A stretch of 64,000 bases of DNA, taken from NCBI GenBank assembly GCA_001873435.1, contig MNZB01000004.1, forward strand, positions 158,980 through 222,979, read 5' to 3'. The notes under the pieces were generated by a model that worked only from the letters and a program-made list of their open reading frames with translations, ran no database searches and was not told where the DNA came from. The translations under genes were made by a program, and so were the position numbers. Below are positions 1 to 64,000 of this stretch, one piece after another. How positions within the stretch are numbered: position 1 is the first letter of the stretch; every line of letters begins with the position of its first letter. The DNA comes from Candidatus Pacebacteria bacterium CG2_30_36_39 (GTDB taxonomy: Bacteria; Patescibacteriota; Microgenomatia; UBA1400; PJMF01).

Positions 1-544
1 CCAAACTCAATAACCTAGCTTTGTGCTTTGAAAACTCCTCTGCTGCCACAGTAAAACCATATTCACTAATAGCAAAACAAATCTCAACCTTAGCCCCAGC
101 TTCCCTAAGTGATTCAATAGCCGCCAAACTACTGAGTCCAGTAGAAACATGATCTTCTACCAATAGCACAGTCTTACCAGCCACATCACCGCCCTCAACC
201 ATTTTCTTTGTACCATGATCCTTTGCTTGTTTTCTCACAAAAACTGATGGCTTATTCATTGCAAAAGCCAATCCAGCACTATGAGGAATACCTGCTGCTT
301 CTACTCCAGCAATCACATCAAATTCAATATTTTTCTCTGCAATTAATTTAATAAAACTTTCGATAATCGTATGCCACTGCTTGGGATAAAAGGGAAATCT
401 ACGATTATCCAAATACACTGGTGATAAAATTCCAGACTTAAAACGAATTGGGGCATCAGGAACAAACCCAACCGCCTTAATATCAAGTAAAGCCTTAGCA
501 ACAGCTCTAGAAACAAACACATTCTTATATGAATCATTTTTCAT
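1..544 (-). CDS. pyrE: orotate phosphoribosyltransferase, C-terminus beyond window edge
   Basis: Manual translation of the reverse strand from ATG at 544-542 gives MKNDSYKNVFVSRAV...KQAKDHGTKKMVEGG...VLLVEDHVSTGLS. The PRTase motif and KDHG box match OPRT. No stop before the window edge. The listed ORF 343..537 is a different frame. Confidence 0.75.
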   Translation of the reverse strand, partial: MKNDSYKNVFVSRAVAKALLDIKAVGFVPDAPIRFKSGILSPVYLDNRRFPFYPKQWHTIIESFIKLIAEKNIEFDVIAGVEAAGIPHSAGLAFAMNKPSVFVRKQAKDHGTKKMVEGGDVAGKTVLLVEDHVSTGLSSLAAIESLREAGAKVEICFAISEYGFTVAAEEFSKHKARLLSL

Positions 545-560
545 AAAAAAATCCCACTAC

Positions 561-1784
561 TTAGAGTGGGTTCCCTTCTTTAATGTTTTTTTTATTTTTA
601 CAAACTTCCATAATCAAATACAAATTAAAAAAGATAAGCGGCAAAATTTTACTCAACACCAAAACACTCCAACCGCCATCAGTTACATAATGCCCTTTTG
701 TACCTATCTGAAATAAATACATTAAAAAAAATGGGGTTGGCAAAATATTTAACACAGCCAAAACTTTAGCAGTTTTTTCTTTAAATAAATCATCAAAAAT
801 AACACCCAAAGCCAATAATGTTCCTACAGTAGTGTAATGATATTCAAATACCAAATCATAAAATAAAAGGTAAAAAGAAGTCATTAAAAAAGCAGTTTTC
901 CAAAGACTAATTTTATATTTCCATTGTAAAAAAATAATCATTAGCAATGAAAAAATCTTAAGATAAATACCATATTTCAAATAAATACCCAACTCCCAAA
1001 ACCTCAAAAGTGAGTCTAAAGTAAACACTCCTGGAGGGCCACCTATCGGCTGACCAATTCTAATAATTAAATTAGTCAAATAATACTGACCAGCTCCATT
1101 TAATAAAAATGGCAATGATAAAAAGATAAACATCAAAACACCTAAAACTGCTATCTTAGTTTTTTTCTGCAACACCAAAACTGGCAACCACAAAATAGTA
1201 ATGGGTTTAACCATAAAAGTTAAAACCAAGCCAAGAGCAGCCAATAAATCATTCTTTAAAAATAAAAAGAAAATAACAATACCTGCATCAAGCAAAAAAT
1301 GATATTGACCGTTCCACATTTCTAGAGCCTGAGGGAAATTTGCTAAGAATAAAAACAAAGCAAACATCAAATTTTGCTTATTAGTTTTTGCTAAAACCAT
1401 TTTTTTATAAATCAACCAAATCAAACTAAACTTAACCAATAAATTAAATATTCTCCACAACAAAAAAGCTGTCATTGGCGAAAAAAACTGCAAAAACCCT
1501 CCAACCACAAAAGTAAAAAATGGATGATAAACATTGGTATTACCAAAAAAATAACTACTTTCACCAGCAATAGTTTTTCCAGTCAACTCACCACCATTCA
1601 AAAAAGCATAAGCACCATTGGGCACTTGGAAAAAATCAATTCCCTGGTATTCATGAACATTACCATGGGGGAAAAAAAAGAAAAATGGCTTTTGAGTTAA
1701 AGCAAAAAGAAAAAAACTAAATTGAAATAAAATGGCTAACCAAAATAAAAATCCTAGAGAAGATTTACTTATCTTGGTCCACAT
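561..1784 (-). CDS. polytopic integral membrane protein, possible GT-C-type glycosyltransferase (DUF2029-like)
   Basis: 407 aa, at least 10 hydrophobic helices, very Phe/Leu/Ile rich. No soluble domain recognised. Confidence 0.45.
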   Translation of the reverse strand: MWTKISKSSLGFLFWLAILFQFSFFLFALTQKPFFFFFPHGNVHEYQGIDFFQVPNGAYAFLNGGELTGKTIAGESSYFFGNTNVYHPFFTFVVGGFLQFFSPMTAFLLWRIFNLLVKFSLIWLIYKKMVLAKTNKQNLMFALFLFLANFPQALEMWNGQYHFLLDAGIVIFFLFLKNDLLAALGLVLTFMVKPITILWLPVLVLQKKTKIAVLGVLMFIFLSLPFLLNGAGQYYLTNLIIRIGQPIGGPPGVFTLDSLLRFWELGIYLKYGIYLKIFSLLMIIFLQWKYKISLWKTAFLMTSFYLLFYDLVFEYHYTTVGTLLALGVIFDDLFKEKTAKVLAVLNILPTPFFLMYLFQIGTKGHYVTDGGWSVLVLSKILPLIFFNLYLIMEVCKNKKNIKEGNPL

Positions 1785-3979
1785 TACTCTCCCATGCCTT
1801 GTGTTGAATTCAAATATTCTTGAATTTTAGCAGTATAAACATCTCTTGGCTTACTACCTTCTTGAACCCCAATAAAACCAGCTTCATAAAGCTGATCCAT
1901 GATTCTGGCAGCACGAGCATAACCAACAGCTAATTTTCTTTGAATTAAAGAAGCTGAAGCTTTATCAGCCTTTGAAAATAAACGAGCCGCTTCACCAAAT
2001 AAAGGATCACGATCTTCACCATTTGTTCCACCAGATCCACCACTAATAGTACCAATCTTATATTTTGTTGTAATCTCTTCTTGATAATCAGGTTTTTGAC
2101 CCTGAGATCTTAAGAAATCAACTAAAGCCTTAGTTTCTTTTTCAGAAATATAAGTACCTTGAACACGAACTGGTTTTGCCTTATCTGGTGGTAAATACAA
2201 CATATCACCGCGACCTAGTAACTTTTCAGCCCCAGGACTATCCAAAATAACACGAGAATCTGTTTGAGAAGAAACATTAAAAGCAATACGAGTTGGAATA
2301 TTAGCTTTAATTAAGCCAGTGATAACATCCACGGAAGGACGTTGTGTTGCCAATACTAGGTGAATACCAACTGCACGAGCCATTTGAGCAATGCGAGTAA
2401 TACTCTCTTCTACTTCGTTTGGAGCAAAAAGCATTACATCAGCCAACTCATCAATCACAATCACAATACTTGGCATTGAAATTAAACCAGCCAACTCATT
2501 GTATGAATCTATATTTTTAACTCCAACTTCTGCCAATAACTTATAACGATCCTCCATCAAACTTACTGCCCACTTCAAAGCTGAAACCACTTTACTTGGC
2601 TCCACAATTACTGGAGTTAATAAATGAGGAATATCATTGTAACCAGTTAATTCAACTCTCTTTGGATCAACTAAAATAAATTTAACCTCAGCTGGAGAAG
2701 CTCTGAAAAGAATAGAACTCATAAAAGCATTAATAGCTACTGACTTACCTGATCCAGTAGCACCAGCAATTAAAACGTGAGGCATTTTAGAAATATCTGC
2801 CACCACCGGTTTACCGCCCACATCAATACCAAGAGAAACAGCCAATTTTGATTTATGCTGTTTCATAGTAGGAGAAGCTATCATTTCTTTCAAAGTAACA
2901 AACTCTGCAGAATGATTGGGAACTTCAATACCCACCAAAGATCTTCCAGCAATAGGTGCCTCAACACGAATCTGTCCAGTTGGAGCGGCTAGAGCTAGAG
3001 CCAAATCCGTAGATAAACTAGTAATTTTTGAAAGACGAGTGCCTTCGGTAATCTTTAAAGCATATTGAGTAACAGCAGGACCACCATTAACCTCATCAAC
3101 TCTAGCCTTAATACCAAAGGAATCCAAAGTGTTTTCAATGATATGCGCATTAGCTTTCACATCACCACGTTGAGCTTTACCACCAGGTTTATCAGACAAA
3201 ATACTAAGAGGTGGATATTCCCAAACCGCTGGTCTACTGGCCGGCAACATATCTGTTTGACGCAATAAATTACGACCTTCTACTGGCATTACCTTCTTAT
3301 TATTAGAATCTTCAACCTTATCTTTGCTTTGGACAGGAAGTTCTTTGGGCGACATTAAAGCACCAGTTTGTTCTTCTGTTGCTCGCTCTCTACCATCATT
3401 AATAGTCAGCTTCTTACCAGGCATACCAGGCAACTTGAGTTTAGGAATACTAAAACCTTTTTTATCAGCAAAAAGACCAGCTGTTTCAGTTGCAGCTTCT
3501 TTAGCGTCTTTCTTGCGCAATAACCATTTGATAGCTTCAACCAATGACCAGCTAGACATTACTAAAAATCCAATTATTCCAAAGGAAATAAAGAAAATAA
3601 CAGTACCAGTAGAACCAAGTAATACAGCAAAATTACTATATAAAGATTTACCAATTTCTCCAGTCTTCCCTAGGCCTAAAAAGGAAAACATAAGTAATAA
3701 AGTACCAAGCAAAACATGTGGCTTAGACCAAACCCATTTTGCTCTGAGCATAGCCAAACCAGCAGAGATAAAAACAAATGGCAAAAACATCATTGCCAAG
3801 CCAAGTTTCAAACTAAGAAAAGTGTTTACTTGTTGCAGAACAACACCTTGTCCTGCAAAAGAAACCATAATCAAAACACCTAAAGTCATTAAAAAAACCG
3901 CTCCAATAGAATGTGTTGTTTCTGTTGGAATCGTTAATTTTAATTGATTTTTTTTATTGCGTTTACGTTTCTTACCCAT
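1784..3979 (-). CDS. ftsK: DNA translocase FtsK/SpoIIIE
   Basis: N-terminal TM helices. Walker A GATGSGKS and the FtsK motor region (VDPKRVELTGYNDIPHLL...). C-terminal gamma winged-helix (LYEAGFIG). Confidence 0.9.
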   Translation of the reverse strand: MGKKRKRNKKNQLKLTIPTETTHSIGAVFLMTLGVLIMVSFAGQGVVLQQVNTFLSLKLGLAMMFLPFVFISAGLAMLRAKWVWSKPHVLLGTLLLMFSFLGLGKTGEIGKSLYSNFAVLLGSTGTVIFFISFGIIGFLVMSSWSLVEAIKWLLRKKDAKEAATETAGLFADKKGFSIPKLKLPGMPGKKLTINDGRERATEEQTGALMSPKELPVQSKDKVEDSNNKKVMPVEGRNLLRQTDMLPASRPAVWEYPPLSILSDKPGGKAQRGDVKANAHIIENTLDSFGIKARVDEVNGGPAVTQYALKITEGTRLSKITSLSTDLALALAAPTGQIRVEAPIAGRSLVGIEVPNHSAEFVTLKEMIASPTMKQHKSKLAVSLGIDVGGKPVVADISKMPHVLIAGATGSGKSVAINAFMSSILFRASPAEVKFILVDPKRVELTGYNDIPHLLTPVIVEPSKVVSALKWAVSLMEDRYKLLAEVGVKNIDSYNELAGLISMPSIVIVIDELADVMLFAPNEVEESITRIAQMARAVGIHLVLATQRPSVDVITGLIKANIPTRIAFNVSSQTDSRVILDSPGAEKLLGRGDMLYLPPDKAKPVRVQGTYISEKETKALVDFLRSQGQKPDYQEEITTKYKIGTISGGSGGTNGEDRDPLFGEAARLFSKADKASASLIQRKLAVGYARAARIMDQLYEAGFIGVQEGSKPRDVYTAKIQEYLNSTQGMGE

Positions 3980-4104
3980 AATTCAAACTCCCTGACTAGG
4001 AAGCTCAGCTTTAAATGTTATAGGATACTTTCATTGCTTTGTCAAGCAACAGCACAAACACTAGCTTTGTGCCTGGTAAAACTATATCACAGCCAGCCGG
4101 ACGC

Positions 4105-5772
4105 TTACACGTCTAAAATTACTGGAATAATGATTGGTTCTCGACGAATAACCTTGTAAAGTTTCTTTGAAAGCTGTCTCTCCAGCAAAGAAGCAACATC
4201 TTCATCTGTTTTTGCTTTACGACCGTCTTTCTCAAGAATCTCGACTGTTTGTAACTTGATAAAATCAATTACCTCAGTAGCTTCTTTAACAAAAACAAAA
4301 CCTTTAGAAACTACATCCATTTTGCTTAAATCTAATCTTCCATTTATACGTGGCAAAATCAAAACAATCATGCCAGCTTGAGACATTGAGCGTCGATCTG
4401 ATAAAACGGTTGGTCCTACATCACCAATACCAAGACCATCAACTGTTCTAGGTTTAATAGAAATCTTATCAACAACTCTAACTTCTCCATCCTTTAAACC
4501 TAAAACCTCTTCATGACCGGGAATCAAAGTAAACCCTTTTTTATATCCCAAAGACTGAGTGACATACTCCTTAAATTTAGCTCTATGACGATCCTCTCCA
4601 CCGATAGGCATAACAAACTTAGGATGAAGTAACTTTACCACTTCACGTTGTTCCACCGCACTAGCATGGCCTGATTTATGCAAATCATGATTAACATCAG
4701 GATAAATCACTGTAATACCATTACTTGCCAATTCATTAATGGCTCGGTAATAAGGAATTTCATTTCCAGGTATCACATTGGCTGAAAACACTACCTTATC
4801 ATCTGGCAAAATCTGAACCTGACGATGTTCACCGTAAACAGCCCTGATTAGAGATGAACCCTCTTGACCCTGACTTCCAGCGATCATAATACAAAGTTCT
4901 TTATCTCGATATTGATCCATATCTCTTTTATCAATCATTACACCATCTGGCATTTGCAATTTATTTAAATCCATAGCAATCTTGACGTTTTGCTCAACAG
5001 ATCGACCAATAAATGCTACTTTTCTACCCAATTTTTTAGCTGCATTAACTACCTGTTGAATACGATGAATATGAGAACTCATTAGGGTAATAATATATTT
5101 ACCCTTAGTATTAAGCATCAGCTTTTCCAATTCTGGACCAGTCTCTGATTCAGATTCGGTGCGGTCGAGATTTTCTACTCTCAAACAATCTATTAAAGCC
5201 AAAGTAATACCTTTATCACCCAATTCTTTCATTGTAGCTACATCTGTTTTTACCCCATCAATAGGATGTTCATCTAGCTTGAAATCTGAGCCATGATAAA
5301 TAACTCCTTCTGGGGTATTAATAACCAAATGTTTTGTATCAGGGACAGAGTGAGTAACTGCCAAACTCATTACGGTAAAATATTTACCATACTGAACTGG
5401 TTTAAGATCTTGAAAAACATTGATTTCAGTTTCAATACCTACATCCTGAAGTTTCTTATTGATAAAACCAACAGTCAAAGGAGATGCCCAAATCATTGGC
5501 ATGGTTTCAAATTCTGGCAAAACATATGGCAAAGCGCCCATATGATCTTCGTGACCATGAGAAATGGCAATGCCAACTACTTTTTTACCCTTGGCAATTT
5601 CCTCATGAAGATATGATGTGTCTGGAATTAAAGTATCAACTCCAGGCATATATTCATCTGGAAAACCAATACCACAATCGACAATTAGAATCTCATCTTC
5701 ATATTCATATAAATACATGTTTTGGGTTACTTTTCCTAGGCCACCCAATGGCACCAAACGTAATTCAGACAT
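4105..5772 (-). CDS. rnj: ribonuclease J (metallo-beta-lactamase / beta-CASP RNase)
   Basis: HGHEDHMGALPYV metallo-beta-lactamase motif. Overall 555-aa RNase J architecture. Confidence 0.85.
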   Translation of the reverse strand: MSELRLVPLGGLGKVTQNMYLYEYEDEILIVDCGIGFPDEYMPGVDTLIPDTSYLHEEIAKGKKVVGIAISHGHEDHMGALPYVLPEFETMPMIWASPLTVGFINKKLQDVGIETEINVFQDLKPVQYGKYFTVMSLAVTHSVPDTKHLVINTPEGVIYHGSDFKLDEHPIDGVKTDVATMKELGDKGITLALIDCLRVENLDRTESESETGPELEKLMLNTKGKYIITLMSSHIHRIQQVVNAAKKLGRKVAFIGRSVEQNVKIAMDLNKLQMPDGVMIDKRDMDQYRDKELCIMIAGSQGQEGSSLIRAVYGEHRQVQILPDDKVVFSANVIPGNEIPYYRAINELASNGITVIYPDVNHDLHKSGHASAVEQREVVKLLHPKFVMPIGGEDRHRAKFKEYVTQSLGYKKGFTLIPGHEEVLGLKDGEVRVVDKISIKPRTVDGLGIGDVGPTVLSDRRSMSQAGMIVLILPRINGRLDLSKMDVVSKGFVFVKEATEVIDFIKLQTVEILEKDGRKAKTDEDVASLLERQLSKKLYKVIRREPIIIPVILDV

Positions 5773-5787
5773 AATTTCCTTTCGAAA

Positions 5788-6414
5788 TTAAAATAATATT
5801 TCTTTTATTCCTTGTTTAAGACTTTCCGTTCCTCTTTGCTCTTTTATCCAAGTAAGAATCTTGGGAATTTTTTTAAAATCAGCAATGAATGACTCCATCA
5901 TTCTACTAGATCTTAAGGCTGCTGCGGGATGGTACATTGGTAAAACAAAAATATCCACTCCTTCCCACTGAACCTTATGCAATCTGCCATGAACTGCTGA
6001 TATTTTAACTTCTGGCAAAAATTTAGCCATACTAAAACGACCTAAGGTAACAATTATTTCAGGCTTTAAGATCTCTAGCTCCTGATTAAGATATGGTCTA
6101 TATGCCGCAATTTCAATAGGAGTAGGATCTCGATTTTCTGGAGGCCTAACTTTAACAATATTGCTAATAAAAACTTTAGCCGGGGGCAAACCAACTTCTT
6201 CCAAAACTTTTCTTAATAACTTGCCAGAACGACCAACGAATGGACGACGCTGCAAAGCCTCTTCTCTACCAGGAGCCTCACCAATACACATTATCTTCGC
6301 CCGAGAATCTCCTTCACCATGTACAATATCTGTTTTTTGAGTAGCAAGAGGTAATGTTTTGTAAGCAGCTTCTAGTTTTTGCTGTAATTCCTCAAGTAAA
6401 CCTGCATTATCCAT
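5788..6414 (-). CDS. uracil-DNA glycosylase, family 4
   Basis: GEAPGREE...RPFVGRSGKLL motif typical of family-4 UDG. Confidence 0.8.
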   Translation of the reverse strand: MDNAGLLEELQQKLEAAYKTLPLATQKTDIVHGEGDSRAKIMCIGEAPGREEALQRRPFVGRSGKLLRKVLEEVGLPPAKVFISNIVKVRPPENRDPTPIEIAAYRPYLNQELEILKPEIIVTLGRFSMAKFLPEVKISAVHGRLHKVQWEGVDIFVLPMYHPAAALRSSRMMESFIADFKKIPKILTWIKEQRGTESLKQGIKEILF

Positions 6415-6481
6415 AACTGTATGTTATCACAAAAGGGAGCCTTACGACTCCCTTTTTTATTTCTTTTTGTTTTACCAAAAC

Positions 6482-6793
6482 TTATTCAGTTAAATCTTTT
6501 GCAAGTTTAACATTGTTGTAAGTAGTCTTAGCTGCTGTTTCAATGAAATCATCAGCCAAGTCAGTTAAATCATCAGATGCTTTATCCAAAGTATCTGCCA
6601 TTTCACCATAAGAGTAAGCAGAAATTTTTTCTACTTCACCCATTTGAGCTAACAATTTATCTACTTTTGCTATATCTTCAGCAGACATTTGCTCTGGCAC
6701 ATCTTGCAAAGCAGTAACCACTGATTGATAAGTTTCTTCATCTAAGCCTTGGTTCTTTAGCTCAGCGAGAAGTTGTGTTTTAGTTGGTCCCAT
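6482..6793 (-). CDS. hypothetical small acidic protein
   Basis: 103-aa ORF, D/E rich, no recognised motif. Co-oriented downstream of the Lon-like ATPase gene. Confidence 0.4.
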   Translation of the reverse strand: MGPTKTQLLAELKNQGLDEETYQSVVTALQDVPEQMSAEDIAKVDKLLAQMGEVEKISAYSYGEMADTLDKASDDLTDLADDFIETAAKTTYNNVKLAKDLTE

Positions 6794-6821
6794 ATTTGTT
6801 CTCCTTTAAAAATATTTTCTA

Positions 6822-7478
6822 TTATTTAGCAAATCTACTCAACCAACCTCTTACTCCTGAAAAACTGGTAGCGTTTTGAGCAGCCTGTTGTTGCTTGGTT
6901 CTCTTTTCTTGAGCTTCCTGCTTTAATTTATCAGCAGCAGTCACAACTTGATCGCCATCTGTTTCTTGACTCTCATTGATAAGCTGATTAGCTGTCTCCA
7001 ATAGAGATTTAACACCCTCAGCGGCGGCTTTCAAAGCAGCGAGTTTTAGTTCGACGACTTTAGCTTCTGCTCTAGCTGGAAGACTATCAATAAAAGCTGA
7101 TAGTTGGTCCATCTTAGCAGCGGCTTTGTTAGTAATATCATAAGCACCTTGGATAACGTCTGCTTTAGCTTTTTCAATACCCATTTCAGCCTTGGTTCTT
7201 AGACTATCAGCGCCATCAACCAATTTACCTGGCCAAGAAGCAACTTCACCAGCTCCTTTTTTAACACCATCCCAAGCAGCTGCTCCAACTTCCTTTACTT
7301 TAGCCCAACTAGCACCCCAAGTCTCTCTACTTTGCTGACGCTTGGCATCACGAGCTTCTTGACGTGCTTTACCAGCATCTCTAGCATCAAATGACTTTTC
7401 AGCGGCTGCTCTTGCTGACTCAGAAGAGTAACTCTTTAGTACGTCTCCCTTTAAAAATGGTTTATTTGCTTCTCCCAT
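6822..7478 (-). CDS. hypothetical Ala/Lys/Glu-rich coiled-coil protein (LEA/phasin-like composition)
   Basis: 218 aa, amphipathic low-complexity repeats (AAEKSFDARDAGKARQEARDAKRQQ...). No signal peptide. Confidence 0.4.
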   Translation of the reverse strand: MGEANKPFLKGDVLKSYSSESARAAAEKSFDARDAGKARQEARDAKRQQSRETWGASWAKVKEVGAAAWDGVKKGAGEVASWPGKLVDGADSLRTKAEMGIEKAKADVIQGAYDITNKAAAKMDQLSAFIDSLPARAEAKVVELKLAALKAAAEGVKSLLETANQLINESQETDGDQVVTAADKLKQEAQEKRTKQQQAAQNATSFSGVRGWLSRFAK

Positions 7479-7508
7479 ATTTTCCTTTAACTTTTAGTTA
7501 CTTTATTA

Positions 7509-8003
7509 CTACTTATTCAATCCAGATCGGTATTTTTTTAATAAATTCAAAGCAAAACCAATACCACCAGTATTGCTCTTAGTTTCCATAGTAGCAGGTG
7601 CTTGAGTTGGTCGCAATGAGCTTAATGCATCAATATAGAAATCTACTTGGTCTGACTCAGCACTAGGCACTCTACCTTGTAATAAATCTTGAAGACTGTC
7701 AGCTCCATCACTTACTGAAGTTCCAGAAGATACTGTTTGTTTACTAGAAAAATCTTCCAATAAGGACAAAAGCTCATCAACTTGAGAAGCTCCTGAATCT
7801 CCATTATCTACAAAAGAATTAAGCATTTCTTCTAATTCTTTGATTGAATTATTACTAACAGTTTTTGCAACTGGAGCAGCAGCTCCACTCATCCTAGCTG
7901 AAACTTGAGCTTCAACTTCAGTTTTAATATATGCTTGTAACTCTGTAGCTAACTGAGCAAAAGCTTTTTGAAATATTTGATCATTCATATTTTTCTCTCT
8001 CAA
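7509..8003 (-). CDS. hypothetical protein
   Basis: 164-aa ORF, Ser/Asp-rich C-terminal half. No motif recognised. Confidence 0.4.
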   Translation of the reverse strand: MREKNMNDQIFQKAFAQLATELQAYIKTEVEAQVSARMSGAAAPVAKTVSNNSIKELEEMLNSFVDNGDSGASQVDELLSLLEDFSSKQTVSSGTSVSDGADSLQDLLQGRVPSAESDQVDFYIDALSSLRPTQAPATMETKSNTGGIGFALNLLKKYRSGLNK

Positions 8004-8067
8004 TAAATCACTGTTAAAAATTATATTCTTTTAGAGTTTTAAAAAAAATGTCTCAAAAAGTATCTTT

Positions 8068-9126
8068 CTAATACTTAGGCATGAATATTTTGGCATTTTC
8101 CTTAGTAATCACTACCTTATCAAAACCACGCTCAACAATAATACGCACTACTTTACGTACTGCTCCCTGCAATGTTCTTTGCAAAGTACGAATACCCATG
8201 TCATAACCCAAAGGACGAGTGATAATTGGCCAAACATCTTCATGTAAATCAAATTGCTCTGGTCTTAAACCTGCATCAGTCAATAAACCTGGCAATATAT
8301 ATTTCTTAGCAATTTGAATCTTCTCATTATCAGTGTATGAAGGCATAGAAATCTTTTCCATACGATCCATAACAGCAGTAGCAATCTTAGTAGTATTGTT
8401 AGCAGTAGCTAAGAAAATAGCATGACTTAAGTTAACTGGATAATCGATATAAGTATCTGTAAAAGCATTATTCTGAGCAGGATCAAGCAACTCAACTAAG
8501 ACACCCATAATATCCATATTAGCTTCTTCAGCTCCACGATCAATTTCATCTAACAAAATAACTGGATTACGAACACCAGCTTCACAAATTCCTTTAATAA
8601 CTCTTCCTGGCTCTGAACCAAGCAATAAGCGTGAATTACCACGAAGTTCTTTTGCTGATCCCATACCACCAAAAGGGATGCGCACCAACTGACGACCCAA
8701 TGCCTCAGATAACGAATAGGCAAAAGTAGTTTTACCTGTACCCACCAAACCAACAAGCAACAGAATAGGAGCTTTAAATTCTTCCCCGGGAGCTTGTTTG
8801 TTGCGTAAATTTAAAATAGAGATATATTCCAAAAAACGATCTTTAACTTCCTGCATACCATAGTGATGTTTATCAAAAACAGCCTTAGCTTTTTCAATAT
8901 CAGTCACGTCTTGAGATTCTTTTAGCCAAGGAATTTGGAGCACCCAGTTTACATAACGAGAAACTTTTTCATATTTTTCATCATAACTACCAAGTTCAAC
9001 ACTACGCTCAAGAGAAACAATCTCTTTTTCAACCTTACCCTTCATATCCTCTGGAAGGGAAGCTTGAATTGCCCTGTCACGAAGGTCTTTAATTTCTTGC
9101 TGAAGAATGTGTTTATAGTCTGTCAT
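8068..9126 (-). CDS. Lon-family AAA+ ATPase module without LAN and protease domains
   Basis: Aligns by eye to the Lon helical linker plus AAA+ core: YVNWVLQIPW, Walker A LVGLVGTGKTT, Walker B ILLDEIDR, sensor ATANNT, alpha subdomain GIRTLQR. The ORF ends right after the AAA+ alpha subdomain. No Ser-Lys protease domain. Confidence 0.8.
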   Translation of the reverse strand: MTDYKHILQQEIKDLRDRAIQASLPEDMKGKVEKEIVSLERSVELGSYDEKYEKVSRYVNWVLQIPWLKESQDVTDIEKAKAVFDKHHYGMQEVKDRFLEYISILNLRNKQAPGEEFKAPILLLVGLVGTGKTTFAYSLSEALGRQLVRIPFGGMGSAKELRGNSRLLLGSEPGRVIKGICEAGVRNPVILLDEIDRGAEEANMDIMGVLVELLDPAQNNAFTDTYIDYPVNLSHAIFLATANNTTKIATAVMDRMEKISMPSYTDNEKIQIAKKYILPGLLTDAGLRPEQFDLHEDVWPIITRPLGYDMGIRTLQRTLQGAVRKVVRIIVERGFDKVVITKENAKIFMPKY

Positions 9127-9141
9127 GGGCAGCTGGCAGTT

Positions 9142-9717
9142 TTACTCCAACTCTGTTGGTGGAGTCTCAACTGAATCTATCTCTTCTGGAAGATTCGAGA
9201 CAGGCAGAACCTGCTGTGTTACTACTCCCAGACCAATTAAAAACATACCGGCCATTACCATTAAAAAAGTATTCGCTACTCCACCAGTTGCAGGTAGGGT
9301 TGCGGTACTACTCTCGGTAGCACCACCAACACCAGTGGTAGTGGTAGTTGTGGTAGAAGAAGTGCTTGTAGTAGTAGTGGAATTAATTAACAAAATATAG
9401 TCCAAAGATTCCAAATTAGAAGCCAACTTCAATGGATGGGCACTGGCTGTTAATGCAGTAATCGGCGTATAGCTCCAATCACCGGCAGAATCTGCTAGCA
9501 CTGCTACCGTTAAATCATCAATTGTAATATCGATCGTAGCATCTGGAGAAGCTTTACCAATTAAAGTAGGAGTTGTATCTGTCGTGCTAATACTAATTAA
9601 AGCACCAACAGAAGTACCGCCAGCACTAATTAGCTGCAAAGTTGCTGCCATAGCAACAGCTTTTACACTAAATAAAATTACCAAAAACAAGATAGCGATA
9701 CGCAAATATCGAAACAT
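9142..9717 (-). CDS. secreted Thr-rich surface protein with LPATG sortase-type sorting signal
   Basis: Probable start at MFRYLRIAILFLVILFSVKAVA (signal peptide). Poly-Thr/Ser linker. LPATGG followed by a hydrophobic helix near the C-terminus. The ORF-track start at 9771 lies upstream. Confidence 0.5.
   Translation of the reverse strand: MFRYLRIAILFLVILFSVKAVAMAATLQLISAGGTSVGALISISTTDTTPTLIGKASPDATIDITIDDLTVAVLADSAGDWSYTPITALTASAHPLKLASNLESLDYILLINSTTTTSTSSTTTTTTTGVGGATESSTATLPATGGVANTFLMVMAGMFLIGLGVVTQQVLPVSNLPEEIDSVETPPTELE
9335..9380. repeat. low-complexity trinucleotide repeat (ggt/agt units) encoding the poly-Thr/Ser linker
   Basis: Reiterated ggtagtggtagttgtggtag...gtagtagtagtgg units visible in the sequence. 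Confidence 0.5.
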
Positions 9718-9767
9718 AAAACTACTATACATTAAATCATGGAAACAAAACAACCCGTCAATATAGA

Positions 9768-10706
9768 TCAAAAATTAGTAGGGGTTTTACCTTCAATCAT
9801 TTCCCTACCAAGTAAACCAGTTTGAGCACCAAAATATCTAATTACCGAACCAGCATTTCTAACACCCCATTCCACAGATTTTTTTGGTTCCAAGTGCAAA
9901 TATTGAGCTGCTGAATAACCAGTAGCAAATGCATCACCAGCTCCAGTGTCATCAACTGACTTTGCTGTTGCTCCAAAAAACTTTAATTCTTTATTTCCAT
10001 GAATATATACTTCACCGCCTTCAGCACCCTTGGTAACCACAATTTGAGGAATTTCTTTAATTAAATCAGCTTGCTGATCTTTTACCAAATCCCATTCTTT
10101 ACTATTCAAAAACAAAACCATACAAGGAAGCTCACTGACCTTTAACTCACCACTAGCCAACAATGCCAATTCTTGCTTGCCCGGATTCCAAGATAAAACA
10201 GTCTCTGGATGAATCTTTACTAATTCAAAAATTCTACGCAAAGCCTCCAATCTTCCAGCAATACTAGAGAGATGGATCCAACGAGCTTGGGAAACCCAAT
10301 ATGGAGGAATATCATAGGAATCCAGCTGAGAAGCTGCTCCTCGATGAACTAGAACTGTTCTACTACCATTTTTATCAACCAAAATTACTGAGCCACCAGT
10401 TGTTTCTTGTTTTTCTTTAACTAAAAGCTGGGTATCAACTTGCTCTTTTTGCAAATTACGTACAATCATTTCTGCAAAATCATCCCTACCAATTTCACTA
10501 ATCAAAGCTGCTTTAAAACCTAATCTAGAAAAACCAACAGCAGAATTAGCTGCTCCACCACCAATCCTAGAAACAAAACTTTCCATTTCAACTTTATCAC
10601 CCTGAATAGTAAATCTATTTTCACCATTGAGATTTTCAACATCAAATTTTTCAGAATGAATAAATATATCAACCAAAGAAGAACCAATAGAAATGAAGTC
10701 GTACAT
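9768..10706 (-). CDS. PfkB-family carbohydrate/nucleoside kinase (ribokinase-like)
   Basis: GGGAANSAVG and DTGAGDAFATG motifs of the ribokinase/PfkB family. Confidence 0.8.
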   Translation of the reverse strand: MYDFISIGSSLVDIFIHSEKFDVENLNGENRFTIQGDKVEMESFVSRIGGGAANSAVGFSRLGFKAALISEIGRDDFAEMIVRNLQKEQVDTQLLVKEKQETTGGSVILVDKNGSRTVLVHRGAASQLDSYDIPPYWVSQARWIHLSSIAGRLEALRRIFELVKIHPETVLSWNPGKQELALLASGELKVSELPCMVLFLNSKEWDLVKDQQADLIKEIPQIVVTKGAEGGEVYIHGNKELKFFGATAKSVDDTGAGDAFATGYSAAQYLHLEPKKSVEWGVRNAGSVIRYFGAQTGLLGREMIEGKTPTNF

Positions 10707-10718
10707 ATTTAAAATAGT

Positions 10719-11354
10719 TTACTCTGATTCGGTTTGACGAGGCAACCTACAACGAGTAGCCAGTTCTGACTCAAACTCATTCAATGCCTCAATTAATTCT
10801 TGTTCATCTCGAGCAATTTTATAAACTTCATGCTCCTTTTCTCCAATAAAAAAATTCTCACTAATTACTCGCATTACCTCATGCCAAAAATCACCATATA
10901 AAATCATGGGTTTATGATTACCATAATATAAATGACCAAGTAGCCAAGCAGTAGCCCATTCACTCAAAGTACCAGTTCCACCCTGAACACATATAAAAGC
11001 ATCAGATTGATCCATCAAACCAAACATACGCTCAATATAATTAGTTGCTTTAATTTCTTTGTCTGGCTTATTCTCCCCATCAGCACCCTCAAACTCTGGC
11101 ATATCTTTTGGGTTTAGAGTTACTGTTAAAGTCTTACCGCCAACTGACTGAGCTCCAAGTGTTGCAGCCAGCATTGTTCCTGGACCACCACCATCTACAA
11201 CTACTTTCCCGTTATATGCTAAAAAACGAGCTATTTTGAAAGTTTCTTGATAAAGAGGGTGCATCTCATCAACATCAGCGCTACCAAAAATTGCCACCTT
11301 TTTAATCGTACAAGTTGTTTTAATATGAGGAATAGTCAGATTACTTTTGATCAT
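10719..11354 (-). CDS. LOG-family protein (nucleotide 5'-monophosphate nucleosidase / TIGR00730-like)
   Basis: VAIFGSA...GGGPGTM...GGTGTLSEW motifs characteristic of the LOG / lysine-decarboxylase-like family. Confidence 0.75.
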   Translation of the reverse strand: MIKSNLTIPHIKTTCTIKKVAIFGSADVDEMHPLYQETFKIARFLAYNGKVVVDGGGPGTMLAATLGAQSVGGKTLTVTLNPKDMPEFEGADGENKPDKEIKATNYIERMFGLMDQSDAFICVQGGTGTLSEWATAWLLGHLYYGNHKPMILYGDFWHEVMRVISENFFIGEKEHEVYKIARDEQELIEALNEFESELATRCRLPRQTESE

Positions 11355-11378
11355 GAATTTATGGTAACAGATTTTTAG

Positions 11379-12053
11379 CTACTCACCTAGTTGAAGGTAA
11401 TGAGAATATTGTTCACAGAAATCAGAAGCTTGCCAAAGAGTACTACCAATAGCAAAAGAACTAATACCTAATTTAATTATTTGTGGCAAATATTCTTCTG
11501 TTACACCACCGTCAAAGATTATTTCTGGAAAATTTTCTTGCTGACGCTCTAAACGGTGAATTTGAAAAAAATCCTCAATTTTTTCGAAAACAAAAGGCAC
11601 TAACTTTTCTTCCTGAAAACCCGCTTGAATACCCATAAATTGCACAATATCTAATTGATTCACAATACCTTCATCCAGAGCCTCCAAGTCAGTATAGGCA
11701 TCAAGAGACAAACCAACTTTTAAATCCATTTTCTTAACCTCTGTCACAAAATCCTGCTGATAAGTCATGCGTTCAACCTGAGCAATAATTGCTCTTAAAG
11801 GCAAATGTTCTCTAACCGTGGCTATTTCCAAAATGGTATCCATTGGTTCTTCCACCATTAAATGCAAATCTAACTCCAAATCACCAAAATCAATTTCCAA
11901 TAAATTATGTGGAGAAGCAGTAATATTATCTGCAAAAAAACCATCAATGATATCAATCTGCACAATCTCAACATCTGGACAAGACTTTGCTTTGTCTACT
12001 TGTTGCTGGATTGTTTCTAAGGAATCAGTTAAAACTGCTGGATAAATTTTCAT
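11379..12053 (-). CDS. rpe: ribulose-phosphate 3-epimerase-like TIM-barrel protein (divergent)
   Basis: IYPAVLTDSL...VQIDIIDGFFADNIT...DLHLMV...FDGGV parallels Rpe (HFDVMDNHYVPN...DVHLMV...VDGGV). The first metal-ligand His appears replaced by Gln. Confidence 0.6.
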   Translation of the reverse strand: MKIYPAVLTDSLETIQQQVDKAKSCPDVEIVQIDIIDGFFADNITASPHNLLEIDFGDLELDLHLMVEEPMDTILEIATVREHLPLRAIIAQVERMTYQQDFVTEVKKMDLKVGLSLDAYTDLEALDEGIVNQLDIVQFMGIQAGFQEEKLVPFVFEKIEDFFQIHRLERQQENFPEIIFDGGVTEEYLPQIIKLGISSFAIGSTLWQASDFCEQYSHYLQLGE

Positions 12054-12505
12054 GACATTTCCTCTTCATAATTTGCAATTTGACCAATACGCCTAGCATG
12101 GCGAGATTCACCTGAAAATGGAGTATTTAGAAAAGCCTCAACAATCTTTTTAGCTTTTTCTGTAGAAGCAACAAAATCTGCCCCAAGAACTAAAATTTGG
12201 GCATCATTATCTGTTTTAGCATGACTAGCTTCTTTTTCATCAGAAGCAGCTACTGCTCTTATTCCCTTCACCTTATTTGCAGCGATAGTAGCTCCACCTC
12301 CAGATCGACATATTAGAATGCCAACCGAATTGGCTTCTTGCTGAACTTTTTCCGCCACATTAAAACTTATTTCTGGATAATCATCTCCTGGATCTAAAAA
12401 ATCAGCACCACAATCTTCTACAAGATGTTTCTTTTCTTTAAGAAAAGAAATTAGAGTATTTTTTAAATCATAGCCACCGTGATCGGCGCCAATAAATATT
12501 TTCAT
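12050..12505 (-). CDS. rpiB: ribose-5-phosphate isomerase B
   Basis: MKIFIGADHGGYDLK...ICRSGGGATIAANK, typical RpiB/LacAB. Confidence 0.85.
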   Translation of the reverse strand: MKIFIGADHGGYDLKNTLISFLKEKKHLVEDCGADFLDPGDDYPEISFNVAEKVQQEANSVGILICRSGGGATIAANKVKGIRAVAASDEKEASHAKTDNDAQILVLGADFVASTEKAKKIVEAFLNTPFSGESRHARRIGQIANYEEEMS

Positions 12506-12810
12506 AGGCCAAGCTCCAATCTTACTTCTTCTGACATCATATCAGGCACCCAAGGGGGATCAAAGGTTAGAACTATTTCCACATCTTGTTCAACATCATC
12601 AACTATACCAAACATACTTTGACGAACCATATCATCAATGATTGGTGCCAAAGGACATCCTGGAGAAGTTAAAGTCATGGTAATTTTGACTTTTTCAGCT
12701 TTTTTGAGTTCTATTTTATAAATCAAACCCAAACTCACAATATCAACCTGTAATTCAGGGTCTATTACTGTTGCTAATGCTTGACGAATTATTTCTTCAG
12801 TTAAAACCAT
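12502..12810 (-). CDS. DUF59/MIP18-family Fe-S cluster assembly protein (SufT-like)
   Basis: ALATVIDPEL...DIVSLGLIY...TLTSPGCP motif. Confidence 0.7.
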   Translation of the reverse strand: MVLTEEIIRQALATVIDPELQVDIVSLGLIYKIELKKAEKVKITMTLTSPGCPLAPIIDDMVRQSMFGIVDDVEQDVEIVLTFDPPWVPDMMSEEVRLELGL

Positions 12811-12864
12811 ATTTCTTGCATTATAACTGCTGTTTTAGATAAAACTGGTAAGAGATCACACAAT

Positions 12865-12907
12865 AAAAAACCCTCCCCCGCTGAGAAATTATCCCAACGA
12901 GGGAGGG
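12865..12907 (-). terminator. rho-independent terminator
   Basis: On the minus strand, ccctccctcg...cgggggaggg stem (10 bp, 1 mismatch) followed by TTTTTTATT, just downstream of the 67-aa gene stop. Confidence 0.6.
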
Positions 12908-12931
12908 TTCTACTTTTCAAAAGTTGAAAGC

Positions 12932-13135
12932 CTAGCTTTTCTTCAAAACAGGCATTCCAGTTCTCTTGGTTTCGACCACGCTGTAACCAGCTGGTACGGC
13001 TGCCAAAGAACCATCACGGACATCTCGAGCAAAGAAATAAATTCTTTGAACGCGGCCGTTCTTCAAGGTTACCTCACGAGTGTGGAGGTAGTAGGTTTGA
13101 CCCTTGGAGTTAGTGTAACTGTAGGCGTCTGCCAT
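12932..13135 (-). CDS. hypothetical small protein (67 aa) with elevated-GC codon usage
   Basis: ORF MADAYSYTNSKGQTYYLHTREVTLKNGRVQRIYFFARD... AAGGAG Shine-Dalgarno 7 nt upstream. Own terminator. GC clearly above flanking genes. Confidence 0.5.
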   Translation of the reverse strand: MADAYSYTNSKGQTYYLHTREVTLKNGRVQRIYFFARDVRDGSLAAVPAGYSVVETKRTGMPVLKKS

Positions 13136-13233
13136 AGTTTATGCTCCTTCTTTCTGACCCGAGTGCTCTCGAGGTCTCTAACTACTTATTACAGATTAAC
13201 ACACCTGGCGTCTGAATCAAGACGCAGTTCAGG

Positions 13234-13737
13234 TTATTCTTGCTCGCTGATCATGCCTTTTAGCAATATTTCCTCGAGTTGTGCATCATCGTTCATTTCT
13301 TTACTAACAATGATTTCGAATGGCAAAGTACTAGAACTAATGGAAGCTGAGCCAACATAACCACCCTTACTGTATTCCAAAACCATGGCTTTACGCTTAC
13401 CTTCGCTGTCAGTTTCTTTTAACCAAACTTGATATTTGCCAGTAGAAAGTTTTGGCAAAACAGCGGAAACAGTAAATGAAACCTTACCATCTTTGACCTC
13501 ATAACGTACTTCACCTAAATCAGCACCTGCTCCTTCTAAGTTCTCAGTTTTAAAATCTTTAGTTCCCTTCAAGAAACCAGTTGCTTCTGCTGGTTCTAAG
13601 TTTTCAATCTTAACGCCATCACTAAGAAGAGAGGTCATACCTTCTCTTTGAGTTCGTAAGTTATACCAACGAAATAATAAGAAAAATACAAATAAAAGCG
13701 CTGCAGCAGGAAAAATATATGGATAAAATTTTTTCAT
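13234..13737 (-). CDS. hypothetical membrane-anchored protein
   Basis: N-terminal hydrophobic anchor AAALLFVFFLLF followed by a hydrophilic domain. No motif recognised. Confidence 0.45.
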   Translation of the reverse strand: MKKFYPYIFPAAALLFVFFLLFRWYNLRTQREGMTSLLSDGVKIENLEPAEATGFLKGTKDFKTENLEGAGADLGEVRYEVKDGKVSFTVSAVLPKLSTGKYQVWLKETDSEGKRKAMVLEYSKGGYVGSASISSSTLPFEIIVSKEMNDDAQLEEILLKGMISEQE

Positions 13738-13905
13738 AGAGGCCCCTCCCAGGCTCTTATATTGTTGTTAAAGCTCAACAAGACAAATATAAACATAATA
13801 ATTAATGTTGAGGGGCAGGTAATTCAACTGATCTAATTAGTTTTATAAATAATCTGTATCAGTTCGATACTATTTTGCACGAGAAATAACAGGAGTCAAG
13901 ATCAT

Positions 13906-14166
13906 TTACTTTGAGATTATGGGCCAGACCTGGTCACCAGACTCATTATCAACCACAATCACAGCAGCAGTGGGACAACTTTGAGCAGCCAAAAGCTTAG
14001 TTTCATCATCGTTGCCCTGTTGAGAAATTATGCGAGCAATTTGCTCCTCATCAAGTTCAAAAACACCAGGAGCAATTGCTGTACAACTGGCAGCACCAAT
14101 ACATTTTTCTCTAATAATCTTCACTGTATATTTACCAATTTTTTTATCAGTCATTTCACCTTTCAA
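13906..14166 (-). CDS. small single-cluster ferredoxin
   Basis: KCIGAASCTAIAP ... AAQSCPTAAI: Cys spacing like the monocluster ferredoxins of Thermotoga/Pyrococcus type. Confidence 0.6.
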   Translation of the reverse strand: MKGEMTDKKIGKYTVKIIREKCIGAASCTAIAPGVFELDEEQIARIISQQGNDDETKLLAAQSCPTAAVIVVDNESGDQVWPIISK

Positions 14167-14172
14167 AAAAAA

Positions 14173-14895
14173 CTAATAAAACTTTTCGTGATGGATTGCT
14201 GTTTCAGCAATTCCCTTATTGATTAGTAATTCTTTGATTTCTTGAATCATTTTGGCATTACCACAAAGATAATATCCAGTATTACCGGTTGGTAAAGTAT
14301 GAATATTTAAACAATCATTAACATGCCCTCGACACAAAGGCCACTCCTGAAGAGCTTGCGATAAAACTGGATGAAAATGGAAATTAGGAAATGCCTGAGC
14401 CAAATCCTGAAATTCATCTTGCCAAATCATATCTTCTTCATGTCTTAACCCCCAATAAAGAGTAATTTCTCTTTTATCTTCTTTCTCCCTCAACAAATTA
14501 GGAATCATGCTATGAAAAGGAGCAACTCCAGAGCCAGTAGCAACAAAAACCAAATTTTCTTCTCTTGGTTCTTCCTGAACTATAAAAACTCCCATTGGAC
14601 CTAAAACTTGAACTTCTTGACCAAACTGCAAATTTTTCAAAAAATTCACCCCTAAACCCTCTGGCGTAGTATCAACAGTGATCTCAAAACTATGCTTAAC
14701 CTCAGGTGAACTACAAATAGAGTATGATCTACGCTCTCCTTTGTCTGAAACTAAAAAAGAAACATATTGACCAGCAATGAATTCTAATAAATTTGGCTCC
14801 ACTAACTCAAACTGAAATTTAATAAATTTACCATTTAAAGGTTCTGTATCTGCTAATTTAGCGACGTATTGTTTTGGTGGTGGTAACTGTTGCAT
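14173..14895 (-). CDS. FNR-family FAD/NAD(P)-binding oxidoreductase (ferredoxin-NADP reductase-like)
   Basis: RRSYSICS (RxYS FAD motif), FVATGSGVAPF NAD(P)-binding glycine motif. About 240 aa. Confidence 0.75.
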   Translation of the reverse strand: MQQLPPPKQYVAKLADTEPLNGKFIKFQFELVEPNLLEFIAGQYVSFLVSDKGERRSYSICSSPEVKHSFEITVDTTPEGLGVNFLKNLQFGQEVQVLGPMGVFIVQEEPREENLVFVATGSGVAPFHSMIPNLLREKEDKREITLYWGLRHEEDMIWQDEFQDLAQAFPNFHFHPVLSQALQEWPLCRGHVNDCLNIHTLPTGNTGYYLCGNAKMIQEIKELLINKGIAETAIHHEKFY

Positions 14896-14912
14896 AAAAT
14901 ATTTTCCTAAAC

Positions 14913-15482
14913 TTATTTTTTTACTTTAAAAAGCTGTTGAGCAGATTCTCGACCATACCAAATACCCAAAGCCAACTTAATAATACCTTGATATTCTTCC
15001 GTACGATCAACAAATCCATTTGTTAAGATACCAATTAAACCTTCTTGTTGTTTAATTAAGTTAATATTTTTCTCGCCAATTAAATAAGCTACTGCATGAC
15101 CCATTTCAACTTTTTGACGAATTTGTTCAGCAACCGCATCTGGAACTTTAAAACGAGCTCCAGCAGAAAAACAAACATTATCTTGCTGATCCACTACCGC
15201 AGCCCAAACCGTTGACCACATTTCATTACCATAATCAACAACACCACCCTCCATACCAACTCCAATAGCTGAAGAATCAGAAATCTCAATTAATCCAGTT
15301 TTTAATGCTTCTTTTGCTCGATTGAAAGCACCTTGTTTTGTTTCCTCATCACTCATTGGTTGAGCACCAACACCACTTTTAACCTCAAGTCCCTTTACTA
15401 TTACATCTGGCCAAGTCTCAATTGCAGCAGCAAGTACTGCATTAACCTTAACTGGATTAGCTGAGCCAACAAAAATTTTCAT
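14913..15482 (-). CDS. yjjX: inosine/xanthosine triphosphatase, YjjX family
   Basis: MKIFVGSANPVKVNAVLAA...SGVGAQPMSDEETKQGAFNRAKEAL parallels E. coli YjjX (TTNPAKIQAI...[20 protein letters not shown]). Confidence 0.7.
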   Translation of the reverse strand: MKIFVGSANPVKVNAVLAAAIETWPDVIVKGLEVKSGVGAQPMSDEETKQGAFNRAKEALKTGLIEISDSSAIGVGMEGGVVDYGNEMWSTVWAAVVDQQDNVCFSAGARFKVPDAVAEQIRQKVEMGHAVAYLIGEKNINLIKQQEGLIGILTNGFVDRTEEYQGIIKLALGIWYGRESAQQLFKVKK

Positions 15483-15865
15483 TATTTATTTTCCCAATTC
15501 ATAATTGCTTTTTTTACAGCCATTAAACCCATCGTAAAACACTTTTCTCTTCCCGCGGCTATATCTTCCATACCAAAAAAAGGTAATAGATCTTGCTTTT
15601 GCCAAGTTTTAACCAAATCCAAATCAGCACCAATTAATTTATCCGAAAGTAAACTCATACTGGTTTGACTCACTGAACAACCCTTACCTGACCATTTAAC
15701 ATCATCAATAGTTTTTTTATCTTCAGATAACTTTAAAGTAATAGTTACTTGATCTCCACAAGATGAATTGGTTTCCATATGTTCAATGTCTGGATTAACC
15801 AAAGCACCCTGGTTTCGTGGCTCTCTATACTCAGCAATCAATGCTTCTTGATAAAAATCACTCAT
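15482..15865 (-). CDS. sufU: SUF Fe-S scaffold protein SufU/IscU-like
   Basis: NSSCGDQVTITL ... GKGCSVSQTSMS motifs. Confidence 0.8.
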   Translation of the reverse strand: MSDFYQEALIAEYREPRNQGALVNPDIEHMETNSSCGDQVTITLKLSEDKKTIDDVKWSGKGCSVSQTSMSLLSDKLIGADLDLVKTWQKQDLLPFFGMEDIAAGREKCFTMGLMAVKKAIMNWENK

Positions 15866-17130
15866 TAATTCCTCCCAAAAATCTTCAATACCTTATCAAA
15901 AGCTTTAACAAGAACATCAATTTCTTCTTTAGTAGAATAAACATTAAAACTAGCTCTCGTAGTTGCTTGCCAACCACAAGCAATATGTAAAGGCATAGTG
16001 CAATGATTACCAGATCTAACTGCTACTCCTTCACTATCTAAAATTTGAGCTAAATCATGGGCATGAACCTCATCATGAACAAAAGCTACTGAACCCAATC
16101 TGTTTGGTATACCATCTTCATCTAAAGCTGGTTGCAAACCAATTACCGTTAAACCTGGAATTTTAGACAGTTTTTCATAGGCATACTGAACCAAAGAAAA
16201 ATCATGCATCATCACTTCAGTCATATTCAATTTAGCCAAATATTCACAAGCTACCGCCAAACCTCTAACTGAAGCCACATCTGGTGTACCCGCAGTATAT
16301 CGATCAGCCAAATCGTCGCTATAAGTAGCATCTAATTCATGAACTTGATTAATCATGCCACCGCCAAAAAGCCATGGCTGCATTTCATTTGCCAACAGCA
16401 TTGATTTTCTAACTAATAATCCGCCAACACCCATGGGAGCTAGCATTTTATGACCACTAAAAACTAGAAAATCAACATTGAGAGCATGAAAATTAAGCGG
16501 CATATGAGGAACTGATTGAGCAGCATCAAGTAAAACCCTAGATTCTGGAGCTAGTTTACGCACTAATGACACAATTTTTTTAACAGGATTAACTGTTCCA
16601 AGAGTATTAGAAACATGACCAAAAGCCACTAATTTGACTGATCCTTGCTCAAGTATCTCCTCTAATTGAGTTAGATTTAAAATTGATTCATTTTTTAAAC
16701 CAACTACTTTTAGAGTTGCACCAGTTCTTTTACACAATTCTTGCCAAACAACCAAATTAGCATGATGCTCCATAGCAGTACTAACAATTACATCTCCAGC
16801 TTTAAGTTGATGATCTCCCCAACCATATGCCACACCATTAATCGCCTCGGTGGTGTTGCGAGTGATAATTAATTCTTCTGCAGCAGCACCAAGAAATTGG
16901 GCAATGGTTTCTCTGCTATCATCCCAAACTTGAGTACTACGATCAGATAATTTATGAACGCCACGATGTACATTGGCTGTATTGTGTTGGTAATATTCAG
17001 TGATTGCTTCAATTACTTGATTTGGTTTCTGAGAAGTAGCAGCACTATCAAGATATACCAGGGGTAAACTTTGATGAACAGTTTCATTAAGAATGGGAAA
17101 GTCCTCGCGGACTGTTTTTGAGTCAAACAT
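15865..17130 (-). CDS. sufS: cysteine desulfurase SufS (class V aminotransferase)
   Basis: SGHKMLAPMGVGGL PLP-lysine motif. Length and context in the suf cluster. Confidence 0.9.
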   Translation of the reverse strand: MFDSKTVREDFPILNETVHQSLPLVYLDSAATSQKPNQVIEAITEYYQHNTANVHRGVHKLSDRSTQVWDDSRETIAQFLGAAAEELIITRNTTEAINGVAYGWGDHQLKAGDVIVSTAMEHHANLVVWQELCKRTGATLKVVGLKNESILNLTQLEEILEQGSVKLVAFGHVSNTLGTVNPVKKIVSLVRKLAPESRVLLDAAQSVPHMPLNFHALNVDFLVFSGHKMLAPMGVGGLLVRKSMLLANEMQPWLFGGGMINQVHELDATYSDDLADRYTAGTPDVASVRGLAVACEYLAKLNMTEVMMHDFSLVQYAYEKLSKIPGLTVIGLQPALDEDGIPNRLGSVAFVHDEVHAHDLAQILDSEGVAVRSGNHCTMPLHIACGWQATTRASFNVYSTKEEIDVLVKAFDKVLKIFGRN

Positions 17131-17149
17131 AACTGTGATTGTAACAAAC

Positions 17150-17635
17150 TTATATCGTTAAAAACCCCTCGACAATCATTTCTTCAGCAGTTTTCTTTTT
17201 TATGCCTCGAGATTGCAGATAAAAAAGATGTTCTTCTGGGATGCTACTAATACTGGCAGCATGAGAACATTTCACATCATCGGTTTTAATTTCCAAATCA
17301 GGAACTGTTTCTGCCTTGGCTTGCTCTGAAAGCAATAAAACTCTCTCTGTTAAAAATGACTGGGTATCACCACATTTTTCATTAATAATAATCTTCCCTT
17401 TGAGTTGCAAAAATGATTGATCTGATGCAACACCTTTGAGTATTGTATTGGCCTGAGTATGAGCAGCTTGATGATGAATTATGACTTCAATTTTTTTCTG
17501 CTCAGTTTTTTGACTACGAAAAACCCCAGTTATCTCAACTGAAGAACCTGATCCAACCAATTCAATTAAATATTGACCTGGTTTAGTAAGCTTAATTTCT
17601 TGATGCTGATCTTTTAAGATTTTGAAGGTTTTCAT
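17150..17635 (-). CDS. sufD: minimal SufD-like protein (C-terminal beta-helix portion only)
   Basis: 161 aa, resembles the SufB/SufD C-terminal region (EEHLFYLQSRGI). Sits between sufB and sufS. Confidence 0.55.
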   Translation of the reverse strand: MKTFKILKDQHQEIKLTKPGQYLIELVGSGSSVEITGVFRSQKTEQKKIEVIIHHQAAHTQANTILKGVASDQSFLQLKGKIIINEKCGDTQSFLTERVLLLSEQAKAETVPDLEIKTDDVKCSHAASISSIPEEHLFYLQSRGIKKKTAEEMIVEGFLTI

Positions 17636-19090
17636 TTAACCAATTGAACCTTCCATTTCAAAATCAATTAAACGATTCATTTCCACTGCATATTCCAAAG
17701 GCAATTTTTTAACTAAATCAGCAATAAAACCATTCACAATCATTTTACGAGCATCTTCCTCAGACACACCCCTGCTCATTAAATAAAAAAGTTGATCATC
17801 ACCGATCTTAGAAACAGTAGCCTCATGTTGAATTTCAACCTGATTATTAAAAACTTTTTCAATTGGATAAGTGTCAGATCGAGATAAATCATCAAGTAAT
17901 AGGGCGTCACAAACTACCGTGTTTTTACTATGATGAGCCTGAGGTGAAATATGAACCATGCCGCGATAGCTAGCTCTGCCTCCACTCTTACTAATAGATT
18001 TGGAAATAATAGTTGAAGAAGTATATGGAGCCAAATGAACTGCTTTGGCACCAGTATCTTGATGTTGACCAGCTCCAGCCAAAGCCATAGAAAGTACTTC
18101 TCCCTTTGCTCCTTTACCAGCCAAAACAAAACCTGGATATTTCATGGTTACTTTTGAACCCATATTGAAGTCTGTCCAAACCATCTTTCCCTCTTCGTGA
18201 ACATAAGCTCTTTTGGTTACCAAGTTATAGATATTCTTATACCAATTTTGAACCGTGGTGTACTGACAAGTAGCTCCTTTTTTAATCACAATTTCCACTA
18301 CAGCCGAATGTAAAGAAGTCGAAGAAAACTGAGGAGCAGTGCAACCCTCAACATAGTGAACTGAAGCTCCTTCATCAACAATAATTAGGGTTCTTTCAAA
18401 TTGACCAAAAGCCTCAGAGTTAATACGAAAATATGTTTGCAAAGGCATTTTGACATGCACTCCTGGTGGAATATAAACAAAGGAACCACCAGACCAAACA
18501 GCAGTATTAAGAGCCGAATATTTATTATCACCACTTGCAATTACTTTGCCAAAATATTCTTTAATTAAATCTGGATAATTGGCTAATCCCTCATCCATTG
18601 AAAGAAAAATTACACCATCTTTTTCCCAGGTTTTTTTTAAAGACCCATAAACAACTTCGCTATCATATTGGGCTTTTACTCCAGCCAAATACTCTCGCTC
18701 TGCCTCTGGCACACCAATCCGATCAAAAGTTTCCTTAACCTCCGGAGGAACATCCTCCCATGATTTTGCTTGATTATCGGTTGGCTTGAGGTAATATGAC
18801 AAATCAGCAAAAGTTAAACCAGTTAAATCTGCACCCCAAAGAGGATTTCTTTTTTGTTCAAATTCAGCAAAACCCTGAAGACGATTATTCAGCATCCATG
18901 CTGGTTCATTTTTCATTGCAGAAATTTGCTTGACTACCTCAACATTTAAACCCTTGTCTGCTTGAAAACTATAATCTTGAGTACCAAAAGAATACCCATG
19001 TTCGTAGGTTTCATTAACAAAATCTGCTCCTGGTTTGGAAGTTTTTTTAGCTGCGAATCTGGCCATATCCAGTTTTTTCCAATTCTGCAA
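17636..19090 (-). CDS. sufB: Fe-S cluster assembly protein SufB
   Basis: Conserved SufB core (FYLMSRGVSEEDARKMIVNGF). The listed start overlaps sufC by 44 nt. The true start is probably an internal Met. Confidence 0.9.
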   Translation of the reverse strand: MQNWKKLDMARFAAKKTSKPGADFVNETYEHGYSFGTQDYSFQADKGLNVEVVKQISAMKNEPAWMLNNRLQGFAEFEQKRNPLWGADLTGLTFADLSYYLKPTDNQAKSWEDVPPEVKETFDRIGVPEAEREYLAGVKAQYDSEVVYGSLKKTWEKDGVIFLSMDEGLANYPDLIKEYFGKVIASGDNKYSALNTAVWSGGSFVYIPPGVHVKMPLQTYFRINSEAFGQFERTLIIVDEGASVHYVEGCTAPQFSSTSLHSAVVEIVIKKGATCQYTTVQNWYKNIYNLVTKRAYVHEEGKMVWTDFNMGSKVTMKYPGFVLAGKGAKGEVLSMALAGAGQHQDTGAKAVHLAPYTSSTIISKSISKSGGRASYRGMVHISPQAHHSKNTVVCDALLLDDLSRSDTYPIEKVFNNQVEIQHEATVSKIGDDQLFYLMSRGVSEEDARKMIVNGFIADLVKKLPLEYAVEMNRLIDFEMEGSIG

Positions 19091-19796
19091 CTAACTCAGG
19101 ACCGCCAGTTTTTACTACTCTACCTGAGGAAACTATTAATACTTCATCATAAGTTAAATACTGCAAAATACGTTGATAATGAGTGATAACAATCACCGTC
19201 ATATTGAGCTGTTTTTTGAGCGCTGCTACTCCTCGAGCTACTATTCTAATTGCATCAATATCTAGACCAGAATCAGTTTCATCAAGAATAGCCAACTTTG
19301 GTTCGAGAACTGCCATCTGTAAAATTTCCAAACGTTTTTTTTCACCACCAGAAAAACCTTCATTTAATCCTCGGTCTAAAAGTTTTTTGGCAATATCAAG
19401 TTCCGTTGCTTTCTCAAATAGAAAATCACGAAATTCGACAATGGAAACATATTTCCTCTTACTTCTGTCTGGATATTTTTGAGTATAAACAGTCCACAAA
19501 AAATTAAGTACTTTGACACCAGGAATTTCTACTGGATATTGAAAAGCTAAAAATAACCCTTCTCTGGCTCTTTCGTCCGGAGACATATTAAGTAATTCTT
19601 TGCCAGCCAAAATTGCTGAACCAGTTGCCTGATAATCAGGATGCCCAGCCAATACATTTGACAAAGTTGATTTTCCTGATCCATTAGGGCCCATGACCAC
19701 CACTGTTTTCCCCTCCTCAATATCAAGATTTATTCCTTGGAGAATTTCTTGGCCATCTGTTGAGGCGCGTAGGTCTTTTACAGAAAAAAAAGACAT
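19047..19796 (-). CDS. sufC: Fe-S cluster assembly ATPase SufC
   Basis: GPNGSGKST Walker A, LSGGEKKR signature, DETDSGLD Walker B. Confidence 0.9.
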   Translation of the reverse strand: MSFFSVKDLRASTDGQEILQGINLDIEEGKTVVVMGPNGSGKSTLSNVLAGHPDYQATGSAILAGKELLNMSPDERAREGLFLAFQYPVEIPGVKVLNFLWTVYTQKYPDRSKRKYVSIVEFRDFLFEKATELDIAKKLLDRGLNEGFSGGEKKRLEILQMAVLEPKLAILDETDSGLDIDAIRIVARGVAALKKQLNMTVIVITHYQRILQYLTYDEVLIVSSGRVVKTGGPELVAELEKTGYGQIRS

Positions 19797-19814
19797 AGAT
19801 TTAATTACTTTCTC

Positions 19815-20303
19815 TTAAGCTTTAAAAGCCTGTTGAACAATTGTTTTTACAAAACTACCAACTGGTTCACCAAAATTTAAACTATTGGCTTCATCAGCTG
19901 TTACCCAACGATATTCAGTATGTTCATCAGACAATAACACTTGATCTGGTCTAAGATCTGTAAGGTTCTTTACAACCCAACCACAAACAATTGAATAAAC
20001 AGCTTTGCGCTCATCATAATAACTAAAAAAATGCACCATATTTTCTAATTCAAAAACTTCTGGCAAAACTTCTAAACCTGTCTCTTCAATTACCTCACGA
20101 GCTATTTCTGCTTGATGTAAATTACGACCAGACTCCATCATCTCAGCCGGCCATTCTACATTTCCACCAGGTAAATCCCATGATCCTGGACGACTTGCTG
20201 CCGTAGAAGGACGTTTTAACACCAAAACTTTATCCTGATGGATGATTGCTACTTTGTGTAAAAACTTAACATTTTCTGTTAATTGATGAGGAACTTTGTT
20301 CAT
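19815..20303 (-). CDS. NUDIX hydrolase
   Basis: Nudix box GGNVEWPAEMMESGRNLHQAEIAREVIEETGL. Confidence 0.8.
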   Translation of the reverse strand: MNKVPHQLTENVKFLHKVAIIHQDKVLVLKRPSTAASRPGSWDLPGGNVEWPAEMMESGRNLHQAEIAREVIEETGLEVLPEVFELENMVHFFSYYDERKAVYSIVCGWVVKNLTDLRPDQVLLSDEHTEYRWVTADEANSLNFGEPVGSFVKTIVQQAFKA

Positions 20304-20893
20304 TCCGCCTTTCCTGGTTGTAATTTATCTATGTTTTCTAAAACCCAAGTTACTTCTGAGCGAACTTCTGGAATAGTTTCCATAGTTTCTAAATCTGCTA
20401 AACCAAACCAACCAATACCATCTGATTCTTCAATATTCTGATGAAATTTTGTACTGCCCATAGCTTTGACTACGTAAGTAAAAACAAGATGCTGCTCACA
20501 ACCCAATTTCCAAACATTATCAGTCACTCTCCTTGAGGGATCGTTGCTTGCTAGCCTACGCTGGTAAATTTCTTTACTAATCCAATGCAAGTTTACCGAA
20601 AAGGGAACTGGATAATAATCAGAATTATCAGTGCCAGAAAGAAGTTTTTGAGTACTCAAGGCAGTAACTTTTACTCCAGTTTCTTCCCAAAATTCACGCT
20701 CTGCTGCTTTGTGTGGTATTTCATCTTCTTCAATGTGTCCACCAGGAGCCAACCAAATACCAAGCTTCCTATGTTTAACCAGTAAAACTTTGTTGTTTTC
20801 AACTAAAAAACCAGCGGCAGTTAAACAAATTTTAGGAGATAAATTAGAGGAAGTTTGCACAGGGGAATTGTACCATTCTTTCAGATTAGGCAC
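20300..20893 (-). CDS. NUDIX hydrolase
   Basis: Nudix box PGGHIEEDEIPHKAAEREFWEETGV. Confidence 0.8.
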   Translation of the reverse strand: MPNLKEWYNSPVQTSSNLSPKICLTAAGFLVENNKVLLVKHRKLGIWLAPGGHIEEDEIPHKAAEREFWEETGVKVTALSTQKLLSGTDNSDYYPVPFSVNLHWISKEIYQRRLASNDPSRRVTDNVWKLGCEQHLVFTYVVKAMGSTKFHQNIEESDGIGWFGLADLETMETIPEVRSEVTWVLENIDKLQPGKAE

Positions 20894-20916
20894 AGCTTAT
20901 ATAGATTAAGAATTAA

Positions 20917-21750
20917 TTGTTACATTCATATACAATTATTTTAATGATCGATCATGAGAAACAAACTCCCATCGACTGGCTAAAATCAAAATTAGGAAGA
21001 AAACAACCAACTTCCGAAGCTACTTTTACTATTCCCCAAACAAATTTTGAAGAACTAATAAGAATGGTTGGGGATGGAGAACTAGAACATAAGCTAGAAC
21101 CCATTGTTGATAGTGTGATTAATAAGTTAAAAGAAAAACTGCCTTGGATTAAAAAATACGCACTCACCACAGAAAGAATAGATTTGGTTAAATCAAGAAC
21201 TGTCCATATTCCAAGAGGAATGCTCGCCTCTTTTGTTCAAGAATTTTTTAAAGGCCTAGGAGTTAAAAATCTAGAAAATACCCATCTAAATGAAAAATCA
21301 GTTAATGCTGGAATTTACATAGGCTTTGGTGATTTCATAGCTTTAAGCGTTGATCCAGAAGAAGAAAAAGACGATCAAGAAGGACCATTTTTAACTACTG
21401 CAGAAGAAATATTGCATTTTTTAAGACCTTTTAATCCTGATGAAATAAAGAAAATTGAAGGAAAAATGGTGAATCACCTCAATGAAGGTGCAACTCTATA
21501 TTACCTTCACCAAGCATATCCAGATTTTGATTTCTTTGAAAAAATTAAAAATCCAACTAATAGAGGTGAAGCTGGACATCTTCGGTACTTGATTTATAAC
21601 GTTTGGAAAACCTGGGTTGAGCAACACGGGGAGGAAAGAATGGCCGCCAGTTATTTTGGGAGAAGAAAATTTCCAAGAGAAGTAGCTAAGGCGATTGCTA
21701 ATGGTCTAATTAAAGAAATGTTTGCAGCAACTGCAAAAATGCTAAATTAA
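20917..21750 (+). CDS. hypothetical protein
   Basis: 277-aa ORF, the only plus-strand gene in a long minus-strand run. No recognisable motif. Start could be the internal MIDHEKQ. Confidence 0.4.
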   Translation: MLHSYTIILMIDHEKQTPIDWLKSKLGRKQPTSEATFTIPQTNFEELIRMVGDGELEHKLEPIVDSVINKLKEKLPWIKKYALTTERIDLVKSRTVHIPRGMLASFVQEFFKGLGVKNLENTHLNEKSVNAGIYIGFGDFIALSVDPEEEKDDQEGPFLTTAEEILHFLRPFNPDEIKKIEGKMVNHLNEGATLYYLHQAYPDFDFFEKIKNPTNRGEAGHLRYLIYNVWKTWVEQHGEERMAASYFGRRKFPREVAKAIANGLIKEMFAATAKMLN

Positions 21751-22326
21751 ACTCATCTGCACTCCAGCATTTTTCTGAGGTACAAAACTAAAATCCACCG
21801 GCGCAGTAATCAAACGATTCCACTTGTTTCTAAATTTAACCTCACCCTTGTTATATCCCCAATCAAGCAAATCCTTGGTAACTTTAACATCTTGCAAACA
21901 ATATTTTTCTAATTTATCAAATTGCTTAGTGTTGTAATACTTAATAGCATCCAAACCATCACCGGTCTTACCTATTCCCAAAGTTTCTTTAGCCACAGCA
22001 TCAAGACCAATACGATGACCAACAGAATCTTTGATACGAAGCATTAAATCCAAAGTAGGAATTTTACTAATATCTCCAGAGTAATATGAAGTAAAAGTTG
22101 GCATATCAAAACCATCAATATTAAAACCAACTACCACATCTGCTTGTTCTAATAAGGGAAAAAGCTTGGGAAGATCTTGCTCAAAATATGATTGATATTC
22201 ACCCTCTTCACCAAAACCATGACGAACATTAACACCAACAAACGAGATTCCCAAGCGATCTGGGAAGTAGCCACCTACTTCTTCAAAAGTTTTTTTAGTC
22301 TCAACATCTAAAATCAACTGCAACAT
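21742..22326 (-). CDS. DEDD-type 3'-5' exonuclease domain protein (RNase H-like fold)
   Basis: LILDVET (exo I D-x-E), FNIDGFDMP (exo II), YCLQDVKVTKDLL (exo III Y-x3-D). Confidence 0.55.
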   Translation of the reverse strand: MLQLILDVETKKTFEEVGGYFPDRLGISFVGVNVRHGFGEEGEYQSYFEQDLPKLFPLLEQADVVVGFNIDGFDMPTFTSYYSGDISKIPTLDLMLRIKDSVGHRIGLDAVAKETLGIGKTGDGLDAIKYYNTKQFDKLEKYCLQDVKVTKDLLDWGYNKGEVKFRNKWNRLITAPVDFSFVPQKNAGVQMSLI

Positions 22327-22373
22327 AAGGTATTACCTTACCGAATTTTAGCGTGGAAAGGAAGAAGAAAAAA

Positions 22374-22985
22374 CTAAATCAATGCCTGATGATAAAGCTC
22401 TGCAACCTTCGCCCAATTAATTATTTGCCAAAATGCCTCAATATATTCGGGACGACGATTTTGATATTTTAAGTAATAGGCATGCTCCCAAACATCCAAA
22501 GTTAAAATTGGTTTTAAATTCTCCATCCATGGATTATCTTGATTGGCAGTACTTTTGATTTCTAATTTTCCATGGCGAACAATTACCCAAGCCCAACCAG
22601 AGCCAAAGTGGCCTGTGGCTACAGCTACAAACTGGTTTTTAAACTCCTCTACAGAACCAAATTGGGCTTCAATTGCAGAACCCAATTCATTGTTCATTTC
22701 CTGTTTTTTATCGGTCATTATTTGCCAAAAAAAACTATGATTTGCATGACCACCACCATTGTTTTGCACAGCAGTTCTAATTGTGGAGTCATCAATATCT
22801 TTTAAAGATTGCATTAATGTCTCAATTGGAAGATTTTGCATATCTGGAAGTTTTTCCAAGGCAATATTGAGCTTATCAACATAAGCTTGGTGGTGTTTGC
22901 TGTGGTGAGTTTCCATTGTTTGAGCGTCAATAAATGGTTCAAGAGCATCATAGGCATAAGGTAGTTTTGGTAAAGTATGGATCAT
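22374..22985 (-). CDS. sodA: Fe/Mn superoxide dismutase
   Basis: [19 protein letters not shown] motifs. Confidence 0.9.
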
Positions 22986-23076
22986 AATTATTCCTTTTTA
23001 AAATATTTTACACAAACCAAAAGAATTGGTATATCGAAATAGTACCAGATTTAAAATTAATTCACTGTGGGTAATC

Positions 23077-23925
23077 TCACAAATCTGTTTGAGCTTCTTT
23101 AACAATTCTCATTAACTCAATCACTCGATCTTTTCCTGTAGTCTTTAAAAACTGCTCAATTGCTTGAAAATCAGGAGATTGATCTTCTTGTCGCATGTTA
23201 TTTATCTCTTCCCAAAGAGTTTGACCTGCCATAAAACCTTGAGCACCATTTTCTGTACTAATTCTGACAAATTCCTTAAATTGATCATAAGGAATATTAT
23301 CTCCGTGAACAATCCAAGGTACATCCAAAGAGCTAGTTAAAGTAGCCGTAGCCAAGGGATCTTGAGGATACTGAAGAGAAAGTATGCTGGCAAATCTTTG
23401 TAACTCTGCAACTGCTTCTAGTTGAATTTCTTGAAACTCAACCATATCTAACTCTTTTCCAGGAGGATGATAAATTACCAGCTTCAGCATAAAATCTATG
23501 CCTTCATACTGACAAAAATCATATAACTCAGAAACCAAGCGTTTCTTTTCCACCGCCAAATCCTCTGCGGGATGGTACATTAATTCTAATTTAGCCAAAC
23601 CATAATTATTTCTAACATCCTCAATGCCCCATTGAGGTATAAATCTAGGCAAAGCCAAAGGATCTTGATTTTGTTCTTGTTCAAGACGAATTAATAAACC
23701 AGAATTTTTGTGTTTGTAACTTAAAAACGGTAAAGAATAGATAGGATCTAAAACCACCCCAGTTGTATGTTCTGAATAAAGCATTAAAAATCTAACTAGT
23801 AAGGCGTTAAGATTTTCAATATTGGTTGGCTCATTTAAAGTTAAACCTAAATGCTCAGCAAAAGCATAGGCTTCATCTAAAGCTAAAATACCAATACCAG
23901 ATTTTTGCAGGGCAGAAACTTTCAC
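23077..23925 (-). CDS. class I aldolase-like TIM-barrel protein of the tagatose-bisphosphate aldolase (LacD/DUF2090) family
   Basis: ILALDE..., VLDPIYSLPF..., GLLIRLE... parallel LacD segments (AFDQ..., LLDPEYGLPA..., GLLLAYE...). Weak by-eye match. Confidence 0.4.
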   Translation of the reverse strand: MKVSALQKSGIGILALDEAYAFAEHLGLTLNEPTNIENLNALLVRFLMLYSEHTTGVVLDPIYSLPFLSYKHKNSGLLIRLEQEQNQDPLALPRFIPQWGIEDVRNNYGLAKLELMYHPAEDLAVEKKRLVSELYDFCQYEGIDFMLKLVIYHPPGKELDMVEFQEIQLEAVAELQRFASILSLQYPQDPLATATLTSSLDVPWIVHGDNIPYDQFKEFVRISTENGAQGFMAGQTLWEEINNMRQEDQSPDFQAIEQFLKTTGKDRVIELMRIVKEAQTDL

Positions 23926-23970
23926 TCACTCAGTATATCTATTTATCAGGATGAAGAAAAGTTGAAAACA

Positions 23971-23997
23971 AAAACCCCGCCTTTTGAGCGGGGTTTT
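23971..23997 (-). terminator. rho-independent terminator downstream of pnp
   Basis: aaaaccccgcc-ttttg-agcggggtttt hairpin with flanking A/T runs. Confidence 0.6.
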
Positions 23998-24022
23998 CAA
24001 GTTTCATTAAACTTTAAGTGAA

Positions 24023-26341
24023 TTATTCAGAATCTCTTCTGGAAAAACCACCTCTAGTAGATGAAGGACGGAAACCTCCGCCGCGGCGATCATCACGACC
24101 ACCTCGGAAAGAACGTCCGCCGCCTCTGTGATCATCGCGTCGACCAAAACCTCTATCTCCGCCACGATCTCCACCATTGCGAGTCTTTTTTGTTGCAGAC
24201 TCTTCAGCAGATAACATGGAAAGACCAATCTTGCCATCATCTTTAATTTCTGAGATACGCACATGAACAGCGTCACCTAATTTGGCAACTGCTTCAACAT
24301 CATCAATGCGCTCAGCAGACATTTCAGAAACGTGAACTAAACCTTCACGACCTGGAAGATATTCAACAAATACACCATAGTTTTCAACTCTAGTGACTGT
24401 ACCGTCAAATTCATCTCCAATATTAACTACACGAACTAGGCCAGTAACTTTGGCTACTGCTGCATCAATTTTGCTTTGTTCTGAAGATGAGATATTTACA
24501 ATACCAATTTCTAATTCTTTGTCTTCATCAACATTCACATCAGCTCCAGTTTCCTCAATAATTGACTTAATCATCTTGCCACCTGGGCCGATTAATTCTC
24601 CAATTTTGTCTGCTGGAATCTGAATTTGGACTACTTTTGGTGCATATTGAGAAATCTGCTCACGAGGAGAAGTGATGGCTTTCATCATTTCAACCATAAT
24701 GTGATTTCTACCCTCTTTAGCTTGGGATAGTGCTTTTTCAAGAATTTCTTTGGAAACACCTTTAAGCTTAATATCCATTTGGATTGCAGTGATACCAACT
24801 TCAGTACCAGCTACTTTAAAGTCCATGTCACCGACATGATCTTCAAGGCCTTGGATATCAGAAAGTACAACATATTTATCACCATCGCTCATTAAGCCCA
24901 TAGCAATTCCAGACACTGGGCGTTTGATAGGAACACCAGCTGCCATTAATGACAGAGTAGATCCACAAACTGAAGCTTGAGAGGTTGAACCATTAGAGCT
25001 CATAATTTCTGAAACTACATGAATGGTGTATGGGAACTCTTTTTGATCTGGGATCATTGGTAAAAGAGCTCTCTCTGCTAATGCACCATGACCAATTTCT
25101 CGACGTTTTGGAGCACCAAACCTACCAGCTTCACCAGAAGCATAGGGAGGCATGTTGTAATGGTGGATGTAGTGACGAGTTTGCTCGCCATCAATACCTT
25201 CAATTAATTGACCCAAGGTTGGATCAGCTAAGGTGGTAATAGTAACTGCTTGAGTGGCTCCACGTTTAAACATGGCAGAACCATGGGTGCGAGGGAAAAC
25301 ATCAACTTCACACCAGATTGGGCGAATTTCAGTTGTTTTACGACCATCAGGACGAACTTCTTCTTCAAGAATCATCTTGCGAGCTTCTTTTTTGTTTAAG
25401 TGATAAAAAGCAGCACTGATTTGTTTTTCAGTAATTTGCTCTTTTTCATCTTCAATACCTTCATTGAGTTTGGCAAAAATATTAGCTTTTACTTCAACTT
25501 CTTTGGTTGGAAGTAAACGACCACTTAATTCGACATTTTCACGAATTTCTTTAGCAAAATCAGCATAAATTCTATTAGCTAATTCTTCCATTGCCACTTC
25601 TTTGGCTTTGTCTTCTGCTGAAACTAATTCTAGTTTTTCTTTGCCAAGTACCCCAACTATTTCACTAATTACTTCACAAACTCCTCCAAGCTCTTGTTGA
25701 GCAAGAACCATGGCTTCAACAACAACTGATTCTGAAACTTCTTTAGCACCAGCTTCAACCATTACAATGGTTTTACCTGATCCAGAAACAATTAAATCCA
25801 AATCACTAACTTCACGTTCGGTGTTAGTAGGATTAATTAGGAATTTGCCAGTTTCTTTACTATAGCCAACTCTTAAACCAGCCATAGGACCATCAAATGG
25901 GATATCAGAAATTGATAAACCAATAGCACTTCCTAGCATACCCAACATGTCTGGATCATTTTCTTCATCATATGAGAAAACTGTGTTAATAATCTGAACT
26001 TCATTGGTAATACCATCTGGGAACATAGGGCGAAGTGAGCGATCAATAACGCGAGCTTTTAAGATAACGTCATCTGAAGGACGTCCATCACGCTTAATCC
26101 AACGAGAGCCTTTAATAATGCCAGAAGCATATAGCTTCTCAGCAAATTCCACTGAAAGTGGAAAATAGCCTAGATCAACTTTGCGACCCAAAGCTACGGT
26201 GGTGTGAACCACTGTTTCACCACAGGTTACTAAGACTGCAGCGCTGACTTGTTCTGAGAATTTTCCAATCTCAACAGTCACTTCTTTGCCACCTAGGGTA
26301 AAGTTTTTTTTGTATGTTTCAGGATATTTTGGATAATCCAT
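24023..26341 (-). CDS. pnp: polynucleotide phosphorylase with RGG/RG-repeat C-terminal tail
   Basis: Two RNase PH domains, KH and S1 domains. Last ~50 aa are RGGDRGGDRGFGRR...RGGGFRPSSTRGGFSRRDSE. Confidence 0.9.
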   Translation of the reverse strand: MDYPKYPETYKKNFTLGGKEVTVEIGKFSEQVSAAVLVTCGETVVHTTVALGRKVDLGYFPLSVEFAEKLYASGIIKGSRWIKRDGRPSDDVILKARVIDRSLRPMFPDGITNEVQIINTVFSYDEENDPDMLGMLGSAIGLSISDIPFDGPMAGLRVGYSKETGKFLINPTNTEREVSDLDLIVSGSGKTIVMVEAGAKEVSESVVVEAMVLAQQELGGVCEVISEIVGVLGKEKLELVSAEDKAKEVAMEELANRIYADFAKEIRENVELSGRLLPTKEVEVKANIFAKLNEGIEDEKEQITEKQISAAFYHLNKKEARKMILEEEVRPDGRKTTEIRPIWCEVDVFPRTHGSAMFKRGATQAVTITTLADPTLGQLIEGIDGEQTRHYIHHYNMPPYASGEAGRFGAPKRREIGHGALAERALLPMIPDQKEFPYTIHVVSEIMSSNGSTSQASVCGSTLSLMAAGVPIKRPVSGIAMGLMSDGDKYVVLSDIQGLEDHVGDMDFKVAGTEVGITAIQMDIKLKGVSKEILEKALSQAKEGRNHIMVEMMKAITSPREQISQYAPKVVQIQIPADKIGELIGPGGKMIKSIIEETGADVNVDEDKELEIGIVNISSSEQSKIDAAVAKVTGLVRVVNIGDEFDGTVTRVENYGVFVEYLPGREGLVHVSEMSAERIDDVEAVAKLGDAVHVRISEIKDDGKIGLSMLSAEESATKKTRNGGDRGGDRGFGRRDDHRGGGRSFRGGRDDRRGGGFRPSSTRGGFSRRDSE

Positions 26342-26570
26342 TTTTTTCTTTCTGTTCGTTTGCCACGAACTACACGTTCAAGCTTAGCTTGCGTGCACGA
26401 CCAGCTCGTAATTGAGCCAACCTTTTCATAAATACTGTGGGGAAAATGCTTTAGAAAATCTGTTATTAAGATTCCTCAATAAGCAGGGAGTACCTGTGGA
26501 TCAACCACTCCTTGCTAATCGAGGAAATTGCATCATTCCCGATATGGCTATTATACAGGAAGATTAAAAA

Positions 26571-26789
26571 TTAACTTCCACCAGTTATTTTGGTAGGCTT
26601 ATCACCTTCAAATACTTTTCTAACAGTGCCAGAGGTTCTACCTCTTTCCGCCTGTTTATTCCAAATATCCTTTTCTTCATCTTTTTCTGCTGGCTTGTTG
26701 GCTGCCTCCCTTATTAGTCTCATTCTTTTGGCAAAAGGATTCTCATCTTCTTCCCCTGGAGCATTAGATGCTGATTTATTTTCTTGCAT
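26571..26789 (-). CDS. hypothetical small charged protein between rpsO and pnp
   Basis: 72-aa ORF, Lys/Glu-rich, no motif. Could be a real small protein or a translated leader. Confidence 0.35.
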   Translation of the reverse strand: MQENKSASNAPGEEDENPFAKRMRLIREAANKPAEKDEEKDIWNKQAERGRTSGTVRKVFEGDKPTKITGGS

Positions 26790-26859
26790 GCTTTCCTTAA
26801 TTTATTTTTTTAAACTAATTCAATCTTATAGTTATAATGAGTAAGATGCAATTAAACTA

Positions 26860-26886
26860 AAAACCCCGCCTTATAAGCGGGGTTTT
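26860..26886 (-). terminator. rho-independent terminator downstream of rpsO
   Basis: aaaaccccgcc-ttata-agcggggtttt hairpin. The arms are identical to those of the terminator at 23971-23997. Confidence 0.6.
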
Positions 26887-26907
26887 ATTTACATTTCAAA
26901 TTTATGC

Positions 26908-27177
26908 TTATTTGCTTAAGCCAATACTGTTAACCAATTTTGCATAACGCTCTTCACTGCGACCTTGTAAGAAGCGGAGTAAGCGACGTCTTTTGGAAAC
27001 TTGTTTAAGAAGACCACGACGTGAATGGTTGTCTTTCTTATGTTTCTTCAAGTGGTCAGTCAATTCTTGAATAGAAGCGGTCAATAAAGCTACTTGAACT
27101 TCAGGAGAACCAGTGTCCCCTTCGAACAATTGGAATTCTTTAATGATTTGGTCTTTTTGGACTTTGGTAAGTGCCAT
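26908..27177 (-). CDS. rpsO: 30S ribosomal protein S15
   Basis: MALTKVQKDQIIKEF...VQVALLT...HKKDNHSRRGLL conserved S15 sequence. Start taken at MALTK rather than the ORF-track start. Confidence 0.9.
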   Translation of the reverse strand: MALTKVQKDQIIKEFQLFEGDTGSPEVQVALLTASIQELTDHLKKHKKDNHSRRGLLKQVSKRRRLLRFLQGRSEERYAKLVNSIGLSK

Positions 27178-27276
27178 GGTATTTCTTTCTTGTCTTTGAT
27201 CAGTTAGCAAAAGCCGGCTGATAAAGTAACCAATATTTTTACTAGAGGTGAGATTATATCATACCTCTCTAATTAA

Positions 27277-28746
27277 TTAAATTTCGTCGTCATCCTCTTT
27301 TTTGTAAGCAATGATAATGTCACCTACTTGGAAATCGAGTTTCTTGTTTCTAAAAGTTAGGCCTGCTTCATTTTTGGTTTTTACTACCAAAATATCATCT
27401 TTGCCATGTTTCATATTAGCAATTACTGGATTGGCGATAATAGCTTCAGCTCTCTTGAGATGTAATAGATCAGATTTTTTAACTTCACCAGTTTTTACCT
27501 TAATTCCAGCGATGTGATCGCCTTTCATCTCAAAAACTTGCATAATTTCAGCTTCACCAGTAACTACCTCATCAATAGTCGGTTCCATGATTTTTAACAT
27601 TAATTTTTGAAGATCTTCAATAAGGTGGTAAATAATGCCGTATTCTTTAACTTTAACTCCAAGACTTTTAGCAAAAATCTTAGTAGCACGAGGAACCTTA
27701 AGGTTAAAGGCTATTACCATAGCTTTGCTGGTTTCTGCTAATTCAAGCTCTTGGTCAGTGACTGGACCAACGCCAGATGAAACTAAATTAACACTTTCAG
27801 GATCAATATTTTGCTCAATTGCCTCAAGAGTACCTTTGACATCAGCTTTGACAATTAAATTAAGTTTAAATTTTTCACCAAAAGCAGTGCCAAAATCTAC
27901 AGTTGCCCATGGATTGTAAGCTTGTTTCAGCTCTTCTCCAGCAACTTCCTCCACATATTCTCTATTTTTTTCTTTCACAATAGAGCCAACTTCTGGAATA
28001 TCTCTCAAACCAACAATTTCTGCTGGTGATCCAGGTAAAACATTACCGAGTTGTTTACCATATTCATCACTCAATAACTTGACTCTACCTTCAATTTCAT
28101 CAATAAAAATATCTTGACGAACTTTTAAAGTTCCCTGTTGGACAATGACACTAGCAACTGGACCTTTTTGAATGTCTTTGGCAGATTCAATTACAACAGC
28201 TTCCAAAGGAGCCTCTGGATCGGCTTTAAGTTCCATAAGCTCTGCCATGAGTGAAATGGTTTCTAGTAATTTATCAACTCCTTTGCCTGTTTTGGCAGAA
28301 ACTTCAACTACTTCAATGTCACCACCAAAATCTTGCACAATTACTTGTTGTTCGGCTAATTGAGCTTTAACGTTATCTATTCTGATACCTTCTACATCAA
28401 TTTTATTCATTGCTATTAAGAAAGGTACATTTGATTCTCTTATGTAGCGGATTGATTCAATCGTCTGTGGTTTGACCCCATCATTAGCAGCTACAACAAG
28501 AATAACAATGTCGGTAATTTGAGCACCACGTTGACGCATTTTATTAAATGCAGCGTGGCCAGGAGTATCGATAAAGGTAATTTTTTTACCCTTATGATCA
28601 ATTTGATAGGCACCAATATGTTGAGTAATTCCACCTTCTTCTTTAGCTTGAACGTTAGTTTTACGAATGTAATCCAACAAACTAGTTTTACCATGATCAA
28701 CATGACCTAAGATCGTAATAATGGGTGGACGTGTAATCATGGCCAT
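27277..28746 (-). CDS. infB: translation initiation factor IF-2 (short form lacking N-terminal domains)
   Basis: G-domain GHVDHGKTSLLD, DTPGH, NKID motifs, then IF-2 domains II-IV. Only 489 aa. Confidence 0.85.
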   Translation of the reverse strand: MAMITRPPIITILGHVDHGKTSLLDYIRKTNVQAKEEGGITQHIGAYQIDHKGKKITFIDTPGHAAFNKMRQRGAQITDIVILVVAANDGVKPQTIESIRYIRESNVPFLIAMNKIDVEGIRIDNVKAQLAEQQVIVQDFGGDIEVVEVSAKTGKGVDKLLETISLMAELMELKADPEAPLEAVVIESAKDIQKGPVASVIVQQGTLKVRQDIFIDEIEGRVKLLSDEYGKQLGNVLPGSPAEIVGLRDIPEVGSIVKEKNREYVEEVAGEELKQAYNPWATVDFGTAFGEKFKLNLIVKADVKGTLEAIEQNIDPESVNLVSSGVGPVTDQELELAETSKAMVIAFNLKVPRATKIFAKSLGVKVKEYGIIYHLIEDLQKLMLKIMEPTIDEVVTGEAEIMQVFEMKGDHIAGIKVKTGEVKKSDLLHLKRAEAIIANPVIANMKHGKDDILVVKTKNEAGLTFRNKKLDFQVGDIIIAYKKEDDDEI

Positions 28747-28793
28747 AATTGGTTCCTTTAATTATCGATTAAGCCTAATAAAGCGCTATTTGG

Positions 28794-30107
28794 TTATTCT
28801 TTTACTGGAGTCTCGACGACTTCTTCAGTATTCTTCAAACCGGCAGCCATATTAGCACGCTCTTTTTCTCGAGCGATCTGCTCTTTCTTATCAGTTGCTA
28901 CTTTTTTAGATAACATTTCTTTTTGATCTTCTTCTAGATCTTCCATAGCCATCCATTTATCTTCAAAACGCACTAAGTCATTCAAAGTAGTGAGTTTATG
29001 TTCAATTAGGATAGTTCTTGCTTCAGGTGTTAGGCCTTTAAAAGTATCAATTTCATATTCTTCTGTGCCTGTGGCAGAGGTCTTTACCTGGCCAGCAGCT
29101 GATTTAATAGTGATTAAGAAACCAGTTAATTTGGCAGCAAGACGGACGTTTTGACCACCTCGACCAATAGCCAAAGAAAGTTGGTCGTCTGGAGCGGTTA
29201 CAGTTACCATCTTGGTTTTTTCATCAACTTCAATTAAGAGATTCTCGGCAGGAGCTAAAGCACCTTTTAAATAGGCAACTGGATCTTCGGAAAAAGGAAT
29301 AATATCGATTTTCTCATTGTTTAATTCTTCAATTACTTTTTGGACACGAGCGCCACGCTGACCTACACAAGAACCAACTGGGTCAACTCCATCTTGAGTT
29401 GAACGAACAGCTAACTTGGTACGAACGCCGGCTTCACGAGCTACAGAAACAATTTCTACAGCCCCAGAAGATACCTCTGGAACTTCGCGAGCAAAAAGAG
29501 CTGAAACCAAATTGCTATCTGCACGAGAAACTACAACTACTTGACCACGAACAGTCTCACGAATGTCTTTAATGAAAACAGCTAAACGAGAATTGAGGCG
29601 ATAAAATTCACCACGCATCTGCTCTTCTGGAGGCATCCAGCCATGACCTCTGCCAAGATCTACAATTACGCTTCTGCGATCCATACGTAAAACTTGACCA
29701 GTCATCATTTGACCGATTTTATCCTGGAACTCAGAGATTATTTGATCTTTTTCTGAACGACGAATTTTTTGCAAAATTACTTGTTTGGCAGTTTGAGCAG
29801 CTATACGACCAAAACCAACTGGAGTAACGTCTTCTGCTTTCTTTTCATTCCATTTAGTTGGTTCAAGGGTTTCTTCATCACGCTCCAAAACTGGAGCCTT
29901 CATAATACGAGCTTCGCCAGTATCTTCATTGAGAATGGTGTAATAATGGAATTCTTCGTCCAAAAAACCCATTTGTTTGCGATAAGCAGATACTAAAGCC
30001 TGGCGAATAGCCTCATAGATAGAATCTACTTCAATTTTTCTCTCGCTAGCGATTTGGGCAATAGCAGCTGCAAATTCAGTGCGAGCAACAGTTGAAACAT
30101 TAGCCAT
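28794..30107 (-). CDS. nusA: transcription termination/antitermination factor NusA
   Basis: N-terminal NusA domain, S1 and KH motifs (GRGGQNVRLAAKLTG). Confidence 0.9.
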   Translation of the reverse strand: MANVSTVARTEFAAAIAQIASERKIEVDSIYEAIRQALVSAYRKQMGFLDEEFHYYTILNEDTGEARIMKAPVLERDEETLEPTKWNEKKAEDVTPVGFGRIAAQTAKQVILQKIRRSEKDQIISEFQDKIGQMMTGQVLRMDRRSVIVDLGRGHGWMPPEEQMRGEFYRLNSRLAVFIKDIRETVRGQVVVVSRADSNLVSALFAREVPEVSSGAVEIVSVAREAGVRTKLAVRSTQDGVDPVGSCVGQRGARVQKVIEELNNEKIDIIPFSEDPVAYLKGALAPAENLLIEVDEKTKMVTVTAPDDQLSLAIGRGGQNVRLAAKLTGFLITIKSAAGQVKTSATGTEEYEIDTFKGLTPEARTILIEHKLTTLNDLVRFEDKWMAMEDLEEDQKEMLSKKVATDKKEQIAREKERANMAAGLKNTEEVVETPVKE

Positions 30108-30256
30108 GTTTTTCCCTTTTTTTATTTTTATTTTACGTTTTTACTAATTTAGCTCTTATTATGAAAAAAGACGTGACCAAAAATTAGTCCGTCTTCATCA
30201 GTGTTTAGCCAATGGCTATTGTACCACAATTCCCTGTCTAGTTGGGAGTAAATTCT

Positions 30257-31126
30257 TTAAAGGCCAGCTTCCTGTAGTTCTTTAAGAAGATTTTTTTGTT
30301 CTCGAGAAAGTTTTTCTGGTACATCGACCACTATTCTCACATAAAGATCACCATTTCCTCTAGATTTAAGGTGAGAAACACCCTCTCCGCGCAAACGAAT
30401 TAAACTGTGAGACTGTGTTCCTGGTCTAATCTTCATCTTGAGCTTATCTTCCTTCAGGGTAGGGATCTCAATTGTGCCACCCAAAGCAGCTGTGGTAATA
30501 GATATTTTTTCAGTAATAAATACATCATAGCCATCACGTTGGAAACGATCATGAGGTTTTACCTCGATAGTAATATCAAAATCTTCAAAACGAATTCTTG
30601 TGCCATCATTTGCACCAGCGGGAATCTTGACTTTTTGTTTTTGACCTTGGATTTCAACTTCTTTTGTTACGCCATGAACTGCTTCCATAAATTCGATGGT
30701 TAGACCATAGCGCTGGCGCCTGGCTGCTCGAGAAAATCCACCACCAAAGAATGATTCAAAAATTTCAAAAGGATCGTTAAAGTCTATATCTGGACCACCT
30801 TGTCCACCTGATGTTTGATAACTCCAGGTGAATGGACCTCCCTGAGCTCCAGCGAATGGGTTTCCTCCACCTGCTCCACCACCAAAACCGCCTCGAGATG
30901 GGTCAAAGGCTGCATGGCCAAATTGATCATAGGTTTGACGTTTTTGGTCATCAGATAAGACTTGATAAGCTTCATTAATTTCTTTAAATTTTGCCTCAGC
31001 GTCTTTTTCTTTGTTTTTATCTGGATGAAACTTTAAAGCCATTTTGCGATAGGCAGATTTAATTTCTGCCTGAGAAGAGGTTTTGCTTATTCCTAATATA
31101 TCGTAATAATCTCGCTTAGTTGCCAT
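30257..31126 (-). CDS. DnaJ-family co-chaperone, type II (J domain + G/F region + C-terminal domains, no zinc finger)
   Basis: J domain with HPD (KFHPDKN), Gly/Phe-rich linker, no CxxCxGxG repeats. CbpA/Sis1-like architecture. Confidence 0.8.
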   Translation of the reverse strand: MATKRDYYDILGISKTSSQAEIKSAYRKMALKFHPDKNKEKDAEAKFKEINEAYQVLSDDQKRQTYDQFGHAAFDPSRGGFGGGAGGGNPFAGAQGGPFTWSYQTSGGQGGPDIDFNDPFEIFESFFGGGFSRAARRQRYGLTIEFMEAVHGVTKEVEIQGQKQKVKIPAGANDGTRIRFEDFDITIEVKPHDRFQRDGYDVFITEKISITTAALGGTIEIPTLKEDKLKMKIRPGTQSHSLIRLRGEGVSHLKSRGNGDLYVRIVVDVPEKLSREQKNLLKELQEAGL

Positions 31127-31220
31127 AGATTAAGAGATTGTAACAAGGAAGTCTTAAAAAATTAAGCAGAGAAAATGGATGATTGCTAAATATAAAATAA
31201 TTAATATTTAGTCCTATAGT

Positions 31221-31249
31221 ATTGACATATTGGATACTATTTGCTATAA
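31221..31249 (+). promoter_or_regulatory. consensus sigma70-type promoter
   Basis: TTGACA - 17 nt spacer (tattggatactatttgc) - TATAAT. Lies about 230 nt upstream of the TPM-domain gene. Confidence 0.6.
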
Positions 31250-31407
31250 TTTCTTGTTATTTAAAAACTAACATTGCCTACTTCTCAGTAAAATTACTGG
31301 TCGGTAGGGAGTATTAGTTTTAGTCTGGCGGTTGCCGTCAGAATTAAAAATATTCACTCCAGAACCTTAACAACTTCAAGATTATTTTCGAATATTTTCT
31401 CTATTTT

Positions 31408-31464
31408 GGGGATCAAACTAGCGAGTCTTGATCTCAATGATTGAGGCTTGCTAGTCATATCCCC
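31408..31464 (+). promoter_or_regulatory. extended imperfect stem-loop in the 5' leader immediately upstream of the SD
   Basis: GGGGAT...ATCCCC outer pairing and ACTAGCGAG/CTTGCTAGT inner pairing (one G-U) enclose small internal hairpins. The GGAGG SD follows at 31471-31475 and the ATG at 31482. Confidence 0.4.
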
Positions 31465-31481
31465 AAATTTGGAGGCTGCAC

Positions 31482-32324
31482 ATGCAGATTCAAAAAAGTT
31501 TTATCCTCTTGGGCTTTGCTTTGCTGATTGTTCTCGCGCCGTTAGGCGTGGCTCAAGCACAAGGCGCTTTGCCCCCGGTTCCGCCTGCTCCTGTAGGCGA
31601 GAACTATATTGTCGACCAGCTCGGATGGCTTAACGCCGACCAGGCTGGAGAAATCAATACCATCGTGACAAATCTCGACCGCGAAGGCCTGGCCGAAATC
31701 GCTATCCTGACTACTACGGATTGCGGTGACGACTATAAGCGCTATCGCTACGAGGTGTTCAACACCTGGGGTGTGGGACATGCAAATGATAACGATGGCT
31801 TGCTCATCGCTGTTTGTTGGGGTGAACCCGGCAAACGCAATATTGAGCAGGAACCGGGCTATGGCATGGAAGGCACTCTCCCCGACCTCTTGCTCAACAA
31901 GGTGGTTAAGGAAGTATATTTGCCTTACCAGACTGCCAAACGAAATGGCGATGGTCTAGTTGCTATGGTGAGAACCTACAACGAAATCATTCGTGGCGGA
32001 AGCTACGAGTCTGCCATGCAAAATGCCCTGCAACCGTTGAAAGATGACGGTCAATATGTGGCCCCAGAAACCAAAGAAATGACCAGTGACGAGGCTTGGG
32101 CGCTTTTATTCGCCACGCCTTTCATGGGTTTGACCTGCGGGATCTGGATCATTATTGCGGTAGTACTGTTTTTCGCTTACTACTTTTATGCCATCTCACA
32201 AGGATGGATTAAGCCTGGTACTGGAAACTATACCGGCGGCAATGATGGCGGCAATGACTCACCCTCCAGTCCGTTTGGAGGTGGAGATAGCGGTGGTGGT
32301 GGAGCATCTACCAACATCGGCTAA
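31482..32324 (+). CDS. TPM-domain (TLP18.3/Psb32/MOLO-1 phosphatase-like) protein with C-terminal TM helix and Gly-rich tail
   Basis: Signal peptide. YIVDQLGWLNADQ...IAILTTTD...GLLIAVCWGEPGKRNIEQEPGYGMEGTLPD matches TPM domain consensus. TM helix then GGNDGGND...GGGDSGGGG tail. Gene GC far above background. Confidence 0.8.
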   Translation: MQIQKSFILLGFALLIVLAPLGVAQAQGALPPVPPAPVGENYIVDQLGWLNADQAGEINTIVTNLDREGLAEIAILTTTDCGDDYKRYRYEVFNTWGVGHANDNDGLLIAVCWGEPGKRNIEQEPGYGMEGTLPDLLLNKVVKEVYLPYQTAKRNGDGLVAMVRTYNEIIRGGSYESAMQNALQPLKDDGQYVAPETKEMTSDEAWALLFATPFMGLTCGIWIIIAVVLFFAYYFYAISQGWIKPGTGNYTGGNDGGNDSPSSPFGGGDSGGGGASTNIG

Positions 32325-32366
32325 AGTAAGACCATATCCAAAAAGCTCAAGGAGCAAAGTAAGACC

Positions 32367-33014
32367 ATGAATAAAACTCTCTTAACAATCGGCGCCGTCT
32401 TAGGCGTCGTGCTCGTCTGTGTCCTGGTTGCCGGCGCCATTTTTGTTAGCGCCTACAACAAACCGATGACGCTCAAGCTCAATGCTGAAGAGCAAATCGG
32501 CAACGTCGCAGTGATGCTTCAGCGCCAAGCTGATGTCGTCATTAATGCGCAAGCTGGCTTCGGTCAGATTGCCGCGTTGGACAATGCGCAGGTATTGGGA
32601 TATGTCGCGGAAGCCAAGGCTATCGGCGGTATGCTTGAACCACTCTGCAAAGATGGTCAGTGCAACCTCCCGGAAGACCCGGCTGAACGACAAAAACTGT
32701 TGGACGCGATGGCTCAGTTTGATAACCAATCCCGCAACTTCATCGCTTATGTGCAGACCCACTCAGAACTGCGCGCCGCAGATGCATTTGATGACATGAT
32801 GATCAGCATTGAGGGTTCCGCCAACCGCGTGAGCACTCAGCGCTTAATCATGAATCAGTACATCGGCGACTACAAAGAACACTGCGTTAATTTCCCTGGC
32901 AGTTTCTTTTGCTCGATGCGCGGGCTGACTGGAAACGAGTTTGGGTTCTACACCGTGGATGAGAGCAAACAAGAGGCTCCCACTCCCGGATACCCAACAC
33001 CCGTTCTGCCCTAA
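32367..33014 (+). CDS. lemA: LemA-family membrane protein
   Basis: N-terminal TM helix then EEQIGNVAVMLQRQADVVINAQ resembling the LemA core (E-x-V...QLQRRADLIPNLV). Adjacent to the TPM gene as in many bacteria. High GC. Confidence 0.7.
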   Translation: MNKTLLTIGAVLGVVLVCVLVAGAIFVSAYNKPMTLKLNAEEQIGNVAVMLQRQADVVINAQAGFGQIAALDNAQVLGYVAEAKAIGGMLEPLCKDGQCNLPEDPAERQKLLDAMAQFDNQSRNFIAYVQTHSELRAADAFDDMMISIEGSANRVSTQRLIMNQYIGDYKEHCVNFPGSFFCSMRGLTGNEFGFYTVDESKQEAPTPGYPTPVLP

Positions 33015-33137
33015 ACCTCACTCGCTCTGAGGGCCTATTTAACAAAAATATGCATCAAGAAATTGGATGCAAGTAGAAGTCTCGCTGAAGACTCTGTTAA
33101 AAGGCAAATGAGTGCCATATCTTGAAGTTTTAAGTAT

Positions 33138-33170
33138 AAAAGGCTGCCGGGTTAAACTGGCAGCCTTTTT
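33138..33170 (+). terminator. rho-independent terminator after lemA
   Basis: ggctgcc-gggttaaact-ggcagcc hairpin followed by TTTTT. Confidence 0.6.
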
Positions 33171-33199
33171 GCTGCTAATTTCACTTTTTATTAAAAACA

Positions 33200-33493
33200 T
33201 TAATTAACTAAAATATTTTGATGACCTCTTTTTCGCCAAATCTCAACACCATGATCTTCAACAGTAAAAGCATCATAATGATCTCCTGCAGCATTAGTAG
33301 CTACTCTCTCAGTTATTTGATTAACTGATTCAGTAGCATAAAGCAATTGACCACAAGTCCAACAAAAAACTACCAAATCATTTTCTTTTAAGAAATCTTG
33401 TAATTCACTGGGGATTAAATCTTCTTCCTTGATTGGAGCAGTTTTTGCATTTTCAATCATAATTTGCCTTTCTTCATATTTAACCACCACCAA
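33200..33493 (-). CDS. hypothetical small protein
   Basis: 97-aa ORF (VVFCWTCGQ segment). Probable real start MIENAK at about 33460, directly after the yfhO stop. Confidence 0.35.
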   Translation of the reverse strand: MVVVKYEERQIMIENAKTAPIKEEDLIPSELQDFLKENDLVVFCWTCGQLLYATESVNQITERVATNAAGDHYDAFTVEDHGVEIWRKRGHQNILVN

Positions 33494-35841
33494 ATACCCA
33501 TACTAATTGCTGTTAAACCACTAATAATAAAACCAAAAATAAACCATTTTGGATAATAAACAAAAGTCACTACTTGTTCTCCATCATCAAGCTTTACTTT
33601 ACGCATCCCATTAAAATTTTCAATGCTCTTTTCCTCATTATTAATAAATACACGCCAATTATCATCATAACGATCAGCCATAATTAGTGATTCATATCCT
33701 TCATTATTAATAACCAAATCAACTCTTCCAGGAGTTTCTTTTTTTGCAGTAATACCTTGAATACTATTATCTTCGAATCTAAATCTATCCAAAGCTGTTG
33801 GTCTCTCTAAAACCCACCATCTATTATCTTCTCCCACCACTCCAATTAAAGAAAAATTGCTTAAATCTTCATCTAACTTAAACCAACTATCTACTAAATA
33901 GTACTTAACAGCCCAATCATCTAGTAGCTTATTATTTGGATTAATTTGATCAACAAAATTTATTCTTGGCTGGTCTGTAACTTGCCAAATCTTTGCATAA
34001 TCAGATGGTAAAAGAGTTGCATAGCCATTAACTACTGGCAAACCAAATACCATATTCCAATCGGGGGTCATACCATCACGTAAATTCTGCACATGCTTAA
34101 AATCTACCAATTCCTGCTCATCAACAAATGAATCAGAGAATGGAACACGAACAACCATAGCTTCCCAATATGAACCATAGTCTGTATATGGCATGTTGGA
34201 ATTACGAGTTAAAGCGCGATAATGAAACGGCTTATTTTCATCACTTTCCATACCCATTTTTTGCAATAGTTGCTGTGAATTTGGAGTAACAAGATCATAT
34301 ATTTTATTTGGAGCAAAATAGAAAAGACCCTGTGTATTTACCAATAGTTCCAACACTAGAATTAAGGCTACTATTCGTGTTTTCTTTGTCCAAAAAAAAT
34401 ATATTGATGCAATAAAGAATATGCTGTTAAATAGTATATTTCTTAATATTTCGAATACAATAATTTTGTCTCTCTCAAGAGTATGAAAGCTACCACTCGA
34501 AAGCGAAAATGACACGAAAGAATCAAGCCAATGCCAAGCCCATTCAAACCCATAATGCCATCCCAATAAACCAAATAAGCTAGCAATAAACAACCCAATT
34601 CCAAATAATAACCACAACCTAAATTGTTGCTTGGAAAGCTGCCATTTTTGTAAAGCCCTAACAGCCCACAAAATCATTACTACATTAGTCACGATCATCA
34701 CCATACTGGGATAGCGTGCAATTCTAAATAAAGGAAATAGTTTTTGAATAAATTCAAATCCTGGTAGATACTGGCCTAATGAAAAAATCAAGCTAAACAA
34801 AGTTATTAGAAAAAATAGCAATGTCTCTTGGTCTTCTTTAACTAATTTCTTACGATTAATTAACTTAGTTAATGTTACAAAAAAGCTAGTGGCTAATGCC
34901 AACAGACCCAACCAAGTCACATAAATACCAACATTAGGCTGTCCACTCCAAGCTGGCCCCCATTTCATACCACTAGCTGGATTATCAAAGAAATATGGTA
35001 AAACAAACTTAATCAACATTGCTGGCTGCAAAGAACCAACCAATGCTTGGGTAGTTGTTTGCTCCATTCTTGTTGATTTAAATAGCATTTCTGTAAAAGG
35101 AATCCAAGCTATGGCTGAAAGTAATAAAGTTAATAAAGCAGTAATTGTCCAGGGAAAAAACCAAGATTTAGTCCAAGTAGAAAAATTGGTCTTATTATTT
35201 TCTCTCAACCAAACAAATAAAGACAAACCAACAGCCAAAGCAATACCATAAATCACATGCTGAGGATAGCCACCTAAAAATTGTAAGGTAACTGCCAAAG
35301 CAAAAAGAATTTTAGCTGATTTTTCTTTAACAAGCTTTAAGCCTAAGTATGATAAAAGAGGCAGCCACACTAAGGATTGCACAGTAGAAAAATTATTCAT
35401 ACTCCCACTTACCTGGGTAGAAAACATCCATAAACCACCAGCTACTAAGGCCCACCAATGATCTTTAAGCCAATGCTTTACAAGCAAATACATTCCACCA
35501 TAGGCAATTAGAGCGTGAGAAATTAATAATAAATTAAGAGCAATGGCTGGTGGAAAAAAGATAAAAAAGATTGTGCTTGGATAAATAACAGATTGGTTGA
35601 TGTCTGAAAACCAAGGCATACCAGCAAAAACATGAGGATTCCATAATGGCAATACTCCTTGTTTTAGCCATTCAGCAGTAAAAATTTTGCCTGGCATCAT
35701 CAAAGAATAATTGTCTCCAAAAACTAATGTTTTGCCGAATATAAAGGGAAAAAATCTTATGGTAATAAATATTATAAAAAACAACCAAAACTGCCAATGC
35801 ACTGTTTGCCACCATTTTTGCTTTGCTACAGTTTTTGTCAT
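33457..35841 (-). CDS. yfhO: YfhO-family GT-C membrane glycosyltransferase
   Basis: 794 aa, many TM helices. N-terminal GDNYSLMMP...LWNPHVFAGMPWFSD is typical of YfhO. Confidence 0.7.
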   Translation of the reverse strand: MTKTVAKQKWWQTVHWQFWLFFIIFITIRFFPFIFGKTLVFGDNYSLMMPGKIFTAEWLKQGVLPLWNPHVFAGMPWFSDINQSVIYPSTIFFIFFPPAIALNLLLISHALIAYGGMYLLVKHWLKDHWWALVAGGLWMFSTQVSGSMNNFSTVQSLVWLPLLSYLGLKLVKEKSAKILFALAVTLQFLGGYPQHVIYGIALAVGLSLFVWLRENNKTNFSTWTKSWFFPWTITALLTLLLSAIAWIPFTEMLFKSTRMEQTTTQALVGSLQPAMLIKFVLPYFFDNPASGMKWGPAWSGQPNVGIYVTWLGLLALATSFFVTLTKLINRKKLVKEDQETLLFFLITLFSLIFSLGQYLPGFEFIQKLFPLFRIARYPSMVMIVTNVVMILWAVRALQKWQLSKQQFRLWLLFGIGLFIASLFGLLGWHYGFEWAWHWLDSFVSFSLSSGSFHTLERDKIIVFEILRNILFNSIFFIASIYFFWTKKTRIVALILVLELLVNTQGLFYFAPNKIYDLVTPNSQQLLQKMGMESDENKPFHYRALTRNSNMPYTDYGSYWEAMVVRVPFSDSFVDEQELVDFKHVQNLRDGMTPDWNMVFGLPVVNGYATLLPSDYAKIWQVTDQPRINFVDQINPNNKLLDDWAVKYYLVDSWFKLDEDLSNFSLIGVVGEDNRWWVLERPTALDRFRFEDNSIQGITAKKETPGRVDLVINNEGYESLIMADRYDDNWRVFINNEEKSIENFNGMRKVKLDDGEQVVTFVYYPKWFIFGFIISGLTAISMGIWWWLNMKKGKL

Positions 35842-35860
35842 AAAAACTTAAATTAAAAAA

Positions 35861-36556
35861 CTAATGTGGCAACATGCGCAAACCGATAATCATTCTTAAC
35901 GCATCTATGCCATCACGCCACGAAATCTTTTTTCCTTCAGCAAAATCACGACCAACATAGGTAATGGGTACTTCAAAAATTCTCACGCCACGCTTTAATA
36001 GCTTACAAGTAATTTCTGGCTCCATATCAAATTTATTTGATTGGATATCCAACTCACGAAAAACCTTAGTTGGAAGCAACTTGTAACAAGTCTCCATGTC
36101 AGTGAGAGTTGTATCGTACAAAATATTCACAAGAAAATTTAATAAACTATTTCCCAAACGATGCCAAAATAATAAGTTTGAGTGAGGGCCAATAAAGCGA
36201 GAACCATAAACAACATCTACTCTACCTGATTCAACATGTTCCAATAGAGCTGGAATATCACTTGGATCATATTCCAAATCAGCATCTTGAATTAAAGTAT
36301 AATCACCAGTTACTTTCTTCAAACCATATTTGATGGCTGTTCCCTTGCCACCATTAGCTTTTTTAAAATAAGAAATTTTTTTAAGATTCTTATTCTTTGA
36401 ATTAAGAAACTTTTTAATTTCTTTTTCAGTGCCATCAGTACTACCATCATTAACCACAATCACTTCATTGACAGCTGGAACGATTACCAATCTAGTAAGA
36501 ATTTCTCTTACTGTTTTTTCTTCGTTATAAACAGGTACTATCACAGAAAGTTTCAT
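35861..36556 (-). CDS. GT2 polyprenyl-phosphate glycosyltransferase (CsbB/GtrB-like)
   Basis: SVIVPVYNEE...VVNDGSTDGT GT-A motifs. 231 aa. Directly upstream of yfhO as in csbB-yfhO. Confidence 0.8.
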   Translation of the reverse strand: MKLSVIVPVYNEEKTVREILTRLVIVPAVNEVIVVNDGSTDGTEKEIKKFLNSKNKNLKKISYFKKANGGKGTAIKYGLKKVTGDYTLIQDADLEYDPSDIPALLEHVESGRVDVVYGSRFIGPHSNLLFWHRLGNSLLNFLVNILYDTTLTDMETCYKLLPTKVFRELDIQSNKFDMEPEITCKLLKRGVRIFEVPITYVGRDFAEGKKISWRDGIDALRMIIGLRMLPH

Positions 36557-36612
36557 TAACTGAGCATATCAATTTTTTATAAGATTTGGGAGGTGGTTTT
36601 GACACAGAAACC

Positions 36613-36641
36613 TTGACTTTATTGCTATTTTATCCTATAAT
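36613..36641 (+). promoter_or_regulatory. near-consensus sigma70-type promoter
   Basis: TTGACT - 17 nt - TATAAT. Confidence 0.5.
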
Positions 36642-36762
36642 ATATAGATATTGGATATAAATTACCCCTCTTAACCCATTGCGGGTTGTGGTGGTGGTTT
36701 AGCAACCAATAACAGTTCTTTAACTTATTGAGTAAAAGGTGTTTTAAAAAATTAACTTTTAG

Positions 36763-36840
36763 CTCACAAGTTTGAAAATTTATTTTATTTGTTTTCAAGC
36801 TTGTGAGTTAAAACAACCTGAGTTGAGTAAATCAACTCAG
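36763..36840 (+). promoter_or_regulatory. two palindromes in the leader of the lipoprotein gene (16-bp stem hairpin and a perfect 9-bp stem hairpin)
   Basis: ctcacaagtttgaaaa / ttttcaagcttgtgag (1 mismatch) with 13-nt AT loop. Then ctgagttga-gtaaa-tcaactcag. The GGAG SD and GTG start follow. Confidence 0.4.
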
Positions 36841-36862
36841 AGATTAATTTGGAGAAAATACC

Positions 36863-37330
36863 GTGAAAACTAGTAAATACATCCTAACCACTTTGCTCTT
36901 AATCCTTGCTTTTGTCAGCTTCGGCTGCGGAGCAGCCATTGATGATGGCATCTATCAGGTTCAGATCACACTGGAACTTGAAACCGAAGGAACTTCGGTT
37001 GTATCAGCAACGGATCAGCAAAGACAGGACCAAGTTGTGAACTTTGCGCCAGGAGGATATTGGGACTCGTATTATCAAAGAGGAACGTTGAGAGGCACTA
37101 TTGTCTCAGTCGTTTCTAAAAACGAGAAACAAGTCAAAAATAGCGCAGGCTTAGACGCCGGTCAAATCATCATTATTGAGACCATGGATGAAAAAGTGCT
37201 CAGCCTAGTGGCTGGTGACACCGTCAAGCTCGACTGCAGAACAGTACTATTGGACGATGATTCCACACCGGAAGGCGTGCGATACAACGCTCCACACTAC
37301 TGCAAAGTCGTTGAAATTGTCACTAAATAA
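36863..37330 (+). CDS. hypothetical lipoprotein (elevated GC)
   Basis: GTG start with GGAG SD. Signal peptide ending in lipobox VSFGC. 155 aa. GC visibly above neighbours. Confidence 0.6.
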   Translation: MKTSKYILTTLLLILAFVSFGCGAAIDDGIYQVQITLELETEGTSVVSATDQQRQDQVVNFAPGGYWDSYYQRGTLRGTIVSVVSKNEKQVKNSAGLDAGQIIIIETMDEKVLSLVAGDTVKLDCRTVLLDDDSTPEGVRYNAPHYCKVVEIVTK

Positions 37331-37352
37331 ACTCAATGGTTCAAGACTCAAT

Positions 37353-37386
37353 AAAAAAAGCCTTGCTGCAAAGCAAGGCTTTTTTA
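37353..37386. terminator. bidirectional rho-independent terminator
   Basis: aaaaaaa-gccttgc-tgcaaa-gcaaggc-ttttttt. Confidence 0.65.
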
Positions 37387-37400
37387 CGTCTATTTATGTT

Positions 37401-38384
37401 TTAAAAACTTATTAAATCAAGCACTTTTATCCAGAAACTTTGATCCATGCCTGTAAAATCTCCTGTTTCAGCATCAACAGTATATTGAGCTGCAACTTCA
37501 ACTGGAATAAACCACAGCAATTTTTCTTGTTTTTGAGTAGCAACTTTATATTCCAAGCCATTACCACCTTCAACTAAATCAATATTTTCTTGGTTATAAC
37601 TAAAGTCAGCTTGTTCTTCTAAAATTTGTTTGGCTTTATCAGGTGAAATGCCAAGTTTCACCAAACCAACCACAGTTTCAACAAATACCTCACCATTATC
37701 AGGATCGACTGTTAAAGGTAACTCCACTTGAGCACCCAAAACGCCATCGTTAATTTCCAAATGATCATCTTTATGTCTAATATATAGGTTTCTTTTTTCT
37801 GAAACTTTAATTTTCAACTCTTGTTCTTTAACTTTATATTCAAGTTTTGAAGGTTGTTTTGGATTAACACTTTGTTTAACAGTTACCTCTAATTCTTTAC
37901 CTGCTTTAGTTTTTATCTTCAACTCCTTTAGATCACCAGAACCATAAACCTTGTTTTCCAACTGTAACTCTTGACCTTCTTCGTCATCATGATCTTCACT
38001 TTTTAATTTTCTTTCTTCAATTAATTTACCTGATGAGTCATAAGTCTTCATTTCAACTTCAACTTTACCAGCTTCTTCTTGTCTCTTGATGTAAGTAGTA
38101 CTACCCATAGCATTTTTAATTTCTTCTTCTGAAGAATGATCATCCGCTTGCTCATCTTCATCATCTTTTTCGTCTTCCTGCTCATCCTCATCGTTTTCTT
38201 GTTCTTCTTCTTGTTTATTCTCCTGCTCATCCTCATCGCCCAAAACTTGACCATCACCAAAGATCATTGCCACCAATTCGGTTGTATTTGCTAAAGCTGG
38301 CTTTGAAATATGTTTACCAAACAAAGCAAACATAAATATAAAAAAAATTATTAATAGTAATTTTTTATTATTCATAGTTTTCAT
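37401..38384 (-). CDS. secreted protein with long poly-acidic (D/E/Q) tract
   Basis: Probable start MKTMNNKKLLLIIFFIFMFALFG (signal peptide). 50-aa DEDEQEN-type tract, then a K/E-rich domain. Confidence 0.5.
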   Translation of the reverse strand: MKTMNNKKLLLIIFFIFMFALFGKHISKPALANTTELVAMIFGDGQVLGDEDEQENKQEEEQENDEDEQEDEKDDEDEQADDHSSEEEIKNAMGSTTYIKRQEEAGKVEVEMKTYDSSGKLIEERKLKSEDHDDEEGQELQLENKVYGSGDLKELKIKTKAGKELEVTVKQSVNPKQPSKLEYKVKEQELKIKVSEKRNLYIRHKDDHLEINDGVLGAQVELPLTVDPDNGEVFVETVVGLVKLGISPDKAKQILEEQADFSYNQENIDLVEGGNGLEYKVATQKQEKLLWFIPVEVAAQYTVDAETGDFTGMDQSFWIKVLDLISF

Positions 38385-38424
38385 TATATGGGTGAAATCT
38401 AACAAATTTAAGTGATAAATCTTA

Positions 38425-38461
38425 CAAAAAAGCCCCTACCTTAAACAGTAGGGGCTTTTTA
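38425..38461 (-). terminator. rho-independent terminator downstream of dnaK
   Basis: agcccctac...gtaggggct hairpin with A/T runs on both sides. Confidence 0.65.
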
Positions 38462-38485
38462 TACCTCATCTTTAAAAACTAAACC

Positions 38486-40408
38486 CTATTCATTAACCAC
38501 TTCACCCTCTTCAGCTTCTTTCTTATCATCAGCCTTATCTTCTTTCTTTTCATCTTTGGCTTGACCAGCAGCTCCTTGAGCTTGAGCAGCCTGTGCTTTT
38601 TGCATAGCCTCACCAAGTTTTTGAGCAGAAGTCAAAGTCTCTTCGGAAGCCTTATCTAAATCCTCTTTGGAAACATCATCCTTAGCAGCTAATTCTTTGA
38701 GTTTTTTAATATTTTCCTCAATAGCTTCTTTATCCTTAGGATCAACTTTATCACCATAGTCTTTGACTTGTTTTTCCATCTCAAAAGCAATGCTATTGGC
38801 TTTGTTTTTGGCTTCAATCAAATCTTTTTTGGCCTTATCCTCTTCAGCATGCTGCTCTGCATCGTTCTTCATTTTCTCAACTTCTTCATCAGAAAGATTA
38901 GTACTATTTTGAATAGTAATCTTTTGCTCCTTACCAGAAGTTTTATCTTTAGCAGAAACATTTAGAATACCATTTGAATCAATATCAAAAGTCACTTCTA
39001 CTTGAGGAATACCTCTTGGAGCTGGTGGAATACCATCGAGTACAAAACGACCAAGAGTCTTATTATCTACAGCCATCTGACGTTCACCTTGCAAAACATT
39101 AATCTCTACCTGAGTCTGATTATCAGCCGCAGTAGAAAACACCTGTGACTTGCTAGTTGGAATAGTGGTATTGCGCTCAATCAAAGGAGTGCGAATTCCA
39201 CCCAGAGTCTCCAGACCTAAAGTTAAAGGAGTAACATCAAGTAAAACTACGTCAGTTACATCTCCACCAATAACACCTGCCTGGATAGCAGCGCCAACAG
39301 CTACCACTTCATCTGGATTAACACCCTTATGTGGTTCTTTGCCAAAGAATTTCTCAACTTCTTTTTGAATCTTAGGCATACGAGTTTGACCACCAACTAA
39401 TACAACCTCACTAATATCTTTGGTTTCAACCTTAGCATCTTTCATGGCCTTACGAACTGGTTCAAAAGATTTTTTGATCAAATCATCAACTAATTCTTCA
39501 AGCTTAGCTCTAGTTAAAGTCATAGTTAAATGCAAGGGTTGACCGCCATCACCTTGGGTAATGAAAGGCTGATTAATCTCTGTTTGTTGAGCAGAAGACA
39601 ATTCAATCTTGGCTTTTTCAGCACTATCCTTGACACGTTGCATAGCCTGAGGATCTTTGGAAAGATCTTTGCCTGAATCTTTTTTAAATTCAGCAAGAAT
39701 ATACTCAATAACAGCATTGTCAAAATCATCACCACCAAGAAAAGTATCACCATTAGTAGATTTAACTTCAAAAACACCATCTCCAATCTCTAAAATTGAG
39801 ATATCGAAAGTACCACCACCTAAGTCATAAACAGCAATGGTTTTACTACCTTTTTTATCAAGACCATAGGCCAAGGCAGCGGCAGTTGGCTCATTAACAA
39901 TGCGCTCTACTTTGAGACCAGCAATTTCACCAGCTTGCTTAGTAGCCTGACGTTGAGAGTCATCAAAATATGCTGGCACAGTAATAACAGCTCTCGTAAC
40001 TGTCTCACCCAAGTAACTTTCAGCATCAGCTTTGGCTTTAGCTAAAACCTTAGCAGAAATTTCTTGTGGGGTATAAGCCTTGTTATTAACTTTAACTACC
40101 ACCATCCCATCTTTGCCATCAGTAATATCATAAGCAATATGCTTAAGAGCATTCTGTACAGCCTTATCATTGAGTTTGCGACCCATAAAACGTTTAACAG
40201 AGTGAATAGTAGTTTTTGGATTCATCACCATCTGACGCTTAGCTGCATCACCCACCACTGAATCTTCACCTTTAAAATTTACAATTGAAGGAAAGGTATT
40301 GCGTCCTTCTGCCGTGGCAATAATCTTTGGTGAGCCACCCTCCATTACTGCTACTGCTGAATTTGTGGTACCCAAATCGATACCGATAATTTTGCCTGAG
40401 TTTGCCAT
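38486..40408 (-). CDS. dnaK: chaperone DnaK (Hsp70)
   Basis: [18 protein letters not shown], Hsp70 signature regions throughout. Confidence 0.95.
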
Positions 40409-40448
40409 ATTTACTCCTTTTATATTTATTCTTTTTTTACTTTTTAAA

Positions 40449-40931
40449 TTAGTCCAAAACTACCTTGGCATGCTGGATTACTAAGCCATTGAGACGGTAA
40501 CCTTTTTGGCTTACTTGGACTACTTTTTTACCATTTTGTTGTTTTTCAATTACTTCCATAGTTTCTACATCAAATTCTTTATTCAATACTTCTATTTCCT
40601 CCAAACCAAAATCAGCCAAAACCTTTTTTAACTGCTCAGTAACCATTGTTAAACCTTGATCTTGTAGTTGTTGAGCAGCTAACTGTAAATGTTCAAATGG
40701 CTGTAATAAAGATTCAATCAAATCTCTATTTGCCATTTTAATACTGCGCAAGCGCTCTTCTTGGGTTCTACGCATTAAGTTTTGATAATCTGCTAAAGAA
40801 CGTTTTTCTTTTTCAAGTTCTTGAGACAACTTTTCTTCTAGCTCTGCAACTTTTGCGATAGCCACTACCAATTCTTCCGATTGATCGGCGACAACATGAT
40901 CAGTGTTATTACTTATCTTTGTTTTTTTCAT
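40449..40931 (-). CDS. grpE: nucleotide exchange factor GrpE
   Basis: Coiled-coil N-terminus, conserved C-terminal GrpE region. Position between hrcA and dnaK. Confidence 0.85.
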
Positions 40932-40937
40932 TTAACC

Positions 40938-41663
40938 TTATCCGGTAATTTCTTCAATTAAACCCTTAAAATATTTCATCATTGGAATGATGTAAGGATA
41001 GTCAAAACGATGTGAGCCAATTACACCTATTTTACAAAGTTGACCTCCGGCTGTAACTTCCATATAAATTAGACTTACAGGTTCAAGATTTTTGTTTCCC
41101 AGCTCTTTGCCATAAACTAGATGAACTGGGTTTTCACTTTGACCAAGATCAAAGACATCTTCCATCATCCCAGCTTCTTCAATTAAATTGAGCACATTGC
41201 GAGTAACACGAATATCAAAAAATTCTGGCATATTTAATAAATTAGCATAACCAGAATGATAGATGCGATGATCTATGGGAGTCATAGCTACTCCGACAGC
41301 ATGAGCTTTTTCAGCCAAGATACGAGCCGCTTCATAAAGCAAGGCGTCTGTTTGTTGACGATACTTCCAAATTTTTTCTTTTGCCCCTACTTCATCTGCC
41401 ACTGACAATTCTTTTTCTTTCATCAGCTCATTAACGTATAAACGTAAAGCCAAAGGTGTAGGAATACGCCCAGCAGAAATATGAGATTTTTGTAAATAAC
41501 CTTGCTTGGTAAGATAAACCATTTCATTGCGAATAGTGGCCGGAGAAACACCAATGTTGAATTTTTTATCAATAGTATCAGAGCCAACTGGCTTAGCTGT
41601 TTCGATAAACTCCTCGATGATAGCGCGTAATATTTGGATCTGACGAGCAACGAGATCAATCAT
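40938..41663 (-). CDS. hrcA: heat-inducible transcription repressor HrcA
   Basis: N-terminal winged helix (PVGSDTI...ATIRNEMVYLTKQGYL), HrcA C-terminal domain. Start taken at ATG 41663 (MIDLVARQ), because the longer ORF begins at TTG and overlaps CIRCE. Confidence 0.8.
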   Translation of the reverse strand: MIDLVARQIQILRAIIEEFIETAKPVGSDTIDKKFNIGVSPATIRNEMVYLTKQGYLQKSHISAGRIPTPLALRLYVNELMKEKELSVADEVGAKEKIWKYRQQTDALLYEAARILAEKAHAVGVAMTPIDHRIYHSGYANLLNMPEFFDIRVTRNVLNLIEEAGMMEDVFDLGQSENPVHLVYGKELGNKNLEPVSLIYMEVTAGGQLCKIGVIGSHRFDYPYIIPMMKYFKGLIEEITG

Positions 41664-41667
41664 AATA

Positions 41668-41694
41668 TTAGCAATGATATACAAAGAGTGCTAA
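41668..41694. promoter_or_regulatory. CIRCE-like inverted repeat (HrcA operator)
   Basis: Minus-strand reading TTAGCACTC-N9-CATTGCTAA (consensus TTAGCACTC-N9-GAGTGCTAA), immediately upstream of hrcA. Confidence 0.6.
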
Positions 41695-41722
41695 CAAGTC
41701 AATCAGAAAATAAAAACGAGTG

Positions 41723-42847
41723 CTAATTTGAAAAAGAAGCAACTAAATCACGAATTTTACTCTGGAAAACTGCTTTACTAAACTTTTCTGCCCAAACCCT
41801 AATAGCAACTGGAGAAAAATTTTGCAACTCAAAATGTTTAATACCCTCCTCCAAACCAGCCTCATTAAGCTCATTAAAAAGAATACCAGTTTTATCATTT
41901 TTAACAGTTTCTTTGGGACCACCAGAATTGTGAGCAATCACTGGAGTTCCATAAAGCATAGCCTCAACTGGCACAATCCCAAAATCCTCATACTCCACTG
42001 GATATAATAAAGCCTTAGCTCCAGCATAGAGCTCAGCTAATTTAATATCATCAACTGCACCCAAAAACTCAACTGAAGGACCAGCCATAGCTTGTAATTG
42101 AGACAACATCTTACCAGTTCCAACTACTTTTAAAGGCAAATTAAGTTTTGTGCATACAGATACAGCCAACTCTGGATGCTTAGCTAAAGCCAACCGATTT
42201 ACATAGAGAAAATACTTTCTATCTTTCGGTTCAACTAAGGTTTTTTTATCGCTTCCATTCAAATCAACGGGAGGATAGATAACTATTGATTCTCGACGAT
42301 AAAACTTGGTGATTCTACCAGCGGTTTCTTGAGAATTTGCAATAAATTTATCAACATTATTTCGAGAAACTTTTACATCAATAATTCTCATAAAATGATT
42401 TAAAAAATATCCAGCAACTCTCATTAGTGGATTACTCTTCCAATCAGACATAGCGGAATAACCATACAAAACTCTAGGAGGAGTATGACAATAACAAATA
42501 TGTTTACCATTGATAACCCTTACCGCCTTAGCAAAGTATGCATTGGAAGAAGAAATCACTAAATCATAAGCAGATAAATCTAAACTAGAAAAAGCCCATG
42601 GAGCTAAAAATCTCAATGGAGAATGCAATTTTTTAAACCCAGGGATTTTACTTAGCCATGTTTCCCTAATATCCCAATCAGCAAATCTTGATGCGTGGAC
42701 CCCCAGAGATTTTTGGTCATAAAAAGCAGTATAAACTGGGGCTTCTGGATACATCTCATGTAAAGCTTCCAAAACCCTCTCTGCTCCACCAAATTCTCTT
42801 AAATAATCATGAACCAGGGCAATTTTTTGAGGAAAATTTTTTGACAT
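41723..42847 (-). CDS. GT4 family glycosyltransferase
   Basis: EDFGIVPVEAMLYGTPVIAHNSGGPKETV (E-x7-E GT4 motif). Confidence 0.8.
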   Translation of the reverse strand: MSKNFPQKIALVHDYLREFGGAERVLEALHEMYPEAPVYTAFYDQKSLGVHASRFADWDIRETWLSKIPGFKKLHSPLRFLAPWAFSSLDLSAYDLVISSSNAYFAKAVRVINGKHICYCHTPPRVLYGYSAMSDWKSNPLMRVAGYFLNHFMRIIDVKVSRNNVDKFIANSQETAGRITKFYRRESIVIYPPVDLNGSDKKTLVEPKDRKYFLYVNRLALAKHPELAVSVCTKLNLPLKVVGTGKMLSQLQAMAGPSVEFLGAVDDIKLAELYAGAKALLYPVEYEDFGIVPVEAMLYGTPVIAHNSGGPKETVKNDKTGILFNELNEAGLEEGIKHFELQNFSPVAIRVWAEKFSKAVFQSKIRDLVASFSN

Positions 42848-43776
42848 TAAAATAGTGCCTCCTGAACTGAAGTTTCAAATGCATCCTGAGGTAATAAAGA
42901 AATAAGTGATTTAAAATTCAGTTCCGTAAATAAATCAGCAATAGTTTGTTTGTTATATGAAGAAACTCTACAATCCTCAAGCACAAACTTAATTGGAGCA
43001 TCAGTGATAATGGTAGCTAATTCTTTACTAACCAAGGCACTTTCTTTATCAGTAATTAATTTTTTCTTAACCGATGGAGTAAAAATTGGAGACTCTTGAT
43101 CTGCCTCTAAAGCCTGATAAACACCAGCCACTGTCTTGAAACTCTGAATCAAAGCAGCTGCGGTTTTGGGACCTATTCCTTTAACACCAGGAATATTATC
43201 AGAACTATCACCCATTAAGCCCTTAAGATCTGGTACCTGGTCTGGAGCTACGCCCATTTTTTCCTTAACAGCCTGAATATCATATTCTTTATCTGTTTGA
43301 AATTTACCCCTTCCAGGCATATATACATGAGTATCATTATCAACTAATTGGAACATATCCTTATCACCAGTTAAAATTACAGTTAATAACTCTTTATCCA
43401 AAGACTCAATAGTGCGGTTAATTGTTCCAATCAAATCATCTGCCTCATAACCTTCTATTTCAAATTGTGGAATATTCAATGCTTCAACCACACTTTTAAT
43501 TATACCTATTTGAGACTGAAGTTCTTCTGGCATAGTAGGACGATTAGCCTTATATGCCTCAAACTCCTTATGTCTCATTGTGGGTTTGGGATGATCAAAA
43601 GCCACTGCTATATGAGTTGGTTCTAAATTTTGAATTACAGTTAATAAAATTCTAGAAAAACCATAAACAGCATTAATCAACTGACCAGTTGGAGTAGTTA
43701 GTTCTTTGGGAAAACCAAAAAAACATCGATAAATCAATGCATGTCCATCAATGAGAAGAAATGTTTTTTGGGACAT
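42847..43776 (-). CDS. stand-alone 5'-3' exonuclease (Pol I N-terminal / FEN-like domain)
   Basis: LLIDGHALIYRCFFG...DLIGT...GDKDMFQLV...GVKGIGPKTA motifs. 309 aa, no polymerase domain. Confidence 0.8.
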   Translation of the reverse strand: MSQKTFLLIDGHALIYRCFFGFPKELTTPTGQLINAVYGFSRILLTVIQNLEPTHIAVAFDHPKPTMRHKEFEAYKANRPTMPEELQSQIGIIKSVVEALNIPQFEIEGYEADDLIGTINRTIESLDKELLTVILTGDKDMFQLVDNDTHVYMPGRGKFQTDKEYDIQAVKEKMGVAPDQVPDLKGLMGDSSDNIPGVKGIGPKTAAALIQSFKTVAGVYQALEADQESPIFTPSVKKKLITDKESALVSKELATIITDAPIKFVLEDCRVSSYNKQTIADLFTELNFKSLISLLPQDAFETSVQEALF

Positions 43777-43791
43777 ATTGTCTGTATTCTA

Positions 43792-44244
43792 CTACAGACG
43801 CCAGCGTTGAGGAGGTAATGAAGATTTACTGTCTTTATTCTTAACTAAATAATCAGTCTTGTTCTTTAGGCTACGCAACTCATCCTCAATACGATCAAGC
43901 TTCTCATGCATTCTGCGCCACTCATAATCTTCTTGCATCTGATTAAGATAAACAGTAATCGTACCAACTAAAGCACCGAACATTACCGCTCCAGAGAGTT
44001 GTAATAAGGCTCCTAAAAATCTGCCAGCATTAGTAACAGGCACTACATCACCATAGCCGACAGCAGTAACCGTTGACATCGCCCACCACAAGCCGTCGCT
44101 TGCTGATTGAATATTTGATTGTGGATCCATTATTTCTAAAGGAATAATCACCATACCAGCAAAAATTGTAGCGGTAAAAATTATGATCAAAATCTTACCT
44201 AAACGACGAGATAAAGGAAAACGACGCATTAATGGGACAGTCAT
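43792..44244 (-). CDS. two-TM potassium channel (KcsA-like)
   Basis: Selectivity filter TAVGYGD between two hydrophobic helices. 150 aa. Confidence 0.75.
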   Translation of the reverse strand: MTVPLMRRFPLSRRLGKILIIIFTATIFAGMVIIPLEIMDPQSNIQSASDGLWWAMSTVTAVGYGDVVPVTNAGRFLGALLQLSGAVMFGALVGTITVYLNQMQEDYEWRRMHEKLDRIEDELRSLKNKTDYLVKNKDSKSSLPPQRWRL

Positions 44245-44292
44245 TATGTTCTCTATGATACGAGAAAATCTTTAGAAGAACAAGTTCGTTTG

Positions 44293-46260
44293 CTAGCTAC
44301 GCTTAAGCTCTTTGCGAGCCTTAGGCATACCCATAACTCTTTCAAACTCATCACTATCCATAGTCTCTATTTCCAAGAGTTTTTTGGTTACAGCATCAAG
44401 TTCTTTACGATGTTTCTTTAATAATAAAGTAGCTTTTTTCTGAGCTTCATCAATGTATTTACGAATTTCATCATCAACTTTTTCTTGAAGTTGACTAGAA
44501 ATCTTTTGTGGCTCGCCCCAGGCTCTGGCATATGTTTGGTCATATTGAGGGGCGAAATTCATTGGACCCAAATCACTCATACCATACTCCACCACCATAG
44601 CTCTAGCAGCTCTTGTGGCGCGCTCAATATCATTACTGGCACCAGCTGTTTGCTCGCCATAAACCAACTCTTCAGCTGTACGACCGCCCATCATTACCAC
44701 CATATCATCCAACATCTCTGATTTGAGCAATTGCACTCTATCTTTTTCTGGAGGAGTAAATGTATATCCCAAGGCATGACCTCTGGAAACAATAGAAATT
44801 CTATGAACTGGATCGGCATAGGGAAGAATATGAGCCAAAACAGCATGACCAGCCTCATGGCAAGCAGTCATCTCACGCTCATAATCATCATGAAGACGTT
44901 TTTTGCTTGGACCATATTTTACTTTCAAAGAAGCCTCTTCAATATCTTCCATATTAATGAAGTCTCTGCTTTCGCGAGCAATAGCAATAGCAGCCTCATT
45001 CATCATATTTTCTAGATCTGCTCCAGAAAATCCAACTGTTCTCTTAGCTATCTTTTCCCAAGTTAAAGCTGGATCCATAGGTTTGCCTTTGGCATGAATC
45101 TTTAAAATAAATTTACGTTCTTCTAAATCAGGTAAGGAAACAGTCACACGACGATCAAAACGACCAGGACGAACCAAAGCTGGATCAAGCATGTCTCCCC
45201 TGTTTGTAGCAGCCATAACAATTACGTTTTCATTACGAGCAAAACCATCCATTTCAACTAAGATTTGATTTAAAGTCTGCTCTCTTTCGTCATGCCCACC
45301 CATACTGCCTTGGCCACGAATGCGACCAATTGCATCAATTTCATCGATAAAAATAATAGCTGGAGCTAACTTTTTAGCTGTCTCAAACAAGTCACGAACT
45401 CTAGAAGCACCAACACCAACTAGCATTTCCATAAATTCAGAACCTGCAATAGATAAGAACTGTACATTTGCTTCTCCAGCTACAGCTCTGGCCAATAAAG
45501 TTTTTCCTGTACCAGATGGACCAACCAATAAAACACCTTTTGGAGTACGAGCTCCCACTTTAATATATTTCTTAGGATTCTTTAAAAAGTCGACAATTTC
45601 TTGTAGTTCTTGCTTAGCTTCATCCATACCGCCCACATCACCAAAAGTAATGCTTTGCTTGCCTTTAACAAAAACTTTGGCTTTACTACGACCAATACCC
45701 ATAATTCCGTCTTGAGCTCCGCGAGCCTGTCGGAACATCATTAAGAAAAATAAAATCATTAAACCAAGCGGCAAGAAATTAATTATCAATTCCCAAAAAA
45801 GTTGACCAAAAGCCACATTCTCGATGTTGAGATCTACTGCAGTAATATCAATACCAGCAGAATCTAAAATTGAGAGAGCTTCCTGACCTTCTTCCTTAAG
45901 AGCATATTTTTTGCTCTCATCTTTATAAATACCTCTTAGTTCAGTGCTAGTAACCTGAATTTTTTCAATTTTTTCTTCACGAATATCACGCACCATTTGG
46001 CTTAAAGAAACATATTCAGTAGAACCACCAAAAAGATTGCGTATTGCAGGAAAAAAGATTAATAAAAGAATTAAAAAAATAAAACCTTTATTAAAGATAT
46101 TATTCAAATTCATATTAAATTGGAAAATCTTCACATTTTTTGGCAATTTAGGCATTTGTTGTTGAACACCAGGCTTTTTTTGAGTTTTTTGAGGATCAGC
46201 AGCCTTATTTTGAGGTGAAATATTTTTTTTATCTTGTTTTGTTCCAGGCTTGTCAGTCAT
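44293..46260 (-). CDS. ftsH: ATP-dependent zinc metalloprotease FtsH
   Basis: [11 protein letters not shown] region, HEAGHA zinc motif. N-terminal TM helices. Confidence 0.95.
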
Positions 46261-46342
46261 AGTGAGAGGTATTGTAACATGATCATTGATTCAAAAAAGA
46301 GTTGCAGGATTACAAATTTTAAACCTTTATATATCAAAAAAA

Positions 46343-46837
46343 TTATCTTGGCAGATCTTTTTCATATTTAGAAAAAAGTGCCTCAACTTTGTCCCTATAC
46401 CCAGAGTAGAGTTCCCAAAACTTTTCCCCCGACCAAATATGTAGGGAAATTAATGCCCCAAGTGCTGAAACATTATTATTTTTTTCAGATAAACCAATAT
46501 CTCTGGCATTGCCAATGTGTTGTAAGTGCCACTCGGCCTCACATTTTGGACAATGAAGACGCAGGTTGCTTAAAGCATTATATCGATTAAGTTTATGACC
46601 ATTTTGGTCTGAAATTCTAGTATGATCCATGTGACCAACAATACTCTCGTCTTCATTCAAACGAATACCACAACTCTCACATCTACCACTAGCTCTTTCG
46701 CGAACTTCTCTCTTAGCTCCTTGCGAAGCAGAAGAAAAAGCTACTCCAACTATCGCTCCAAGAGCCAATAGCCACCACAAAATCTTCTGATTTTTGTTTT
46801 CCTCAGCAGAAGCCAGTAAAACAGACTCTCTTTCCAA
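46343..46837 (-). CDS. membrane-anchored HNH endonuclease domain protein
   Basis: N-terminal hydrophobic helix ILWWLLALGAIVGVAF, then CESCG...H...H...N...H...CPKC His-Me finger pattern. Confidence 0.65.
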   Translation of the reverse strand: MERESVLLASAEENKNQKILWWLLALGAIVGVAFSSASQGAKREVRERASGRCESCGIRLNEDESIVGHMDHTRISDQNGHKLNRYNALSNLRLHCPKCEAEWHLQHIGNARDIGLSEKNNNVSALGALISLHIWSGEKFWELYSGYRDKVEALFSKYEKDLPR

Positions 46838-46884
46838 AGAGAACTTTCTATTGAATTAATAAACTGGGGCAGATTTATGTAAGC

Positions 46885-47220
46885 TTAGCGCACTACAGTG
46901 CCAGCTGCAACTTCTGGTTTTAGGGAAAAAGGAACTGGTTGATCATCACCATCAGCCATAATCATCATTCCTTGGCTAATTGAGTCACCCATTTTGCGCT
47001 CAGCCATATTAACAATAAACATATATGAGTTACCAATAAAATCTTCTGGCTGATACCACTGTTTAATACCAGATAAAATTGTTTTTTCACCAATCTCTGC
47101 ACCAAAATCTACCCTAAACTCTAGTAGTTTTTGACTCCACTCTGGGGCTGCCGCGGCAATTATCTTGCCAATTCTAATATCTAATTTTTCAAAATCACTA
47201 TATTCTATGGTTGGTTTCAT
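46885..47220 (-). CDS. tRNA-binding domain protein (CsaA/Trbp111 / MetRS C-terminal-like)
   Basis: LDIRIGKII...VDFG... OB-fold tRNA-binding pattern. 111 aa. Confidence 0.7.
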   Translation of the reverse strand: MKPTIEYSDFEKLDIRIGKIIAAAAPEWSQKLLEFRVDFGAEIGEKTILSGIKQWYQPEDFIGNSYMFIVNMAERKMGDSISQGMMIMADGDDQPVPFSLKPEVAAGTVVR

Positions 47221-47234
47221 ATTTTTCCCAAAAA

Positions 47235-48248
47235 CTAATTTTTTACTCCAATAATTTTATATACTTCAGTTAAAGTAGCATTTGCCACTTGGCCTGCCTT
47301 GTCGGCTCCCATAGCCAAAATCTTGGTTACTAGTTCCAGATCGTTCGCCAAAGCCAATCTGCGCTTACGAGCCGCTTCAAACATTCTTTGATGAGCTAAA
47401 AATAGTTTCTCTTTAACTTCAACATCGCCTACTTGTCCTGCCTGGTATCTTGATTTTAAATCAGTAACTTCATCCTGATTATCATTAATCAAATCATGAT
47501 AGATAAAGATTGGATTGCCATCTACTTTCCCTGGATCAGTAGCTTTTTTGCGGTTTGGATCAGTGAAACAAGACATAATCTGTTTACGAATTACTGCTTC
47601 ATCTTCAAAAATGCCAATAGTATTACCCAATGATTTACTCATCTTGCGTTGACCATCAGTGCCAACAATCTTACCAACTTGCTTGGAAATTAGTGGTTCT
47701 GGTAAAGGAAATTCTTCTTGTTGATAAGTACGATTGAAGTTTTCAGCAATATCACGAGTTAACTCAATATGCTGACGTTGATCTTCACCAACTGGAATAC
47801 CAAATGGTTTGTAAAGCAAAATGTCTGCTGCCATTAAAATGGGATAGTTAAATAAGCCCATATTAATTGATTCAACTCCAATATCTTTTTGAAGTTTATC
47901 TTTAAAAGCATGCATTCTTTGCATCTGGCCAAAAGAGATATAGTTTGCCAAAACAATGGCTAACTGAGTATGGGCTGGAACTTGAGACTGGCGAAAGAAA
48001 ACACATTTTTCTGGATCAAGGCCTAAAGATAAATAATCAAGAACCACGCCTAAAATATTTTTTTCTAGAGTTTTTTGATCATGTACTGTGGTAAGAGCAT
48101 GTAAATCAGCAACAAAATAAAATGTTTCTTTACTGCTGTCATTTTGTAGCTCAATTTGTGGTTTTACAGCACCAAAATAATTGCCAATATGGAGAGAGTT
48201 GCCGCTTGGAGTAATGCCAGATAAAATTCTATTTGTTTTTGTTGTCAT
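47235..48248 (-). CDS. trpS: tryptophan--tRNA ligase
   Basis: GITPSGNSLHIGN (HIGH) and KMSKS motifs. About 337 aa. Confidence 0.9.
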   Translation of the reverse strand: MTTKTNRILSGITPSGNSLHIGNYFGAVKPQIELQNDSSKETFYFVADLHALTTVHDQKTLEKNILGVVLDYLSLGLDPEKCVFFRQSQVPAHTQLAIVLANYISFGQMQRMHAFKDKLQKDIGVESINMGLFNYPILMAADILLYKPFGIPVGEDQRQHIELTRDIAENFNRTYQQEEFPLPEPLISKQVGKIVGTDGQRKMSKSLGNTIGIFEDEAVIRKQIMSCFTDPNRKKATDPGKVDGNPIFIYHDLINDNQDEVTDLKSRYQAGQVGDVEVKEKLFLAHQRMFEAARKRRLALANDLELVTKILAMGADKAGQVANATLTEVYKIIGVKN

Positions 48249-48308
48249 AAAGTTTCCTAATTATAAATGAATACGTAAGTTTTGCAGAGGCATATCTGGA
48301 ATTAAATC

Positions 48309-48340
48309 CAAAAAACCCCCAATTTTAGGGGGTTTTGTTT
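48309..48340 (-). terminator. rho-independent terminator downstream of the recombinase gene
   Basis: aaccccc-aatttta-gggggtt hairpin with flanking A/T runs. Confidence 0.6.
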
Positions 48341-48487
48341 CAAATTAATTTCTTTTAAATTTTATAACACAACAAATACACCCCTCTTATTTTGAGTGGC
48401 GCCACCAAGAAAATTTAATTTGTTGGTAAGTATTTGTCATATCCATGTTTTATTCTAATTTATCTAAACTTATTTACCATTACTGGT

Positions 48488-49357
48488 TTAAAGTTCTTCA
48501 ATTTGAACATTAGGAGCCATATCTGGAGCATCAATTAATTCAAGATATTTCTCAGTAGTAGTAATACGTTTGTGACCAACTAGTTGAGAGACATAAACCA
48601 ATGGAGTGCCAGCCTTAAGCTGTTCAACAATAAATGTATGACGTAAATCGTTTACTTTGGCTTCTTTGATTCCAGCTAAACGGAAATAACGATCAATAGC
48701 AGTACGGATATTTCTAACCAAGAAAGGACGACAAGTCTTGGTTAAAAAGACAGTCTTCTCTTTTGAACGAGGACGAACTTTCAAATAGTCCATCAAAGCT
48801 TTTTTAGCAGCTTTATTCAAAGGAACTTTGCGTTCTTCTCTAGAATTTTGAGCTAAAATGTTTACAACACCTCTATCCAAATCAACGTCATCAGATGCCA
48901 AAGCAGCTAGTTCACTAATTCTCATACCAGTTTGAAGTAAAACTTCAACAATGGCAAAAATACGAGCATCTCCACGACATGCGTCGCGCAAAGCTCTGTA
49001 TTCTAAACGACTCAATACTCTGGGAGGAGATTGTTCAATTTTAGGATGAGAAATAGTTTCTGCTGGATTTGCTGCAACAATGTTTTCTCCAATTAAATAA
49101 CGGAAGAAAGCTTTAATAGAGTTGATTTTGCGAGAAACTGATTTACTTGTATAACGTTTTTGTTTTAAATCACTCTTAAAGTTATCAATATCATCACTAG
49201 TAACCTCGGCCACTAGGGTTTTACCCTTTTCGCCGACGAATTGAACTAATTGTTCTATGTCTTTACTGTATGCGATGACTGTTGCATTGGCTTTACCCTT
49301 CTCTCGAAGGTTTTGCTCAAATTTAACATGTGCATCAACTAAAACTGTTTGTTGCAT
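48488..49357 (-). CDS. tyrosine site-specific recombinase (XerC/XerD-like integrase family)
   Basis: C-terminal catalytic region with R...HTFIVEQL...GHKRITTTEKY (R-H-R-Y). N-terminal SAM-like core-binding domain. Confidence 0.8.
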   Translation of the reverse strand: MQQTVLVDAHVKFEQNLREKGKANATVIAYSKDIEQLVQFVGEKGKTLVAEVTSDDIDNFKSDLKQKRYTSKSVSRKINSIKAFFRYLIGENIVAANPAETISHPKIEQSPPRVLSRLEYRALRDACRGDARIFAIVEVLLQTGMRISELAALASDDVDLDRGVVNILAQNSREERKVPLNKAAKKALMDYLKVRPRSKEKTVFLTKTCRPFLVRNIRTAIDRYFRLAGIKEAKVNDLRHTFIVEQLKAGTPLVYVSQLVGHKRITTTEKYLELIDAPDMAPNVQIEEL

Positions 49358-49489
49358 ATATTTTCTCTTTCCCTCTTATACAATGGCACTAAAATATAGC
49401 GTCAGTGTATGATGTAGGGCAGAATACTAATTAACTTATATTAATCTAACGTCTTATAATATCATAACCAGGGATTTTTAGCAAGCAGT

Positions 49490-49843
49490 ATGAAACAATT
49501 GCTTACCAAGCCCATCACCATCCTCTTTCTTAGTGTTATATCACTGCTGTTTTTTATTTCTCTTCGAAAAACAGCACAAAAAAGTGAGCTATCACAGAAA
49601 AATGTTGAGATACTAGAACAAAAAATTGAGGATAATAAAATTGAGATTGAAGAAGAAAAAAAACAAATATTTTATGCGTCATCAGAATTTGCTATAGACA
49701 AACTTTGGCGGGATGAATTATTAAACTATAAACCAGGAGAATATGTTTTACAAATTCCACTTGAGGAAAAAGTAAAAAAAGATGAAAGTTTTACTGAAAA
49801 TAAATCAGCTTGGGAAAATTGGCTTAGCTTATTCCAAAAATAA
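49490..49843 (+). CDS. small TM + coiled-coil protein, possibly septum formation initiator (FtsB/DivIC-like)
   Basis: N-terminal TM helix then heptad-rich segment. 117 aa. Confidence 0.4.
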   Translation: MKQLLTKPITILFLSVISLLFFISLRKTAQKSELSQKNVEILEQKIEDNKIEIEEEKKQIFYASSEFAIDKLWRDELLNYKPGEYVLQIPLEEKVKKDESFTENKSAWENWLSLFQK

Positions 49844-49886
49844 AAAATTAAATCGAGTTATAATTATATCTATATATATCTAACTA

Positions 49887-50846
49887 ATGAAAAAAAATAA
49901 AAAAGAACAAAGATTATCTACCAAACCTACTGGAGAAACTGCTTTTTTGGCATACTATCGAACTCTTTTCGCCAATGAAGCTGAATTTCAATCCTGGGAA
50001 AAAGCTTTAAGATCAGACAAAAACCCAGTTTTACGCTTTAATCCTAAATATGAAGAAATATTAAAACAACTTTGGAGTGAAGCTGAATTACCGTGGAAAA
50101 CTCTTTCTTGGCATCCATACGCCCTAGAATGGCCTAAAAATGTTCCTCCAAAGACAACATTGCCTGGTTTCAAAGAGCGCTATTTTTATGCCATGAATGC
50201 CTCTTCCTTGTTGCCAGTACTAGCTCTTGATCCTGGTCCTGGAGACTTAGTGTTAGATGCTTGCGCTGCTCCAGGAGGAAAAGCCTTGTTTATTGATGAT
50301 TTGCTTGATAAAAAAGGATTACTTATTGCTAATGACCTTTCAAACTTCCGTCGAGGTCGAATGCGTCAGATCTTCAAAGCCTATGATAAAGAGCACATTG
50401 AGATTTGGGGACAAAAGGCAGAAACCATTTTTTATAACCAACCAGAGTATTTTGATAAAATTCTCATTGATGCTCCATGTAGTAGTGAAAAACATATTAT
50501 TAGAGAACCAAAAGAATTAAAAAAATGGAGTTACACTAGAATTCAAACTCTATCTGCTAGACAAAAAAATCTCCTGAAATCTCTTTGGTTGGCTTTAAAA
50601 CCTGGTGGCACCATGGTTTATTCCACTTGTGCTGTTACTCCAGAGGAAAATGAGGGAGTTGTTGAAGAATTTATTAAAGAGCAACAAGATGCCATACTCC
50701 AACCATGGACTTTGGATACTCCTGGAGGGGCTGGTTTGTCATTTCAAGAAAATTTGTCTTTTTCTCTGGAAAAAGTACGTAGAGTCCAACCACATAAAGA
50801 TGGTTTCGACCCCATGTTTGTAGCAAAATTTGTAAAAAAAGTTTAG
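49887..50846 (+). CDS. RsmB/NOP2/Sun-family RNA cytosine-C5 methyltransferase (catalytic domain only)
   Basis: DACAAPGGK SAM motif, DAPCSSE and TCA catalytic Cys motifs. Confidence 0.8.
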   Translation: MKKNKKEQRLSTKPTGETAFLAYYRTLFANEAEFQSWEKALRSDKNPVLRFNPKYEEILKQLWSEAELPWKTLSWHPYALEWPKNVPPKTTLPGFKERYFYAMNASSLLPVLALDPGPGDLVLDACAAPGGKALFIDDLLDKKGLLIANDLSNFRRGRMRQIFKAYDKEHIEIWGQKAETIFYNQPEYFDKILIDAPCSSEKHIIREPKELKKWSYTRIQTLSARQKNLLKSLWLALKPGGTMVYSTCAVTPEENEGVVEEFIKEQQDAILQPWTLDTPGGAGLSFQENLSFSLEKVRRVQPHKDGFDPMFVAKFVKKV

Positions 50847-51115
50847 GAATCAGCCTGATTGGTTGTTGAAGTCAAATTTTTCTGCTCGTAATCCTCTATT
50901 TCTGTTAAGAATTTTTCTAATTTGGGTAAATTTTCTGCATAAAACTGCCCTGCTTGATCAACTTCCATAGCTAAGAACTGACCTAAAGTATCAATATCTT
51001 GTTCAGTCATTTGTGGAATTTTATAAACCAATTCTGGTTTTTTGCTCTCATCCAGTTGGATGCTTTGACGAATCAATACTTCTAGAGCTGCTTTTTTTTC
51101 TTCTAAACTAGGCAT
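50843..51115 (-). CDS. hypothetical protein
   Basis: 90-aa acidic ORF. Overlaps the upstream gene by 8 nt. Confidence 0.35.
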   Translation of the reverse strand: MPSLEEKKAALEVLIRQSIQLDESKKPELVYKIPQMTEQDIDTLGQFLAMEVDQAGQFYAENLPKLEKFLTEIEDYEQKNLTSTTNQADS

Positions 51116-51668
51116 TACTTACTCCTATTGCTGGCGTACGAAACATACTGGCAGCTTTTTGTACTTCTGTTGACTTGACTGTTGCCTGATGAGCTCTCCA
51201 GATTTCTGTAGCTCTTTTAACCCCGGCTTTCATTCTTGGAAAATCTTTTACGAACTGCATTGTAGTTTCAATGGCGTGAGTTGGTAGTGCTCCACCAGTA
51301 AATAACTCCAATACTTCGCTGCCCCATGCCCAAGCTTTACTAACATCAGGTGTTAAGTCAAAAGAAGTAAGCTTTGCTAGATCTGCTCCGATTGATACTA
51401 CTTCACCAATTCCTGGTACTAAATCGACTACTGAAATACCAATGTTTAGGACTGTCCTAGCAAATGCTATTAGAGCAATTTTTACTTTTTCGTCTTGCAA
51501 CATTTTTCCAAGTAGAAAATTACTTTCTTGCTTGGACTGAAACATTTCTCCGATGCGGCCAGCGACATCTTTTAAGCCAGACTTAACGTACTCTGGTATT
51601 TTGCCGAAGCGCTCTGATCGCCATTCTGAGTTGTTGTTTGGTTTCTTTTCTTGTTTTTGCTCTACCAT
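51108..51668 (-). CDS. hypothetical protein
   Basis: 186-aa ORF with a central hydrophobic segment (LNIGISVVDLVPGIGEVVSIGADLA). GC slightly above background. Confidence 0.4.
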   Translation of the reverse strand: MVEQKQEKKPNNNSEWRSERFGKIPEYVKSGLKDVAGRIGEMFQSKQESNFLLGKMLQDEKVKIALIAFARTVLNIGISVVDLVPGIGEVVSIGADLAKLTSFDLTPDVSKAWAWGSEVLELFTGGALPTHAIETTMQFVKDFPRMKAGVKRATEIWRAHQATVKSTEVQKAASMFRTPAIGVSNA

Positions 51669-51842
51669 ACTTCATTAGTATATAGTGAAAAGCGTGCTAA
51701 AAAAACTTCTAGAAAAAATATTCATAGGTTCTAAAAAACAATCAAATTCTTCCGAGTTAATTAAAAAAATCAAAACTTTTAGTAAAAGGCTCTATGTTCT
51801 AGAAGATGAGTTTTTTGCTAAAAATGAAAATAAACAAGGATA

Positions 51843-53492
51843 ATGCCAGAGACAGCATCAACTGATCAGCTGACTGAGTGGAGAGAAAAACTAGAGCTTA
51901 AAAAGATAGATGTTTTGCGGCTCAAGCAAGAAGCTGCTTCTTTAGATCAGGAAAAAAGTCTTAGGGCAAAAAGAGTTTTAGATCAATATTGGAATGTTAA
52001 AGAAGGTAAATCTTCAGAGGATGCAGAATCAAAAGATTTAGTTGCTCTTTTTGAATCACTACCGCCTGAGCTTCAAGAGCAGGTTCTAGAAAATCTTATC
52101 AGTATCCAATTAACCTGGGGATGTAATGGTCTATGTCCATTCTGTGCCTATGAACCAGATAAGGGTGTTAAAGCAAAATTTTCTTTTGAGTCTCTTAAGG
52201 CGTTTTTAGCTAAGTATGGAGAAAGATTGAAAAAAGCCAAAGAAAGTAGTTCTGGCTCTATTCCTCACTATTGGGATAGTGATCCATTTGATTATCTGGA
52301 TCAAGGCCATGATTATTTAGATTTTTATCTTGAATGGAGAAAATATTTTCCCAATGAACCTATTTTTATTAGCACAGCTGTTCCAAAGGGTTCGACCGAT
52401 GCTTTCAAAAGATTTATTATTTATGTCTGGAATCACTATTATAAAGAAAATCAAATGGTTCAAGTTCGTGTTTCTGTTTCCAAAGCTAATATCCAAAGAA
52501 TTGAAGCTGTTTTTGAAGAAATTAAACAAGAGATGGGATGGCCAATTAATAAGGATATCGAAGAAATACTTAGTCCTTTCTTGAGTTTTTCTCCAAGAAT
52601 TGAAGATGATGAAATTGATGATCTAGGACCAAGAATTAATAAACATGATGATTTTGCTAGTTCAAATTCACCCTCATGTTCTGATGGAGTTGTTTTGACT
52701 CCGTTACAAATTAAGGCTATTACGATGACTGCTGCCAATGTCTATGAGCCTTCTGGTGAAAAAACAATGATAATTAATCAAGATACTCCAGTTAATATGA
52801 TTCCTAGTTACACTAGTAAGGCGTATTTTAATGGTTTTAGTTCTAATACAGATTTGGTTTTAAGAACTGAGATGCGTCAGGCATTTTTGCCAATGGTGAT
52901 AAATTCTGATGGTAGAGAAATTATTTTGCCTGATAAATATGAAAATACTATTTATAGACTTGGTAGATGGAGTTTTTCTTTGGATTTAGTGTTAATTGAT
53001 ATTGCTAACTTAATTAATCCCAATTCTCCAGCATATGAAAATACTACTAGAGAAAAAGAAGAGTATCAGGTATTGGCTTTACAAGCTGCCAATATTCATT
53101 TGGATGAAATAAAGGATGATCTTAAAAAAGCAGAAGAGTTATTTAATAGCGGCTTACTTACTCCGGAGCAAATGAGTAAACTTGAGTTTTATTATATGCT
53201 TACCTATTTGCGTGTTATGCAAATTTCGCTAGTAACTAATACTGCTAGCGGTTTTTTTGTGAGTGCAGAAGAAATATCTCTTCAAGCAAATATTCTTAAA
53301 GAAATAAATAAGAAGAATATTGATCAAATCGAGGAAATAATAGAGCTTTTAAGGGTTAGTGTTGATTTAAAGGCGACTGCGGAGAATAAGAAAATTTCAA
53401 TTGAGTTGTTAGTTAAAACTCTTGGTTTTACTGAAGATAAAAAGCCAAGGTGGCTGGGTATATTGCAAAGAAGGGCTGGGGTAATTAGTTAG
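51843..53492 (+). CDS. radical SAM-like protein of unknown function (CX3CX2C motif, long N-terminal coiled coil)
   Basis: ISIQLTWGCNGLCPFCAYE: hydrophobic strand plus CX3CX2C. A GGEP-like segment (WDSDPFDYL) sits about 45 aa downstream. No SPASM/twitch Cys cluster. 549 aa. Confidence 0.55.
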   Translation: MPETASTDQLTEWREKLELKKIDVLRLKQEAASLDQEKSLRAKRVLDQYWNVKEGKSSEDAESKDLVALFESLPPELQEQVLENLISIQLTWGCNGLCPFCAYEPDKGVKAKFSFESLKAFLAKYGERLKKAKESSSGSIPHYWDSDPFDYLDQGHDYLDFYLEWRKYFPNEPIFISTAVPKGSTDAFKRFIIYVWNHYYKENQMVQVRVSVSKANIQRIEAVFEEIKQEMGWPINKDIEEILSPFLSFSPRIEDDEIDDLGPRINKHDDFASSNSPSCSDGVVLTPLQIKAITMTAANVYEPSGEKTMIINQDTPVNMIPSYTSKAYFNGFSSNTDLVLRTEMRQAFLPMVINSDGREIILPDKYENTIYRLGRWSFSLDLVLIDIANLINPNSPAYENTTREKEEYQVLALQAANIHLDEIKDDLKKAEELFNSGLLTPEQMSKLEFYYMLTYLRVMQISLVTNTASGFFVSAEEISLQANILKEINKKNIDQIEEIIELLRVSVDLKATAENKKISIELLVKTLGFTEDKKPRWLGILQRRAGVIS

Positions 53493-53853
53493 AAAATTGT
53501 TCGACTGCTGCAATAACGTCTTCTAGTTTGGCAGTTCCCTTTACAAAATATCCTTTTGCGCCAAGTGCTGCAGTTTTTTCACGATCTTCGTAGGAGTCAA
53601 CTGCGGTAACCACTAGGACTGGAACGTCTTTTGTTTCTATGTTTTCTCTTAGTTCTTTTAAGACTTGAAAGCCATCTTTTTCTGGCATTAATAAATCTAA
53701 TATTATTACTGCTGGTTGGTTGTTTTTTGCTGAATCTAAAACTTGATTGCCATTTTTAAAGTATTCTACTTCGAAACCGGCTAGTTCAAATTTTTTCTTT
53801 GATAGCTTGCTTAAAAATAAATCGTCTTCTACTAAAAATATGACTTTTTTCAT
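53485..53853 (-). CDS. single-domain response regulator (CheY-like receiver)
   Basis: VEDD acidic pair, ILDLLMPEKDG phospho-acceptor Asp, T and K motifs. 122 aa, no output domain. Confidence 0.8.
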   Translation of the reverse strand: MKKVIFLVEDDLFLSKLSKKKFELAGFEVEYFKNGNQVLDSAKNNQPAVIILDLLMPEKDGFQVLKELRENIETKDVPVLVVTAVDSYEDREKTAALGAKGYFVKGTAKLEDVIAAVEQFSN

Positions 53854-53854
53854 T

Positions 53855-54223
53855 TTATGAAATTGCCTTTTTTAAATATTCAATGATTTCTGATAATTGT
53901 GTTTCTGATTTTACAAAATATTTTTTTACTCCCAAGGCAGCTACTCTCTGTTTGTCTTCCTCAGAGTTCAGGGCGCTAACTATTATTATCAAAACTTTTC
54001 CAGCCGAAATTTCTTCTTTTAATTCTTCCAAAACCTGAAAACCATTTTTTTTGGGCATTACTAAATCAAGTACTATTACTGCAGGGTTTTCTTTTTTTAC
54101 CTGACTTGCTACTTCTAAGCCATCATCAAAAAATTGAACGTTTAGTCCTGCTAATTCAAATTTTTTCCTTGATAGTTTACCCAAAAATAGGTCGTCTTCT
54201 ACTAAAAATATTTTTTTATTCAT
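53855..54223 (-). CDS. single-domain response regulator (CheY-like receiver), paralog of the downstream gene
   Basis: VEDD, VLDLVMPKKNG, same length and about half identical to 53485..53853. Confidence 0.8.
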   Translation of the reverse strand: MNKKIFLVEDDLFLGKLSRKKFELAGLNVQFFDDGLEVASQVKKENPAVIVLDLVMPKKNGFQVLEELKEEISAGKVLIIIVSALNSEEDKQRVAALGVKKYFVKSETQLSEIIEYLKKAIS

Positions 54224-54686
54224 ATAGTTTTATCTCCGTAAATAGTGATTTGTTCTCAACTAAATATGGGCTTGTGAGGTCTAGGGCGCGCAACCAGCTT
54301 AGCTTAATTTTGTATACAGCATAGTCGTGTCCAGAAATTTGCAATACTGGTGGCCAAAAATCCTCGTGGGTTGCAGATGATTCAACTATTTTGTCTAAGG
54401 CTGTATTTAGTTCTGCTGGATCATTAATTTTTGAAATTGAGCCATTGGCCTGAACTAGCATTTGTTTATGTTCCCAAACTGAAATGCTTATTTGATTGTT
54501 TTCTTCAATTGCCTTGGCTTTATAGCTTGAAGATAGAGTTGCAAAGTACATTGTGAAATCTTCATCGATAGCAAATAATAAGATTGTTGATAGAGGTTTG
54601 TTGTTTTGATGACAAAAGGCTGCCGACATGATGGAAGTCTTTTTCATGAATTCGTACACCTCTTGTACTGAGTATGTTTTAACCAT
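54216..54686 (-). CDS. pyridoxamine 5'-phosphate oxidase-like FMN-binding split-barrel protein
   Basis: 156 aa. Pattern (MSAAF...TILLFAIDEDF...ISV) resembles the PNPOx-like/general stress protein 26 fold. Weak. Confidence 0.5.
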   Translation of the reverse strand: MVKTYSVQEVYEFMKKTSIMSAAFCHQNNKPLSTILLFAIDEDFTMYFATLSSSYKAKAIEENNQISISVWEHKQMLVQANGSISKINDPAELNTALDKIVESSATHEDFWPPVLQISGHDYAVYKIKLSWLRALDLTSPYLVENKSLFTEIKLYE

Positions 54687-54737
54687 GAATCAATAGTAGC
54701 GGAAAAGTAATTAAATAGCAAAAAAATTAATATATAT

Positions 54738-56321
54738 TTATTCCTCGTAAAAAGAGGAGTAAATAGTATCAGTTCCATAGCTCAAATCATTTGAATAAAG
54801 TCTGTAATGAGAATTATTTGGCTTAACTTTGAACTCTCCAATTAAAATAGTTTTTTTATCATTAGTTTTAATAAAAGATTTATTTAAATATTCACCAGAT
54901 GATTTTATGAGACTTGCATATGTGTAAGCCCTGCTGTGCACACATATTAATTCTCCATTCCAAATACATGGTCTTGCTTGGTCGCATATTTCAACAACAA
55001 ATAAACTATCTTTGTTTATTTTTAAGTTTTCTATTTTTTCCAAACCATATATGTAAGTATTTATATCGTCATCATTGTAAAAAATATATCTAACTTCATT
55101 TCTATTTATTTCATTCGCAATAAATGATACTGATGATTTTAAATCACCATAACCATCTTTTGCTTTTATTTTCCCATAATAAAAGCCTGCGTGAAAAATG
55201 ATAAACAAAATAACAATAAAAAATATTTTTTTGTATTTTTCAAACAAATAAACCAATAAAAAGGATGGAAAAATATATAAAGTACTCAAGTAATAGTCAA
55301 GCTTGTCTCCCTTGTAAAATCTTAAAACAATTAAAAGTAAGAAAAAGTATATTCCAAGATAAAGGTGAAGTATGTTATTTTTTCTCGATCCAATAGATTT
55401 TATAAAAAGAGTAATACCGCCAATAAAAAATATTAACCTACCAAAATATAAAAAGTAAAAATTCGTGCCAGTTAACACTCTCTCAAAAAAAGACGGGAAA
55501 AAAGTCAGTAAATAGTCTGGTTTTGATACACGATCATAATATCTACTGTGCTCACCAGTAAAATAATTAATAATTTGATTTGTGTTATTCCAACTATTCT
55601 CTATTTCTATCAAAATATATGGAAATAAAGTTAATAAAGACAACAAAATACCAATAACCCAATACTTCCTTGAGCTAATATTTTTCCAAAAACTCCAAAC
55701 TAAAATCATTAATGCAAATGGAATAATTATCACAGCTTGATAATGAAAATGAACAGAAATAGCTACAGACAAAAGACCTACAATTGGTTCCCAACCAATA
55801 ATGCCCTTATTACTAGTTAAAACCTTAATTATTCTTACCCAGGAATACAAAGCCAACGTTGAAAAAAATGGAATAGTATTAGGATTCCATGCAAATGAAC
55901 CAAATATTGTTGGAATAGGCATTAAACCATACAAAAAAGCCACAACCCAACGTTGATTAATAAAACCCAACTCACTAAAAAGCAAAACTAAAAATATTGG
56001 AGTTGCCGATTCGATAAATATAACAAAAAACTTCATTACAAATGGATTATTTGCTGATAAAAAAGAAAGTACTAGATGAACTTGGTAATATAATGGAGGT
56101 AAATAAAAATCTCCAACACTAGCTTTTGGTCCATATCCAACAAGCCAGTCATTTTTATTTATTTTTGATTCCATTAAAATTAAATCTCTTGCGCCATCTT
56201 GTCCAAATGAATTTGAATAAAATCCATACCAAAGCCTAAAAGATAAAATTAATATAAATAATAAAAATAATTTTTTGCAAAAAGAAAGATTGTTTATAAA
56301 ATTAAAAATTTTATTTGGCAT
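54738..56321 (-). CDS. GT-C membrane glycosyltransferase (GT39/GT83 ArnT/PMT-like)
   Basis: 527 aa, more than 10 TM helices. First-loop acidic motif (GQDGARDLILME). Extremely AT-rich codons. Confidence 0.65.
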   Translation of the reverse strand: MPNKIFNFINNLSFCKKLFLLFILILSFRLWYGFYSNSFGQDGARDLILMESKINKNDWLVGYGPKASVGDFYLPPLYYQVHLVLSFLSANNPFVMKFFVIFIESATPIFLVLLFSELGFINQRWVVAFLYGLMPIPTIFGSFAWNPNTIPFFSTLALYSWVRIIKVLTSNKGIIGWEPIVGLLSVAISVHFHYQAVIIIPFALMILVWSFWKNISSRKYWVIGILLSLLTLFPYILIEIENSWNNTNQIINYFTGEHSRYYDRVSKPDYLLTFFPSFFERVLTGTNFYFLYFGRLIFFIGGITLFIKSIGSRKNNILHLYLGIYFFLLLIVLRFYKGDKLDYYLSTLYIFPSFLLVYLFEKYKKIFFIVILFIIFHAGFYYGKIKAKDGYGDLKSSVSFIANEINRNEVRYIFYNDDDINTYIYGLEKIENLKINKDSLFVVEICDQARPCIWNGELICVHSRAYTYASLIKSSGEYLNKSFIKTNDKKTILIGEFKVKPNNSHYRLYSNDLSYGTDTIYSSFYEE

Positions 56322-56374
56322 TAAAAGTTATGTTTGTTAATATAACGACTATTAACTTTTATAACAATTATCAT

Positions 56375-56402
56375 AAAAAAAGACCTATTTCTAGGTCTTT
56401 TT
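56375..56402. terminator. bidirectional rho-independent terminator
   Basis: aaaaaa-agaccta-tttc-taggtct-ttttt. Confidence 0.6.
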
Positions 56403-56410
56403 AAACATTG

Positions 56411-56479
56411 TTGCGGGACTAGGAGTCGAACCTAGCCTGCGAGATTATGAGCCTCACGTGCACCGTACACTATCCCGCG
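56411..56479 (-). tRNA. tRNA with CAT anticodon (Met, fMet or lysidine-Ile), 1:72 mismatch
   Basis: Reverse complement CGCGGGA-TA-GTGT-ACGGT-GCAC-G-TGAGG-CTCATAA-TCTCG-CAGG-CTAGG-TTCGACT-CCTAG-TCCCGCA-A. T-loop GGTTCGACTCC, U33 and A37 flank the CAT anticodon. C1 is opposite A72 as in bacterial initiator tRNA. Short D-loop. No encoded CCA. Confidence 0.65.
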
Positions 56480-56532
56480 ATTTTTAAAGAAGAACCGTAT
56501 TATAAATCAATGTCCTCTGGAATGCAAAATCA

Positions 56533-56561
56533 TAACTCGTCAAAAAAAACAGAACTTGGTA
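56533..56561 (+). promoter_or_regulatory. extended -10 promoter (TGgTATAAT) for the plus-strand tRNA
   Basis: cagaacTTGGTATAATcc lies 18 nt upstream of the tRNA 5' end. Weak -35. On the other strand TTGCAT-17-TATAAT precedes the minus-strand tRNA. Confidence 0.4.
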
Positions 56562-56579
56562 TAATCCACCACTAGATAA

Positions 56580-56653
56580 GCCAGGGTAGCTCAGTTGGTT
56601 AGAGCATCGGATTCATAAACCGAAGGTCGTGAGTTCAACTCTCACCCCTGGTA
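56580..56653 (+). tRNA. tRNA-Met (CAT), elongator-like
   Basis: GCCAGGG-TA-GCTC-AGTTGGTTA-GAGC... D-arm is identical to E. coli elongator tRNA-Met. Anticodon loop TTCATAA. T-arm GGTCGTGAGTTCAACTCTCAC. Acceptor CCCTGGT-A. Confidence 0.75.
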
Positions 56654-56661
56654 CAAATCAT

Positions 56662-56694
56662 AAAAAGACCCGCAATTACGCGGGTCTTTTCTTT
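56662..56694 (+). terminator. rho-independent terminator after tRNA
   Basis: agacccgc-aatta-cgcgggtct followed by TTTTCTTT. Confidence 0.65.
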
Positions 56695-56711
56695 AAAATT
56701 TGCCTTTGGAT

Positions 56712-57215
56712 TTATTTGCTACGATAATCATTCTCAGGAGAAACAGTGAAATACTGCTGCATCCTAGGATAGATCGTGTCGCAAACATAATCTCCTGGAT
56801 AGACCACTGGATTAGCAGAAAGAAGTGAAGTCCAATCATAGAGCTCAAGCCAATCATCAGTGATTGAAACCTGATTCTCCATATGAACAACTTCTATCAC
56901 TTGCCCAACAGGACCGCCCAATTCATGAGCAGAATTCCCTGCCAAATCACTGAGAGTACCAACAACTCCTTTATCCACCACAAAACCGCAGACATGCCAA
57001 TCAGTTGACAAATTATCTTCGTTAGAGAGACTCTCAACATATCGAGAGACATCACTAGTGGGGGTAGGAGGAGGAGCCTCAGTTACAATGGGGACAATCA
57101 CTACTTCCGTAGCTATCACAGGAACAGGTGGAGGTTCAGTTGCAATAGCGCCACAACCAGAACTCACCACCAAACCCAAAAAACAGAAAAACAAAATTAC
57201 ATGGTAACGCTTCAT
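56712..57215 (-). CDS. hypothetical lipoprotein (elevated GC)
   Basis: Signal peptide with lipobox VSSGC, Pro/Thr-rich linker, C-terminal domain with 3 further Cys. AGGAGG SD 8 nt upstream. Confidence 0.55.
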   Translation of the reverse strand: MKRYHVILFFCFLGLVVSSGCGAIATEPPPVPVIATEVVIVPIVTEAPPPTPTSDVSRYVESLSNEDNLSTDWHVCGFVVDKGVVGTLSDLAGNSAHELGGPVGQVIEVVHMENQVSITDDWLELYDWTSLLSANPVVYPGDYVCDTIYPRMQQYFTVSPENDYRSK

Positions 57216-57415
57216 ACGTCACCTCCTATTAGAATTTCTGGTTTCTGGTTTTCCAAAGTTATCTTAAAGTGCGATCTATCTCTCCCTACCCGGGAGACGG
57301 CAACCGTCTTTAAGGCTCAGGAGAAACTTTTCACCAGACCCTCCATTGTAACTAAAAACAACCAAAAAGTCAATATTATAGGATATAAATATGATTAAAA
57401 ACCCCTAGAAACAAC

Positions 57416-57444
57416 AAATCCCGCTCTTGCGAACGGGATTTTAT
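57416..57444 (-). terminator. rho-independent terminator downstream of the small lipoprotein gene
   Basis: atcccg-ctcttgcgaa-cgggat hairpin with A/T flanks. Confidence 0.6.
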
Positions 57445-57454
57445 GTAATTATCT

Positions 57455-57661
57455 CTATGGCCTCCTGTCCGTGCCCCAAATACCCATAAAACAAAAGATC
57501 TTCATGGGATATTCCTCGTCCAGGCAAGCCTGGTTGAGTTCGGTGCGAGGATCTGAACTTGTGGAAGGGCTACTGCTATTTGAACAAGCAGGAAGCACAA
57601 ACAACGAGAGCAGGAGAACAATAACAAGGAGCAGTTGTGCTCCACGACTCATCTTAGTCAT
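57455..57661 (-). CDS. small putative lipoprotein (elevated GC)
   Basis: MSRGAQLLLVIVLLLSLFVLPAC lipobox-type signal, Ser-rich mature N-terminus. 65-68 aa depending on start. Confidence 0.45.
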   Translation of the reverse strand: MTKMSRGAQLLLVIVLLLSLFVLPACSNSSSPSTSSDPRTELNQACLDEEYPMKIFCFMGIWGTDRRP

Positions 57662-57840
57662 GAGTTTTACTAAGCCTCTACTTTCTTGAGATAAGTTAAT
57701 GCGCGAGTACCTGAAAAGTTCATCTTATTGGACAACCGCGTCGGCCATCCAAGAAAACTAGACAACTACTCACATCAAGTAATATAGCACAATAACTAAT
57801 AATTTGCAATACTATAGGATAATAAATATTAAAATAAACA

Positions 57841-57876
57841 AAAAAAGACCTCACTCCAGAAATGAAATGAGGTCTC
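57841..57876 (-). terminator. rho-independent terminator downstream of groEL
   Basis: agacctca...tgaggtct 8-bp stem, T-run on the minus strand. Confidence 0.65.
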
Positions 57877-57895
57877 TCAAAATTACTTTCAAAAA

Positions 57896-59515
57896 CTACA
57901 TCATACCTGGCATACCACCACCTGGCATAACTGGTTCATCCTTCTTTGGCAAATCAGTAACCAAACACTCAGTAGTCAAAATCATTGATGCCACAGAAGC
58001 AGCATTTTCCAACGAAGAAATAGCTACCTTTGCAGGCTCAATAACACCAGCCTTAACCAAATCCTCAAACTCATTAGTCACGGCATTAAAACCCCAAGTA
58101 TCACTATTCTTAGCCAACACCTGACCAACTACCCAACCGGCATCTTCACCAGAATTGGTAGCCAACATACGCAAAGGCTCTTGCAACACCGAACTAATCA
58201 AATCAACTCCGGTCTTTTCATCTTCACTAGAAGTCTTAATTTCTTTTAAAACCTTAATAGTACGAAGCAAAGTCACGCCACCACCTGGAATGATACCGTC
58301 TTCAATAGCAGCCTTAGTTGCTTCTTTGGCATCCTTAACTCTCTCCTGAAGATTCTTCATCTCAATCTCTGTGCTTGCACCAACCTGAATCACTGCAACA
58401 CCACCAGTTAAACGAGCCCTGCGTTCTTGAAGCTTCTCAATATCAAACTCAGAAGTGGAAGCCTTTATCTCTGCCAAAATTTGAGCTACACGAGCATTAA
58501 TATCATTCTTGGTACCCTTACCACCCACAATACGAGTGGAATCTTTGGTACACCTAACACTATCTGCTCTACCCAAAGACTCAATAGTAATATCTTTGAG
58601 AGCTCTACCGGTTTCAGTACTAACGAAATCTGCTCCAGTCAAAACAGCAATATCTTGAAGCATAGCCTTACGACGATCACCAAAACCTGGTGCCTTAACT
58701 GGCAAAGCCTTGAAAGAACCACGAAGCTTATTTACTACCAAAGTAGTTAGAGCTTCACCCTCAATATCATCGGCAATCATTACCAAACCCTTGCCAGCAT
58801 TAACTACTTGCTCAAGAACTGGCAAAATCTCCTTAATATTAGTAATTTTCTGGTCAGTCACCAAAATAAATGGATCTTCAATTACTGCCTCCATATTTTC
58901 AGAATCAGTAACAAAATAAGGAGAAGCATAACCTTTATCAAACTCCATACCCTCTTTGTGTTGAATCTCTATTTCCATGGTCTTACCCTCTTCAACCTCA
59001 ACAACACCATCCTTACCCACCAACTTTAGAGCTTCGGCAATTTTCTTACCAATCTCTTCATTTTGAGCAGAAATAGTAGCTACCTTCTCCCAATCACTTT
59101 CAGTAACTGGCTTAGCAACTTTACGGATCTCATTAACCACAGCCTTAACAGCCTTATCAATACCACGCTTCATAATCATTGGATTAGCACCAGCAGTTAC
59201 ATATTTCATGCCTCTTTCACTAATTTTCCAAGCCAAAAGAGTTGCAGTAGTAGTACCATCGCCAGCTACATCATTAGTTTTAGAAGCAGCTTCTTTAACT
59301 AATTGAGCACCCATATTTTCAAATTTATCCTCAAGTTCAATTTCTTTTGCTACAGTTACACCATCATGGATAACGTTGGGAGCACCCCAAGCTCGATCTA
59401 AAGCCACATTGCGACCCTTAGGACCCAAAGTTGTAGTAACTGCTTGAGCCAATTGGGTAATACCAATTAACATTTTTTGTCTAGCATCACTGCCGAATAA
59501 AAGTTGTTTTGCCAT
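57896..59515 (-). CDS. groL: chaperonin GroEL
   Basis: [12 protein letters not shown]..., [12 protein letters not shown]-terminal GGGMPGMM. Confidence 0.95.
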
Positions 59516-59552
59516 AAAATAAATCCTTTCAAAAAAATAAAATCTATTTCAA

Positions 59553-59873
59553 TTATTTAATAATTGCCAAAATATCTTCATACTTAAGAAATTGATACTC
59601 AACATCATTCATAACCACTTCATTGCCACCCCATTTTTTATAAATCACAGAATCACCCTTTTTCACCTTAATTGATCCAGGTGAACAAGATTTTCCATCT
59701 TCACATTTGCAATCCAATAACTCTCCACAAGCCAAAACCTTACCATATTGAGGTTTTTCTGTCTCATTTTCTGGAAGAATAATTCCAGAGACAGTTTTTT
59801 CTTCAACCTTAGTTGGCTCCACCAAAACATATCCTGGCATTGGTTTAATTTGTGATAAAGAAAAATCTTTCAT
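59553..59873 (-). CDS. groS: co-chaperonin GroES
   Basis: IKPMPGYVLVE...SGIILPE...GKVLACG mobile-loop and roof motifs. Start may be an internal Met. Confidence 0.9.
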   Translation of the reverse strand: MKDFSLSQIKPMPGYVLVEPTKVEEKTVSGIILPENETEKPQYGKVLACGELLDCKCEDGKSCSPGSIKVKKGDSVIYKKWGGNEVVMNDVEYQFLKYEDILAIIK

Positions 59874-59968
59874 AAAACATTCCTTTTATCTTTTATATAC
59901 TTTTTAACAATAGCGACTGACTTATAACTGCTTTTCTTTATTTTTTCAAGCCAGCCTAATCAGTCAAA

Positions 59969-60006
59969 TTAGCAATTATAATAATCGACTGCTAAAAACT
60001 TGTCAA
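59969..60006 (-). promoter_or_regulatory. groES promoter (TTGACA-17-TATTAT) overlapping a CIRCE-like inverted repeat
   Basis: Minus-strand TTGACA at 60006-60001 and TATTAT at 59983-59978. TTAGCAGTC-N9-AATTGCTAA (plus 59969-59995) overlaps the -10 region. Confidence 0.55.
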
Positions 60007-60046
60007 CTACCTTACCTCAATAAAAAAACAAAATTGCATCAAACAA

Positions 60047-60691
60047 TTATTCTTTGGGGGCAGTTTGTTCAGAAACCTGATGATTTAAAGGTGGAACCTC
60101 TGATTGCAAGACTGTTTGCTCGCGACCACTTGCAGATTTAGATCTAACCTCTGAAAGCAAAAAACCTTCACAATTCAATCCTCTATCAGCAAAATGTTTA
60201 TTCAAATCATCACGGATAATGGCTTCAACTTGGGAACGATTATTCTTGATTTCATCAAGAGTATATTGACTCATTAAAGAAGAAATACGACTACGAGAAA
60301 AAGGTCTAACAACCTTAGAAACTACATTTTCACCAATATTTTCCCAAATTTCTGGAGCATTATGACGATCAATTCTAAAAAGCACAGAGCCTTCTACAGA
60401 AATATCTTTTCCGTCTTTGGTAGAAGTAAGAACTGGTTGATCTCCCAATGCCTCTTTATTAGCCGAAATATCAAAATGCTTATCAATAGAATACTCAAGG
60501 ACTTGAGCATTAAATAATTTGGCAACTTGCCAAAATGGAATCTTCAAATGGAGACCTGGACCCCAAACCTTGGGCAAAACACCTCGACCACGATCATAAA
60601 CACAAGCTACTTGGCCTGGTGGCACAGAAATAAAAAAGCCACCTACTACTTCATCTACAAAAAACGAAACAACTAGTCGATCAAATTCCAT
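60047..60691 (-). CDS. SPFH/band-7 domain protein (stomatin/prohibitin-like)
   Basis: PGQVACVYDRGRGVLPKVWGPGLHLKIPFWQ and following region resemble the SPFH core. N-terminal hydrophobic segment. Confidence 0.65.
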   Translation of the reverse strand: MEFDRLVVSFFVDEVVGGFFISVPPGQVACVYDRGRGVLPKVWGPGLHLKIPFWQVAKLFNAQVLEYSIDKHFDISANKEALGDQPVLTSTKDGKDISVEGSVLFRIDRHNAPEIWENIGENVVSKVVRPFSRSRISSLMSQYTLDEIKNNRSQVEAIIRDDLNKHFADRGLNCEGFLLSEVRSKSASGREQTVLQSEVPPLNHQVSEQTAPKE

Positions 60692-60733
60692 AGAATACTA
60701 TTCTACCCTAAAAAATCATTCTTGGGAAAAGAA

Positions 60734-61111
60734 TTATGCATCCAAACCATCATCACCAGATACAATTGCTTGAAAAAGACCAAGCGTCTCCCTAAGTTGG
60801 GTCATAACTTCTACTGACAAACGCACAGTCTCACTATCCATTTTTACACCATCCAACTGAACTAAAGAATCATCTACAAAATCCTCAGCCATACCAGTTA
60901 CAAACTCTTCATTCTCCCTCAACCATTCTTTTTGCTCATTTCTGCCCCTAGCAGAAAGCTGTTGCAAAATCTTTGAGATTTCTTGAATTTCTTTTTGGCG
61001 ACGATATAGATCAAAACGAACTTTCTCCCCTTGCTCATCATTTGAATCAGGATCAGAAAGCAGTTCATCCATAAAAACTTTAATATTACGTTTTCTTGGC
61101 ATGCGGCGCAA
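60734..61111 (-). CDS. hypothetical protein
   Basis: 125-aa acidic ORF upstream of and co-oriented with the SPFH gene. Confidence 0.35.
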   Translation of the reverse strand: MRRMPRKRNIKVFMDELLSDPDSNDEQGEKVRFDLYRRQKEIQEISKILQQLSARGRNEQKEWLRENEEFVTGMAEDFVDDSLVQLDGVKMDSETVRLSVEVMTQLRETLGLFQAIVSGDDGLDA

Positions 61112-61174
61112 TTATACTGTAGTTTTTATAACAAGGGGATGAAATTTTAAAAACTGGTACAATATATACCTCTG

Positions 61175-62248
61175 GTGCAAATCATAAAATATAACCAAAC
61201 CAACCAAAAAGAAATCATTCCCGTAGTTTGCAAAACTCTAGCGGCAGGTGGTCTAGTGATTTATCCAACTGAAACAGTCTATGGAATTGGTGTTGATGCC
61301 ACCAACCCAATTGCCGTAGAAAAACTCTTAAAATACAAAAGCCGCCGAGAAGGAAAACCACTTTCAATCGCTGTAACCGATAAAAAAATGGCTCAAAAAT
61401 ATGTGGAATTCTCAAATCAAGCTGAGCAATTCTATGACCGCTTCCTACCAGGACCATACACCCTTGTTTCCAAAGGCAAACATTTAGTAGCCCCATTTGT
61501 AGAATCAGAATTTGGAACTCTAGGAATAAGAATTTCCAGCCATCCACTAATTTCAGAAATAGTAAAAACATTTGGCAAACCAATAACAGCCACATCCGCC
61601 AATGCCTCAGGTGAAAAAAGACCATATTCAATCCAGGACATCCTTGACCGTTTATCAGAAAAACAAAAAAAACTAATTAACCTAATCATCGATGCTGGAA
61701 CCCTTCCACCCAATGAACCATCAATAGTAATTGATACCACTCTCTCAACACCACTAACTGTTAGAGGACAACTAGATATCAGTAGATCTCAAACATTCAC
61801 AACCAACTCCAATCAAGAAACAAGAGATTTGGCTGGAAAACTCCTTTTAAAAAACTGGAACACCCTAAAAGAAAAAGGCCTAATCATCGGCCTAAATGGC
61901 GAATTAGGAACTGGTAAAACTGTTTTTACCCAAGGCATAGCCCAATTTTTGCAAATCAAAGAACAAATATCCTCACCAACCTATACCTACATGAACGAAT
62001 ATCACTTCAATCGACACAACATTGATGGTCAACTCCTTCACTTGGACGTTTGGAAAATTGATTCTAAAGAAATGTTTAACCTACTAGAAATACCAAAACT
62101 AATTAAACCAAACACCGTCGTAGTAATTGAATGGTGGCAACAAATTGCTAATTATTGGCCAACAAACTTACCAATTACTTTTACCATCAACCTTGAAGAA
62201 ACTGGTGAAAACTCCAGAAAAATTCTATTACAAGAAAACCAACAATAA
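61175..62248 (+). CDS. fusion of threonylcarbamoyl-AMP synthase TsaC/YrdC domain and TsaE (YjeE) P-loop ATPase
   Basis: N-terminal half: PTETVYGIGVDATNP...GKPLSIAV...ATSANASGE (YrdC/Sua5 fold). C-terminal half: GLNGELGTGKTVFTQGIAQFL...SPTYTYMNEY...LHLDVWKI (TsaE). Confidence 0.75.
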   Translation: MQIIKYNQTNQKEIIPVVCKTLAAGGLVIYPTETVYGIGVDATNPIAVEKLLKYKSRREGKPLSIAVTDKKMAQKYVEFSNQAEQFYDRFLPGPYTLVSKGKHLVAPFVESEFGTLGIRISSHPLISEIVKTFGKPITATSANASGEKRPYSIQDILDRLSEKQKKLINLIIDAGTLPPNEPSIVIDTTLSTPLTVRGQLDISRSQTFTTNSNQETRDLAGKLLLKNWNTLKEKGLIIGLNGELGTGKTVFTQGIAQFLQIKEQISSPTYTYMNEYHFNRHNIDGQLLHLDVWKIDSKEMFNLLEIPKLIKPNTVVVIEWWQQIANYWPTNLPITFTINLEETGENSRKILLQENQQ

Positions 62249-63330
62249 TGCCACACAACAACCCAATTATCTTAGCAATAGATACTTCATGCGATGAAAC
62301 ATCTATCGCTGTAACCCAGGGACAAAAAATCCTCAGCAATGCCATTGCTTCACAAATAGAATTACACAAACAATATGGTGGAGTTTTTCCAACAGTTGCC
62401 AAACAAGCACATAAAGACAATATCGAACCGACAATTAAAGCAGCACTTAAAAAAGCTAAAATTAAACTCTCAGAACTAACTGCCATTGCCGTAACACAAG
62501 GACCTGGATTAGCGCCTGCTTTAGAAATTGGTATTACTAAAGCCAAGGAATTAGGCCAACAACTAAAAATTCCTGTTCTACCAATAAACCATATTGAAGG
62601 CCATAGCATTTCTGTTTTAGCCCAACCAACTCCAAAAAATAAAAATTTTAAACCAATAAATCCTCAATTCCCAGTTCTAAGCATCATAGTTTCTGGAGGA
62701 CACACTGAATTCATTTTAATTAATAAAATTGGTTCCTATCAAAAACTAGGTTTTACCCTAGATGATGCGGCTGGAGAATGCTTGGATAAAGTAGGTCGTC
62801 TATTAGGGCTTGGATATCCAGCTGGCTCAGTTGTAGAAAAATTGGCAAAAAAAGGCAACGCAAAAGCATTTCCATTCCCATTACCCATGACCACTAGTAA
62901 CGATTTCAACCTAAGCTTCTCAGGCATAAAAACTCACTCAAAAAATGCAATTAAAAAACTAGAAACAGAAAAAAAACTAAATCCTAAAACAATCGCAGAC
63001 TTCTGTGCCTCCCTTCAATTTGGAGTTTTCAAGCATTTAACTTATAAACTAAAAAAATTACTAACAAAAATTGAAATTAAAGAAATCTGGTTGGGTGGTG
63101 GCGTAGCTGCCAATGTCTTATTACGTGCAAACTTAAGAAAAATAGCACAAAAAAAACAAATAAAATTCAGAGCTCCATACTCAAAAAAACTAACTGGTGA
63201 TAACGCAGCCATGATTGGTGTTGCAGCTCACTATTTATATCTAAGATCTTCAAAAAAAGAGTTAGAAACCTTGAAAAAAACTCCTATTGATCGCAAACCC
63301 CACTGGAGCATAGAAAACAATAGTATATAA
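62248..63330 (+). CDS. tsaD: tRNA N6-adenosine threonylcarbamoyltransferase TsaD (Kae1/YgjD)
   Basis: ILAIDTSCDETSIAV..., HIEGH metal site, SGGV...GGGVAAN. Start overlaps the upstream stop (TAATG). Confidence 0.9.
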   Translation: MPHNNPIILAIDTSCDETSIAVTQGQKILSNAIASQIELHKQYGGVFPTVAKQAHKDNIEPTIKAALKKAKIKLSELTAIAVTQGPGLAPALEIGITKAKELGQQLKIPVLPINHIEGHSISVLAQPTPKNKNFKPINPQFPVLSIIVSGGHTEFILINKIGSYQKLGFTLDDAAGECLDKVGRLLGLGYPAGSVVEKLAKKGNAKAFPFPLPMTTSNDFNLSFSGIKTHSKNAIKKLETEKKLNPKTIADFCASLQFGVFKHLTYKLKKLLTKIEIKEIWLGGGVAANVLLRANLRKIAQKKQIKFRAPYSKKLTGDNAAMIGVAAHYLYLRSSKKELETLKKTPIDRKPHWSIENNSI

Positions 63331-63352
63331 TCAAAATGTGTCAAATCTACAG

Positions 63353-64000
63353 GTGACACCTATAACCGGCCTGCCTCAAGTCGATGGTTGGTCTCAAGTC
63401 ATTTCCAATCCCTCTGGTTCCTTATTTTGCGTTTTAGGCGTTCAAGGCCAAAATGCCAATTCAGTTGGTAAAAACCTCAGCGAACTACTATTAAATAGTT
63501 CAGCCAATTCCAGCTCAGAACTCCATAACTTATTACTGGATTTACTGCAACGAGCTCGTGAAGAACTATGTCAAATCCAATGTGCTTGTTTGATTCTCAC
63601 CCCAGAAAAGAAAATTATTATTGCTGCTCAAAAAGGCTCCGTATTTCTTAAAAGACAAGAAAAGGTAGGAGAAATCTTAATTTCTGATGGATCTCTAGAA
63701 ATGATTGAGGGCAATTTTAAAAACGGAGACATATTTGCCCTAGTCACACAACAAGCTAAAGAAATATTTCCTCAACTAAAAAATTCTCTAATAGATGAAT
63801 CTGAAGTTATAGCAACAAAACTAGTAGCAGAACTTCAAGAGCAAACTGACTCATCTCTAACAGCCATAGCCTGGTTGGAGCAGGATAAAAATCAAGACCA
63901 TTATATTGAAAATCATACTCCAACTAAAAAAACACGCTTAAAACTAATTGGAATTATTCCAAGCCTCAACAAACTCAAAACACAAAATTCAATATTATTA
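63353..64000 (+). CDS. hypothetical protein, 3' end beyond window
   Basis: Open frame from GTG 63353 to the window edge (216 codons, checked manually). Weak, possibly degenerate PP2C-like pattern (LGVQGQ..., AAQKGSVFL..., SDGSLEM...GDIFALVT). Confidence 0.35.
   Translation, partial: MTPITGLPQVDGWSQVISNPSGSLFCVLGVQGQNANSVGKNLSELLLNSSANSSSELHNLLLDLLQRAREELCQIQCACLILTPEKKIIIAAQKGSVFLKRQEKVGEILISDGSLEMIEGNFKNGDIFALVTQQAKEIFPQLKNSLIDESEVIATKLVAELQEQTDSSLTAIAWLEQDKNQDHYIENHTPTKKTRLKLIGIIPSLNKLKTQNSILL

Follow-up and report, generated by a model that had tools for sequence, protein, structure and literature searches.

The Lon subfamilies in the literature that we found (LonA, LonB, LonC, and LonBA) keep the protease domain, whereas the family described here, which occurs in CPR genomes, keeps the motor only. 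In LonA, the tyrosine of pore-loop 1 and the aromatic residue of pore-loop 2 touch the substrate and are needed for degradation (PMC8503904). Two reports describe LonC of M. taiwanensis as having kept protease and chaperone function with ATPase activity absent (PMC3391209, PMC13069640), and a study on LONP1 states that ATP hydrolysis, and not protease activity, is critical for its anti-aggregation activity (PMC8368198). Lon-related modules are also present in BrxL, ComM, and RadA, for which nonproteolytic jobs on DNA are reported (PMC10164562, PMC11612176). A full-text search of the literature returned no account of a protease-less Lon family and none on the Lon content of CPR genomes; one paper gives some peptidases of a single Microgenomates genome, with Lon unmentioned (PMC7143001).

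Here, we analyzed a stretch of 64 kb (the window) in which a Lon-type ATPase gene is followed by three further genes. Judged from its sequence, the locus is best explained as a stand-alone, nonproteolytic Lon-type remodeling ATPase with the three downstream genes as a separate insert, a reading to which we assign a probability of roughly 0.55.

Domain limits and motifs of the ATPase

The gene at 8068..9126 on the minus strand encodes a stand-alone Lon-type AAA+ ATPase of 352 aa, identified by matches to Pfam, TIGR00763, and solved structures. Its parts, in order, are an N-terminal helical bundle (residues ~1-110, corresponding to ~250-350 of LonA), an alpha/beta core, and a Lon-type lid. The product matched TIGR00763 ("endopeptidase La") over profile positions 253 to 571 of 795 (299.5 bits; E 6e-89), leaving the N-domain and the protease domain outside the match, and B. 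subtilis Lon (3m6a) at E 1.3e-66. A Pfam scan detected AAA (PF00004) at E 5.5e-16 and Lon_lid (PF22667) at 23.1 bits, slightly below the 27-bit cutoff; in a scan of distant members, Lon_lid mostly reached 34 to 44 bits, and it is recorded for nearly all homologs. The Lon-specific lid (alpha) subdomain was also recognized through matches to the Lon alpha-domain structures 1x37 and 4git. The AF2 model had a pLDDT of 75, and when it was compared with the PDB using Foldseek, the best 50 matches were LonA without exception. With core and lid both present, the sequence places the protein among the Lon-type AAA+ modules (AAA plus Lon_lid; HCLR clade). The original prediction had confined the similarity to Lon to a stretch that runs from the helical linker to the end of the AAA+ module, and the Pfam, TIGR00763, and 3m6a matches confirm these limits.

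That prediction had also held that both terminal domains of Lon were absent, and the profile searches agree: in the Pfam scan, the ATPase contained no C-terminal Ser-Lys protease domain (Lon_C, PF05362), even at E<=1, and no N-terminal substrate-binding domain (LON_substr_bdg, PF02190). The protein scored below the cutoffs for full-length Lon (299.5 versus 608 bits for TIGR00763 and 218.7 versus 891 bits for NF008053). A frameshifted protease domain downstream, which the original prediction had named as counterevidence, was sought with tblastn, the queries being the N- and C-terminal portions of 13 full-length Lons, and was not found. No remnant of the Lon protease domain or N-domain was detected in any frame of the 64-kb window or of 80 related loci (±10 kb), the best E value being 0.09, and this empty six-frame search rules out a pseudogenized or frameshifted full-length lon.

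The residues for nucleotide binding and hydrolysis are intact. Walker A is GLVGTGKTT (residues 126-134; 8725..8751, minus strand), invariant in the family, and a motif alignment located Walker B at LLDEIDR (residues 191-197; 8536..8556, minus strand); these motifs, together with TANN (sensor-1), DRME (Arg finger), and GIRTLQR (sensor-2), are kept in the 80 loci and in 34 aligned homologs. The pore loops are different from those of Lon. Pore-loop 1, GNSRLLLGSEPGR (residues 163-175; 8602..8640, minus strand), carries Leu168 at the position of the invariant Lon tyrosine and has lost the basic HRR. The tyrosine, within HRRTY[IVL]G, was present in 56 of 56 full-length Lons, whereas in the window's family this position is occupied by leucine (34), isoleucine (16), histidine (7), valine (6), asparagine (6), tyrosine (4), phenylalanine (3), arginine (2), and glutamine (2). 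About 40% of the Dojkabacteria-type members retain Tyr or Phe here; the statement that all protease-less forms lack the tyrosine was too strong once the sample was enlarged and was replaced by one that the position is relaxed. The pore-loop-2 region following Walker B, GAEEANMDIM, contains neither an aromatic residue nor the RGDP of Lon, and the pore-loop charge falls from +3 in Lon to +0.5 or -1 in the protease-less forms. The earlier designation of the protein as an unfoldase therefore holds in one part only: the AAA+ module is Lon derived, but the activity is doubtful because the substrate-gripping tyrosine is leucine in this protein and is not conserved in the family.

The protein ends in the tail IFMPKY (8071..8088, minus strand), which follows the consensus IF[LM]PxY/F in 80 of 80 loci. 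In full Lons, the aligned position is taken by the [YF]LGxP linker, which connects to the protease domain; the window's protein terminates at this point. The consensus is specific to the window's sub-family and is variable in the distant branch.

A protease-less family and its chromosomal setting

The original prediction had called the ATPase an orphan. This description does not stand, as the protein is very probably a member of a very large, conserved, Lon-derived family without a protease domain, hosted by the ultra-small CPR/Patescibacteria, namely, Microgenomates and Dojkabacteria. The family sample comprises hundreds of 90% clusters, nearly all of 351 to 470 aa with AAA and Lon_lid only. 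Close homologs account for more than 120 clusters (73 to 100% identity), nearly all of 351 to 358 aa, and the ATPase ORFs of the related loci at species level (n = 80) span 351 to 368 aa. A distant branch yielded 881 matches at E<1e-30; the best 120 of these 881 measure 351 to 470 aa and contain AAA and Lon_lid only, and the named members among these 120 are Dojkabacteria or Patescibacteria. Both terminal domains of Lon were likewise absent in a domain scan of 10 longer or more distant members. In a neighbor-joining tree, a crude one without support values, the short forms made up one clade separate from the HRRTY-bearing LonA proteins.

The ATPase was the most conserved gene of its neighborhood in 60 of 62 loci, with a median identity of 72% versus 41 to 66% for the others. 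The family is found widely in two CPR classes, and in these genomes its conservation exceeds that of RNase J and FtsK. These sequence comparisons indicate that the family is old and vertically inherited and that the ATPase gene is intact and strongly constrained.

The place of the ATPase on the chromosome is stable, in the order PNPase ... AAA - UDG - RNase J - FtsK. In related genomes, the gene directly downstream is usually the uracil-DNA glycosylase (UDG) or RNase J gene: of 71 loci, 32 have a UDG start no more than 150 nt from the ATPase stop, and 62 have RNase J at a distance of up to 6.5 kb. In the window, the UDG superfamily gene lies at 5788..6414 (minus strand), outside the ATPase, and is considered as context only. 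The order PNPase-AAA-(UDG)-RNase J is kept across CPR classes at an ATPase identity of only about 40 to 50%, and the gaps between PNPase and AAA are 8 to 54 nt in the loci L090 and L091. One separate sub-clade has lost the PNPase, UDG, RNase J, and FtsK neighbors altogether and keeps the ATPase at 64 to 69% identity.

The steadiest neighbors are nucleic-acid enzymes (PNPase, UDG, RNase J, and FtsK) and not chaperones. The ATPase adjoins DnaK in L066, L071, and L078; in L084 and L085, it is oriented divergently from GroES-GroEL, and in L088 it lies close to these genes. This adjacency speaks for a link to proteostasis, but it was seen in about six sampled loci of three sub-clades and could reflect chance or inherited order. 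CIRCE-like sites were detected in the window at 41668, before hrcA-grpE-dnaK, and at 59969, before groES-groEL. No CIRCE operator was found (<=3 mismatches) near 9126 in the window or in the L085 intergenic region between GroES and AAA, and control of the ATPase by heat shock (HrcA/CIRCE) was rejected on this ground. The window neighbors of the ATPase are housekeeping genes and do not resemble a defense island. A phage or defense origin of the four genes was also rejected, since PHROGs and PADLOC had no match for the three downstream genes and linked the ATPase only to Lon or AAA proteins, as expected. Rfam and tRNA scans returned nothing within 6482-9126.

The three genes downstream of the ATPase

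Three same-strand genes follow the ATPase, as originally predicted, and all four ORFs were recovered on the minus strand where they had been placed. Gene B (7509..7988) encodes a Ser-rich acidic protein of 159 aa when read from the ATG (MNDQIF...), or 164 aa if the TTG at 8003 is used; the start is most likely the ATG at 7988, as the sequence of the L001 ortholog suggests. Its product contains 13% Ser, has a pI of 4.6, and is fast evolving, with 44% identity in L001 and 27% in L004. Gene C (6822..7478; 218 aa, here C218) encodes an Ala/Lys/Glu-rich, lineage-restricted orphan (19% Ala, 11% Lys, pI 9.2) that is predicted to be all-helical, and its AF2 model was unusable (pLDDT 49). Gene D (6482..6793) encodes an acidic protein of 103 aa (pI 4.1). 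The computed residue shares and pI values agree with the compositions first reported for the three proteins, and their description as unannotatable holds, none of them having a match in Pfam, NCBIfam, PHROGs, or PADLOC. Between the ATPase stop and gene B is an AT-rich spacer (7989..8067, minus strand) with a promoter-like TTAACA-17-AAAAAT at 8017-7989, the hexamers being consensus matches only in a region that overall is not richer in such matches than its shuffles. A nine-pair hairpin between A and T runs (6431..6456) resembles a terminator and ends the cassette before the UDG gene.

The original prediction treated these genes as dedicated partners or adaptors of the ATPase in a four-gene chaperone/disaggregase system. 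Consistent with such a system, the genes share one strand, are separated by short gaps, and are kept together in the window, L001, and L004. However, among the 71 loci with enough downstream sequence to be informative, the trio accompanied the ATPase in only two, and, depending on the lineage, the slot 3' of the ATPase is filled by one of at least five gene sets that are unrelated to each other. L002 and L003 carry a compositionally similar pair there (678-757 aa and 67-69 aa), but hmmsearch with B, C, and D profiles against the slot genes of other lineages, this pair included, returned only noise, and remote homology of the trio to other slot occupants was rejected. A search of 5.8 billion proteins yielded 6 clusters related to C218, compared with thousands for the ATPase. 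On L093, the trio forms a cassette of its own away from the ATPase, with a different upstream neighbor; this neighbor had no Pfam or NCBIfam match and may resemble a transposase N terminus. The promoter-like spacer and terminator-like hairpin also argue against a four-gene unit.

Because the trio is found in 2 of 71 loci and occurs as a separate cassette on L093, the downstream genes are unlinked from the ATPase in related genomes, which the original prediction itself had named as counting against it. The term "dedicated partner proteins" does not fit these data: in all likelihood, the trio is not a partner of the ATPase family, and the four-gene system is highly improbable and largely refuted by comparative genomics, there being no conserved unit of this kind. 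An ATPase-trio interaction specific to this lineage is still formally conceivable. The sequence comparisons indicate instead that the trio is a cassette in its own right that evolves fast, entered the interval between the ATPase and UDG genes within a single small lineage, and probably has its own transcript.

Possible function and relation to known systems

The ATPase would most likely assemble into a ring and hydrolyze ATP, since the residues for nucleotide binding and hydrolysis, including the trans-acting Arg finger, are kept. The protease domain of LonA contributes to hexamer formation, and ring assembly without this domain is an assumption. As no peptidase domain is present and the pore loops have lost the Lon tyrosine and basic residues, we infer that it may remodel proteins in a nonproteolytic, chaperone-like manner rather than unfold them processively for delivery to a protease. 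Sequence and gene context make this function a tentative assignment, somewhat short of even odds. Threading of polypeptides is still conceivable, because Tyr or Phe persists in about 40% of the Dojkabacteria-type members and bulky aliphatic residues predominate at that position in the window's family.

That the gene is a degenerating remnant, a truncated lon or an assembly artifact without function, could be suspected from its scores under the full-length Lon cutoffs and from the label "ATP-dependent Lon protease" carried by thousands of such genes in IMG-derived annotation. This has next to no probability and is refuted by conservation, given the constant length across 80 species, a degree of conservation that tops its neighborhood, invariant catalytic motifs, and flanks free of domain remnants; the label is wrong for proteins without a peptidase domain and could mislead metabolic and proteostasis reconstructions of CPR genomes. 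Alternatively, as the original prediction had also allowed, the ATPase could be one half of a split Lon, threading substrates into a peptidase encoded elsewhere (Lon_C-only, ClpP-like, or HslV-like) on which it might dock through its C-terminal IF[LM]PxY tail. Two-component AAA+ proteases such as ClpXP and HslUV are well established, and the ATPase has kept its machinery intact; in addition, some members of the wider clade have an aromatic residue in the pore loop, and the tail, invariant in the 80 loci, ends exactly at the start of the protease-domain linker. We nevertheless regard a split Lon as unlikely. No peptidase gene was found next to the ATPase in the window, in the 80 loci (Lon domains by tblastn, all frames, ±10 kb), or in 11 further loci with Pfam-annotated neighbors (ClpP, HslV, and Lon_C). 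The tail varies in the distant branch and so may be simply the end of the lid, and the pore-loop tyrosine needed for degradation by LonA (PMC8503904) is unconserved.

A different reading takes the neighbors as partners: the ATPase would work with PNPase, RNase J, UDG, and FtsK, for example by remodeling RNP substrates or by loading or unloading the flanking enzymes. The gene order kept across CPR classes at low ATPase identity, the frequent proximity of UDG and RNase J, and the short gaps to PNPase in L090 and L091 favor such a link, and BrxL is reported to be a Lon-like AAA+ protein that binds DNA (PMC10164562). In spite of this, the reading is quite unlikely, as the sub-clade without these neighbors keeps the ATPase and the less basic pore loops argue against nucleic-acid threading. 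The string nusA-infB-rpsO-pnp is widely conserved, and adjacency to it may be inherited order. Moreover, PADLOC and NCBIfam gave no BrxL, ComM, or RadA-type match; in PADLOC, the ATPase had only weak generic AAA matches, the best at 32.9 bits (PDC-M37B).

The preferred reading of a nonproteolytic remodeling ATPase has a bolder extension, which we hold to be rather improbable. In these CPR lineages with reduced genomes, the Lon protease may have given way entirely to a protease-free descendant, a core, near-essential "chaperone-only Lon" that might act on basic RNA-binding or ribosomal proteins or, alternatively, dock via its IFLPxY tail on a non-Lon peptidase. Such basic substrates are suggested by the fixed nusA-infB-rpsO-pnp-rnj position together with the de-basified pore. 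If true, a "chaperone-only Lon" would be a natural separation of Lon remodeling from proteolysis, and docking of the tail onto a non-Lon peptidase would constitute a new two-component protease. If the protein is a working ATPase, it would provide a natural system for the study of Lon motor function without proteolysis and of the way in which bacteria of very small genome size organize protein quality control.

Compared with LonA (TIGR00763, MEROPS S16; B. subtilis 3m6a and M. taiwanensis LonA), the ATPase shares the AAA+ module at 36 to 40% identity over about 330 residues, including the helical bundle, alpha/beta core, and Lon-type lid and the Walker A/B, sensor-1, Arg finger, and sensor-2 motifs. 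In contrast to LonA, it has neither the N-terminal substrate-binding domain nor the Ser-Lys protease domain, the pore-loop-1 Tyr and HRR are unconserved, the pore-loop-2 aromatic residue and RGDP are missing, and its family branches separately in the neighbor-joining tree. Like LonC, LonB, and LonBA, it is a Lon variant that has lost one of the two activities or carries it in altered form; those variants keep the protease domain, whereas the CPR family keeps the ATPase without it. The chaperone-like activity described for LONP1 offers a precedent for the putative function of the CPR protein, although LONP1 itself is a complete, full-length protease whose pore loops are canonical. BrxL, ComM, and RadA are further relatives with reported nonproteolytic roles, but the ATPase has no significant match to them in PADLOC or NCBIfam and its pore loops are less basic than those of Lon. 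The nearest counterpart in extent is the E. coli Lon AAA+ construct 6n2i, also matched by Foldseek: residues 15-345 of the ATPase align to 14-335 of its 344 residues (E 3.5e-61), so that the boundaries are nearly identical. That construct was made in the laboratory by truncating a full-length protease, whereas the window's protein is encoded as such by a natural gene and has been conserved at this length.

Domain limits and conservation of the ATPase family

The 352-aa product of the minus-strand gene at 8068-9126 is a Lon-type AAA+ ATPase. It matched the Lon equivalog profile TIGR00763 at positions 253-571 of 795 only (299.5 bits, E 6e-89), far below the full-length cutoff of 608 bits, and aligned with the B. 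subtilis Lon structure 3m6a (E 1.3e-66) and, over nearly its full length, with 6n2i, a laboratory-made E. coli Lon AAA+ construct. Pfam returned AAA and a near-threshold Lon_lid, with neither Lon_C nor LON_substr_bdg even at E<=1. The original prediction that this product is the AAA+ part of Lon only, with the protease and N-terminal domains absent, was thus borne out. The top 50 PDB matches to an AlphaFold model of the protein (mean pLDDT 75) were LonA structures only. It does not qualify as a Lon protease: the protease domain, the N-domain and the conserved pore Tyr are lacking, and the score is too low.

Walker A (GLVGTGKTT), Walker B (LLDEIDR), Sensor-1 (TANN), the Arg finger (DRME) and Sensor-2 (GIRTLQR) were invariant or nearly so. 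Pore-loop 1 reads HRRTY[IVL]G in full-length Lons (Tyr in 56/56) and NSRLLLG in the window ATPase, where Leu168 occupies the Tyr position. The residues at this position were L34, I16, H7, V6, N6, Y4, F3, R2 and Q2 in the family of the window ATPase, and Y24, F24, E20, S19 and others in the Dojkabacteria-type branch. These residues show that the position is relaxed, not lost throughout, in the short forms, as we call the Lon-derived AAA plus Lon_lid proteins of CPR/Patescibacteria without Lon terminal domains. Net pore-loop charge changes from +3 in Lon to +0.5 or -1 in the short forms, and pore-loop 2 of the ATPase is without Lon's aromatic residue and RGDP. In LonA, the pore-loop-1 Tyr and pore-loop-2 Trp touch substrate and are needed for degradation (PMC8503904). 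An invariant IF[LM]PxY/F forms the C-terminus of proteins in the window's sub-family and aligns with the [YF]LGxP linker into the Lon protease domain. The ATPase retains the Lon-type AAA+ module intact, with every catalytic residue in place; its pore loops are altered and it has no peptidase domain.

The ATPase had been described as an orphan, a view overturned by the size of its family. More than 120 clusters of close relatives share 73-100% identity with the ATPase, and all except one have 351-366 aa; they are labelled "AAA family ATPase" (of Pacebacteria, Woesebacteria or Patescibacteria) or, in IMG, "ATP-dependent Lon protease". Scanning GTDB at one genome per species gave 80 loci, with ATPase ORFs of 351-368 aa in 79 and the 80th cut by a contig end; one of them, CP011212 ("TM6"), has been assigned to the Microgenomates order UBA1400 (PMC7143001). 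An exhaustive representative search added short forms at 37-53% identity to the ATPase, compared with 36-40% at most for full-length Lons. A profile from the distant short forms retrieved 881 proteins at E<1e-30; the best 120 of these were all 351-470 aa with AAA and Lon_lid only, and the named ones were Dojkabacteria or Patescibacteria. Both Lon terminal domains were absent from 10/10 longer or more distant members scanned, and a neighbour-joining tree of AAA+ modules, crude and without support values, placed all short forms in one clade separate from canonical LonA. Databases already hold thousands of short-form sequences under generic or wrong names. The best-scoring representatives in the exhaustive search (P0121-P0128 and similar) were proteins of 1000-1675 aa that carry Lon-type AAA+ modules in tandem, two or three per protein; a DGPSAG-type Lon catalytic motif is present in some and absent from others. 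One, P0122, is an "AAA family ATPase" of Candidatus Dependentiae. Such multi-module ATPases seem unusual.

Median identity to the window ATPase was 72% across the 80 loci, with flanking housekeeping genes at 41-66% (RNase J 56%, FtsK 61%), and in 60 of the 62 loci with at least six comparable genes all other genes were less conserved than the ATPase. It is under strong purifying constraint and vertically inherited. The N-terminal and C-terminal (protease) parts of 13 full-length Lons were also searched against six frames of the window and the 80 loci (~1.4 Mb). No remnant of either part was found there, and because the best match (E = 0.09) was noise, a frameshifted protease domain downstream of the ATPase is excluded. 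That the ATPase is the dead remnant of a broken lon is scarcely credible.

The trio downstream of the ATPase

Three minus-strand genes directly follow the ATPase: gene B (7509-8003; 164 aa from a TTG at 8003), gene C (C218; 6822-7478, 218 aa) and gene D (D103; 6482-6793, 103 aa). For gene B, the ATG at 7988 (159 aa) is the probable start, matching that of its ortholog. They had been predicted as unannotatable proteins, Ser/Asp-rich, Ala/Lys/Glu-rich and acidic, respectively; coordinates and compositions were confirmed, and searches of Pfam, NCBIfam, PHROGs and PADLOC gave no match to any of them. An AT-rich spacer containing promoter-like hexamers lies on one side of the trio, and on the other, ahead of UDG, a 9-bp hairpin is accompanied by a T run; hexamers and terminator-like hairpin are consensus matches only, the promoter-like ones being no commoner than in shuffled sequence.

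The conserved block around the ATPase comprises, in this order, an FeS-assembly protein, RpiB, Rpe, LOG, PfkB, (LPXTG protein), AAA, UDG, RNase J and FtsK (Pfam-verified names). In 71 loci, sequence extended 2 kb or more downstream of the ATPase. UDG started no more than 150 nt past the ATPase stop in 32 of them and RNase J in 4 more, and RNase J lay within 6.5 kb in 62; the trio was present in two (L001 and L004). What occupies the slot after the ATPase varies: the trio in the window, L001 and L004, an unrelated pair of 678-757 and 67-69 aa in L002 and L003, a 265-278-aa multi-pass membrane protein in seven loci, a 559-611-aa membrane protein in five, and yet other genes in further loci. These gene sets show no remote homology to one another. 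The L002/L003 pair, from the next-closest genomes (at +129 to +2681 nt relative to the ATPase stop), encodes an Ala/Lys/Glu-rich helical and an acidic protein, similar in composition to C218 and D103 with homology undetectable; either these are highly diverged versions of the trio cassette, or the slot has repeatedly gained compositionally similar proteins.

The trio also occurs on L093 (1-2341, JGI 3300008018 Ga0100382_1028130), at 26%, 48% and 56% identity for B, C and D. Upstream of it, 200 nt away and divergently transcribed, is not the ATPase but a 97-aa ORF fragment without a Pfam or NCBIfam match. The N-terminus of this fragment may resemble those of some transposases; if it is indeed transposase-like, the cassette could be a mobile one. 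Among 5.8 billion proteins, those related to C218 form just 6 clusters. This rarity, the presence in 2/71 loci, the variable slot and the ATPase-free upstream region on L093 show that the trio forms a cassette of its own, which evolves fast and was inserted in a single small lineage. The downstream genes are thus unlinked from the ATPase in related genomes, there is no support for an orphan ATPase with three partners dedicated to it, and a four-gene system is very improbable.

Genomic setting

In Dojkabacteria the gene order is NusA, IF2, S15, PNPase, AAA, (NUDIX), UDG, RNase J, a gap of 8-54 nt separating PNPase from the ATPase. The order in L083 is PNPase, AAA, RNase J, and in the window IF2 and PNPase lie 15-20 kb upstream of the ATPase. 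NusA-IF2-S15-PNPase-AAA-UDG-RNase J is an old gene string. It is wholly lost in the sub-clade of L066, L071 and L078, where DnaK adjoins the ATPase. GroES-GroEL is divergent from the ATPase in L084 and L085 and within 5 kb of it in L088. Near the ATPase, L071 (9050-10895) and L073 (3752-5645), genomes of the sub-clade without the usual synteny, share an ORF pair of 362/355 aa (54% identity) and 254/278 aa (26%), the larger with an N-terminus that by eye looks reverse-transcriptase-like.

No CIRCE operator accompanies the ATPase, though clear CIRCE-like sites occur elsewhere in the window. These two inverted repeats (41668-41694 and 59969-59995) are of the TTAGCA-N15-TGCTAA type and deviate from the consensus at 2 and 3 positions, with a chance expectation of 0.01. 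One immediately precedes the minus-strand operon hrcA(40938-41684)-grpE-dnaK(38486-40408) and the other groES-groEL (groEL 57896-59515), and they point to what appears to be a classical HrcA/CIRCE heat-shock regulon in this organism.

Directly upstream of the ATPase, after a 15-nt gap, a minus-strand gene (9142-9771) encodes a protein rich in Thr, for which a bacterial Ig-like domain and an LPXTG cell-wall anchor scored weakly and below threshold; the gene was detectable in 31/80 related loci only and is therefore a further variable element of the neighbourhood. Nearly all long ORFs of window 1-64000 are on the minus strand, and 2-kb windows of the plus strand give a persistently negative GC skew (-0.1 to -0.35), the cumulative skew falling almost linearly. 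The same strand G/C disparity is known from some Microgenomates of order UBA1400 (PMC7143001). The segment 48000-56400 may be a foreign or variable island: its G+C is 0.295-0.33 against about 0.37, it contains the sole positive skew bin (+0.116 at 52-54 kb) and two large ORFs without a Pfam match (51843-53492, plus, 549 aa; 54738-56321, minus, 527 aa), and beyond it come two tRNA-Met genes in divergent orientation (56410-56479, minus; 56580-56654, plus).

Possible function and comparison with known Lons

The conserved trans Arg finger suggests that the ATPase would form a ring, and we propose that it would hydrolyse ATP and remodel proteins without degrading them, a tentative reading to which we assign a probability of about 0.4. 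It could instead be an unfoldase serving a peptidase encoded elsewhere, which we consider unlikely; no Lon-, ClpP- or HslV-type peptidase adjoined the ATPase in any locus examined, and M16 and M23 peptidases lie near it in L087. A function linked to the RNA and DNA enzymes encoded on either side is a little more doubtful still, weakened by the loss of basic pore residues and by the sub-clade that kept the ATPase gene and lost those of the flanking enzymes. Separately, the window encodes a full-length FtsH (44293-46260, minus; FtsH_ext, AAA, AAA_lid_3, Peptidase_M41), so at least one canonical AAA+ protease is present in the organism.

No description of a protease-less Lon family was found in the open-access literature searched, and a conserved motor of this kind is worth experiment. 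The non-degrading remodelling proposed here has a likeness in LONP1, for which chaperone-like activity independent of the protease is reported (PMC8368198). The atypical Lons described in the papers searched, LonB, LonC and LonBA, all keep the protease domain that the ATPase family lacks, and LonC has lost ATPase activity, the opposite loss to that of the family described here.

Follow-up and report, generated by a model that had tools for sequence, protein, structure and literature searches.

A GC-rich TPM/LemA gene pair as possible swapped cargo of an rRNA-operon-like expression cassette in a Microgenomates-group CPR genome

The window (the whole 64-kb stretch of DNA that was analysed) contains a pair of GC-rich plus-strand genes, for a TPM-domain protein and a LemA-family protein, within the AT-rich genome of an ultra-small (CPR) bacterium. 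In the best explanation, to which we give about an even chance, Microgenomates-group CPR bacteria have an expression cassette that resembles an rRNA operon, and this pair was swapped into it as cargo. With slightly less assurance, we suggest that these bacteria may possess an undescribed portable expression format for accessory envelope genes. The format would borrow rRNA-operon machinery (a consensus promoter, a boxA-type Nus site and a gene-specific leader-trailer helix, with a hammerhead in some trailers), and GC-rich cargo would be swapped in and out of it. No report of an rRNA-operon-like layout on protein-coding genes was found in the literature searched, nor was a paper linking boxA with CPR bacteria. 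The features of the cassette are listed in Table 1; related contigs and loci are designated by L numbers.

Table 1. Coordinates of the TPM/LemA cassette, its neighbour and the two further cassettes of the window
Feature	Position	Strand	Description
Extended promoter	31213..31250	+	Upstream element CCTATAGTA; -35 TTGACA at 31222-31227; 17-nt spacer; TG-extended -10 TATAAT at 31245-31250
Leader hairpin 1	31264..31321	+	Imperfect 28-nt inverted repeat; predicted in MFE fold
Leader hairpin 2	31324..31342	+	TCTGGCGG-TTG-CCGTCAGA; predicted in MFE fold; just upstream of boxA-like element
boxA-like element	31362..31372	+	GAACCTTAACA; 8/11 positions of GYTCTTTAANA
Leader strand of helix	31366..31382	+	CTTAACAACTTCAAGAT; overlaps, then follows boxA-like element
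Long hairpin (~31 bp)	31399..31474	+	Pairs CUCUA with UGGAG of the Shine-Dalgarno; predicted in MFE and centroid folds; inverted repeat
Shine-Dalgarno	31471..31475	+	GGAGG, 6 nt upstream of ATG; read from sequence
TPM-domain protein	31482..32324	+	280 aa; signal peptide, TPM domain, C-terminal transmembrane helix, Gly-rich tail FGGGDSGGGG
Direct repeat (13 nt)	32323..32368	+	Two copies of AAAGTAAGACCAT in intergenic spacer; repeat search
Divergent LemA-family protein	32367..33014	+	215 aa; N-terminal transmembrane helix, helical bundle
Trailer strand of helix	33119..33134	+	ATCTTGAAGTTTTAAG; 105 nt past LemA stop, 4 nt before terminator
Bidirectional intrinsic terminator	33138..33173		AAAAGGCTGCC-loop-GGCAGCCTTTTT; fold and inverted repeat
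Small AT-rich ORF	33200-33493		Between cassette and yfhO; stop at 33200
Second cassette	36613..37390	+	Promoter TTGACT-17-TATAAT, structured leader with GTTCTTTAACT, terminator
155-aa lipoprotein-like gene	36863-37330	+	Second cassette; GC 0.453, GC3 0.46
Third cassette	56655..57381	-	CCTATAATA-TTGACT-17-TACAAT, GACGGTTGCCGTC hairpin, GCACTTTAAGA, terminator
167-aa lipoprotein gene	56712-57215	-	Within third cassette

The TPM_phosphatase domain of the first protein (Pfam PF04536, residues 43-166) was identified at 69.8 bits against a cut-off of 22.1 (E 2.8e-19). Its relatives in the PDB are 2kw7 (E 1e-11), 7tbr and 5anp, and C81 and C112 are invariant in the TPM family alignment. The second protein belongs to the LemA family (Pfam PF04011, 49.9 bits against a cut-off of 26.2, E 3.9e-13). 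The profile of its subfamily matches PDB 2etd (E 1.3e-13), which is also the best Foldseek match of the AlphaFold model (pLDDT 76; probability 1.0, TM 0.59 on the target). C94, C99, C173 and C182 are invariant within this subfamily, which comprises only ~10 clusters among 5.8 billion proteins. One copy of the intergenic repeat overlaps the TPM stop and the other overlaps the LemA start. The literature search on LemA/TPM function returned stress-regulon expression data only; the two proteins are probably an extracytoplasmic, membrane-associated pair for envelope maintenance.

Relative to the 67 other ORFs of the window (GC 0.364±0.032, GC3 0.249±0.046, highest GC3 0.46), the TPM gene (GC 0.512, GC3 0.537) and the LemA gene (GC 0.526, GC3 0.611) lie 6-8 SD from the background at GC3, with GC1 and GC2 within or near the host range. 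GC rises from ~0.33 to 0.48-0.54 across 31450-33020 and then falls back, which is the biggest excursion within the window. The codon usage of the pair is foreign: under host usage, the per-codon log-likelihood of its synonymous codon choice is -1.461, versus -0.911±0.066 (minimum -1.122) for host genes (z about -8). An earlier note on this DNA had singled out both genes as GC-rich and proposed sliding-window GC and codon analyses, and these bear it out; its figure of about 35% GC for every surrounding gene does not hold for the 155-aa gene of the second cassette (GC 0.453). It had placed the pair between a dnaJ-like gene and yfhO. By Pfam, the neighbours are a DnaJ with both its J and C-terminal domains and a YfhO-like protein; the small ORF separates the cassette from yfhO. 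Also real are the consensus TTGACA-17-TATAAT promoter, the structured leader and the strong hairpin terminator that it had described. The promoter matches 12/12 consensus positions plus TG, at 31222-31250, one base away from the position originally given. The leader (31257-31490) folds at -86.8 kcal/mol versus -47.1±4.6 for shuffles (z = -8.6), and the terminator arms at 33138-33153 and 33154-33169 (AAAAGGCTGCC...GGCAGCCTTTT) lead into a T run. The cassette is not an assembly chimera, since several independent samples yielded this stretch of 18-20 kb with 0-1 differences. In L008, all 27 differences lie at the contig end inside dnaK and are a contig-end artefact. No signal of strain polymorphism or inversion was detected in six assemblies.

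In at least six metagenomic relatives (DnaJ 60-67% identical) the gene order is dnaK-GT2-yfhO-dnaJ-nusA-infB, and yfhO lies ~100-175 nt from dnaJ. The two genes are directly adjacent, with no cassette between them, in L025, L026, L030, L032, L034 and L035, which is how the synteny comparison suggested in the earlier note turned out. No TPM or LemA homologue was identified in 80 DnaJ loci, and in the close relative L023 this spot is occupied by other cargo, whose promoter is 92% identical. In agreement with the earlier note, the vicinity of the cassette lacks integrase or transposase ORFs, and the only candidate insertion scars are weak AT-rich 11-12-mer flanking direct or inverted repeats at chance level. 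Atypical composition together with absence from the syntenic site of relatives point to a horizontally acquired island.

The nearest relatives of both proteins are encoded by other CPR bacteria and by Anaerolineae, with 40-58% GC (contig GC 0.48 for L001, background ~0.40 for L011, L104 and L017, 0.45 for L019, and 0.49-0.58 for Anaerolineae/Chloroflexota). Identities are 43-68% overall (best 52-54% for TPM and 68% for LemA), thus the donor is unsampled and a recent transfer cannot be shown. The closest full-length relatives, and the divergent-LemA members on examinable contigs, are all CPR-type (L001, L011, L104), the others being on short contigs. TPM-LemA cassettes related to that of the window occur on CPR-type contigs, and the L001 pair matches its local genomic composition.

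The earlier note had read the locus as a recent, un-ameliorated transfer of a self-contained unit from a high-GC phylum. Such a plain transfer would account for a GC3 of 0.54-0.61 versus 0.25, for codon log-likelihoods 8 SD off the host, for the absence of the unit from syntenic relatives and for a TPM domain 47-50% identical to Chloroflexota proteins, but we consider it improbable. The insertion and the foreign codons stand, but "recent" cannot be shown, because comparison with the nearest relative finds four-fold sites saturated (d4 > 2). Zero matches came from a high-GC phylum, and the best homologues, expected from such phyla, are instead rare proteins of CPR-type contigs and proteins of Anaerolineae/Chloroflexota. 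The unit has a promoter, leader and terminator, but its promoter region is 85-92% identical to the same locus of the close relatives L021 and L023 and has homologues that stand before other cargo in relatives, and the leader motif and pairing are CPR features absent from Chloroflexota loci. The GC-rich islet is an ordinary though clear horizontal acquisition, and the transfer reading as a whole is partly supported.

A different account of the raised GC is that selection (for example on the structure or stability of the mRNA, or in favour of translating membrane proteins slowly) or biased gene conversion keeps GC3 high in long-term CPR residents. In every host, GC3 is 0.47-0.65 for LemA and 0.44-0.54 for TPM, while neighbouring genes range from ~0.25 to ~0.7, and all three boxA-type cassettes of the window are among its GC-richest ORFs. 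L011 and L104 have kept a cassette that is GC-richer than the host (GC4 0.39-0.52 versus 0.34 in the flank) at one locus through d4 of 0.62-0.76 (about 0.6-0.8) substitutions per four-fold site, thus an un-ameliorated recent arrival is not the sole reading. However, the L011/L104 values also fit partial amelioration from about 0.6, the pair is missing from the syntenic position in all sampled host relatives, and neither selection nor gene conversion has a demonstrated mechanism here. We give this account little credence.

Replacement of cargo behind a promoter shared with relatives is suggested by the regulatory sequences. Near-consensus promoters number only four in the 64 kb. The upstream element CCTATARTA-TTGAC is common to the cassette promoters of the window, L001, L102, L106, L017, L019, L021 and L023, with 92% identity to L023 over 31210-31248 and 85% identity to L021 over 31156-31243. 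In L023, the homologous promoter drives a different gene at the same locus, and the homology stops at the -10 hexamer. The terminator closes the cassette and faces the converging yfhO/small-ORF operon; it is judged to be bidirectional because of an A run on its opposite side. Two further cassettes of the same format were identified in the window, with leader-trailer matches of only 9 nt in the second (36725 with 37346) and only 7 nt in the third. Relatives lack the second cassette in their dnaK-GT2 interval. L019 encodes four such units in a row. The format is absent from the one Parcubacteria TPM/LemA operon examined, and its range is therefore limited.

Seven related leaders also fold more stably than shuffles (z -4.8 to -7.7), and 13 pairs show compensatory changes between the L001 and L102 leaders; informative alignment of the window leader with these two is limited to the promoter and the boxA/helix region. 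Leader hairpin 2 may be a positional boxB analogue, and a near-identical hairpin (GACGGTTGCCGTC) precedes the boxA-like element in the cassette of the 167-aa gene. At the position homologous to GAACCTTAACA, L017 and L019 carry GCTCTTTAACA, and L001 and L104 carry GCACTTTAACA. The boxA consensus GYTCTTTAANA (PMC5725501) is matched perfectly in L017 and L019 and with one mismatch in L001, L104, L023 and the 155-aa and 167-aa cassettes of the window. L017 carries TGCTCTTTAACAATT, 15 nt identical to the E. coli rrnB leader (PMC10803263). The copy of the TPM/LemA cassette departs from the consensus at positions 2, 3 and 5, although this consensus is derived from E. coli and may not be that of the host; boxA is known to drift between phyla (PMC7665894). 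Thus, this copy may not bind NusB/S10. The motif keeps its leader position across cassettes with unrelated cargo and unrelated pairing sequences. Judged by sequence, the leader element of the cassettes appears to be boxA-type, a candidate NusB/S10 antitermination site with a degenerate, boxA-like copy in the TPM/LemA cassette. Downstream of it, hairpins that would sequester the Shine-Dalgarno are present in L017, L019 and L106, analogous to the long hairpin of the window. Terminator-like hairpins with U runs occur upstream of boxA in several relatives, and the rRNA-like model does not account for them.

Genes for nusB, nusG, rho and rnc were not identified among the 27 window ORFs scanned, and rRNA genes are lacking in the window and in the other loci examined. 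At gathering and E-value thresholds, Rfam returned no credible match in the leader or trailer of the window. A scan of viral contigs for the exact motif gave 52 matches, about the chance expectation for 16 specified bases. Three candidates were rejected. The TTAACA of the motif was considered as part of a second promoter, but lineages conserve neither the spacing nor the -10 hexamer. A uORF that could encode a leader peptide in L011 is not conserved in L104, and likeness to a dif/Xer or integron attC core fails for want of a dyad and of a RYYYAAC match. Both the boxA-like element and the pairing of the leader with the 3'UTR had been missed by the earlier note.

This pairing comprises an 11-nt perfect complement (31372-31382 with 33119-33129), which extends to 16 bp with one bulge (duplex -16.9 kcal/mol). 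All 12 of the 12 cassettes compared, including those with unrelated cargo and unrelated pairing sequences, pair with their own trailer at the same leader position, via a perfect complement of 9-16 nt that starts 10-17 nt from the boxA start. In a permutation analysis of 10 independent cassettes, the lengths of the cognate matches sum to 107, whereas derangements average 68 and never exceed 81 (0/7,419 reach 107). The leader-trailer extensions covary and the boxA part stays constant. Strands that bracket the cargo and covary between lineages point to a leader-trailer helix of the rRNA type. With 11-17 perfect base pairs, or 16 bp including a bulge in the TPM/LemA cassette, the helices are short for an RNase III of the E. 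coli type. Six cassettes have a trailer strand that adjoins the stop codon or runs over it, and this suggests a link with translation. A canonical hammerhead core (CUGANGA...GAAA) was identified in the L001 trailer (Rfam E 0.018), and cores in the L104 and L017 trailers were read by hand and not called by Rfam. A type III hammerhead ribozyme was also considered for the window trailer and rejected; CTGAAGAC is present there, but no GAAA or helices follow, and Rfam gives no match.

The pairing could be real and the resemblance to boxA coincidental or vestigial. In that case, pairing of the 5'UTR with the 3'UTR would control stability or translation without Nus factors, and the cargo would still be acquired. 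The pairing statistics are independent of the boxA reading, the degenerate copy in the TPM/LemA cassette agrees at 8/11 positions, interactions between 5' and 3' UTRs are documented in bacteria (PMC3868564, PMC5737220), and the six trailer strands at stop codons would fit translational coupling of this kind. However, coincidence would have to produce a perfect or one-mismatch 11-nt motif at the same leader position beside unrelated cargo and pairing sequences, behind a strong promoter and a hairpin that recall rrn leaders, and the pairing does not involve the Shine-Dalgarno, unlike that of icaR. We therefore regard Nus-free pairing as rather unlikely.

Lastly, the complementary motifs could be DNA inverted repeats and not RNA partners, serving either as recombination sites that flip a phase-variable segment or as the termini of a mobile element. 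Inverted repeats of 11-16 bp do flank exactly the segment of Shine-Dalgarno plus ORF, with the promoter outside, and L001 has a Xer-type recombinase 2 kb upstream. Against this, the transcription unit includes both repeats in every case, the repeats of cassettes with other cargo are unrelated in sequence and thus offer no common recombinase site, and four units stand in a row in L019. Furthermore, no recombinase adjoins the cassettes of the window, L011, L017 and L019 (4/5 lineages), and a single orientation was found in all 10 independently assembled contigs examined (two species). We consider DNA repeats very improbable.

Returning to swapped cargo in an rRNA-operon-like frame, we infer Nus-factor binding, antitermination, processing and protein function, and propose the following course of events. 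A two-gene envelope module, consisting of a secreted, membrane-anchored TPM-domain protein and a divergent LemA, would have entered the AT-rich CPR (Pacebacteria-type) genome by horizontal transfer at the variable yfhO-dnaJ spot. The extended near-consensus promoter (CCTATARTA-TTGACA-17-TATAAT) would fire, and the leader would fold into hairpins and then expose the boxA-like sequence. From within boxA onwards, the leader may pair with the complementary stretch of the 3'UTR, so that a leader-trailer helix would bracket both ORFs. The long hairpin would mask the Shine-Dalgarno, and the bidirectional terminator would close the unit. NusB/S10 and other Nus factors may load at boxA, and RNA polymerase would then resist premature termination on the foreign, oddly composed mRNA for membrane proteins. 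The Nus complex may also keep the leader at the polymerase until the trailer emerges, upon which the leader-trailer helix could form. The helix would either be cut by a double-strand RNase or clamp the mRNA ends, and thereby set the stability and translation state of the mRNA.

If this is correct, CPR bacteria use a standard module to express the membrane and surface genes that they acquire, although their genomes are very small and encode few recognisable regulators. The module would recruit the universal Nus antitermination machinery and join the mRNA ends, a combination known so far for rRNA (boxA alone being known from a few mRNAs and CRISPR arrays). It would account for the expression of compositionally foreign genes that have been inserted head-on into housekeeping operons. 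The promoter, boxA and leader-trailer complement would together provide a searchable signature for mobile accessory genes of uncultivated CPR. The cassettes would also be natural test cases for the antitermination complex as an RNA-folding chaperone that holds the leader until the trailer appears.

Leader-trailer helices, and a model in which boxA tethers the leader, have been described for rRNA (PMC10250234). The cassettes share with rRNA operon leaders (boxB-boxA-boxC, rrnTAC) the order of promoter, hairpin, boxA of the GCTCTTTAACA type and a leader strand that pairs past the cargo. Unlike in rRNA operons, the cargo is one or two protein-coding ORFs with a Shine-Dalgarno, and a putative SD-masking hairpin and an intrinsic terminator are added. 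In the E. coli rRNA leader, boxC is 18-19 nt downstream of boxA, whereas the leader strand of the cassettes starts inside or directly after boxA. Their helices are also shorter (9-17 bp perfect) than the 25-40 bp of rRNA.

According to two reports, boxA is also active on mRNAs and CRISPR arrays (PMC5725501, PMC7665894). A boxA-type motif in the leader of a non-rRNA unit is thus common to the cassettes, to suhB (in its 5'UTR) and further mRNAs (Baniulyte et al., 2017), and to CRISPR arrays (Stringer et al., 2020). In these accounts, the boxA of suhB lies ~50 nt or less from the start codon and represses, whereas those of the cassettes lie 100-175 nt upstream; the CRISPR arrays are non-coding, whereas the cassettes are protein-coding. 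A trailer partner is undescribed in the accounts of suhB and CRISPR boxA that were available, whereas boxA of the cassettes is fused to a putative leader-trailer helix. Long-range intramolecular pairing between the untranslated ends of an mRNA is shared with icaR of S. aureus and hbs of B. subtilis (PMC3868564, PMC5737220). However, the 3'UTR of icaR pairs with the Shine-Dalgarno, whereas the partner in the cassettes is upstream of the SD hairpin, beside the boxA-like site. In contrast to icaR and hbs, many genes and lineages share the arrangement as a recurring format.

LemA (PF04011) and TPM/YgcG-type (PF04536) genes are adjacent and co-directional here, as in many bacteria, but the order is TPM then LemA, which differs from that of the usual pairs. 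The LemA of the window is only 21-32% identical to the canonical LemA of L013, L014, L017 and L019 and belongs to a very rare four-cysteine subfamily. Like genomic islets recognised by composition, the cassette has atypical GC and codon usage and is missing from syntenic relatives. Unlike such islets, the cassette lacks an integrase, a tRNA target and direct repeats, and the promoter at the site is resident; thus it looks like the replacement of cargo in a fixed frame.

The only stretch of the window above 0.45 GC (at 1-kb resolution) lies at about 31450-33020, where GC in a 300-nt sliding window rises from about 0.33 to 0.48-0.54 and then falls back. It holds two genes that an earlier note, made from the sequence, took for a TPM/LemA pair, and Pfam agrees (TPM domain, E 2.8e-19; LemA, E 3.9e-13). 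The 67 other window ORFs of at least 80 aa have GC 0.364±0.032 and GC3 (GC at third codon positions) 0.249±0.046. GC1 and GC2 of the pair just reach the top of the host range, and thus the anomaly is mainly synonymous. With host synonymous codon frequencies, the pair scores a per-codon log-likelihood of -1.461, compared to -0.911±0.066 (minimum -1.122) for 34 host genes; moderate-GC references fit better (-1.21 with L001, a metagenomic contig, and -1.14 with an Anaerolinea contig). Sliding-window GC, GC3 and codon likelihood thus all set the pair apart from its AT-rich neighbors, as the note had proposed. An assembly chimera is ruled out by the same 18-20 kb having been recovered with 0-1 differences in several independent metagenomes. 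The name under which the identical protein is listed places the host among Candidatus Pacebacteria (Patescibacteria/CPR), as a MAG.

In the TPM protein we find a signal peptide, a transmembrane helix at the C-terminus and a glycine-rich tail like that of YgcG. The LemA protein has an N-terminal transmembrane helix, a LemA-type helical bundle and four subfamily-invariant cysteines. Such features are those of a membrane-anchored, extracytoplasmic protein pair. A literature search on TPM/LemA function found membrane-stress expression data alone. The 42-nt spacer between the genes includes a 13-nt direct repeat, AAAGTAAGACCAT, present twice (32323-32368), with copies overlapping the TPM stop and the LemA start.

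The flanking genes encode DnaJ and a YfhO-like membrane protein (Pfam). The DnaJ (30257-31126, minus strand) is 289 aa long, with a J domain and a C-terminal domain; no match to the zinc-finger domain was found in it. IF-2 (27277-28746, minus strand) comprises 489 aa only, suggesting that its N-terminal region is missing. Window genes are nearly all on the minus strand, and GC skew is persistently negative. The small ORF next to yfhO has no Pfam match and no homologue among the loci of 80 relatives; it and the yfhO stop overlap by ATGA, which suggests translational coupling.

Coordinates and sequence elements of the cassettes, in the window unless a metagenomic locus (L number) is named
Feature	Position	Strand	Details
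Promoter TTGACA-17-TATAAT with TG	31222-31250	+	12/12 positions match
TPM ORF	31482-32324	+	280 aa, GC 0.512, GC3 0.537
LemA ORF	32367-33014	+	215 aa, GC 0.526, GC3 0.611
Terminator AAAAGGCTGCC...GGCAGCCTTTTT	33138-33173	both directions	Fold and inverted repeat
Small AT-rich ORF	33200-33493	-	86-97 aa; separates cassette from yfhO
Second cassette	36613-37390	+	TTGACT-17-TATAAT; GTTCTTTAACT; 155-aa lipoprotein-like gene 36863-37330; terminator 37357-37387
Third cassette	56655-57381	-	CCTATAATA-TTGACT-17-TACAAT; hairpin GACGGTTGCCGTC; GCACTTTAAGA; 167-aa lipoprotein gene
Conserved leader stretch	L001		GCACTTTAACAACTTCAAGAG
Conserved leader stretch	L017		GCTCTTTAACAATTCAAGAG
Conserved leader stretch	L019		GCTCTGTAACAAG...TTCAAGAA
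BoxA-like motif	Leader of 155-aa gene		GTTCTTTAACT
BoxA-like motif	Leader of 167-aa lipoprotein gene		GCACTTTAAGA
Hammerhead cores	L001:11691-11745; L104 ~3985-4040; L017 ~7610-7670		L001: weak Rfam hit; L104 and L017: read by hand

We gathered 80 metagenomic loci with DnaJ relatives and searched them with the window's proteins. Six (L025, L026, L030, L032, L034 and L035; DnaJ 60-67% identical) have dnaK-GT2-yfhO-dnaJ-nusA-infB on one strand, with about 100-175 nt from the end of yfhO to dnaJ; in more distant relatives dnaK adjoins dnaJ. Lacking from all 80 loci are TPM/LemA homologues. Thus, we infer that the pair was inserted into a housekeeping array of co-directional genes, against their orientation. 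The synteny gap argues against the alternative that selection, without transfer, accounts for the high GC of the pair. In the closest relative with upstream sequence (L023, DnaJ 78%), other divergent genes occupy the same spot, one for a lipoprotein of 238 aa and one for a membrane protein of 431 aa. What lies between dnaJ and nusA varies among close relatives as well: about 4.5 kb separates the two genes in L022 (957-5444), and in L023 (3552-4569) the nusA after dnaJ is replaced by two small genes with an 86-aa product each.

About 14 close TPM relatives were found (43-54% identity), and the LemA subfamily is divergent: even a profile search of 5.8 billion sequences gave only about 10 clusters. 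TPM-then-LemA pairs occur on L001 (80 kb, CPR-type gene content, GC 0.48), where the pair has the local composition; on L011 and L104 (background GC about 0.40, cassette about 0.50), whose flanking gene is 60% identical to that of the Shapirobacteria MAG locus L017; on L019 (Cerribacteria); and at several Anaerolineae/Chloroflexota loci (GC 0.49-0.58). In L001, a tRNA gene beside a group I intron (12004-12431, minus strand; Rfam E 1.7e-16) lies just 3' of the cassette; tRNA introns in Patescibacteria appear as the topic of a 2025 preprint. None of the contigs found with the pair is from a high-GC phylum, and four-fold sites are saturated (d4, substitutions per four-fold site, exceeds 2 between the window and the best contig-borne relative). 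Thus, the donor is unsampled and the transfer date is not estimable. Plain transfer from a high-GC phylum is contradicted by the taxonomy of the homologues, the shared promoter and the CPR-specific leader. Of the recent transfer proposed in the earlier note, the insertion survives, on the synteny of relatives and the foreign codons; a high-GC donor does not, and with four-fold sites saturated the transfer need not be recent.

Several AT-rich CPR genomes carry a pair that is GC-richer than the host. In L011 and L104 the cassette has been kept at one locus through d4 of 0.62-0.76 (flank 1.18), with GC at four-fold sites of 0.39-0.52 versus 0.34 in the flank. These values fit either partial amelioration or some GC-maintaining force, and are neither for nor against the selection reading. 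Taken alone, the GC-rich islet is well supported as an ordinary horizontal acquisition, with the statements on donor and promoter corrected.

The consensus promoter is present as claimed, though close relatives have it too. Positions 31156-31243 are 85% identical to the region upstream of dnaJ in L021 (DnaJ 81%), and 31210-31248, spacer included, are 92% identical to the promoter of the L023 431-aa gene; similarity to these relatives ends at the -10 hexamer. Judged by these identities, the promoter is not foreign. The near-identical promoter, the end of similarity at the -10 hexamer and the other cargo in L023 point to a cassette frame at this site, with cargo that differs among close relatives. 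An extended promoter type, CCTATARTA-TTGACW-17-TAtAaT, precedes the boxA-like motifs in the leaders of genes with unrelated products. It is rare: the 64-kb window has two copies and the DnaJ loci (about 700 kb) have four, three of which are at dnaJ-adjoining cassettes of L021 and L023.

The structured leader and the terminator described earlier both hold up: the leader folds at z = -8.6 (folding energy versus shuffles), and the terminator hairpin also insulates the converging yfhO operon. CPR cassette leaders are all strongly structured (z -4.8 to -8.7), and between those of L001 and L102 we identified 13 base pairs with compensatory double changes. One stretch alone is conserved in primary sequence (GAACCTTAACAACTTCAAGAT in the window), and it is absent in Chloroflexota leaders. 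Its first half reads as a boxA, the NusB/S10 antitermination site of rRNA operons. L017 equals the E. coli rrnB leader (...GGCAC TGCTCTTTAACAATTTATCAGACAATCTGTGTGGG; PMC10803263) over 15 nt. The consensus as quoted in PMC5725501, GYTCTTTAANA, is E. coli-derived and may differ from the hosts' own; L017 and one L019 cassette match it perfectly, most others have one mismatch and the window TPM cassette has three. BoxA-like motifs also occur in the leaders of the L023 431-aa gene and of four consecutive L019 cassettes. A hairpin of about 31 bp (31399-31474) follows the strand that pairs with the trailer; at its foot, CUCUA pairs with UGGAG, which belongs to the Shine-Dalgarno sequence. Equivalent masking hairpins are present in L017, L019 and L106. 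Leaders of L011, L104, L001, L102 and L019 have terminator-like hairpins with U runs between promoter and boxA-like element (e.g., ACGCACAATCGCGTGTGTTTTTT in L011). These could be attenuators, and are outside what the mechanism proposed below explains.

The format recurs with other cargo. The second window cassette has a leader of about 220 nt that folds at -75 kcal/mol, a GC-rich gene (GC3 0.46, codon log-likelihood -1.39) and a perfect, bidirectional terminator. Its 155-aa gene and an AT-rich 334-aa ORF (37401-38405) separate GT2 from dnaK, two genes that L025 has side by side; thus, this unit and the ORF were inserted too, a second event of that kind. The third cassette, upstream of two tRNA-Met genes, has a hairpin nearly the same as that at 31326-31340, and its gene has GC3 0.33. 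Pfam gave no match for the 155-aa or the 167-aa gene. Four cassettes lie in tandem at L019:2890-9310 (TPM-LemA, 344 aa, 244 aa and 328 aa), with a recognisable near-consensus promoter in three and GCTCT[G/T]TAACA in all four; directly upstream, on the minus strand, is a tmRNA gene (1916-2315).

In the window, 31372-31382 (AACTTCAAGAT) is the perfect complement of 33119-33129, in the 3'UTR just before the terminator (repeat search), and one bulge extends the duplex to 16 bp (31366-31382 with 33119-33134, -16.9 kcal/mol). A leader-trailer complement is present at every locus with both ends: perfect over 11 nt in L001, 12 in L102, 14 in L011, 13 in L104, 16 in L017 and 10 (extendable) in L019. 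The flanks covary, as ...AAGAT, ...AAGAG, ...AAGAGGTTTA and ...AAGAGTATAAAA each find their match in the trailer of the same cassette. At the same offset, other-cargo cassettes have the unrelated TCAAAGCAT, AAGACGGATTT, CACAAATTA and TTATTGAGT, and in each case the complement is in the cassette's own trailer, often directly at the stop codon; in all four L019 tandem cassettes the complement ends at or just past it. In all 12 cassettes, the first nucleotide of the leader strand is 10-17 nt from that of boxA. Single-locus searches (300 x 300 nt) give p of about 0.05 or less. The anchored test over 10 independent cassettes is decisive: cognate matches sum to 107 nt, non-cognate matches average 68 (maximum 81), none of 7,419 derangements reaches 107, and duplex energies agree. 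In the window, the helices of the second and third cassettes are weak (9 nt for the 155-aa gene, 7 nt for the 167-aa gene). The lineages sampled, five or six, all belong to a single CPR superphylum, and the format was missing at one Parcubacteria locus.

The paired strands are unlikely to be DNA inverted repeats of an invertible or mobile element: they differ between cassettes, leaving no common recombinase site, they always lie within the transcript, no consistent recombinase was found, and ten assemblies show one orientation. In TPM-LemA trailers, 3' of the pairing strand, we identified type III hammerhead cores (CUGAUGAG...CGAAA, three helices) whose helix sequences differ among L001, L104 and L017. 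Rfam backs that of L001 alone, weakly (E 0.018); the L104 and L017 copies were read by hand. No hammerhead was found in the window.

Around the two ORFs, then, are a strong promoter, a structured leader, a boxA-like site, a covarying pairing, a masked Shine-Dalgarno sequence and a bidirectional terminator. Nus factors may load at the boxA-like site, allowing processive transcription of the foreign membrane-protein RNA and keeping the leader near the polymerase; in a published model (PMC10250234), NusB-bound boxA tethers the leader strand to the polymerase until emergence of the trailer. Once the trailer is made, the leader-trailer helix would form. A double-strand RNase could cut it, yielding an mRNA with defined paired ends, or the uncut helix could clamp the mRNA ends together. 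Either would set stability and perhaps favour re-initiation, as stop codon and trailer strand adjoin or overlap in half of the cassettes. It is quite possible, given the degenerate boxA-like copy in the window, that the pairing is real and independent of Nus factors, as in the known UTR-pairing mRNAs icaR and hbs.

A literature search found no paper tying boxA or antitermination to CPR bacteria. BoxA antitermination, leader-trailer helices and 5'-3' UTR pairing are each already known. Unlike these cassettes, boxA-bearing mRNAs and CRISPR arrays have no trailer partner sequence described in the available portions of the papers on them. What we regard as new is the combination of an extended promoter, a boxA fused to a gene-specific leader-trailer helix, a Shine-Dalgarno-masking hairpin and a terminator, surrounding swappable, often GC-atypical genes for envelope proteins.
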